Of a stretch of DNA of 35,617 nt, positions 1 through 35,617 are shown piece after piece. Under the pieces are notes generated by a model. It was not told where the DNA came from. It did not search any database and worked only from the letters and a program-made list of their open reading frames with translations. Made by a program: the position numbers and the translations under genes. This DNA is from a virus (Duplodnaviria; Caudoviricetes): positions 1 to 35,617 of IMG/VR virus record IMGVR_UViG_3300033076_000376; one strand, written 5' to 3'. Positions within the stretch are counted from its first letter, which is position 1, and the number at the start of each line of letters is the position of its first letter.

Positions 1-662
1 GGGGTACCGTATGGGCGAATCTGGGCATAACTGAATTCCCAACGTGGCTGGTCTGGCTTCAGGTATGAGTTAATCAGTGCGCTTGTAGACTCAGCCCAAC
101 CTTCACGGGTGTCTGGGATGTCGTATGTCTGCACAGCAGTTGGGGCATAAATGTCAAACCCCTTGTCCGCACCCTTGTCATCAAACCCGACACCAACACC
201 CAGCATCGAGGCTTCCATTAGGAATCCGAATGGCTTTGCTGGATTGTTCTTGGTCATCTCGTTAGTTGAGACGAATGCACAGTTCTGCAATGCTGCCGAG
301 TTCTTCTGTACATTTACAATGTCGGTTCCCATAACCCAAAGTCCACGACCTGGAGGAGTCCACTTAAGGTTGAAGAGGCGGTCAAACGCCTCCTTTGCTG
401 AGGCTGCTGCCTTAGCGTCAGACCATGGCAGACGATTCTGCTTTGCGTGGTCTTTCTGGAGTGAGTACATACCGTTGATTACACGCTCACATACTTCAGC
501 CCAAGTCTCCTTGGTGCCGTCATCCTTCTTACGGGAGTATGTGCGGAGGAACGTAATTTCGCCAACCGAGTTTCCTGCAACGTCAGCGTAACCAAACGGG
601 GCCTTCTTGTCCTTATACGAGGATACAAATTCTTCCGCTAAACGGAATGTGAACATAGTCAT
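1..662 (-). CDS. nrdJ: Class II (adenosylcobalamin-dependent, monomeric RTPR-type) ribonucleotide reductase, N-terminal part; runs off the left edge
   Basis: Not in the ORF track. Manual translation from ATG 662 gives MTMFTFRLAEEF...GEITFLRTYSRKKDDGTKETWAEVCERVING...KWTPPGRGLWVMG...AALQNCAFVS...FLMEASMLGVGVGFD, all hallmark RTPR motifs. Confidence 0.93.
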   Translation of the reverse strand, partial: MTMFTFRLAEEFVSSYKDKKAPFGYADVAGNSVGEITFLRTYSRKKDDGTKETWAEVCERVINGMYSLQKDHAKQNRLPWSDAKAAASAKEAFDRLFNLKWTPPGRGLWVMGTDIVNVQKNSAALQNCAFVSTNEMTKNNPAKPFGFLMEASMLGVGVGFDDKGADKGFDIYAPTAVQTYDIPDTREGWAESTSALINSYLKPDQPRWEFSYAQIRPYGT

Positions 663-727
663 AGACCACCATTTCTAGTTTTGAGTAAATACCCCCGATT
701 GGGGGGACTTCTATTGTGTGCTATTTG

Positions 728-757
728 AGCCTACAACGGTTCTACTAACTTCGTCAA
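728..757 (-). promoter_or_regulatory. SigA-type promoter for nrdJ
   Basis: Minus strand TTGACG-N18-TAGGCT about 65 nt upstream of the nrdJ ATG; a CCCCC/GGGGG leader hairpin follows (about 691-706). Confidence 0.6.
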
Positions 758-804
758 ATCGCAAATACTCTGACTAATTTTGGAGACTATAACGTTCCAA
801 GGAA

Positions 805-826
805 TAATAGACGCTGTTATCTACTA
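805..826 (-). terminator. Weak hairpin immediately after the stop of the 500-aa gene
   Basis: Minus strand TAGTAGA-taacagcg-TCTATTA; AU-rich stem with a poor U-tract. Confidence 0.3.
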
Positions 827-2329
827 TTACTTCTCTAATGATTCGTGAATAATCATGGTGGTTTTTTCTTCAGAAAGTGGTTTTTCCATCTCTCGAAGCG
901 CAGTTGCACGGTCACCAAAAATGGCTGATAGAACTCCACCCGATGCTTGACGCTCAGCAGTAATTGTGATGCGCTCTTTGTTCTGGTCTAGCTCATGAAC
1001 TGACTTAACCAATTTCAACAAACGGTCAACTTCTTGAGAGGTATTTGGGTCAGCGTATCCACCATTCAATTCCTCTGCAAACCGCATGAATGCTACTCTC
1101 TGGCCCTGCATTTCAATAATTGAAGTGAGCAGTGACTTGAGTTGGTCTTTAGTTCTAACCTCAATTGGGAGGTTAAATGCACAGGTGTTTGAGGGCTTAA
1201 ATGCAGGGCAATTTGCTGCTACAAAACAGGTATCACACTGTCGTAATGAGGACGCATTTGTCTGTACAACAGGTACTTGCTTGAGCACATCTCGACCATC
1301 TTCGGTCTCAATAATGGTCTTAACTTCATACCCAAAAACAGGCATAGAAGTGACTTCTTGAGGGTCTCTTTGTACCAATTCTGTCGGTTCGTTTTTCCGC
1401 ATCTCGACATCACTGTTACCAGAAAGGTATGCACCCATTTCCATCAAACCTGTGTATAGGGTGTCATCACTGTTATCAGATACTACTGGCTTCTTGCCGC
1501 CCTGCACTACCTTTAGGTCTGGTTTTTCTTTATCCATAGTATTTGCCTCTAACTGTAAATACGACCAAATTGCGAGGCGAGTTGCCTCCAATGTGTCATC
1601 TTCAATAAACTTCTTAAAATCTAGACCCGCACGCTCTACAATGTTCTTGTATCTAGGTCTGGCTTGTGCCTTCATGCTCTTCGGATAGCGAACTAACTTA
1701 CCGCCATCCCACACAATTGTCTCCCCACGACGCATCGGAGAGAGCCACGAAAGTGTGCTAGAGGTGCTAAAAGGAATCTGCCGCAAGTTGTCTGGCTTGG
1801 CTGTAGCGAGGGCGTGGAACCTCACTGGGTGTTTCTGTGTAAGTTGCCGTGTGATGCCTGCCAGGGACGTCACAGCCTCTATAGCTTCCCCAGGAATGGC
1901 TATGTTACGGTACTCTTCTGCCCATCTTTGTAGGAGCATGGTGTTATACGACTCATGCCAAACTACCCACAGTTTAGGGTCGTTATCGTACACTGAACGG
2001 TTCTGAATGATTGCTGGCAATCCCAGTACTTGACTATCGAACTCAGTAAATCCTTCAATGCGGTCATAATTGAACGCAATAAACTCTTCATAATCAGCGC
2101 AATACTCCTCAAGTTCACGCTTAGATAGGTTCGCTTTATCTGCCTGCGTTGCACCAGAATCTACCCAGACCCTCATGTCGGCTCGAAAATGTTCTGCAAT
2201 CAGGTATTGTTTAGTCTTAGGCAACCCACGCTTACGGAGCCCCCAGTAGTTCAACATGACATTTTGAACACCGTTTCGCTCCAATAGTGTTCGGTTACTA
2301 GGTATTTCTACGCCATTGAAAATAATCAC
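827..2329 (-). CDS. TGT/DpdA (queuine tRNA-ribosyltransferase-like) TIM-barrel protein fused to a C-terminal Cys4 plus helical domain
   Basis: Ordered TGT/DpdA-like motifs WVDSGA (D57), FTEFD (D98), VVWH (H125), IAIPG, RFHALA, PFSTSSTLSWL..RRG; C-terminal CDTC-x5-C-x8-C followed by long helices ending GGVLSAIFG. Confidence 0.65.
   Translation of the reverse strand: MIIFNGVEIPSNRTLLERNGVQNVMLNYWGLRKRGLPKTKQYLIAEHFRADMRVWVDSGATQADKANLSKRELEEYCADYEEFIAFNYDRIEGFTEFDSQVLGLPAIIQNRSVYDNDPKLWVVWHESYNTMLLQRWAEEYRNIAIPGEAIEAVTSLAGITRQLTQKHPVRFHALATAKPDNLRQIPFSTSSTLSWLSPMRRGETIVWDGGKLVRYPKSMKAQARPRYKNIVERAGLDFKKFIEDDTLEATRLAIWSYLQLEANTMDKEKPDLKVVQGGKKPVVSDNSDDTLYTGLMEMGAYLSGNSDVEMRKNEPTELVQRDPQEVTSMPVFGYEVKTIIETEDGRDVLKQVPVVQTNASSLRQCDTCFVAANCPAFKPSNTCAFNLPIEVRTKDQLKSLLTSIIEMQGQRVAFMRFAEELNGGYADPNTSQEVDRLLKLVKSVHELDQNKERITITAERQASGGVLSAIFGDRATALREMEKPLSEEKTTMIIHESLEK
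1408..1480. repeat. 16-bp direct repeat CATCACTGTTAYCAGA, two copies 57 bp apart, in the interdomain linker
   Basis: catcactgttaccaga at 1408-1423 and catcactgttatcaga at 1465-1480; the core ctgttatc also occurs at 814-821. Confidence 0.7.
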
Positions 2330-2814
2330 TCGAAGTTCAACGCCTCAGTACGGCTCAAACGAGCATCCTGCGTCAATGCGGTGTTTTGACGCTCTACGGC
2401 TTCTTGAATCTGGTCCCATGAACGAATCTTTTTAGGGGCATCAGGGCGAAACTCAGGTCTCAAATAGGCTGGCTGACCAAACATCATGCTAGGAATACCC
2501 TGCTCAAATGCAAATGCCCAGGTTGATGGGTTGGCAGTAATCAGCAGGTCGATGTGGCGATAGGCACGGGCTGAGGTAATCTGACGGTGCACAAGCTCTT
2601 CGCCATCTAGATTGAATGATGAATCCAGCAAGTGGTCGTAATCCACTACCTTATTGACATCCAACCATTGACGAACCTCTGCTGGCTTCATGGATGTGAA
2701 AAAACTAATCTGGTTGTACGCACTCAACTGAGCGATTAGTAGCAGACCATTGGTAATAGGCTCATCATTACGATGTCCCTTTAATACCCCATCTAGTTCT
2801 ACGAGTATGTGCAT
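2326..2814 (-). CDS. HAD-superfamily-like protein with variant motif I
   Basis: N-terminal ILVELDGVL matches HAD DxDG(V/T)L with the first Asp replaced by Glu; FFTS at the motif II position; WLDVN..DYD as in PNKP/5'-nucleotidase-like HADs. Confidence 0.6.
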   Translation of the reverse strand: MHILVELDGVLKGHRNDEPITNGLLLIAQLSAYNQISFFTSMKPAEVRQWLDVNKVVDYDHLLDSSFNLDGEELVHRQITSARAYRHIDLLITANPSTWAFAFEQGIPSMMFGQPAYLRPEFRPDAPKKIRSWDQIQEAVERQNTALTQDARLSRTEALNFE

Positions 2815-2820
2815 TTCTTC

Positions 2821-2919
2821 CTATTGTGCTTCGTAACAATCGCATTTGCAGGTATCCACTATACAAATTTCTTGGTACAGTTCATGCCCACAAATACGGC
2901 AAGTATCAAGTAGTGACAC
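2821..2919 (-). CDS. 32-aa Cys-rich microprotein (putative metal-binding)
   Basis: Not in the ORF track. GTG start overlaps the upstream TAG (TAGTG); MSLLDTCRICGHELYQEICIVDTCKCDCYEAQ; fills the gap between NTase and HAD almost exactly. Confidence 0.6.
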   Translation of the reverse strand: MSLLDTCRICGHELYQEICIVDTCKCDCYEAQ

Positions 2920-3812
2920 TATTTTCTTCCGTATAGAGCTGCCCTACGAATTAGTGTCCCTGCATCAGGCAACTCTACTCCGTAGGTATTGGTGGTTGTG
3001 TGCTTAACTAACTCCTGTGCGTATTCACGCATAGTTCGAAGCATTCCAATAGTTCCGTTACGCTTTCCAGCTTGCCAACGGTAATTGTGGAAATCGTTGT
3101 ATCCCTCACCAGCAGGGGAGAATGCAATTGAACGGTTTTGGTGAATCTCATCAAACAAGGCGTTGCCCTGCTGAGATGCGGCAGCTAGTCGTGCCTCAGC
3201 ATTTCTTCGAGTGGCTTCTCCATGTGCCATTTGCACGTCCTGCATGGCGGCATTAAATCGAGTAGTTGCTTGGTGTGCTGCAGCATAGTCGGAGTTTGCT
3301 ACACTTTCCCATTCTGGGTTACGCTTTGGGGACAATGACTTATCAGGGTGCACTGTCCACTCGTCGTACTTCAAATCGTATGCAGCGTATGGCTTGATGA
3401 CCCTAATGTCCGTGGCAGATGGGTTCACGTAAAATGTAAGTTCATACCCATTCCAGTTTTCAGTGGTAGGCTGCAACTCGGTGCGGAATCCGTCGTTAAG
3501 CTCTTCTGCAATGTCTCGGTCGCTCAACCCGCTGTAGGCTGGGTTAGCCTTACGAAACTGTACAAAATCTACACCAACTAGACAGTCTAGGTCTCCAGGC
3601 TGTCTGCTGGCTTCCCATTGGTATGAAACGCCAGAACCAGCCAACCATGGTCTTGACCACAGTTCGGCATGTTGGTAAGTACGATTTAGGTAATCGTTTA
3701 GCAGATGAACAATTCCCTGACGTACCCACGATTGCATGGTGCGACCCTGAAACAACTTAGGGTCAAGTTGCTCAGAAGGCTCACTAAAATAGGACGTCGG
3801 GTTATTAGTCAT
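2919..3812 (-). CDS. Pol beta-superfamily nucleotidyltransferase (phage type)
   Basis: WLAGSGVSYQW...GDLDCLV (GS plus DxD), third acidic residue in ELTFYV, AAYDL..DEW...P, helical C-terminus. Confidence 0.8.
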   Translation of the reverse strand: MTNNPTSYFSEPSEQLDPKLFQGRTMQSWVRQGIVHLLNDYLNRTYQHAELWSRPWLAGSGVSYQWEASRQPGDLDCLVGVDFVQFRKANPAYSGLSDRDIAEELNDGFRTELQPTTENWNGYELTFYVNPSATDIRVIKPYAAYDLKYDEWTVHPDKSLSPKRNPEWESVANSDYAAAHQATTRFNAAMQDVQMAHGEATRRNAEARLAAASQQGNALFDEIHQNRSIAFSPAGEGYNDFHNYRWQAGKRNGTIGMLRTMREYAQELVKHTTTNTYGVELPDAGTLIRRAALYGRK

Positions 3813-3824
3813 ACGACTAGTTTA
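3813..3824 (-). promoter_or_regulatory. Putative leaderless promoter (-10 TAAACT, 6 nt before ATG)
   Basis: TAA-TAAACT-agtcgt-ATG with no Shine-Dalgarno. Confidence 0.5.
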
Positions 3825-4115
3825 TTAGTTTGTTGCTGTAGTCTCTGGCTTAATGCCACGCTCATTTAGGGCGTCAGCCATGATGTTGGCAACATTCTGT
3901 GGGGCTGGTGCCAAACGAGCTAGGACTGCTCCTGAAACACGGTCTGCTAGGAACGATGCCTCCATCTCTCGAACAATGTCACGTAGAGTGGTGTACACCT
4001 CATAAGTGGTTGCCTTGTGGTTAGAAGTAGGGATTTCCTCTGGCAACTCAGCGTACGTAGTAAATGTACCGTCTGAGTTAACGGTTACTAGGAACATAGT
4101 TTCAACGTTTGCCAT
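3825..4115 (-). CDS. Hypothetical protein
   Basis: ORF track 3825..4160; start moved to MANVET (ATG 4115) behind an AGGAG RBS. Confidence 0.75.
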   Translation of the reverse strand: MANVETMFLVTVNSDGTFTTYAELPEEIPTSNHKATTYEVYTTLRDIVREMEASFLADRVSGAVLARLAPAPQNVANIMADALNERGIKPETTATN

Positions 4116-4284
4116 TTTTCTTCTCCTGCAATTCACGCATAATGCGCTGTAGTGCGACAACGTCCTTGTGGACCTGGTCGTCTTCCTTAATGTGTACAGC
4201 TAGTTTAGTGATAATAAAAATTAGTAGAACTGTGATTGCGGTAACATAACCTGCAATTAGCCATAGGGCGATTGTTGGTGTCAT
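4102..4284 (-). CDS. Small single-pass membrane protein
   Basis: Hydrophobic IALWLIAGYVTAITVLLIFII followed by a charged coiled tail; TAATG coupling. Confidence 0.7.
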   Translation of the reverse strand: MTPTIALWLIAGYVTAITVLLIFIITKLAVHIKEDDQVHKDVVALQRIMRELQEKKNGKR

Positions 4285-4853
4285 TAGTTATACATTCCCA
4301 TAATTCGACGTTTACGCTGAACAACCTCACCGTGATACGGGCAGAAATTGCATACGTAAATTTTAGGGCCATCAAGGTGCTCAGGTTTTGGCAAACCTAG
4401 TTCACCACGTTCCTTAGCAGTATCTGGCAACAGACGTTTTGACGGCTTTTGGTAATCATCGCAGTCATTCTTAGGTTGGTTGTGGCGTTGCCAGCATTCC
4501 ATGGCATCATTAGCAAACGTCATCTTGGTTTCATAGAATGACTTATCAGGGTCCAGGTCATCTAGACCCTTTGAACCACCTTTACCGAGTTGCTCTAGAA
4601 CAGCTTTACGCTCATCAGGATTTGCCCAGGTCTTTACTGGAACCTTAAACAACTTACCCACGTGCGGGTCTCCAGAAGGAAACTTGTGCTTTTCCAAAGA
4701 AATCTCTAGGAGATAGTCACGGTCTGATGGACCTTCATAGTCAGGCAGCTCTTCCCATGTTTCACAAACGAAACAACGAAGTAGGCGAATAATCGGTCCT
4801 TCGACTGGCTTAGACCCAATCAACGGCTTACCGTTTACGTCTTGCAAACTCAT
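4284..4853 (-). CDS. Hypothetical protein with Cys/His zinc ligands
   Basis: CFVC...H...H, C...H...C, CNFCPYH; strong AAGGAG RBS. Confidence 0.8.
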   Translation of the reverse strand: MSLQDVNGKPLIGSKPVEGPIIRLLRCFVCETWEELPDYEGPSDRDYLLEISLEKHKFPSGDPHVGKLFKVPVKTWANPDERKAVLEQLGKGGSKGLDDLDPDKSFYETKMTFANDAMECWQRHNQPKNDCDDYQKPSKRLLPDTAKERGELGLPKPEHLDGPKIYVCNFCPYHGEVVQRKRRIMGMYN

Positions 4854-4889
4854 GTAGTGCTCCTTATTTAGTAGTACTCATCATAATAC

Positions 4890-4917
4890 AAAAAACCTCC
4901 CCGTAGGGAGGCTTTTT
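4890..4917. terminator. Bidirectional intrinsic terminator
   Basis: aaaaaa-CCTCCC-cgta-GGGAGG-c-ttttt; T-tracts on both strands. Confidence 0.85.
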
Positions 4918-4961
4918 GCCCAAGGTAGCGAAATTACTTGGGGGCCCGATTTAACGGGAAC

Positions 4962-5168
4962 TTACTTACCTGGGTTGACCTTATTAGGGAACTCAGATGT
5001 TGCAAAACCATAACCCCAGAATGGGTTAAGAGTCTGACGGTTGTCAGTGGTCTTTTCGTTACCTTCGATGTCTAGGACTTCGGTGTCTGGGCGGACCTTG
5101 CGGTACTTACCGTCGGTTGCACCCTCTTCAAGGCTTGCGTTCATTGAACGTGAGGTGTTAACTGCCAT
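4962..5168 (-). CDS. Hypothetical protein (possible virion component)
   Basis: 68-aa ORF, TAATG-coupled, last gene before the terminator. Confidence 0.8.
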   Translation of the reverse strand: MAVNTSRSMNASLEEGATDGKYRKVRPDTEVLDIEGNEKTTDNRQTLNPFWGYGFATSEFPNKVNPGK

Positions 5169-5425
5169 TAGTGAGCCTTACCTTTCGAAATGTGTGCATT
5201 TAGGTAACCCATGGTTGCCTGCATGTCACCAGTATCTACTGAACCGTGTGGACCACGGTGAAGGTCTGCAAAATCCTCAAAAGCGTCGTCAACTGCTCGT
5301 TGAGTGCCTTCTGATGGGTTAGCTTCGTGAGCTGACTTTGCTGCAAGCAGGTTCTTGTATGAGTTTGCCTTAGTAGCAAGGTCAAGCATGTCCTTAGGAC
5401 CCTTACGGTCTGCGTTTGTAATCAT
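5168..5425 (-). CDS. Hypothetical protein, Ala/His-rich helical
   Basis: 85-aa ORF abutting both neighbours; GAAAGA RBS-like sequence. Confidence 0.75.
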   Translation of the reverse strand: MITNADRKGPKDMLDLATKANSYKNLLAAKSAHEANPSEGTQRAVDDAFEDFADLHRGPHGSVDTGDMQATMGYLNAHISKGKAH

Positions 5426-5626
5426 TTATGCCATCTTTCCTTTCACACGTCGGTTCAATCGGTCCTGGTAGCAAGGAGGGCATAGTCCCTTGCTGTACAT
5501 GAACTCGACTGGGTTCATAATCACTCCGCACTGTGGGCAGGGATTTGAACCTTTATACAGAGTAGCATTTTCAGCAATTTTCCATGCCTGCAACTCTAAA
5601 GTTTCTGCTCCATCGCCATTAAACAT
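5426..5626 (-). CDS. Small zinc-finger protein
   Basis: CPQC-x13-CPPC; TAATG coupling. Confidence 0.75.
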   Translation of the reverse strand: MFNGDGAETLELQAWKIAENATLYKGSNPCPQCGVIMNPVEFMYSKGLCPPCYQDRLNRRVKGKMA

Positions 5627-5817
5627 TAGGCTAGGTCCTCTCGAATAGCTCTGGTTTTTGCAGCACTACGAGTACGTGCTCGTTTATCTGCTGGGTTTTG
5701 TTGTGCACCTGTTTTAATCTTTCCTGAAGACTCAAATAGTGCAGCACGCTCAGCTTTTAATCTGGCAGCATTAACATCTATTTGCATTTTCTTTGATGCA
5801 CGGTTAGGCACGGTCAT
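5626..5817 (-). CDS. Small basic hypothetical protein
   Basis: 63 aa, Arg/Lys/Ala-rich, TAATG overlaps at both ends. Confidence 0.7.
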   Translation of the reverse strand: MTVPNRASKKMQIDVNAARLKAERAALFESSGKIKTGAQQNPADKRARTRSAAKTRAIREDLA

Positions 5818-6857
5818 TACTGCCCTACTTTTTCCTTGTACTCGCTAAGGTGCTTTCCTGCTTCAAGAATTGCATCTTGACCGATAGTGCTCTTGATGCC
5901 AGCATTGGTGGCAGCACCCTGAGCAATTGAAGCTGCACGCATAATGTGGCCTGCTGCATTTGTGAAGTGCTTTACTGCATCCTCTGTACGACCAAGGCTA
6001 TTTGCTTTAGCAGATACGGCTAGCGATTCACGTGCGCTGCGAGTAGATTCTGCAATCGGGTCGGTGCTCTTTACTCCACCCACATTTTGAGTGTGATGCT
6101 CCATGACTCTCTTAGCTAGGTCTTCCATAGCTTCGTGGTGCTCATTAGTTGGTACAGTAGCAATTGGGCTACGGCTAGCTTCTGGATAGTTGGCACGACT
6201 AACATTCATCTCAGCAAAGTTAGACCACTTACCCGTAGAAGGGTGACGGTCAATCTTAGGCTCAATAAGCACTCCAAGCTTGTCGAATACCTGCTTGTGA
6301 GCTGGTGTTGGGAATGCTCGCTGCTCAATAGCGGCTTTAATTGGGCGATTACGCTTAGCAACTGCTTCTTCTGGACGAGCAGAGTCTTCAGCAGTGTTAA
6401 CTACTTCACCTGCCATAGTACGTGGAAGCTTGGCTACGTGGTCTGAGATTGCCTTACGGCCTCCAGCTGAGTTCTGCCATGCTGCACGAGATGCGTCATC
6501 CATTTCGTGCCAACCTGGAAGTGATGAGGCATTAGGTCTTTTTGCTCTTTCAGCTTCGTAAATCTTGCCGTGAGTCTCCGCATTGAGAGCACCGTACTTA
6601 GGTCTGTCATCACGGGCTCCGCTACCTGCACTGGCGTTCATTCCAGCTGCAGCAGTCTTGGCTCGTGCCTTTCGGTCAGCCTCTTCATCACTAGAACGCA
6701 TTAGGTCCTCAGTAGATGCTCCAGTACCGTAATCCATACCGTACTCATGAATGTTTTCGCTGGTGTCTTCTTCTCTTTCATGAGCATCTACGTCATGATA
6801 CGAAGCAGGCTCTACTACACTGCTTTCTACATCCCAGTTTTCTTTGCCTCTACTCAT
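5817..6857 (-). CDS. Hypothetical protein, disordered acidic N-terminus plus His/Ala helical C-terminal domain
   Basis: 346-aa ORF, TGATG coupling; KHFTNAAGHIMRAA-type helices. Confidence 0.8.
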   Translation of the reverse strand: MSRGKENWDVESSVVEPASYHDVDAHEREEDTSENIHEYGMDYGTGASTEDLMRSSDEEADRKARAKTAAAGMNASAGSGARDDRPKYGALNAETHGKIYEAERAKRPNASSLPGWHEMDDASRAAWQNSAGGRKAISDHVAKLPRTMAGEVVNTAEDSARPEEAVAKRNRPIKAAIEQRAFPTPAHKQVFDKLGVLIEPKIDRHPSTGKWSNFAEMNVSRANYPEASRSPIATVPTNEHHEAMEDLAKRVMEHHTQNVGGVKSTDPIAESTRSARESLAVSAKANSLGRTEDAVKHFTNAAGHIMRAASIAQGAATNAGIKSTIGQDAILEAGKHLSEYKEKVGQ

Positions 6858-7591
6858 CAGGCATCTCCCTTTGCGGTCTTGGCTGCACGCTTCATCGATG
6901 CAGGGTAAATCTTCTTTTGGAAAAATGCGTCTGGAGATGTGTACCCACCAAAAGCGCCACCATGCTTATAGGTTTTTTCACCTTCAGCGTTCTTAATTGG
7001 CTTGTCACGCTCAGTATCTACAGACATCTGCTCACCACGATACTTGCTATTGACTCCGACAGACCACAAGTTGTTCTTCTCGTCAGTCTTAAACAGCTTT
7101 GCAGGCTGATACGCCTTACCGTAGTTTCCGATAGACTCAAGTGCTTTACCAATTGCTGCATGTACGTGAGGTGCCTCTGAGGAACCCAGCTGTTCTCGCA
7201 TTGAACCTAGAGCACCAGAAACCTCTTTAAGATGTGCACCAACTTTACTCATCTGCTCTTCATGAGAAGCATTCTGAGTGGTATTGTGGGCTGACACGGC
7301 ATTTGCGAGATGCATACCTGCCAACATTGCAAATCCAGAGGCGGCTGGGTTAACGTGCTGAGCCAAATCCGATGCACTATTTACATGTGAAATTGCGTCC
7401 TGAAGGTGCTGATGAGCTGCTTCGGCTACCTTAGGGTTGTAAGTTGTCTCAGCGTTAAGCTGGTCAGTCCAAGCCTGAGCTCCGCCCTTGCCTTCCAAAG
7501 GCAGATTGGCGAGGTGTCTTGGTACGTTGTTACCTTCGTTACCTTCAAGGCCTTTAGCAGTTTTGTTACCCGAATTCTTATTACCAGCCAT
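6857..7591 (-). CDS. Hypothetical protein, His/Ala-rich helices
   Basis: 244-aa ORF; AHQHLQDAISHV, AGMHLANAVSAH, GAHLKEV. Confidence 0.8.
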   Translation of the reverse strand: MAGNKNSGNKTAKGLEGNEGNNVPRHLANLPLEGKGGAQAWTDQLNAETTYNPKVAEAAHQHLQDAISHVNSASDLAQHVNPAASGFAMLAGMHLANAVSAHNTTQNASHEEQMSKVGAHLKEVSGALGSMREQLGSSEAPHVHAAIGKALESIGNYGKAYQPAKLFKTDEKNNLWSVGVNSKYRGEQMSVDTERDKPIKNAEGEKTYKHGGAFGGYTSPDAFFQKKIYPASMKRAAKTAKGDA

Positions 7592-7947
7592 TAGTCACTT
7601 CCTAAACTATTTCTACTGCTACCAGAATACCCTGCGACGCTTCCTGAGTACCAGGAAACTCGTGGCTCTGCGTATACACGGTCAATACTAACCACATCAT
7701 CAATGCCAGGCTGACTACGGTCTCCCCAACCAAAACGGTCAGGGAATAAACGAATCTGGGGAAGATTTGGGCGAACTAACTGCTGTAATTGAGCACCAGG
7801 AATAAGTGCAACAGACAGTGCCTGCTGTGTTAGGCGCTCTTCATTAGAAGACCATGGGCCGTTATAGCTATAAACGCTGGGGGTCGAGCCTCCTGGCCCA
7901 TCCCACGGTTTAGTCTGGTCATACTGACCATTTACATGTTGGGTCAC
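7591..7947 (-). CDS. Hypothetical protein
   Basis: 118-aa ORF, Gly/Ser/Pro-rich, overlaps both neighbours. Confidence 0.75.
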   Translation of the reverse strand: MTQHVNGQYDQTKPWDGPGGSTPSVYSYNGPWSSNEERLTQQALSVALIPGAQLQQLVRPNLPQIRLFPDRFGWGDRSQPGIDDVVSIDRVYAEPRVSWYSGSVAGYSGSSRNSLGSD

Positions 7948-8882
7948 TTATTTGCCCCTTCACGGAATGCGTCTAGGTGAGCAGTTCGCAGTGAGATTGG
8001 TGCCAAACCGTGATTAGCTGGGTCAAACTCTGGGTTATTTCGAAGTAGGTTTCCAGTAATAGTAATGTTGGCGTTGGCAGAACGAGCTGCTTTAGCATTA
8101 ACTTGAACCTTATTATTGATTTGGTGCATCCAGTGCATTGCTTGGAAATCTGAAAGGCTTGTTCCTTCTGGAACTAGTTTTTGCTTTAAAGCTTTTTGGT
8201 GTGCATCGGCGTATGCATTCTGCATAAATGAGTAAACACCAGCTTTTGCTAAGTGGGTATTGCCTGTACCGTAAGGAATGTGGTAACTATTCATGGCAGC
8301 ATCATACGCATGAGTGTCAATTACTGCTGCAGGATGATGTCCAGCAGTTGCCAAAGCCATTGCAAAATCTGGAGTCTTGTTAGAACCATTCTTTTTAATT
8401 TTAAAAATGTCTAGTGGGTGGTCTACTTCGTCATCACGAACTTTAAGCGCTGCAGAAATGTTATCGCTAGTTTGAAGGCTTAGCGGTGTTCCTGGAAGTC
8501 CTGCACGTCTACGAAGGGCACTAGTTGCGCCCTTTATTTCGTCTGCAGAGCGACCTTCGCTACGCATTTCTTTACCAATTTCGGCTGACCTGTGAATTAG
8601 TTTTGTAGAACGGTCATCAATGTTAGGGAGCTGCAATCCCATCATTCGGTTCTTATTCCAGTCAGTGCTGGCAGATAGCTTTGCAATAGCTGAGCTAGCA
8701 CCTAAAGTGCCACCACCAAATTGGCTACTTAGGTATTCCGCATCTTGATTGCCTGACTTATACCATGCACCACCTTGAGATACTGATTCAGGGGTTAGCT
8801 GCTTAGTTCGATGAATAAGATTGTTGACAATCTGTTTGTGCGAAACATCGTTAAGCTCAAACTTTCCAGGTTCTAATGCCAT
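7944..8882 (-). CDS. HhH-GPD DNA glycosylase-like phage protein
   Basis: GGAWY, IAKLSASTDWNKN, KTPDF, AVIDTHA (cf. EndoIII VDTH), Y..MQNAY..A, FQAMHW; a motif series typical of a phage glycosylase-fold family. Confidence 0.6.
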   Translation of the reverse strand: MALEPGKFELNDVSHKQIVNNLIHRTKQLTPESVSQGGAWYKSGNQDAEYLSSQFGGGTLGASSAIAKLSASTDWNKNRMMGLQLPNIDDRSTKLIHRSAEIGKEMRSEGRSADEIKGATSALRRRAGLPGTPLSLQTSDNISAALKVRDDEVDHPLDIFKIKKNGSNKTPDFAMALATAGHHPAAVIDTHAYDAAMNSYHIPYGTGNTHLAKAGVYSFMQNAYADAHQKALKQKLVPEGTSLSDFQAMHWMHQINNKVQVNAKAARSANANITITGNLLRNNPEFDPANHGLAPISLRTAHLDAFREGANK

Positions 8883-8885
8883 TGA

Positions 8886-9419
8886 TTAACTCCATACTGG
8901 CTTAAGGTACGCCAAGGCGTTTGCACGTTGGACGTTCAATGTGGTTGGGGAATTGGCAACAGTATTAGTCTTGCCATCATTTACAAGGTGTGGAGCAGGA
9001 ATCAAAGTAATGTCTGGGGCACTCTTAGGAGTTACCCACACATTTACACCATTTACGTCTGTGTACTTGGCCTTCATTTGACGGCTAATACCCTGCTGGT
9101 CGTTGAAGCCCATAGACCAGTAATACGAGCTAGGCTCAATTCTTTCACCCTTGTGCACACCACGTTGGTATGCTTTCTGGTTAACACGATTCTTGATGCT
9201 ATCCAGTAGACGGTCATCTCTACGACTCCTAATGGTACCTAGGTAACCATCAGGGTACTCTGCGGACGGAACACGCCCAGTACCGATACGGATAGCATCA
9301 AGTTCGCCACGGGCAACAGGAGTACCTGCACCACCTTGGTTGTTATAGCCATAAAATCCGCCAGCGCCAAGCGACTGCCAGTTTTGACTAGGAGAGAAAT
9401 TCTGTGCGTTTCCAGCCAT
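8886..9419 (-). CDS. Hypothetical protein (possible virion protein)
   Basis: 177-aa ORF, Gly/Asn/Gln-rich N-terminus, core PSAEYPDGYLGTIRSRRDDRLL...YQRGVHKGERI. Confidence 0.8.
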   Translation of the reverse strand: MAGNAQNFSPSQNWQSLGAGGFYGYNNQGGAGTPVARGELDAIRIGTGRVPSAEYPDGYLGTIRSRRDDRLLDSIKNRVNQKAYQRGVHKGERIEPSSYYWSMGFNDQQGISRQMKAKYTDVNGVNVWVTPKSAPDITLIPAPHLVNDGKTNTVANSPTTLNVQRANALAYLKPVWS

Positions 9420-9946
9420 TAGTTTTGCCCATTGTACTTACGCCAGCTCCAGTTACGGACTGACTTATCTGGGTCTTCAATGTTGAACGACTGCTTCTCA
9501 TTACGAGTCTTCAGCAATTGACGAATAACATGCGGCGGAGTGTCTGAAGGATACAGGTCAGTGGCGTCCATTTGAACACCTTGGGCTCGACCCTTTTTAG
9601 TGCGGTCTTCAACCCATGAACCAAGGGCAACGTTCTTATTTCCACCAGAAGCATACTTGACATACTCTGCATGTGCGAGTACGTCATTTTGGGTTAGCTT
9701 AGGGTTATCTTTGCCTTGGTCGACATAATGTGTAGGAATTCGACCCTCTTGAACGGCACTTCTAGAACCACCAACGGCATGGAGTTTATCCGTACCAACC
9801 TCAGCCACTTTATAGGTGTAAGGGTTCATAGTTGCGCCACGCTGACCACGAGGACCGTTATTAGTTAGGTCAGCGAACTTTTGTGCACCTTCAAGGCGTG
9901 CTTGAACATCTGCGGCAAACTTTAGTCTACGAGCAATTCCAAACAT
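9419..9946 (-). CDS. Hypothetical protein
   Basis: 175-aa ORF; ALGSWVE...VQMDAT...NEKQSFNI resembles the LGxW..vxlD..QxAIFD pattern of uncharacterised phage domains. Confidence 0.75.
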   Translation of the reverse strand: MFGIARRLKFAADVQARLEGAQKFADLTNNGPRGQRGATMNPYTYKVAEVGTDKLHAVGGSRSAVQEGRIPTHYVDQGKDNPKLTQNDVLAHAEYVKYASGGNKNVALGSWVEDRTKKGRAQGVQMDATDLYPSDTPPHVIRQLLKTRNEKQSFNIEDPDKSVRNWSWRKYNGQN

Positions 9947-9951
9947 GATTC

Positions 9952-10230
9952 CTACTTACCTTGAGATGCTGGTGGAGTAACTTCAGGGTTTGATGCGTTG
10001 TAGTTGGTTACGCCACTATTAGTGTGAATGTCCAGTGGAGCATTCAGGTCTGTAGCAGTGTTTTGAGCGTAGTTTTGCTCTACAGTGCTACGGTTTCTAC
10101 CACCAATGACTCGACGGGCACCTTGGAAACGAGCATTCGCTGCAAAAGGTGAGCCTGAGTCAGAAGATGGTAACTGACGAGCAGCTCCCGCTTGCCTCTG
10201 CTGCTCGTCAGAAAGGAAGTCGCCACTCAT
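9952..10230 (-). CDS. Hypothetical low-complexity protein
   Basis: 92-aa ORF, TAATG coupling, probably disordered. Confidence 0.7.
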   Translation of the reverse strand: MSGDFLSDEQQRQAGAARQLPSSDSGSPFAANARFQGARRVIGGRNRSTVEQNYAQNTATDLNAPLDIHTNSGVTNYNASNPEVTPPASQGK

Positions 10231-10457
10231 TACATGTCCCCCAAAGGACGTGCAGCCTCAGTATTAATCTGAGAACCACGAGTGACGGCAGAACCTCGGT
10301 TAATTCCAGTTGCACGCCAGCCAATACCGTGCTCACCACGTTCTGACGAAGAGATTAGTCCCTTAGCGTGAACGTCGGTGTGCTTGAATGCAGCGTGAGA
10401 CAATGATGAGACATGCTCACCAGCTGTCTGCTGCTTTACATAGGTATTGCCTTCCAT
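10230..10457 (-). CDS. Hypothetical protein
   Basis: ORF track 10230..10517; start moved to MEGNTYV (ATG 10457) after a TAAGGAG RBS. Confidence 0.7.
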   Translation of the reverse strand: MEGNTYVKQQTAGEHVSSLSHAAFKHTDVHAKGLISSSERGEHGIGWRATGINRGSAVTRGSQINTEAARPLGDM

Positions 10458-10467
10458 GGCGGGCTCC

Positions 10468-10893
10468 TTAGTAAGAAGCTGCTTCGCCAGCTTGGAAGTT
10501 GGCGTTACTACCTGCAACTGAAGGAACTAGACGAGCGCTAGCCATGGTTGGGCCTGCTGCTGGGTCAATAGTTGGGGTGTATGGGACGGTGATGCGGTAC
10601 TGTGCACCAACACGCTCGATGTTGGCACGGTTAGCCTTACCACCTGCGGTTGGGTCACCAGCCTGTGCATTCTTCTTAGGAACTAGGGTTCCCTGAAGTG
10701 CTGGTGTTGGGGTAGCTGCGTAGGCGCTCATACCCATAGCAACACGAGGGCTGCCAGCTGCTGATGCTGCTTCGAATGCTTCGTTAGAAGTTGCGTGGTT
10801 ACGATTCTTCATGTTTCCTACTGCCTCTACTGTGTTTGAAGGGGCACCTGTACGACGACGCATAGCGTGACCCTGACTTGCCCATGCTGCCAT
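10468..10893 (-). CDS. Ala/Pro/Gly-rich hypothetical protein, first gene of the unknown block
   Basis: 141 aa; strong AAAGGAG RBS and an upstream TACTCT -10-like hexamer. Confidence 0.8.
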   Translation of the reverse strand: MAAWASQGHAMRRRTGAPSNTVEAVGNMKNRNHATSNEAFEAASAAGSPRVAMGMSAYAATPTPALQGTLVPKKNAQAGDPTAGGKANRANIERVGAQYRITVPYTPTIDPAAGPTMASARLVPSVAGSNANFQAGEAASY

Positions 10894-10929
10894 GAGAACT
10901 CCTTTTGTTTCTATAAGAGTAAAGCTTTT

Positions 10930-11223
10930 TTAGCTTGCTGAAATGGCAAACACAATTGCAGAAATCTCGCCATCACGAGACTCGATTGTGGTAAAACCAG
11001 GTACGCAAACTAGGTCCAGTCCACGAGGGGCGACATACCCACGAGAAATGGCGATAGACTTAACGGCTTGGTTTACAGCTCCAGCACCAACAGCACGCAG
11101 CTTTACCTGCTTGTTGTCGTAGATTGCGTGAGCGATTGCCGATGCTACTGATTGTGGGTTCGACCCTGCGGATACACGCAGGAACGGCTCTTCTGTCGAA
11201 GGTACGATTGTTTCGTCGGTCAT
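10930..11223 (-). CDS. spoVS: Stage V sporulation protein S (SpoVS) family protein
   Basis: LRVSAGSNPQSVASAIA...LRAVGAGAVNQAVKSIAISRGYVAPRGLDLVCVPGF...ISAIVF, near the SpoVS consensus. Confidence 0.93.
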   Translation of the reverse strand: MTDETIVPSTEEPFLRVSAGSNPQSVASAIAHAIYDNKQVKLRAVGAGAVNQAVKSIAISRGYVAPRGLDLVCVPGFTTIESRDGEISAIVFAISAS

Positions 11224-11230
11224 TTGTAGT

Positions 11231-11272
11231 CCTTAAATACGATTTTGTGTGCCGACCTCGTATTCAAGGGTA
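11231..11272 (-). promoter_or_regulatory. RBS-sequestering hairpin overlapping a -10 box upstream of spoVS
   Basis: mRNA CCUUGAAUACGA pairs with UCGUAUUUAAGG (12 bp, one G-U), covering the AAGG SD; TACCCT at 11272-11267. Confidence 0.5.
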
Positions 11273-11278
11273 CAGACT

Positions 11279-11893
11279 CTAACTGATAAAGTCTCTGTAT
11301 TTCTGGTCTTTTATTTGTTCCACTACAGCCGCCTCGACTGCATCAATGTGGCTACCAGTAGCTAGACGACCCAAAGCATAGGAGTCTGCTGCGTTGTCAT
11401 CGTTAAACTCGATACCCCAACGCTTGTAAATTTGCATAAGCATTTCTTGCTTTTTGGCGTTACCCTTACCTGCAGCGTACTTTTTCAGGGTCATCGGAGG
11501 TATTTGCAAGGGAGTTCGAAGATGCTGAGGAGGAGCAGGGTTGTAATTCATGATGTCCCAAAAATGGTCGTACAGGAATAGTTTTACGGCTGCAGCTAGT
11601 TCACCCAGTACTAGAGCGGATTGGCTAGCTAGCACTGTACCCTCCATAGCCACCTCCACTACAGAGTTTCCGTTCTCTTTTAAATGTTCAAATTTAGAAA
11701 ACATCCAATTTTGAATGTCCGATAGTCGCTGTACTCCACGATAAGGAGATTTAAATACCCATGTTTCATAGTGGCTAGGGTTAGCTACACTTACCGCAGA
11801 CATAGCAAAGCCAGTCAACGACTGGTCAATACCAATAGCGACTGGTGTTCCTATGGGCAATCCTCCATCAAATGTTTTTTCAGCCAATGACAT
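11279..11893 (-). CDS. ruvC: RuvC-like Holliday junction resolvase
   Basis: IGIDQSLTGFA, VAMEG, PMTLKKYAAGKGNAKK, DDNAADSYAL. Confidence 0.88.
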   Translation of the reverse strand: MSLAEKTFDGGLPIGTPVAIGIDQSLTGFAMSAVSVANPSHYETWVFKSPYRGVQRLSDIQNWMFSKFEHLKENGNSVVEVAMEGTVLASQSALVLGELAAAVKLFLYDHFWDIMNYNPAPPQHLRTPLQIPPMTLKKYAAGKGNAKKQEMLMQIYKRWGIEFNDDNAADSYALGRLATGSHIDAVEAAVVEQIKDQKYRDFIS

Positions 11894-12428
11894 TTCCAAT
11901 CAAAGCATCTATTGCGTCATGCAGATGTGTGACTTGATGGGCATTATTTAGGTACAAATTAAACTTAAAGTCATCTAGGTCATGCTCAGAAATGTGGTCA
12001 TTAGCAGCCTCAAAACCTGGACGAGAAATACGCCAGTTAAAACCGTTAGCTTCTTTAATTGCGTTTGCCTCATTCTGGAAACGGCAATCAGCAAAGACTA
12101 CTCGCTCATGCTGAGCAGCTTGTTTCATTGCTAGGTCTACCCAGAAGTTTTCGCCAAACATTTCACGACCAACTTCAGTACCAAGGCGCTGCATTAGTGG
12201 GCGAATGTCTGGGCTAACTGCCTTCAGCTCCTCCCAACCCATTGAATCAACAACTGTAGCCAAAGGCACAGCATGCATTTGAGCTACTTGAATCCGTGGA
12301 TTAAGACGGTATAACGCTTCCCGCATTGGGCTAGCAAAAGACATTTTTACAAACCCATACTTGTCAACTAGGTAGTCAGCAACAGTATCTTTGCCAGCAC
12401 GAGCCCAACCACTAAGTCCTAAAATCAT
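11880..12428 (-). CDS. Deoxynucleoside monophosphate kinase
   Basis: GLSGWARAGKDTVA, SFASPMR, RPLMQRLGTEVGR, FWV, DCRFQNEA, HISE (T4 gp1/T5 dNK family). Confidence 0.9.
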   Translation of the reverse strand: MILGLSGWARAGKDTVADYLVDKYGFVKMSFASPMREALYRLNPRIQVAQMHAVPLATVVDSMGWEELKAVSPDIRPLMQRLGTEVGREMFGENFWVDLAMKQAAQHERVVFADCRFQNEANAIKEANGFNWRISRPGFEAANDHISEHDLDDFKFNLYLNNAHQVTHLHDAIDALIGNVIG

Positions 12429-12877
12429 TACACACCAAATCCCTTACGTGACTGCTCACCACGGCGAGTAATCTCACGGCTTACCAGTGAACGGTCACGC
12501 TCATAGTTGTCGTACAGTACCTTTACCAATTTACGATAAGTGTATGCTTCCTCATACGCATCTTCGGCATCTAGCACATCAGGGTGTACAGAAATCTTTG
12601 ACTTAATAGCTGTAATTCGCTCACCCTTTGCTTGGGGGTATTGCTCCAAAAGCTCTGCCTCAATAATTGTTTTCTTACGAAGAAGCTGGCGCTCTTTGTC
12701 TTCGGCAATAGCCAGCTGAGTCTCAATGTAGTTAGACCACGCTGTCAATTTGCTCATCAAAGAACCCAGGTACTCACTAGAGACCTCAGAGATGTCTTCT
12801 GGAAGAGTTACGTGACCACCCTCAGGCTTAGTAAAAATAAGCCCCCAGTTGTCTTCGAACTTTTGAACTGCGCTCAT
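12428..12877 (-). CDS. Helical coiled-coil protein, possibly a UvsY-like recombination mediator
   Basis: Two long helices flanking ITAIKSKISVHPDV; located in the RecA/nuclease module. The function call is tentative. Confidence 0.5.
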   Translation of the reverse strand: MSAVQKFEDNWGLIFTKPEGGHVTLPEDISEVSSEYLGSLMSKLTAWSNYIETQLAIAEDKERQLLRKKTIIEAELLEQYPQAKGERITAIKSKISVHPDVLDAEDAYEEAYTYRKLVKVLYDNYERDRSLVSREITRRGEQSRKGFGV

Positions 12878-13737
12878 TACTCCTCCTCAGAGTATGGGGC
12901 ACACTGCTTACAGGTGCCTCCAAGGTTGTTGTTGCATCGAGGTGCTTTACCAGCCTCTACAGCTGCTACTACCTTTTCTGCGCCGTCAAATACGTGTCGA
13001 ACCAGTTCAAAATCACGCTTGACCTTGAACTCCTTGAATGATTGGTCAGCCTTCAACTCGTAAAGGAATACAATCTCATCCACTTCTTCGTGACCCATAC
13101 GCTTCATAAGTTCTAGGTATACCTGACCTTGAAGAATGTGCGGTCCAAATGGGCGACGAACGTTGTTCCAAGCTTTCATGAAATCACCATCAGCGGCTTG
13201 CATCAAGTCAGGTGCTTCAGCACGGATAGTGCCTGGACCAATTGATTTAATCTCAATCAGGGCAGGTCCCTGCTCGTCAATAATCCAACCATCGGTGTGG
13301 CCCTTAATTCGTAGAGCGTCATCGTGCAGGGTTACTTCATCGTAAACCAGCTTGTGTTTGCCAGCCCCACAGTGCTCACACTCAGCAGGGGAAGTACCCC
13401 AAGTAGTTTTATCGCAAACATTGCACTTAAACTTACCGTGCAGAATACCCATGTCCTGGAACCAGAACTGCCATTTAGCGTGGATAGCATGTCCAGTATC
13501 AAAGATGCTCTGAAGTCGTAGCGGTGGCTTCTCGGCAATCTTGGTGTGACCGCTGAGAAGGAAATACGAAGCACGCTTGCACCAGTCACGCTTAATGATT
13601 TCCGATGGATGCAACACTAGAGTGCTACGGTCACCTACGGGACGCTGAAGCAAATACCGCTCCAAGTCACCAATTAAACGTGTTGGCTTTGCTTTCGCAT
13701 CAAGAAACTTTTTTAGTTCCGTCTTTTGAACCGCCAT
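12877..13737 (-). CDS. Cas4-like PD-(D/E)XK exonuclease
   Basis: HPSEI...WC, GHAIH, GHTDG, LIEIKS, QGQVY, C-terminal C..CKQC Fe-S staple, plus an inserted CNVC/CEHC zinc ribbon. Confidence 0.85.
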   Translation of the reverse strand: MAVQKTELKKFLDAKAKPTRLIGDLERYLLQRPVGDRSTLVLHPSEIIKRDWCKRASYFLLSGHTKIAEKPPLRLQSIFDTGHAIHAKWQFWFQDMGILHGKFKCNVCDKTTWGTSPAECEHCGAGKHKLVYDEVTLHDDALRIKGHTDGWIIDEQGPALIEIKSIGPGTIRAEAPDLMQAADGDFMKAWNNVRRPFGPHILQGQVYLELMKRMGHEEVDEIVFLYELKADQSFKEFKVKRDFELVRHVFDGAEKVVAAVEAGKAPRCNNNLGGTCKQCAPYSEEE

Positions 13738-14071
13738 TGTAGCCCTCTTTCTTATCTAACTGGAAGATGTACTCCTGAAGAGTCATCTTATCCTTAAATT
13801 GCTTAGACCATTTACGAACGAGTGCATTTCGTTCACGATGGCTGAGCCCGCCCCAGATGCCGTGCTGCTCATCTTTTGACACGGCATCCCATAAGCACTC
13901 CGCCCTAACTGGGCAAGGGTTCTTACCATTGGCACCGAGACAGTAAGACTTTGCTTCTGCAGCAATAACACTGTATCTTTCCTTATCCCTAGGTGGAAAA
14001 AAGATGTCTGGGTCTTTAACCCTAATACATCTTCCTTGGTCTAACCAAGCTCTTTCGTCAAATAATGCCAT
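13700..14071 (-). CDS. whiB: WhiB-family transcription factor
   Basis: W...GRC...DPDIFFP, AKSYC...CPVRAECL, HGIWGGLSHRER. Confidence 0.95.
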   Translation of the reverse strand: MALFDERAWLDQGRCIRVKDPDIFFPPRDKERYSVIAAEAKSYCLGANGKNPCPVRAECLWDAVSKDEQHGIWGGLSHRERNALVRKWSKQFKDKMTLQEYIFQLDKKEGYNGGSKDGTKKVS

Positions 14072-14378
14072 TTTGTTTATTCCACATTTCTAGGAAATCT
14101 GTCTCTAAAAGAATGACGTAGTCTTCACCATCTAGGTGAATACCAAAAACTGGCAATCTGCCATCCATGATGGCTTCATTGGTAATCTTTACCAGTTCAG
14201 CAGCTTGAATGGTTTTTGATTTTTTGCCTGTCCATTTATGCTCGACCAAGAGCCCTTCGGAGCGTACGTCCCCTTTTCTGGACCAGAACGCTCCTGAGGC
14301 TGCGGTTGTTTGGCCTCCGATGGCTTTTGCGATTCGCTTTTCATGCTTCTGGCTCTGTTTCTGACCTTCACTCTTCAA
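14058..14378 (-). CDS. Hjc-like PD-(D/E)XK endonuclease / Holliday junction resolvase
   Basis: HEKRIAK..GG....SGA....KGDV....LVEHKWT; probable TTG start at 14378 (ORF track starts 14411). Confidence 0.75.
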   Translation of the reverse strand: MKSEGQKQSQKHEKRIAKAIGGQTTAASGAFWSRKGDVRSEGLLVEHKWTGKKSKTIQAAELVKITNEAIMDGRLPVFGIHLDGEDYVILLETDFLEMWNKQNGII

Positions 14379-14613
14379 GGTAAGTGATTTTCCCTTCCTT
14401 GTATCCCTCAATAATTCGAGGTACTAGGAAGAACATTTGCTCACGGTTGTAGCAAGTAGTGCATCCACAAAACGGTTCGCCAGATAGAGTAGCAAAATCG
14501 TCAGACTCTTCCCCATCAATGGAGGCTTCACAATCCCACAAGTACTCTTCGTACTCGTTTTCTAAAGTTTTCGCCCAATCCTGGTCTTCAATGACAAACT
14601 GCTGCTTACTCAT
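14368..14613 (-). CDS. Acidic hypothetical protein with CGCxxC motif
   Basis: PFCGCTTCYNRE; start MSKQQF overlaps the recA stop. Confidence 0.75.
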   Translation of the reverse strand: MSKQQFVIEDQDWAKTLENEYEEYLWDCEASIDGEESDDFATLSGEPFCGCTTCYNREQMFFLVPRIIEGYKEGKITYLEE

Positions 14614-15652
14614 CGATTGCTCCTCCAATGTTGTCTGGGGTTGTTAGAACTTTTTCTCGCAACTCTTCGAACAAGTCTACCTCTTCTCGGATAGAGTTTG
14701 CAAACGACTCGACACCCTGCCACTTACGCTCACCGTAGTAAATCCAACCACCCTTACGGTCAACAATAGCCTTAATAATAGACATTGCTGCTACTTCCTT
14801 AGCAGTGTCGTAATCTCCAGCGTTGTAGATGCTGTGCTCTTTAAAGTAGTAATCGATGTACGCCACCTGTTGTGGTGGAGCAGTCTTGTTCTTTAGGACA
14901 CGAATCTTAATGCGCTGACCTACACGGACCTTGTTAGTTCCCGAACCAGACTCAATCCACTCATCACGCTTAACTTCAGCACGAGTAAAGAAAGCATAGT
15001 TCTTACCCTCTCCACCAGGAGTGGTGCGTGGGTCACCATGCATTACACCAATCTTCATACGGTACTGGTTAATTACAATACCTAGGATTGGACGCTCAGA
15101 TTCAGTTAGGCTACGCTTCATTGCAGCTCCAGCCTTACGGAAGAACTTATTAGTCAAGAGAGCTCCACGACCAACAGTCATCTCATCCATGTTCTTTTCG
15201 TTCTCAGGCCCTGGAACTAGTGCAGGTAGAGAGTCGATAACGATTGCGTCTACAGACTTAGACTCGGCAAAGGCGATTACGGCATCGTATGCCTCTTCCA
15301 TGATGTTGGTCTCAATGACGATTACACGACTAGCATCCACACCACACATCTCAGCATACTCTGGCACCCACTGCTCAGCAGCTACCCAGACTGTTGTGTA
15401 GTCTGGGTCGATTGCTTGGTTTGCTGCGATGGTTTTAAGGGCGATAGCGGTTTTGCCGTGAGAAGGCTCACCAATGAGTTCGTTCCACTGGTTTGACGGG
15501 AAACCGCCCCCCAAGACATAATCGAAAGTAGTTGAGCCTGTTGTGACTCGCTTGATAAGGTCTGCACGGATGTCCCCTCCGATTACTACGACATTGTCAC
15601 CAAAGCGCTTATTAATCTGCGCCATGATTTTCTGTGCTTCAGGATTAATCAT
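14606..15652 (-). CDS. recA: RecA recombinase
   Basis: TTGS..FD..LGGG, GEPSHGKT, IVIDSLPAL, INQYRMKIGVMHGDPRTTPGG, KNKTAPP. Confidence 0.96.
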   Translation of the reverse strand: MINPEAQKIMAQINKRFGDNVVVIGGDIRADLIKRVTTGSTTFDYVLGGGFPSNQWNELIGEPSHGKTAIALKTIAANQAIDPDYTTVWVAAEQWVPEYAEMCGVDASRVIVIETNIMEEAYDAVIAFAESKSVDAIVIDSLPALVPGPENEKNMDEMTVGRGALLTNKFFRKAGAAMKRSLTESERPILGIVINQYRMKIGVMHGDPRTTPGGEGKNYAFFTRAEVKRDEWIESGSGTNKVRVGQRIKIRVLKNKTAPPQQVAYIDYYFKEHSIYNAGDYDTAKEVAAMSIIKAIVDRKGGWIYYGERKWQGVESFANSIREEVDLFEELREKVLTTPDNIGGAIDE

Positions 15653-16079
15653 TGAATTCTTCTTCCATCTTTAAAATGCGGCACTTTGAAATAGGTACTT
15701 CAATGAACTGCTCGTTTTGGGTATAAATTGTGGACTTAGTAATCACTGGAGAACTAGCTACAGTAATTCCGTCTACCACTAATGCGTGGGTGCGTTCATG
15801 ATTCAACATTACAAACGCTGAGGTTGGTTTTGCAAACTTGATTTTACGAGCGGAGAAGTGCACTCCTGGAAAAGTAAACTTAGCACCCTTCCAATTATGC
15901 TTCACCTCTACCTCGTATTGGCGTTCGTCACCATAGGGGTCTACCGCCAAAACATCAATTCCGTATTGGTCTGGATTTACCCATGCTTTATAGCTGCTCT
16001 TCACTAACCAATCAATTACTTGGTCTTTAGCATCGTCATTGCTGTCGTAAAGAGAACGGCTAAATGGTTTACCAGCCAT
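15645..16079 (-). CDS. Small restriction-endonuclease-fold (PD-(D/E)XK) protein
   Basis: YGIDVLA...YEVEVKHNW pattern. Confidence 0.6.
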   Translation of the reverse strand: MAGKPFSRSLYDSNDDAKDQVIDWLVKSSYKAWVNPDQYGIDVLAVDPYGDERQYEVEVKHNWKGAKFTFPGVHFSARKIKFAKPTSAFVMLNHERTHALVVDGITVASSPVITKSTIYTQNEQFIEVPISKCRILKMEEEFND

Positions 16080-16233
16080 TCTTGATAGCTTTCTTGAGTT
16101 TCTTCACTTGCTTTTCAAGCTTACGGATTCGCTTATACTGGTCAAGCTCTTCAGTAGACCGCATTTCTTCTTGCAAAGCCTTTACGTACTGCTCACGCTC
16201 AATCTTGGCTAGCTTCTTCTTAGTAATAAACAT
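16069..16233 (-). CDS. 54-aa basic coiled-coil protein
   Basis: Not in the ORF track. MFITKKKLAKIEREQYVKALQEEMRSTEELDQYKRIRKLEKQVKKLKKAIKNGW; fills the gap between neighbours. Confidence 0.7.
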   Translation of the reverse strand: MFITKKKLAKIEREQYVKALQEEMRSTEELDQYKRIRKLEKQVKKLKKAIKNGW

Positions 16234-16235
16234 AA

Positions 16236-16634
16236 TTAACCTAACTTCTGTCCGTTTGCACCATAGCCTTCTGGTATGGCACTAAATCCACTTGTTCCAC
16301 TGTTTCCCGTTGCTGCCTTAGGTGCACCCTCTACATGGGCACCTGTTAGGGCTCCGTATCGAGACCCCGACTGCGAGACAGGATACCCGCAGTCATAGCA
16401 GCGGAGTGCGATTTGCGGGTTAGGAGACATGTAGTTGCCCGACCCGCACTCAGGACACGTATTAACCTGCGAAGCAGATGTCGCCTTGGTAACCTGCGGT
16501 TGGTTAACTTGAAACTGAGGCATCTGGGTCATCGGTTGCTGACTAAAAGGCATCATTGGAGATGGGTCAGGACGACCAATCTGCAAAGGTTGTGGTGTTC
16601 CTAGCTTTTTTGACCACCAGTCTGCGTTACTCAT
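16236..16634 (-). CDS. Zinc-ribbon protein with Pro/Gln-rich N-terminus
   Basis: CPECGSGNY...RCYDCGYP; start MSNADWW (16634) after a GGAAAGGA RBS. Confidence 0.8.
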   Translation of the reverse strand: MSNADWWSKKLGTPQPLQIGRPDPSPMMPFSQQPMTQMPQFQVNQPQVTKATSASQVNTCPECGSGNYMSPNPQIALRCYDCGYPVSQSGSRYGALTGAHVEGAPKAATGNSGTSGFSAIPEGYGANGQKLG

Positions 16635-16797
16635 TGTCTTCCTTTCCAAATACGTTAGGTATAGCGGCTACTCCCCAACCAATTGACACTAATGTAAGCA
16701 AAATAATAGGGGAGAATTCAATAAACTGACCAAAAACTCCAATAAGCATTAGTGCTAGCCCAATACCATGAAATACCGATTTGGCGTGCTCACTCAT
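16627..16797 (-). CDS. 56-aa two-helix membrane protein
   Basis: Not in the ORF track. ATGA overlap; MSEHAKSVFHGIGLALMLIGVFGQFIEFSPIILLTLVSIGWGVAAIPNVFGKEDNE. Confidence 0.7.
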   Translation of the reverse strand: MSEHAKSVFHGIGLALMLIGVFGQFIEFSPIILLTLVSIGWGVAAIPNVFGKEDNE

Positions 16798-17201
16798 TTT
16801 GCAATCTTCCTAGGAACTTCTACTAGTCCCATGTCAACTAGCTGGGAAATAGAGCCTATCACAGTAGACATGGCAATGTGTTCCATCATTTTTCGGCTAT
16901 TTGCCCAAACTTCTTTAGGAACCTTGTCTGCATTTTCCATGGTCACTTTTTGGTATTCAATGGCACCTTCAGCGACAGCACGTGCTTGAACAAAGAGCAA
17001 TGGCATTAAATACGCAATACGCTCTACTCGTAGGTCGCTTTCCTGCTCTTCACGCTCGGCAACTTCGTCACTAATTGGTGCACAGCCAAGAAGTACAGCG
17101 ACTTCATGACCGTTATTCATCTGAGTGTCTAGTACAAACCCACGCAACCGATTAGACATTTCGGCAATAGTCATAGGCTCTTTTTTACGCTTACCAAACA
17201 T
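16794..17201 (-). CDS. Hypothetical protein
   Basis: 135-aa ORF coupled to polA by TAATG. Confidence 0.8.
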   Translation of the reverse strand: MFGKRKKEPMTIAEMSNRLRGFVLDTQMNNGHEVAVLLGCAPISDEVAEREEQESDLRVERIAYLMPLLFVQARAVAEGAIEYQKVTMENADKVPKEVWANSRKMMEHIAMSTVIGSISQLVDMGLVEVPRKIAK

Positions 17202-19207
17202 TACTTTGCCTCACCCCACTTATCTACAACATACACCTCTGCCTTAAGTGGCACAGTGATTTCCTTTAGCTTGATGCCTTCCATAGATTGACGAATTGCT
17301 TCAGCTGTTTCTTCTGCACGGTCTGCAGGAGTAATAGTTACAAGTTCGTCATGTACTGTAAGAATAACATTAATGTCTGGTTCGTCAATAAAGCAAGAAT
17401 GAGCACGAACTAGTGCCAACTTCATAATGTCTGCAGCTGAGCCCTGAATCATAGTATTGAAGGCCTGGCGCTCTGCACGAGACAAAAGCCCAAACTCAGT
17501 CTTATTAAGAAGGTCTGGGATGTAACGACGGCGACCAAATAGTGTCTCAATGTATGGTACTGGAGTAATTTGCTTTGCCATTCGTACGACTTTTGCCTTG
17601 TACTTAGCAATAGACGAAAACTTTTCCTCGAAACGAGTTAGCAAGTCTTTTGCTTCCTTTAGGGTACAACCAATAGAAGCAGCAATCTTGTCTGGACCTA
17701 CGCCATACGAGATAGCAAGTACGAGAACCTTACCCGCCTTACGGTCAACACCCATAGTGTCGCCGATAGTGGTGTAAATGTCGCCTCCAGTTAGATAGTT
17801 ATTTACCAGAACAGGGTCCTGGGAGAAGCTTGCGATGACTCTCGGCTCGATTTGCGAATAGTCTGCCACAACAAGCTTGTGGCCTGGAGGAGCAACAAAC
17901 AGATTACGAACAAGTTTTCCATACTCTCCTGATGAGGGAATGTTTTGTAGATTTGGCTCCGATGAGCTAAACCGCCCAGTCTCGGCACCATGTGCTTTAA
18001 AGTTGGTGTGCACACGACCATTAATTAGTAGTGACTTACGCTCAGTAATCTTCTCTTTACCATTAGTCACACGCTTTACTTCACCGCCAGTGTATGGGGT
18101 TACGTAAGTGGTCATAAGCTTATTTAAATCCTGATACTCCAGCAAAGCATCTACTAACGCATCCTTACCACGATAGTATTCGAGAGCATCTGCTGAAACC
18201 GAGTAGTGCGTATACTCAAGAGGTTCTTGAGCCCACATTGCCTGCTTACCTTTATCAGTAAGTACGTTATTAAACTTTGGGTTAGGAGTAATGCGTGGCT
18301 TTTTACCCTCTTCTTGAGAAGTAAACAGCAGTGCCTGCTTTGCAGGAACTGAGTTAATTGCAAAAGCTTTACCAGCGATTTTGTAACACTTGGCTTCGGC
18401 TTCTAGCTTTCCCTTTTCAATCTCCTCAGCAAGAACCTTCAGAGCATCTTGGTCGATGTAGGCACCAGTCAACTCCATGTCACAAAGAGCAGCAAGTACA
18501 TCCATTTCTAACTTCCAAACCTTTTTAAGGTTTCCAGTTATCTTTGGAGCTAAAGCCTTATACAAATCCCAAGTAAGAGCAGAGTCAATGCCAGAGTATT
18601 CTGCTACATCCTCAAAAGAGTGAAGTGCTACGTTTTCTCCAACTCCCTTTTCCATGTCTACACCAAGCTCACGCTTGACGCAGTCCTTCAACTTAAGACC
18701 GTTTTTATTGGCGTTATTAATAATGAATGCAGCCGTTAGAGTATCAAAATAAGGCTTTGCTGGAACACGGCCTTTGAAGTACTTAGCCACAGATTTTAGG
18801 TCAAACTTAGCGTTGTGAGCGACCTTAAGCGCAGGGCCAAACATAATTGGCTCAATAGCATCAAACACTTGTCGAGGAGTCAGCTGGACTGGTGGCTCGT
18901 TAAACTTAGGAACCCACTTACTCTCAGCCTTAGAGTAGTGGGAATCAGTAATTGGCTTTCCAGCTGCAAGACGGCGCTGACCCTCTAGAAGTAACGGCTT
19001 GTCCCATTCTTTAAATGAGCCATTAGGATGCCCCATAGGAATAACGTCAGTGCGTCCATCAGTAGCAAAAGAAATCCAGCAAACGTCATTGATTACTGGA
19101 TACAGGCGGTCATCGCCAATGGTCTCTACGTCCCAAGCAAATGCTTCAACGGAAGAATAAAAAGATACAAACTCTGCAAGCTGTTCTTTGGTAGTAATGA
19201 TGTTCAT
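17201..19207 (-). CDS. polA: DNA polymerase family A (3'-5' exonuclease plus polymerase)
   Basis: ExoI WDVET, ExoII HNAKFD, ExoIII YSGID; TGRFSSSEPNLQNIP, motif A DYSQIEPR, motif B RKAGKVLVLAISYG, motif C VHDEL. Confidence 0.97.
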   Translation of the reverse strand: MNIITTKEQLAEFVSFYSSVEAFAWDVETIGDDRLYPVINDVCWISFATDGRTDVIPMGHPNGSFKEWDKPLLLEGQRRLAAGKPITDSHYSKAESKWVPKFNEPPVQLTPRQVFDAIEPIMFGPALKVAHNAKFDLKSVAKYFKGRVPAKPYFDTLTAAFIINNANKNGLKLKDCVKRELGVDMEKGVGENVALHSFEDVAEYSGIDSALTWDLYKALAPKITGNLKKVWKLEMDVLAALCDMELTGAYIDQDALKVLAEEIEKGKLEAEAKCYKIAGKAFAINSVPAKQALLFTSQEEGKKPRITPNPKFNNVLTDKGKQAMWAQEPLEYTHYSVSADALEYYRGKDALVDALLEYQDLNKLMTTYVTPYTGGEVKRVTNGKEKITERKSLLINGRVHTNFKAHGAETGRFSSSEPNLQNIPSSGEYGKLVRNLFVAPPGHKLVVADYSQIEPRVIASFSQDPVLVNNYLTGGDIYTTIGDTMGVDRKAGKVLVLAISYGVGPDKIAASIGCTLKEAKDLLTRFEEKFSSIAKYKAKVVRMAKQITPVPYIETLFGRRRYIPDLLNKTEFGLLSRAERQAFNTMIQGSAADIMKLALVRAHSCFIDEPDINVILTVHDELVTITPADRAEETAEAIRQSMEGIKLKEITVPLKAEVYVVDKWGEAK

Positions 19208-19229
19208 AGGAGCCCCTAAAGATAGTAAA

Positions 19230-19279
19230 GCAGGGGACTGAGGTTGAGAAAGGGGAGTAAAAAAACCTCAGTCCCCTGC
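19230..19279 (-). terminator. 16-bp perfect inverted repeat between ssb and polA (terminator or regulatory hairpin)
   Basis: GCAGGGGACTGAGGTT (19230-19245) / AACCTCAGTCCCCTGC (19264-19279), 18-nt loop, followed by TTTA on the minus strand. Confidence 0.7.
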
Positions 19280-19289
19280 GGTGGGTTAA

Positions 19290-19949
19290 CTAGGCAGAAA
19301 CGAGCTGTCGAGCAAGCTTCAACAGGTCTTCACGGGGGCTAACGTATACGACCTCGGCGTCATACTTGACGGCCTCAGCTGCGACTGCGTCGATTTCCTC
19401 TGGGTCTAGTTCCCACTCATCGGCAAGGTCAGTGGCACGAACACGGTCAAGCGTGTAAGTGGTCTGAGGGCCTGAACCCTGACGAGAGATTGACCAGTAG
19501 TACTTAGTTAGAGGGCCACGGCGTGGGTCCTCTGATGCTGCACGTAGCTGGCGGGCCAGAGTAGGTGGAGCAGTCAGAATCTGTACGGTAGGGGCCTCTT
19601 CGCTTAGTACTAGGACATTAAATGCGAACTTTGGGCGTGGCTTGTCACCAGCAATGGTGCAAAGTGGGCAGTCATCACCAAGGCAGACAAACGAACGCTT
19701 GCCCTCGGTGCGGTCTACCCAGTGCTGGTAGTACGAGCTGAATGGAGCATCGTCCAAGAAACGAACGAGCTGGGCAACTTCACTGAAACGGAAGTCGTTC
19801 GGGTAGTCACCCGATGCTGCCTTTGGCTTTAGAAGAGCATCCGCTGCTCCCCATCCTGCCTGAACAGTGGTGCCGTGCTTTGGTGCAACTTCAACGCTGT
19901 CCTCCATGAGGTAGTCATCAGCGTCAATGACTGGGCGGGTAATCGCCAT
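19290..19949 (-). CDS. Single-stranded DNA-binding protein (T4 gp32-like)
   Basis: LVRFLDD, YYQHWV...FVCLGDDCPLC Zn site, FAFNV, ISRQGSGPQTTY; adjacent to polA. Confidence 0.8.
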   Translation of the reverse strand: MAITRPVIDADDYLMEDSVEVAPKHGTTVQAGWGAADALLKPKAASGDYPNDFRFSEVAQLVRFLDDAPFSSYYQHWVDRTEGKRSFVCLGDDCPLCTIAGDKPRPKFAFNVLVLSEEAPTVQILTAPPTLARQLRAASEDPRRGPLTKYYWSISRQGSGPQTTYTLDRVRATDLADEWELDPEEIDAVAAEAVKYDAEVVYVSPREDLLKLARQLVSA

Positions 19950-19964
19950 GGTGTATCTTCTTTC

Positions 19965-20004
19965 GGTAATGAGGCCTACGGCTCTCTATTGGCAATGAGG
20001 TCTA
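19965..20004. repeat. 14-bp imperfect direct repeat upstream of ssb
   Basis: ggtaatgaggccta (19965-19978) and ggcaatgaggtcta (19991-20004). Confidence 0.55.
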
Positions 20005-20487
20005 ACGACTCTCAGTTTCCACTATACCTTTCCAACGTCGAACAATCGACTCAGTTAGGTCTTCGTGGTGTTTCCACTCTACACGAGCAGAACCTAGAAG
20101 TCCACGTCGTGCAAACTCTTCTACGGCGATTTCGATAAGTTCCCGTGTATACACACGGTTACCGTTTACCTTATTGCCGTTCAAAGTTTTTGAACGTAGA
20201 CGGTAAGGAGCGCCAGGGATGTATCCCCGCTTTTCCCAAAGGCGAATAGTCACAATTTGCTTCTCTAGTGCCTGCGCTAGCGCACTAATAGTAAACAACT
20301 CTGTCTCTACTCCCTTTACGAGTTTAATAATTGGGTTTGCATCCCAACCATTTGACTCGCCCATAATCTTAGCACGGCGTGCTTCCGAAACTGCATTTGG
20401 AGCACGGCGTGGCTGTTTTGACCCAGGAGCCTTATCTAGGCCAGCAAACGCCTTGAGGATGTCTTCCTCGCCTCGTATACCAGCCAT
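20002..20487 (-). CDS. MerR-like helix-turn-helix DNA-binding protein
   Basis: FTISALAQALEKQIVTIRLWEKRGYIP...RVYTRELI. Confidence 0.82.
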   Translation of the reverse strand: MAGIRGEEDILKAFAGLDKAPGSKQPRRAPNAVSEARRAKIMGESNGWDANPIIKLVKGVETELFTISALAQALEKQIVTIRLWEKRGYIPGAPYRLRSKTLNGNKVNGNRVYTRELIEIAVEEFARRGLLGSARVEWKHHEDLTESIVRRWKGIVETESR

Positions 20488-20488
20488 G

Positions 20489-20932
20489 TTAGTTCTTCTT
20501 TGTCATCAATGCCCAAGTTACCTTGGCAGGAAACATTTCGTCAAGTTCTGATTCAGAAATCTTACCCTCATAGTGGGCAGCCATTAACAGGTCCTCTTGA
20601 AGAGTAGGTACTGGGATGTAAATTTCATCCTTAATACCTAGAGATTCAAGAATCTCTTCAGCTTTAATCTCATCAATCTTACGGGTTACTCGACGCTGCT
20701 TTTCAATACGAACAATGCCAGATACGTCTTCATCGAGTTCTAGCTGAATGTTGCCCTTGTCGTCTTCAAAGCCTTCTAGGTCCAAAGCTTCAAACAGCTT
20801 TTCACGAAGTTCTTTTTGACGAGCTTCCATAAGGTCAAGTGTTTGCTTTACCTTGATGTACTCACGTACCTGAGCGTTTAGGGAATTTGGGTTTTCAAAA
20901 CGAGCACCCTCTTCAGGAATTACCCTTGCCAT
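20489..20932 (-). CDS. Hypothetical coiled-coil protein
   Basis: 147 aa, N-terminal coiled coil, GAAGAGGG RBS. Confidence 0.8.
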   Translation of the reverse strand: MARVIPEEGARFENPNSLNAQVREYIKVKQTLDLMEARQKELREKLFEALDLEGFEDDKGNIQLELDEDVSGIVRIEKQRRVTRKIDEIKAEEILESLGIKDEIYIPVPTLQEDLLMAAHYEGKISESELDEMFPAKVTWALMTKKN

Positions 20933-20947
20933 AATAGCCCTCTTCTC

Positions 20948-21079
20948 TTACTTACCAGTAACTAGACGACGCTTAACTGCATCGAAAATCTTTGGACGCT
21001 TCTTTGAAGCTTTACCATTCTTACGGTCAGTAGTTGACTTCGAAACTGGAGCCTGTGCTCCACCCTTACCTTTAGCCAT
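20948..21079 (-). CDS. 43-aa highly basic protein
   Basis: Not in the ORF track. AGGAGG RBS; MAKGKGGAQAPVSKSTTDRKNGKASKKRPKIFDAVKRRLVTGK. Confidence 0.75.
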   Translation of the reverse strand: MAKGKGGAQAPVSKSTTDRKNGKASKKRPKIFDAVKRRLVTGK

Positions 21080-21088
21080 TGTGCCCTC

Positions 21089-22657
21089 CTAGATTAGCTT
21101 TGTAGTCAAAAAGTCTATCAAGCTTCCGACAGTGAAGTCAACACCGCCCTTAGCATTGATGTTTAGGCCATCCAGAATAGCAGTAGCCACTGACGTTTTT
21201 TGCTTAAGCATGTCGTATTGTCTTTGTTCAATTGAATCTTTTACCAGAATGTCTTGAATAGTAATGGTAGGCCATTCACTTGAGGTTCTAATAATACGAC
21301 CATTTCTTTGAACTGCAAGTCCAGCAGACCATGGTTGGTCATAATTTACCAAAAGGTTAGCTTGAGGGAGGTCAACACCATAGCCCCCAGCATCACTGGA
21401 TACTAGTACCCTAATGTGTGGTCGTGATTGAAACTTAACTTTAGCATCTTCCTTTTTAACGGCGTTCATTTCACCCGTATAAGGAACTGCCCCATAACCT
21501 CTAGTGTTTAGTCTTTCTACAATTTCATCTACAGAGTCTAAATAAGAAGTGAACACTACCGCTTTATAGGAGTCATCAATGTCCAAATGGTCAGAAAGGT
21601 AACTAATCAAAGTATCTAGTTTTGGAGTTTTAGAAATACCATTAAGCAAATCTCCAAGACTATGCACATAGGCACTACCCTTACCAGTGTGCTTATCAAA
21701 GTTCTCATAACTAGAGAACAATACTTGTGGACTAGAGCACAGCATTCGCAACGCCGAAATCCGAGACATTATTTCTCCACGCATAGCATTAGCTGGGTCA
21801 TTAGGCTCAAAAGACTGACCGTAGTGTGCGGCAAGGTTGAAGTTTGCGCCAAAAGAGTCCCGTGCTTCTACTAGCAAAGACTGCAAATCTAACGCAATAG
21901 TGTTGTATAGCTTTTGAGCTGGCTTATCCAAAGGAACCAACACTGGCTCTCGGTATACGGCATCTGGCAAATAAGGAGTTACGTCATCATCTTTTTGCGA
22001 TTTACGTACGGAATACTTCATCAGAGTTTTATTCAACAGGGGAAGGTTTCTATACCTATCCACTCCTCCAAAGTAGTTTCTAACTATGAAAGTTCTGTCA
22101 AATAAGTCAAATCTTCCGAGAACACTCTTATCTACGAACTGCATAATGGAGAAGATTTCTTCAGGTCTTCCGTTTTCAATTGGAGTACCAGTTAAAGCAA
22201 ACCTTACTGGAATGTCTTTTGCGAGCTCTTTTACCTTCTTGGCTCGCTTGGCTTTAAAGCCCTTGATGGCTGTCGCCTCATCGCAAATGATTGCGTCAAA
22301 CTGTAGGTGTTTTATGTGTTCAAAATCATTTAGGATTTGCTCGTAGTTCATTACCACGTACGAGTTGGTTCCCAAAGAGGAATACTGGTCATGTCTTCGA
22401 GATGCTGGGCCGTCAATAACTACCGCAGTCTGGTCACTAAACTTAGCGACTTCTTTTTGCCACTGGTATTTAAGGGAAGCCAAACAAAGAACAAGGACAG
22501 GCTTGGTTATCTGCCCTTGCTCCCTGAGAGTTTCAACTGCAGCAATGGTCATAGGAGTTTTTCCTAGACCCATTTCGTAGGCTACAAGAATTCTTTTAAC
22601 ATCGACCATCTTTTCGACGGCTTCAATTTGGTAGGGCTTAAGCGTCCCTTTGAACAT
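21089..22657 (-). CDS. SNF2-family (SF2) helicase
   Basis: LKPYQ, EMGLGKT, CDEA, LTGTPIEN, DAGGYGVDL, QRNGRIIR. Confidence 0.92.
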   Translation of the reverse strand: MFKGTLKPYQIEAVEKMVDVKRILVAYEMGLGKTPMTIAAVETLREQGQITKPVLVLCLASLKYQWQKEVAKFSDQTAVVIDGPASRRHDQYSSLGTNSYVVMNYEQILNDFEHIKHLQFDAIICDEATAIKGFKAKRAKKVKELAKDIPVRFALTGTPIENGRPEEIFSIMQFVDKSVLGRFDLFDRTFIVRNYFGGVDRYRNLPLLNKTLMKYSVRKSQKDDDVTPYLPDAVYREPVLVPLDKPAQKLYNTIALDLQSLLVEARDSFGANFNLAAHYGQSFEPNDPANAMRGEIMSRISALRMLCSSPQVLFSSYENFDKHTGKGSAYVHSLGDLLNGISKTPKLDTLISYLSDHLDIDDSYKAVVFTSYLDSVDEIVERLNTRGYGAVPYTGEMNAVKKEDAKVKFQSRPHIRVLVSSDAGGYGVDLPQANLLVNYDQPWSAGLAVQRNGRIIRTSSEWPTITIQDILVKDSIEQRQYDMLKQKTSVATAILDGLNINAKGGVDFTVGSLIDFLTTKLI

Positions 22658-23627
22658 AGGCTAGTTCTCCGAAGATAGATGACACGGCGTTATCTACTCC
22701 CCAGCGAATCTCTGCATCAGTCATGTCACCAGGGTCTTTTTTATTACTTCTACCATAGTTGAAAAAGTACAGATTTATAGAGTATTTACGAGCTAACTCC
22801 AGCATTTCTTTACATGCTTTAGCTCCAGCTTTATCAATCGCTGGGTTATCAAACGCAGCGATTACTTGTTCGGAGTATCGAAGCAGTTTAACTTGCTCAA
22901 GGCTAACAGCAGAGCCACAGACCGCAACAGCTCCCGAAATGCCAGCGCTATCAATCCGAAGGCAATCAAGAGGAGACTCCACGACAATAACTCGTGATTC
23001 ATTTTGATTTTCCAATCCAAATAGTGTTTTAGATTTTGGCAGACCAGGTGGGCGATTCATAAAAGTTCGGTCTACCGTACCCTTTTCTTGCCAACCCATC
23101 AGCTTGTTAAAGTGCGGTTCTCTAATTGGGAGAATCCAGTTCTTCTTATTAGCATCCCACATCACACCGTACTTTGATGCAGACTCAGCAGTAATGTTAC
23201 GGGATGCTAAAGCCTCTTGGGGAGGGTCAATAAAAATTGCAAGACGTGCTTCAGACATTTCTACTGGCTTAGGCAAAGGGGTTAAATAGGTAGGAAGAGA
23301 TTTAATAATCTCCATCATTTGTTCTACTGAGATTTCGGCAACAGTAGCTAGCCACTCTTCGCCAGCCTTATAGTCGTACCCTTTGTCGTCTCCCCATGAA
23401 CGGGCGTAGAACTCTTTTATGTCGCATACGAGCTGTACTAAATTTCCCTTGTAGTGACAGGAGAAGCACATGTGCATTCCTGATTCAAGGTTAATCCACC
23501 AAGATGGAGAATGGTCTGTGCGACCAGTACGCTCAGCGTGCATCGGACATAACGCAGACGCTTCATGACCCTTTACCTCAAACTCCATGCCCAAGGCAGC
23601 AAGAGCTGACTCTACATTGAACTTCAT
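22638..23627 (-). CDS. dnaG: DNA primase (CHC2 zinc finger plus TOPRIM)
   Basis: CPMH...CFSC, VVESPLD, FDNP..DKAG, KDPGD. Confidence 0.88.
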   Translation of the reverse strand: MKFNVESALAALGMEFEVKGHEASALCPMHAERTGRTDHSPSWWINLESGMHMCFSCHYKGNLVQLVCDIKEFYARSWGDDKGYDYKAGEEWLATVAEISVEQMMEIIKSLPTYLTPLPKPVEMSEARLAIFIDPPQEALASRNITAESASKYGVMWDANKKNWILPIREPHFNKLMGWQEKGTVDRTFMNRPPGLPKSKTLFGLENQNESRVIVVESPLDCLRIDSAGISGAVAVCGSAVSLEQVKLLRYSEQVIAAFDNPAIDKAGAKACKEMLELARKYSINLYFFNYGRSNKKDPGDMTDAEIRWGVDNAVSSIFGELAYVQRDA

Positions 23628-24880
23628 AGGTTAGCCTGCCATGGCATGCAGAACTTACAGGTTCCCTGCTTGCTCTCATCGTGGAAGCAACCAGTATCCC
23701 AGTTCCAAGTAATAGAGGTCTCACCAGGAGGGCAGTTACGTGCCTGTACAACCTTAAGCAAACGAATCATCTCGTCTTCTTCAACTGGCTCAAGACCAAG
23801 AATTACGTCAGAGTCCTGGAAGAATGAAGATGAGTAACCAATTGAGTCAGCAGAAACTTTTCCACCTTTCATCTTCCAAAGAAGAGTCTGGGTAGAAATA
23901 ACAACTGGGATGTTTAGACGCTGTGCTACACGCTTCAAACCACGAGTAATGTTAGTCAATGCCTGCGGAGTGTTAGCCTCACCAGTCACCTGGTCAAGCA
24001 TCAGGTATACACCGTCAACAAATAGAACGTCAGGGTTTAGCTGCTCAGCCTTAGCCATCAATGAGTCAATGGTCAAACCGTTAACTGCATCCACAAGGTG
24101 GAATGGCTTAGCGGTCTTCATGTAGTCAAGGTAGTTTAGGTAACGGTCTTCTTCATCTGCAGTCAGCTTTCCACGACGCAAACGTGCGCTTGAGATGTGA
24201 GCACGCATAGCATCTGAACGCTGCGACTGCTCATGGTTGTTCATCTCGAAAGACTGGAACATTGGAACTAGGCCAGCAGCGTGAACGTTGTTTGCCATCT
24301 GCAAGCAAATCTGAGATTTACCCGTCTTAGGTGGTGCAATAACAGTAATTAACTGACCGCCCTGTAGACCAGCAGTTGCCTCATCAATCTTCTCAAAGCC
24401 AGTAGGGACACCGAGAAGAACTGAGTTAGTTACGTTCTGGTATTCTTCCCAACGAGAGTCGGGGTCTTTAGTTAGGTCTACGTGAGTGGTGCCAACTACG
24501 CCTTGTTCGTTAACTAGGGTAACCGTTTTGCTCATCTCATTCAGAGCAGCATCGTGGTCGTTAGCAGTTAGCTTTTCGATGATTGCTTCTACACCACCAC
24601 GAGTGATAGTGCGACGACGGAAAGCCACCATCTGGTCGATGAGGTAGTCCATCGTGTCATCCACATTCTTCAAAATCTTGAAGTTAGGGAAGTTATCGTG
24701 CACCGCTACATGTGTAGGAACTTCACGGTAGTTGGTGTAGTGCTCTCGCACAAATTTCCAGACACGACGAAGGTCATCGTCAACAATCCAGTCATCCTTG
24801 ATGCCACGTTCCAAAACTGGAATGATGTGGCGTTCCATAATGACTTTACTTACGAGACGATACTCGTTATCTGCAGCCAT
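23624..24880 (-). CDS. dnaB: DnaB-like replicative helicase
   Basis: VPTGF..ID..T.GL, APPKTGKS, SFEM, FVDGVYLM, LKRVA....IPVV..Q, QDSD. Confidence 0.93.
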   Translation of the reverse strand: MAADNEYRLVSKVIMERHIIPVLERGIKDDWIVDDDLRRVWKFVREHYTNYREVPTHVAVHDNFPNFKILKNVDDTMDYLIDQMVAFRRRTITRGGVEAIIEKLTANDHDAALNEMSKTVTLVNEQGVVGTTHVDLTKDPDSRWEEYQNVTNSVLLGVPTGFEKIDEATAGLQGGQLITVIAPPKTGKSQICLQMANNVHAAGLVPMFQSFEMNNHEQSQRSDAMRAHISSARLRRGKLTADEEDRYLNYLDYMKTAKPFHLVDAVNGLTIDSLMAKAEQLNPDVLFVDGVYLMLDQVTGEANTPQALTNITRGLKRVAQRLNIPVVISTQTLLWKMKGGKVSADSIGYSSSFFQDSDVILGLEPVEEDEMIRLLKVVQARNCPPGETSITWNWDTGCFHDESKQGTCKFCMPWQANL

Positions 24881-24898
24881 GTTAGCCCTCTCCTTTTA

Positions 24899-25315
24899 TT
24901 ACAAGTTGTTTAGCTCAATGCCCCATGAGCCGTACCTAGCTACTCTACTAGGTAAATCTATAACTCCATGCAAGTTTGTCCTATAAGGCAAATCTCCAAT
25001 GAAATAGTCAATAGTCTCGTACAGTTCTGCATAGTTAAACGGGCTTCCACCACGGCGTTCCATGCGGTCCATAAATTTATCTAAATGTTCCTGAGTCCAA
25101 CCCTCGTCTTCAAATGCAGCAAGTTCTACGGATAATCCGTATTTAAAAGACATGTTCCAAAGATGGGAAAGAGCCAAGTTGTTTAGAGAAGTTATCTTAC
25201 GCTCAGTAGAACTTCTAAGCAACTTTTTAGTCTCTACAAGTTCTGAGTTTGTAACCACGTCTATGTTTACGATGATTCGTGGTGGCGTTACATTTGAGAT
25301 GTCGCCGTTAATCAA
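24899..25315 (-). CDS. Hypothetical protein (possibly a degenerate HAD-like fold)
   Basis: 138-aa ORF; RIIVNIDVV strand near the N-terminus; within the replication operon. Confidence 0.7.
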   Translation of the reverse strand: MINGDISNVTPPRIIVNIDVVTNSELVETKKLLRSSTERKITSLNNLALSHLWNMSFKYGLSVELAAFEDEGWTQEHLDKFMDRMERRGGSPFNYAELYETIDYFIGDLPYRTNLHGVIDLPSRVARYGSWGIELNNL

Positions 25316-25613
25316 GATGAATCACCGTACCATGTTTGATTACAAAATCCCTAAAATCTTTTGCATTACTGATTGCCAACATCGCTTCTTCATCATCTAC
25401 GTCTTCTGGAACGCTAATTGAGTAAGTTACTCCGTCAACACTTTTAGACATAGCTTTTTTCACAAACTTTGTGTGACGACACTTTTTTCTAGAGGAATAG
25501 GTATTGCACGAACACCTTACTTTCTTTTGATTAAAAGTTTCTAGCTCTACTTCAGCAACGCCATCAGCAGCAATAAAAAGCTGGATAGTACGCCATTCCT
25601 CAATAGTCTTCAT
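25308..25613 (-). CDS. SWIM-type zinc-finger protein
   Basis: RCSC-x8-CRH. Confidence 0.75.
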   Translation of the reverse strand: MKTIEEWRTIQLFIAADGVAEVELETFNQKKVRCSCNTYSSRKKCRHTKFVKKAMSKSVDGVTYSISVPEDVDDEEAMLAISNAKDFRDFVIKHGTVIHLD

Positions 25614-25615
25614 AA

Positions 25616-26335
25616 CTACTTACGCAAATCCTTAGAAACGATTCGAACATTGCTGAAAGCTTCAAAGGCGAAACTACCCATAGCATCTGAGTACTGGACT
25701 CCCCAATCATCTCGGTTGACGTTAGTAGTCACGATAGTTGGCAATCCACGGTCGTAACGAGCACGAAGAAGCTCATCAAATGCCACATCCTCGTACTTGG
25801 AGCCCTTTTCTTTACCCAAGTCATCGATGATTAGGATACGAACGTTTAGCCAGTCTTCTTCGGCACGACCGTGAAGACCCTCAATGACTCGGTTAAGTTC
25901 ACGGCGGTCATCTAGGTCTGCATCAAATGCGGATTTCTTAAAGGCAAGAAACTCGGGGAACGTGTAATAGCGGATAACACGAGACTTGAGTCCTAGAGTT
26001 CCTTCTGGGAAGTGCAGGATTTTGTTCATCTCAGCCTCGTCATCAGGCAAGTTAAGTACAAACTGCACGGCAGCAACTACAGCGTGAGTGGTCTTACCTA
26101 GACCTGGACCACCGTCAAACAAAAGTCCAACGCCAGTAGTTCCTAACCCACCTGGGTTCAAAATAACCTTGCCCTTGCCCATGTCATCTAGCCAGTCATC
26201 AATTTCTACAGGAAAACTACCAGTGTCATCGATTACGCTCTGGCGGTCCCATCCTTGAAAACGGATTGGCAAGTTTGAGTTCTTGGCTAGCCAAAAACGC
26301 TTCATTGGACTTAGTGTTGCCATGTTATACGGCAT
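25616..26335 (-). CDS. DnaC/IstB-like AAA+ helicase loader
   Basis: GLLFDGGPGLGKT, LIIDDLGKE, R.R....PTIVTTN; follows the initiator gene. Confidence 0.87.
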   Translation of the reverse strand: MPYNMATLSPMKRFWLAKNSNLPIRFQGWDRQSVIDDTGSFPVEIDDWLDDMGKGKVILNPGGLGTTGVGLLFDGGPGLGKTTHAVVAAVQFVLNLPDDEAEMNKILHFPEGTLGLKSRVIRYYTFPEFLAFKKSAFDADLDDRRELNRVIEGLHGRAEEDWLNVRILIIDDLGKEKGSKYEDVAFDELLRARYDRGLPTIVTTNVNRDDWGVQYSDAMGSFAFEAFSNVRIVSKDLRK

Positions 26336-27329
26336 TGTTTTCCCTCAGTTTCTCTTCGTAGCGTGCCAACGCTTTGCGCCCCACAATCGAGTTATCAAAT
26401 TCTCGACCGTCTGAAGCATAAACATAGTCGGTTCGCTCATCATTTGCAACTTCAACCTGTGCAAGGATTTTACGGCTAGGCATTCCTAGGTTCTGCAAAG
26501 CCTGGTCCATGTGAGTGTTGAACATCTTCAAAAAGCGTCGGTGTAAGTACTGGGGATTCTTCTCAGCATCCTGGTGCATGCGGGAATCTCCTAGGAACAA
26601 GCGGACCATCTCCATCTCGATTACCGCCGTAATTCCATACTTTTTACGGTTCTGAGCAAGAGCACCACGAAGTTCACGGGACTGCACTAGACCAGGCAAG
26701 TAGGGGTATTTCTTGCCCAACAAGAATGCAAACTCTGCAGCAACATCTGACGGAGTCCAAGTTTCCTGAGGACGACGACCACGAGTTTTAGGGTCACGAG
26801 CATCAGTACTGAGCTTGTGCTTCACTGCTGCAGGCTTCTCATCCTCAAATAGACCAAATCCACCAATGTTGTCATCTCCAGAGGTATCTTCACCCTCAGG
26901 CATCCAACGCTTAACTCCACCCACGAGAATCTCCTTACGTCCCAAACGTGCTTTCCCCCTGTTATTAATAACTTTAGTAGTTACTACTGGATAGCTATTA
27001 CTACTACTTTGACCATGTGTGGTTCCCACACTGGTGTGTGATGGTTCTTCAGTCCATCCCACAGGGGTAAGGGATGGTGAAAGTTGGTATGCGTTTACGT
27101 GGTATTTGCCACCGCCACGCTTAGTTCTAACGATGGTCAAGAAACCCTTGTTCTCCAGCCCTCTGAAAGCCCTACGCAGGGTTTCGGCGCTGTAGTGTGT
27201 AAGTTCTTGAATCTCTTCAGTACTGCCCTTAAATCGCCCTGTGTGGTCTGCTAGGTAGCGCAAAGCCACTGCTGTACGCAGCTCTGAATCAGTTAACGAA
27301 AGAAGCGCAAGCTCCTCATTTAGCCCCAT
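26325..27329 (-). CDS. Replication initiator-like protein with N-terminal winged HTH
   Basis: STEEIQELTHYSAETLRRAFRGLENKGFL...NAYQL, then a repeat/AT-rich linker; directly upstream of the DnaC-like loader (lambda O/P-like layout). Confidence 0.7.
   Translation of the reverse strand: MGLNEELALLSLTDSELRTAVALRYLADHTGRFKGSTEEIQELTHYSAETLRRAFRGLENKGFLTIVRTKRGGGKYHVNAYQLSPSLTPVGWTEEPSHTSVGTTHGQSSSNSYPVVTTKVINNRGKARLGRKEILVGGVKRWMPEGEDTSGDDNIGGFGLFEDEKPAAVKHKLSTDARDPKTRGRRPQETWTPSDVAAEFAFLLGKKYPYLPGLVQSRELRGALAQNRKKYGITAVIEMEMVRLFLGDSRMHQDAEKNPQYLHRRFLKMFNTHMDQALQNLGMPSRKILAQVEVANDERTDYVYASDGREFDNSIVGRKALARYEEKLRENNAV
26960..27078. other. Putative replication origin inside the initiator gene
   Basis: Two 21-bp imperfect repeats (27025-27045, 27058-27078; 16/21 identical, 33 bp apart) beside an AT-rich tract (about 26960-27010). 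Confidence 0.5.
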
Positions 27330-27337
27330 AGTTTTCC

Positions 27338-27592
27338 TTATCTAGTACGCCTCTGCACAACCTGTACTGGCTGAGTAGTTAGGAGCAATAGGATAAGGGA
27401 TACAAAGGCAGAAGCGCAACCAGCCACTGCTAGAGTTAGCCCAGAGATTCCCAAATACCAACAGCATAGGAAGCTTAGTGGTAGGGTTACGATTAGCTTT
27501 ATTAGCTTTGGGCTTAAGCCTGTTACGCTAATTAGTTCAACAAGGTAGGCCACAGCCATACCTGAAATAATGATTGAAAATAGAGTGTCCAT
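27338..27592 (-). CDS. Small multi-pass membrane protein (holin-like)
   Basis: 84 aa, about three hydrophobic segments and a basic C-terminus (QRRTR). Confidence 0.6.
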   Translation of the reverse strand: MDTLFSIIISGMAVAYLVELISVTGLSPKLIKLIVTLPLSFLCCWYLGISGLTLAVAGCASAFVSLILLLLTTQPVQVVQRRTR

Positions 27593-27604
27593 AAGGACAT
27601 CTTA
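27593..27604 (-). promoter_or_regulatory. Putative leaderless promoter (-10 TAAGAT, 6 nt before ATG)
   Basis: TAA-TAAGAT-gtcctt-ATG with no SD; same architecture as 3813-3824. Confidence 0.5.
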
Positions 27605-29761
27605 TTACGAAAAGTCTGAAAAACTCTCACCTGAGTTGGAGTACCAGCTCACACGGTATGGGGTATTTAGTGGCAAGAATCCCTTAATTTCTTGGCTTAA
27701 ACGTAGAGAACGGTATGCCAAATTAGGGTAAATGTGGGAAATTGAGCTCATTGGAGTTCCTTGCCAAGCAGCACCACTAGCTATTAGTGACCCATCAAAA
27801 TAATCTGATGCAGTTCTTGACATCTCGCACTGAGCGCCATCAAACTCTACAGTTGCCCCATTTAGATTTCCAGAAAGGCTAGCAGTCAATGGGGATGAAC
27901 TAAATGTCAGTAGGTCACTGTATAGTGTTACTTCAAATCTTTGCCAAGATGTAGTGAGCGTGATTGTCTTGGATGAAATGTTGGTGGTACCTCTAGCAAG
28001 AGTCAGAGTTACGTCTTTAGTGTCACTAGCTGTATTAGAGACTAGCTTTGCATAAATTGAAAAAGTATAGAACTGGTCTGCAGTATTTGCAGTTGGCATA
28101 GCTGTTGACAAGAATGTTGTGTCAGTAGACTTACCAACTATTTGTAGTTTCTTTAGTCCAACTCGACCTTCTGGCCCATCGTATGCGCTTCCATACCCCA
28201 AAGCAACTCGTGAGAATGATGCGACATCTTTAGTCCAACCTGTTAGGGCTAGACCAGAATCATTGAACTCAAAACTAGGGTTTACAACATGGTTAGTTTT
28301 TGATGGGTTCAAGAAAATGTTTACAGCACGTGCTTCTTGGAAATCGGTCTCTGATGATTCAGCAAATTGAACCATGTCAATTGCATACCCGCATGGTCCA
28401 GTAAATGTGAATGAAATACTTGCGTATACTGCTGCATTAGGCGCAGTTGTTGTAAACGAAACCTTAGTCCAGCTATCTACCTCAGTGGCTGAAACTGCAG
28501 CAACTGGTGCTCCGATTCGAGTACCCTTACGGTCGTACCAAGTTATTTCTGGAAGAATGCTTGCAGTTACTCCGTTGTGCGCTCCAGTGGTAGAACCATA
28601 AACACTAAGCGTGTATTCGGTGTTTCCAACAACAGGGATGCCACGAGTAGTTGGGCTTGCTGCACCATTTGTTATTGACGCACTAGCGGTAGTTACCGTA
28701 ACACGGGCAGTGTAGCTAAGGTCAATTGCAAATGCTTCGGTTTCTGGAACCTGTCGGTCTTGAGCAATAGCGATGGTTGAACCAGTGTTAGCGACCCAAA
28801 ATCCCACGCCCTCATTAAACGTGCTGTCTTGGCTAGATAGCATTAAGTTAGGAGAGACGGTAACGTTAGCGTCGTAACCACTAACACTTTCAACGTAAGT
28901 CTGAAGACCAGAAGTAGTTCCCTTACGACGATAGATGTACAGAGCTTCACGAACAAGTTGCTTTTGAGTTTTTGAAATACCGACAATGTCATTTGTCAAA
29001 CCAAGTTGCTGTGTCTGTAGTTCCAAAATACCTGGGTCAGTATTTTTTCCAGTTTGCTCAGGAAGAATCAAATCAGCATGGGTCAAAAACTCGTCTAGAG
29101 TTAAAGAGAATGCTGACAAAAAAGTTGACAACAAACTGTTCTCAGTTATTCCAGAAGCATCAATTGTAGAGTCATACTCTTGAGAAACATCTAGAGGTCC
29201 TTGCTGAGCTCCACTAAACACTCGTGGAATAAACCCCATAAATCTGTCATGAGTTGTAGACAATGACTGAGACCCAATAGTCGTATCTCTAATGACCCCA
29301 TCTTCAGTTACTGTTGCTACAGTCTCTGTGCTAGTCGCACTAGCGTGATTTCCTGGAACTAGAGTGTATGTGTCTCCTGCCCGAACCCAAGCACCAGTTG
29401 GGTCTAGCAAAATCCATGCACGATAAAAAGCAAATCTACCGCCAACTAATGGGCTTGAATTTTTTGCAATCGTATCTTCACCATCGACAAACGTAGCTAA
29501 ATCAATGGTTTCATTAGTCGAAGTGTAGAAATCGTAAAGAATAGCACCATCCTCTTCCGTTTCTGGAAAAGCGTTCTGGTTACGTACTAGGCGAAACCCT
29601 ACATAGGACGCTACTGAAGTATTGGCAGGCTTTGACCAATTTACACGTACTTTGTTATAGCCGATTGCCACTGATGACAACGGTTCAGCACTAAATGCAA
29701 TTCTAGAAGGCTCACCATAGGTGACTCCAGAACCGTAGATTACTTCAGAAAATTTAGCCAA
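27605..29761 (-). CDS. Baseplate/tail protein: FN3-like, P2 gpI-like and two carbohydrate-binding-module-like domains
   Basis: VRVNWSKP (FN3); LVREALYIYRRKGTTSGL (gpI); NLML..DSTF.EG..W and NHVVNPSFE (CBM-like); DYFDGS. Confidence 0.8.
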   Translation of the reverse strand: MAKFSEVIYGSGVTYGEPSRIAFSAEPLSSVAIGYNKVRVNWSKPANTSVASYVGFRLVRNQNAFPETEEDGAILYDFYTSTNETIDLATFVDGEDTIAKNSSPLVGGRFAFYRAWILLDPTGAWVRAGDTYTLVPGNHASATSTETVATVTEDGVIRDTTIGSQSLSTTHDRFMGFIPRVFSGAQQGPLDVSQEYDSTIDASGITENSLLSTFLSAFSLTLDEFLTHADLILPEQTGKNTDPGILELQTQQLGLTNDIVGISKTQKQLVREALYIYRRKGTTSGLQTYVESVSGYDANVTVSPNLMLSSQDSTFNEGVGFWVANTGSTIAIAQDRQVPETEAFAIDLSYTARVTVTTASASITNGAASPTTRGIPVVGNTEYTLSVYGSTTGAHNGVTASILPEITWYDRKGTRIGAPVAAVSATEVDSWTKVSFTTTAPNAAVYASISFTFTGPCGYAIDMVQFAESSETDFQEARAVNIFLNPSKTNHVVNPSFEFNDSGLALTGWTKDVASFSRVALGYGSAYDGPEGRVGLKKLQIVGKSTDTTFLSTAMPTANTADQFYTFSIYAKLVSNTASDTKDVTLTLARGTTNISSKTITLTTSWQRFEVTLYSDLLTFSSSPLTASLSGNLNGATVEFDGAQCEMSRTASDYFDGSLIASGAAWQGTPMSSISHIYPNLAYRSLRLSQEIKGFLPLNTPYRVSWYSNSGESFSDFS

Positions 29762-29769
29762 TTTTAGCC

Positions 29770-30213
29770 TTAGTTAGTAGCGGTTCCACCGTCAATTAGG
29801 GAGAATGAGCCTACACCTGCAGAACTTACGGATGCCACAATAGTGCCGTCATCACTCTTGAAATTAAGAAGGTTGTCTGTTGCAGTACCCTTTTGCTTGA
29901 TTGTTAGGCCAACTACTCCAGTAGAGGTTTGTTGGATTACATCGCCACCATCAGTGCTTACATAGTTATTAAAAATGGTAAATACACCATTCTCAATGTT
30001 TGTAACTCTAGCTTTGAGAGATGTCCAGGTAGTAGATGAAGTGCTGAATGTTCCTACGCCCCAGTTGTCATCACGTGACTTAATTAGGGTACCCAGGTTA
30101 GACTGAATAGCCGTAACCTCGTCGTATACGACGTTTACGTCTGCGGCATAGACAATGTCCGTGAGGTCATGTTTAGTGTCAAAAACTTTCACGGAATTTG
30201 GGTAGTTAGCCAT
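29770..30213 (-). CDS. Minor tail/baseplate structural protein
   Basis: MANYPNSV...AADVN...EVTAIQSNLG fibre-like N-terminus; C-terminal IDGG; AGGAG RBS. Confidence 0.7.
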   Translation of the reverse strand: MANYPNSVKVFDTKHDLTDIVYAADVNVVYDEVTAIQSNLGTLIKSRDDNWGVGTFSTSSTTWTSLKARVTNIENGVFTIFNNYVSTDGGDVIQQTSTGVVGLTIKQKGTATDNLLNFKSDDGTIVASVSSAGVGSFSLIDGGTATN

Positions 30214-30285
30214 GGGCTGTCTCCTAAAATCTCTCTTCTAAGTTTGCCTGGTTTAGGCTGTTTTTAAAGCATGAACTGTTGAGGG

Positions 30286-30669
30286 TTATGCCGAACCACC
30301 GTCAATAAGGGTTACGGTAGTGCTCGTTACACTGCTTCCTGTAATCAGTGTTTGGGTAGTTGTAGTAGGTGCTGGGGTAACAACCTCAGTTACAGCTTGA
30401 GTAAAGTTACCGCCAAAAACACCCGTCCAAATAGGGAATGACGGGTCACCACCCTCAAACATTACCCAGACACCTTGACCAACTTCTGGTTTTACCATGT
30501 TGGCACCAGAAGCTTCCACAGGCCAAGCCCAACCTGTTGTTGCGTCAAACAAGACCTGTGGAATCTTCAGCTTTACTCGGTTAAGTGATGGGGTAGGGTC
30601 GTTATTGTCTACTACAACGCCTCGATACAGACCAAAGAATCTTGGGTTACCGTATGCGTCCTTTATCAT
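30286..30669 (-). CDS. Baseplate spike gp5/gpV OB-fold protein
   Basis: GLYRGVVVDNNDP..RVKLKIP..WAWP..PEVGQGVWVMFEGGDPSFPIW. Confidence 0.88.
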   Translation of the reverse strand: MIKDAYGNPRFFGLYRGVVVDNNDPTPSLNRVKLKIPQVLFDATTGWAWPVEASGANMVKPEVGQGVWVMFEGGDPSFPIWTGVFGGNFTQAVTEVVTPAPTTTTQTLITGSSVTSTTVTLIDGGSA

Positions 30670-33600
30670 TACGAGACCCTAATAAGAGTTAGTTTGTAGT
30701 TTCTTACCGTTACACCATCGCCTGCAGTTACAGAAACTACTACTACAGTGTTTCCTACTGAAGTGTTTACATTCTTTGTAGAACCACTAGCTACTACCGA
30801 GTTATTCACGGTAACTAGGGCATTAACTGCGTCATTCAGAATAGGCTTAATGTCTACAGAAGTAGTGCTATTCGGAAGCGTTACAGTGTAATCGGTTACC
30901 GCTGGGTTAAACGCCTGGTTCCAAGTACCGATAGATACTGAAGAGCTAAGTACGTCTAGTCCATTTGTAGGGTGAAGAGTTGCGTCGTTTGGAGCAGCAG
31001 TCAGAGTGAGATTATCTTGAATGAATACAAAGATTTCACTAGGGCTACCAATCAGACTTGTGCGACCACTTCCACCAGAACGGTGTAGTGCAGTTACCTT
31101 AACGTTTTGAACACCATCTACTTGTCGAAGTTTAAACTCCACTTCTTCTGGAGTAATGATGTCTTCAAAGTCAACATAGTTATAGGAAAAGCTATTAAGT
31201 AGCTTATTCGTCAAGTTTGCACGAACTGTAGCGTCCAAGTATTGTGGTAGAGCTGTATAGGTAACTTCCACGTTTACTGGAACATAATCTGGGTAAGTCA
31301 CAGTAATTGTTGTTCCAATTTGAGACTTATCTGACAGGTAGTCGTGAACATCTGACTGAAGTTGAACTTGGCTAGCCAAAGGTAGGCCACTGGATAATCC
31401 AGGAGTTACTTCATTTGAAGTGTTTGTAGGAGCAACGTATACCGTTACTGAAGTTTTTGCTTCAGCAGTAGCATTTGCTTTTCCAACACCTCGGTATGAA
31501 AGGGCTAGGTTTCCGTAGTCTTCCAAAGTAACTGCACGGTTCAGTGCTCGAAGTGAGCGAGGAGCATTGTAACGAATAACGTCATTTGATTCAGGGTCTG
31601 CACCACCAGCAGCTGCAGAGTTATTTGTAACCGAAATCTTTGTTTTAAGAGTAGTTTCTTGAGTACTGGTTACAGTTGGAACACTGACAATCGTATTGAT
31701 GGTGTTTAGTCCTACGTTACCGATTGGCCCACCGCCAACAAAGTACTGTGCCTTGATGGATGCTCCTTGAGGAGGAATTGCTCCAGAAACACCGTCACCA
31801 AAATTAACTAGCAAGGTTCCAGAAGCATTTACTGAGACGCTATAAACGCTGGCGCTTGGGCCGAAGTCTGAAATGTGCTGTACTTGTTGCCACTTGCTGT
31901 AGTAAGTACCCTCATCTACAAAAATGTTAATAAGGTTCTTGTCCACAATAGTTTCTGCAAGCTTGAACGTCTGGTCAGGAGAGCCTGTAGAGGTACCAAT
32001 CAACTCACCGTTAATGTCGTGGCTAAGCAAAGGGTTAAGAAGGTTAGCTGCACGATACGATACATCTTCTCCCTGAATTGCTTGAACTACTACAGAGTTA
32101 TCTACGTTACCCATGTGACCAACAACAGCGTCTGATGTTGTAGTGAACATTACTTGCTGAGTCTTATCCTCAAAAGAAACTTCAGCCTGCAATTGAGTTC
32201 CAGCAGGAACTGTTGTTGTACCTACGGTGTAAACCATGCCTGTTGGAATTGCGTAGTTTGCAGCAGGAAGATTTGCATAGTATACATTTCCTCCAGAGCT
32301 ATAGGTTGCTCCAGTTAGTGATGGGGTTGCTACACCGCCACTTGAGTAAGTTCCAGTAGCAGAGTTAGCAACAGTAAACTGGTTTACTACAGCGTATCCA
32401 CCTTGAGTAAACGTAGCGTTTTCTGAGTTAGCTGCTTTAAATTGGTATACCACTGCGGAACCACCGCTGCTGTATGCGGAAGTTGCAGTTCCTGCAATCT
32501 TAAATGTTGTGGCATCAGCAAATGTGATTACCGCAACTCCGTTGTACTCCGTAGGAGTTACGCCAGAAATGTGTACATACTGACCTTTAACAAAAGTGTT
32601 ATTTGCTGTGTAAGTGATTTCACTTCCACTTCCAGCCACACCAGTAATAGTTGCAGTTAAATTGGCTACATCTGTAACTACCGCATTAGTTAGGTTGTAT
32701 CCAATAGGTAAGAGACTAGTAACAGTGACTACTTGTCCCACAGTAATTGGTTGGCTAACTGTGTAAATAGACTTACTGCTACCAGCACTTGCAGCCATAG
32801 TTACAATGGCATTTGTTTTAGTTACAGAAGCTACAGTTGCATTTGTAAGGTTATAGGCTGTTGGTGATACTCCAGTAATAGTTACTTTTTGACCAACAAT
32901 AAAGTCATTTACAGCAGAGTAAGTTACTTCGCCAGAACCATTTGTTTTTACAAAGTTAATTGTTGCAGTGTTATTTGCTGGCTTAATTACTAAGGTATTT
33001 TCAGAAGCGCTATCTACTAGCCAGTTTCCGTTGTAGCCACCGACATCTGCCAAGGCAATTGTTTCATCCTTGATGATTCCGTGGTTTACAGAAGTAGTAA
33101 CTGTAAATGTGCCAGTTCCGTTGACAATGTTAGTGATGTCAAACTTTGGTTGGTATGCCACTACTGGTCGGTTAATAGCGTCTTTTCCTGTAGCAAGCAC
33201 TGTCCAGCGACCGTTATACGCACTACTGGTCATACCAGTTACGATAATTGAGTCTCCTGCTGTAAATGGATTGTTGTTTGGAATAACAAGCTGAGCCACA
33301 TGTGGGTAAGTGTCGTTATTAAAAGTTGCTTCTTCCAAAATAGAAGCACCTACTTGACCAGAGTAACCAGCCGAGCTAGTGAACGTAACGTCTACGACAG
33401 AGCCCACATAACCTGTAGGCGTATAACCGTACATGCTTGCAAGGTTTAGCAGTGTTTGTCTTTGAGTAGCTGTAAACAAGTACGCTTCATTAGCAATTCG
33501 GTCAATGTAATAGTTGGTTAGGTCACCCATGTAAGCAAACGCTTCAATAAGAACCAAACCAAAATCAGATGCGTCAGTACCCTGCCACTGGTTGTTAGTG

Positions 33601-33698
33601 GCAGACTTAACTCTTTCAATTAGTGCTTCACGAAGAGCGTAGTAATCACGACCTGTGTAGTCTACTGATACAGGAATTTTGCTTGCTGCTGCGGTCAC
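30669..33698 (-). CDS. Baseplate wedge protein (P2 gpJ / T4 gp6-like) with inserted beta-repeat arm and C-terminal cadherin-like domain
   Basis: DYTGRDY..LR, DFG..L.E.FAY.GD..YY.DR.ANE.YL.TA; FGDGVSGAIP; GGADPES..IR..AP..RAVTLEDY; FNPAVTDYTV...AGDG...Y.L. Confidence 0.92.
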   Translation of the reverse strand: MTAAASKIPVSVDYTGRDYYALREALIERVKSATNNQWQGTDASDFGLVLIEAFAYMGDLTNYYIDRIANEAYLFTATQRQTLLNLASMYGYTPTGYVGSVVDVTFTSSAGYSGQVGASILEEATFNNDTYPHVAQLVIPNNNPFTAGDSIIVTGMTSSAYNGRWTVLATGKDAINRPVVAYQPKFDITNIVNGTGTFTVTTSVNHGIIKDETIALADVGGYNGNWLVDSASENTLVIKPANNTATINFVKTNGSGEVTYSAVNDFIVGQKVTITGVSPTAYNLTNATVASVTKTNAIVTMAASAGSSKSIYTVSQPITVGQVVTVTSLLPIGYNLTNAVVTDVANLTATITGVAGSGSEITYTANNTFVKGQYVHISGVTPTEYNGVAVITFADATTFKIAGTATSAYSSGGSAVVYQFKAANSENATFTQGGYAVVNQFTVANSATGTYSSGGVATPSLTGATYSSGGNVYYANLPAANYAIPTGMVYTVGTTTVPAGTQLQAEVSFEDKTQQVMFTTTSDAVVGHMGNVDNSVVVQAIQGEDVSYRAANLLNPLLSHDINGELIGTSTGSPDQTFKLAETIVDKNLINIFVDEGTYYSKWQQVQHISDFGPSASVYSVSVNASGTLLVNFGDGVSGAIPPQGASIKAQYFVGGGPIGNVGLNTINTIVSVPTVTSTQETTLKTKISVTNNSAAAGGADPESNDVIRYNAPRSLRALNRAVTLEDYGNLALSYRGVGKANATAEAKTSVTVYVAPTNTSNEVTPGLSSGLPLASQVQLQSDVHDYLSDKSQIGTTITVTYPDYVPVNVEVTYTALPQYLDATVRANLTNKLLNSFSYNYVDFEDIITPEEVEFKLRQVDGVQNVKVTALHRSGGSGRTSLIGSPSEIFVFIQDNLTLTAAPNDATLHPTNGLDVLSSSVSIGTWNQAFNPAVTDYTVTLPNSTTSVDIKPILNDAVNALVTVNNSVVASGSTKNVNTSVGNTVVVVSVTAGDGVTVRNYKLTLIRVS

Positions 33699-34108
33699 AG
33701 GGTCTCCTCGTAAGGTGGGTTATTTTGTGAAACAGTGATAATACCTACTGCAGTACTATCTGTTTGATTATTTGGAAGCGTGTAGGTAACATCTGCAATA
33801 ACGATGTTTTCCACATCGTTGTATGAGTACTTGACGTCTTCTAGCCTAAGTAGGGGAAGGTCCATGTGAAACACTCGTTCAATTTCAGAACTCATAAGTG
33901 TTTCTGCAGAGCTTCTAGTTTCAAAAGCAGCGTGTGATACTTTGGTTCCGTATCCAGGACGCATAACTCTTTCACCCAAAGTAGTTCCAATAGCACTCTT
34001 GACTCGGTCTGCCCAAATCACAGACTGGTCAATCGTAAACCGTATGTTGCCAAAAGTATCAAGGGAGAATGGCAGAGCAATAGCTTTTTCATCATTTGAC
34101 AATGACAT
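33695..34108 (-). CDS. Baseplate gp25/W-like protein
   Basis: AIALPFSL, GTTLGERVMRPGYGT; start MSLSND by TAATG overlap. Confidence 0.88.
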   Translation of the reverse strand: MSLSNDEKAIALPFSLDTFGNIRFTIDQSVIWADRVKSAIGTTLGERVMRPGYGTKVSHAAFETRSSAETLMSSEIERVFHMDLPLLRLEDVKYSYNDVENIVIADVTYTLPNNQTDSTAVGIITVSQNNPPYEETL

Positions 34109-35367
34109 TATGCTGCCTTCCACTGAGAGGTATTAGCGCCTTCGATAGTGGTTGGGTCCTTGGTAACAAGGACTGCGTTTTTTAATCCAAAAGAGTTAAC
34201 TTGAGTTCCACCATTTTCAAGGGCTGCATTTAAGTTTACCGTTCCAACGAGGTTTGCACCCCTGCTTCTGAAAGCACTTTCTTGGGTATCTCCCAATCCG
34301 TCAGTAGCAATTGTCAAATCCATTTGATAATCACCAATTTTGTGGAACATGTGCTGGGCTTCTCTAACCATCCAGAACCCATCAGTAAGTTCTCCAGTAC
34401 CGCTAATAAATACTGTGCCAAAAGGCCTAATTCTTGGGTCTCCTTGGCACTTGACTTTAGCGGGAATGTTAAATCTAGCAAGCTCAGCCGAGCCAGTTGC
34501 TAATGCTTGAGCTGCCACGCTGGAGTGGGCAACTCTATCTGAACGGTATTCGGAAAATAGAACGTCTGCAACACTTGTTCGTAGGGATGCTCCAGAATTT
34601 GCTGGACTAGCATTTTCGGTGTAATACTTAGCTGTTAGTGGGTCAACACCACCCACGTTTTTAACAGTACGGAAGTCGTTAGAGTCCTCAATGTTGTCAC
34701 CACTGAGAACCTTAAAGTAGTCAAGTGTTCTATCTAGATACTGAGTATTAAATGCAGCGCCTGTATTGCCGATACTTAATACTGGGGCATCAGAGAACCA
34801 TAGGTCAATAATTTTGTCTAAAGGCTTGAACACGAAGTTCATTCCGTCTACTACAACTCCATAACCAATTCTTTTAGCTTGTTCTTGAATCCATTCCCAA
34901 TAAGAACTTCCAGCAATAGCTAGCTGTGGGAACACTGGTTCGGAAGGTACTCCGCCAACATAGTTAAACCCAAATTCAGTAGCAAGCTGTTCTACAACAT
35001 CGGTTACTCGAACATCTGTGAATACTCTTGTTGAACGCTGCTTCATAAGGAACGTAGCAGACACACAAGTAATTGTCATTAGATTAGTTCGCTGAGCGGC
35101 ATCTACCTTAGAAATGCTAGAAACATAGCCAACCCAGTATCTAGTAAGGGTATCTTGAGTCCAGCTAAACTGAATTGGAGCTCCAGTAGTTATTGTTTTA
35201 AACCACAGTGGGCTAACAGCGTAGAACTCCATGACTAAGATGTCATGGTTATTTCTTTTCTGGTATAGGTCAACTCTTGACGGTTGAAATGTCAAAGACG
35301 GAAGCGTTGGGAACGTAACTTTAAAGTTAGTCCCTCTACGGAACTTAGTAGATACGATACTAGACAT
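34108..35367 (-). CDS. Baseplate hub protein (P2 gpD / T4 gp27-like)
   Basis: Q...SYWEWIQEQAKRIGY, GDPRIRP..TV.I.G..DG.W.V....H; start moved to MSSIVST (35367). Confidence 0.82.
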   Translation of the reverse strand: MSSIVSTKFRRGTNFKVTFPTLPSLTFQPSRVDLYQKRNNHDILVMEFYAVSPLWFKTITTGAPIQFSWTQDTLTRYWVGYVSSISKVDAAQRTNLMTITCVSATFLMKQRSTRVFTDVRVTDVVEQLATEFGFNYVGGVPSEPVFPQLAIAGSSYWEWIQEQAKRIGYGVVVDGMNFVFKPLDKIIDLWFSDAPVLSIGNTGAAFNTQYLDRTLDYFKVLSGDNIEDSNDFRTVKNVGGVDPLTAKYYTENASPANSGASLRTSVADVLFSEYRSDRVAHSSVAAQALATGSAELARFNIPAKVKCQGDPRIRPFGTVFISGTGELTDGFWMVREAQHMFHKIGDYQMDLTIATDGLGDTQESAFRSRGANLVGTVNLNAALENGGTQVNSFGLKNAVLVTKDPTTIEGANTSQWKAA

Positions 35368-35617
35368 TCGGAATCCTAATCGTAGCTCCAACAGGAATGC
35401 TGAATGGGTCAATGATTTCTGGATTAGCGTCCATAATTCTCCACCAAAAAGCGGGACTGCCAAGCAAAGAGTTAGAGACCATGTCAATGCGGTCACCCTC
35501 TACCCAAGTGTATGAGTAAAACTCTCGTTTTTCTTCTGGGAATTGACGGTACACCGCTAGTCGATACTGTCCTGTACGAGCATCCTGAGCTTTTAGAATC
35601 AATCCGTTTGCGTAACG
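35360..35617 (-). CDS. Tail tube initiator / gpX LysM-like protein, 5' end outside the window
   Basis: YTWVEGDRIDMVS...LG....WWRIMDANPEI.DP..I..G..IRIP; frame open to the window edge. Confidence 0.85.
   Translation of the reverse strand, partial: RYANGLILKAQDARTGQYRLAVYRQFPEEKREFYSYTWVEGDRIDMVSNSLLGSPAFWWRIMDANPEIIDPFSIPVGATIRIPNV

Follow-up and report, generated by a model that had tools for sequence, protein, structure and literature searches.

A DpdA/TGT-type barrel lacking its catalytic nucleophile, fused to a small-terminase-like module in BRock-like myoviruses

Gene context and domain architecture

The window (i.e., the whole 35.6-kb stretch of DNA that was analysed) is a fragment of a myovirus genome, in which a Pfam scan recovered baseplate, DNA polymerase A, RecA, WhiB, SpoVS and ribonucleotide reductase genes. 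Its minus strand harbours (827..2329) a 500-aa fusion gene that joins a nucleophile-less DpdA/TGT barrel to a Cys4-helical, TerS-like module; it starts with GTG, overlaps the stop of the upstream gene and belongs to PHROG 887 (E 8.7e-61, residues 1-492). The closest cultured relatives of the encoded protein (34-35% identity over the full length) come from the Streptomyces phages BRock, LuckySocke, Alone3, pSt2308 and GiJojo, followed by Bacillus phage BCD7 and Bacteroides phage BS162P1; taken together, WhiB and the Streptomyces-phage relatives suggest an actinobacterial host. Among the candidates scored, relatives of the protein amounted to 1,587 at 90% clustering. The protein had no match in Pfam, NCBIfam or PADLOC, and solved structures, searched by sequence and by profile, returned nothing useful.

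Two genes upstream, on the same strand, accompany it: the nearer (162 aa, 2326..2814) in all 18 IMG/VR loci, BRock and GiJojo, and the next (297 aa, 2919..3812) in 17 of the 18 (the 18th locus being too short), BRock and GiJojo. From its motif we take the 162-aa product to be HAD-like, with Glu replacing the first catalytic Asp, and the 297-aa product, judged by eye, is presumably a Pol-beta-type nucleotidyltransferase. The former had no match in Pfam, NCBIfam or PADLOC, and the sole Pfam match of the latter was DUF6932 (E 0.034). The window, BRock and the 18 IMG/VR loci share one gene order between SpoVS and the 500-aa gene. A SpoVS homologue (10930-11223 in the window) also stands upstream of the 500-aa gene, at a distance of a few genes, in the window phage, BRock, BCD7 and BS162P1, as a marker across three host phyla. 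Low-complexity genes rich in Ala/Lys/Gly (5168-7591, 7944-8882, 9419-10230), variable among relatives, are interspersed with conserved small genes (8886-9419, 7591-7947, 5426-5626, 4962-5168); as a guess, the variable ones may encode capsid cargo proteins.

The original prediction had started from this ORF and a series of motifs, all of which are present: DSGA (D57), EFD (D98), VVWH (H125), IPG (145-147), HALA (172-175), PFSTSSTLSW (with S191), the cysteines 365/368/374/383 (C-x2-C-x5-C-x8-C) and GGVLSAIFG (464-472).

The protein opens with a TGT/DpdA (beta/alpha)8 barrel (aa 1-265; 1535..2329, minus strand, as for all features below), assigned by modelling and fold searches, within which aa 196-240 form a basic stretch (12 K/R vs 4 D/E by charge count). 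The linker that follows (aa 266-364; 1238..1534) is disordered at 273-315, has a predicted beta-hairpin at 337-352 and is under the weakest constraint (uncorrected pN/pS of 0.24 for the barrel vs 0.57 for linker residues 263-325, from 7 sequences with synonymous sites near saturation). A linker of ~60 aa had been anticipated; it exists, but the distance from barrel to Cys4 is about 100 aa. The Cys4 knuckle (aa 365-383; 1181..1237), whose cysteines are retained in 133, 133, 133 and 132 of 133 relatives, likely binds zinc. Next come two long helices (aa 394-421 and 428-449; 983..1150) that form a putative oligomerisation hairpin in the AlphaFold model, and then, delimited by conservation, an alternating-pattern stretch (aa 452-461) and a G-x-L-S-x-x-F-G helix (aa 465-472; both within 827..976). 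We regard this last region, modelled at low confidence, as a candidate beta-barrel strand plus TerL-binding tail. The helical region had been described as ending in GGVLSAIFG; the motif is there, but 28 residues come after it.

Fold of the N-terminal domain

An AlphaFold model of the 500-aa protein, built on an alignment of 133 sequences, reached a pLDDT of about 97 over aa 1-260 (and <50 at aa 453-465) and has eight barrel strands, with S191 on the eighth and D57, D98 and H125 placed after strands 3, 4 and 5. When the full-length model was searched against 48,161 chains, the top five all belonged to the TGT family (Z 17.2-14.8): arcTGT was the best match (Z 17.2, rmsd 3.5, 254 aligned), followed by DpdA 7UI4 (Z 16.8, rmsd 3.5, 259 aligned), Cap10 (Z 16.3), bacterial TGT (15.5) and QTRT2 (14.8), with the next unrelated barrel at 12.6. 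The Foldseek PDB matches listed for the model were likewise all TGT. Both searches thus place aa 1-265 in the TGT family, and the domain, as modelled, is a TGT/DpdA-type barrel, as had been claimed from the motifs.

Loss of the nucleophile

In DpdA, Asp256 is reported to be the nucleophile (Asp256Ala abolishes exchange), and Asp95, Asp130 and His181 to act on the base (PMC10164549). The column of Asp256 is occupied here by S191 (codon AGC, 1757..1759), an assignment that stems from strand position in the model and alignment to BCD7 gp21 and BS162P1 gp87 (both with Asp in this column), rather than from coordinate superposition. Asp occurs in 0 of the 121 close relatives (S or T in all 121) and in 1 of the 133 diverse ones, where S (62), A (17), T (16), G (14) and M (6) were recorded and where no conserved replacement Asp/Glu was found within one residue. 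Since the close set comprises the best 120 of 1,587 and the diverse one was chosen among the top 150 of 887 matches, more distant Asp-bearing members would not be seen. The loss of the nucleophilic Asp, which the original prediction had proposed as an Asp-to-Ser change to be examined in homologues, is clade-wide apart from this one diverse relative; the barrel is probably an inactive enzyme and, as far as activity can be read from sequence, the protein does not belong with the active DpdA enzymes. That Ser191 stems from a sequencing error was ruled out by the agreement of 121/121 relatives.

The exception, P0142, is the only one of the 133 to hold the full catalytic set, nucleophile Asp included, and it speaks against reading the barrel as dead. 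A midpoint-rooted tree of 48 barrels (41 hand-picked from the 133, BRock, BCD7 and 5 of 9 BS162P1-type loci) gathered the 42 actinophage barrels on one branch (support 100/99), with P0142 nested inside among Asp-less relatives, a position best read as one loss plus one return or a survivor.

P0142 would also suit an enzyme that is still active, i.e., a transglycosylase or glycosylase that acts on guanine or on preQ0 made by the host, with water or a different nucleophile in place of the Asp, and so would the retained general acid and base-binding residues and the listing of the BRock protein as a DpdA (PMC6884629 supplement 7). We hold such activity to be very improbable: the variation of column 191 among S, A, T, G and M indicates that no nucleophile is required there, no conserved Asp/Glu has taken its place within one residue, and Asp256Ala is reported to kill DpdA (PMC10164549).

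In agreement with the absence of que genes first noticed, a Pfam scan found none among the 48 ORFs of the window (itself a genome fragment), and none of 5 actinophage-type relatives (two of them at least 90% complete) yielded QueC, QueD or FolE, so that a deazaguanine for the barrel to read is probably not produced by the phage. The Asp-bearing barrels are located beside such genes, with folE/queC/queD/queE in BCD7 and with queC and queE (the latter seen in 8) in BS162P1 and 9 related loci. Since further locus searches added no other lineage (P0188 retrieved no loci, and BCD7 gp21 retrieved BCD7 alone), the association of Asp with que genes rests on two lineages. The same supplement lists the BRock protein as a lone DpdA and the BCD7 protein with its pathway (PMC6884629 supplement 7), which means that the family (BRock gp36, BCD7 gp21) was already catalogued, but as an enzyme. 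These states may reflect a history in which an active dpdA stood beside the module in a que cluster (the BS162P1 state), would then have been fused to it (the BCD7 state) and would have lost the nucleophile once, in an actinophage line without que genes.

Pocket residues and base recognition

The catalytic-pocket residues of the DSGA, EFD and VVWH motifs are present, as originally noted: D57 (2159..2161), the equivalent of the general acid/base D95 of DpdA, D98 (2036..2038), that of the base-binding D130, and H125. Among the 121 close relatives, D57 is found in 120, D98 in 121, H125 in 116 and H172 in 121; among the 133 diverse ones the counts are 85, 108 and 80 for D57, D98 and H125, and 66 have the full triad. 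Much better preserved in the latter set are the barrel residues W195 (132), G202 (130), W207 (122), R214 (115) and R224 (114), together with the four cysteines (132-133). The nearest sister lineages do not have the triad. At the stacking-aromatic position after DSG, which is Y or F in BCD7 and BS162P1, the protein has T61 (T/V/S/I in 116/121 close relatives), and its substrate Gly loop reads IPG and is variable (G147 in 53/121).

On the coding strand, CTT/CTC is depleted (vs synonymous resampling) in five consecutive minus-strand genes (827-4853; z -2.3 to -3.5), with 28 observed vs 41 expected in the target gene; outside this operon, one tail gene (27605-29761) and one small gene showed depletion among the 32 genes tested. 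The dip over the target gene is much deeper in three relatives (L006, L007, L008, around 10001), at 6-14 per 1.5 kb. A tie between the depletion and the 500-aa protein is hypothetical.

The near-invariance of D57, D98, H125 and H172 in close relatives, the 66 complete triads at about 30% identity, the report that catalytically dead DpdA D95A retains DNA binding (PMC10164549) and the strand-specific depletion across the operon would all suit a TerS with a true base-reader barrel, in which guanine or 7-deazaguanine of a short motif is flipped uncut into the old pocket and licenses packaging. Specific base reading of this kind, which had been suggested at the outset, is not well supported and strikes us as quite improbable: the triad is confined to 66/133 relatives and lost in sister lineages, Thr (or V/S/I) stands at the stacking site, the Gly loop varies, QueC/QueD/FolE number 0/5, and DSG is absent from all 22 siphovirus homologues (see below). 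Considering that the barrel is kept up mainly through its last two strands and the basic stretch, a grip on DNA fits better than an obligatory base reader.

Relatives of the C-terminal module

A tblastn search with aa 344-490 retrieved 22 phage records, 10 of them family members and 12 weak matches (E 0.4-10); all 12 pointed to a single Tsukamurella/Gordonia gene that carries the label TerS in 10 of them. This label is reported as assigned by gene position (PMC4524720), which weighs against its use as evidence for a TerS. In profile comparison (hhalign) the module matched the siphovirus gene at 96.8% (E 2.7e-10); the Cys4 part reached 95.9%, and the helices alone 88.5% (E 2.7e-6; shuffled maximum 3.3%), while the tails of the 500-aa protein and of the siphovirus proteins had no relation. 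The full-protein profiles aligned collinearly over aa 142-468 (96.8%). A barrel-to-barrel sequence match alone was not above shuffles (4.1% vs 3.7%), a point against the TerS reading. The siphovirus gene lies directly before the annotated terminase in 9 of 10 records (in the tenth, Gmala1, the next gene is labelled differently) and precedes terL in 9/9 metagenome loci.

A model of the N-terminal half of the siphovirus protein, built from 22 sequences, spaces its strands and helices as the barrel described here does. Its top four of 48,161 chains were TGT family (Z 11.7, 10.5, 10.3 and 10.2), by a modest margin over the next (9.9), and BFVD returned matches to phage TGT-like proteins; conversely, Foldseek matched the model of the 500-aa protein to the 'TerS' of Jumbo (E 2e-6). 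Given that DSG is absent in 22/22 and Asp is present in the aligned nucleophile column in 14/22, the siphovirus barrels represent a second, different decay of the TGT barrel.

The module also occurs apart from a barrel. In Trogglehumper, gp28 is a 199-aa module alone that overlaps terL; its match to the family's own profile is weak (E 91 at database size 100,000), which counts against the TerS reading, and it is linked via the siphovirus family. In ReqiDocB7 the siphovirus-type protein is split into two genes, and in BS162P1 the module is a separate gene after an intact dpdA. These arrangements point to an independent unit of TerS size. A search for shorter stand-alone forms retrieved mostly pieces from short contigs. 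In ReqiDocB7-type phages (L029:152-1548; P0271-P0282), a decayed barrel and the module stand as two genes before terL, and 11 of the 13 matches of this type are barrel-only proteins of about 290 aa.

Inserts were also observed in this family. Intein-like LAGLIDADG inserts are present in four of seven long relatives (P0154, P0212, P0213, P0218), in three of which they interrupt the Cys4 knuckle; the insert sites are three, i.e., before the second Cys, before the fourth Cys and in the barrel after strand 8. Inteins are typical of essential conserved sites. In P0125 and P0133 an N-terminal HNH domain is fused to the barrel; HNH proteins are known as terminase cofactors.

A candidate small-terminase subunit

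Because the module is homologous to a gene that neighbours terL in siphoviruses of the Gordonia type, the protein is likely a small DNA-packaging subunit, and the TerS-like nature of the C-terminal part, at first a resemblance, is now backed by homology to genes in TerS position. The gene is a single-copy core gene, occurring once in each of 5 near-complete genomes selected through their terL, and the module is found in every one of the 10 records that have this type of TerL. Anti-defence genes are patchy in distribution. The original suggestion of a decoy against the host's Dpd or queuosine systems, or a role as their inhibitor, to which an inactive enzyme fold in a phage would lend itself, finds no support in this single-copy occurrence (5/5 genomes, all 10 records) nor in PADLOC, where no match was found; it also leaves the invariant Cys4 module unexplained, and we judge it extremely improbable.

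Known TerS proteins are described as consisting of a DNA-binding domain, two antiparallel helices, a strand and a TerL-binding tail, in this order (10.1101/851345). The domain order of the 500-aa protein agrees with it: the model has two antiparallel helices (394-421, 428-449) and, at low confidence, the strand and tail. The fold lists were without any solved TerS, which says nothing against a TerS, because the searches used full-length proteins and the barrel filled the lists; in the Atlas, a T5 TerS cluster was found at 0.79, as a lead only. No TerS was recognised with PHROG among 146/155 ORFs of a 96%-complete relative (G001), nor is one recognised in the BRock annotation.

The distance to terL (about 55 kb in G001, and also large in BRock, GiJojo, BCD7 and BS162P1) argues against a TerS, as does an 80-aa all-helical gene upstream of terL at 84 of 85 terL loci (L129:1246-1488; L062-L141; BRock gp157) and in GiJojo. 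This helical gene beside terL could be the real TerS. (The GiJojo annotation calls the opposite strand at the locus; the homologue is on the terL strand.) If so, the 500-aa protein would have no part in packaging and may be a DNA- or protein-binding factor that acts with its nucleotidyltransferase-like and HAD-like neighbours, e.g., in late gene control or nucleotide tagging. The three-gene order, fixed in 17/18 loci as well as in BRock and GiJojo, is consistent with this, and Cap10, the third-best fold match, is reported to have a TGT fold and to bind a nucleotidyltransferase (10.1101/2025.04.06.647259). We nevertheless deem this explanation rather unlikely. The 80-aa family was not detected in 66 kb of BCD7 and 33 kb of BS162P1, terL regions included, both of which contain the module; the gene gave nothing informative by tblastn, resembled no TerS in PHROG or the Atlas, shares no relationship with the module and has neither strand nor tail after its helices. 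Furthermore, neither of the two neighbours was observed next to the gene in BCD7, BS162P1 or the siphovirus loci, and Cap10 is described as retaining its Asp (10.1101/2025.04.06.647259).

We therefore favour, at a probability of roughly 55%, a small-terminase-type subunit of a BRock-like myovirus, in which a dead DpdA would serve as DNA-binding domain; both the binding and the packaging role are predicted from sequence and model. By the chemistry of DpdA, the Asp-less barrel should form no covalent intermediate and hence exchange no base. By the architecture of TerS, the helices (394-449) may form a ring and the strand and tail (452-500) may contact TerL, with the barrels held outside the ring on flexible linkers, where other TerS carry helix-turn-helix domains, and gripping DNA via the basic surface near strands 7-8. 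The TerLs of the myo- and siphoviruses have no BLAST similarity (E >1), which also speaks against the TerS reading; with unrelated TerLs, the module was not inherited together with one TerL, and different tails with different TerL partners are what the TerS layout would lead us to expect.

If this small-terminase reading is right, the BRock-like myoviruses, an abundant group, gain the small terminase that had been missing from them, the labels 'queuine tRNA-ribosyltransferase' and 'DpdA-only', which imply DNA modification, are corrected, and a packaging motor is shown to have taken over a DNA-modifying enzyme to recognise its genome. As the cultured phages BRock, GiJojo, GMA7 and BCD7 span barrels that are dead, doubly decayed and intact, genome choice by TerS becomes testable through a domain with a defined pocket. 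A wider reading, to our mind distinctly unlikely, holds that dpdA fusions gave rise to giant small terminases in myo- and siphoviruses of several phyla, that a BCD7-type polypeptide both writes 7-deazaguanine and starts packaging, and that the dead barrel reads guanine in a strand-specific word that picks the packaging start; were it true, a self mark would be tied to encapsidation and the CTT/CTC depletion around the gene would be explained. In the literature covered (subscription papers and bioRxiv supplements being outside the scope), we came across no description of either a DpdA-TerS fusion or a loss of the nucleophile in this family.

Comparison with known systems

The protein shares with the DpdA of phages and bacteria (S. 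Montevideo DpdA, PDB 7UI4) the barrel fold (Z 16.8) and the equivalents of D95, D130 and H181, and with BCD7 gp21 and BRock gp36 its membership in PHROG 887. It differs from DpdA in the Ser of the nucleophile column, the lack of que genes, the C-terminal Cys4-helical fusion and the absence of a barrel zinc site (one Cys in aa 1-265).

TGT folds used for binding, and not for tRNA base exchange, are described for QTRT2, the non-catalytic TGT subunit that pairs with an active TGT, and for Cap10 of type IV CBASS. Cap10 is reported to retain its D248, to bind a deazaguanylated protein end and to be accompanied by a CD-NTase partner and the QueC-like Cap9 (10.1101/2025.04.06.647259), a type of gene absent in these phages; of the features of that system, Asp, QueC and a PADLOC match for the gene or its neighbours were not found here.

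The solved small terminases (SF6, Sf6, 44RR, P22, P74-26) have the same domain order, with a linker-borne N-terminal DNA-binding domain; as described, this domain is a small helix-turn-helix or absent, in contrast to a 265-aa barrel, and no zinc knuckle figures in that description (10.1101/851345). The 500-aa protein had no sequence match to any solved chain.

The large 'terminase small subunit' of Gordonia, Tsukamurella and Rhodococcus siphoviruses (PHROG 6902, 16015; GMA7, TIN4, Jumbo, ReqiDocB7 gp001/gp002, Trogglehumper gp28) differs in its location directly before terL, its tail, its unrelated TerL and the decay of its barrel (DSG lost, Asp column 14/22), yet it shares with the 500-aa protein the entire order of parts: a TGT-like barrel, a linker, a Cys4, two helices, a strand and a tail.
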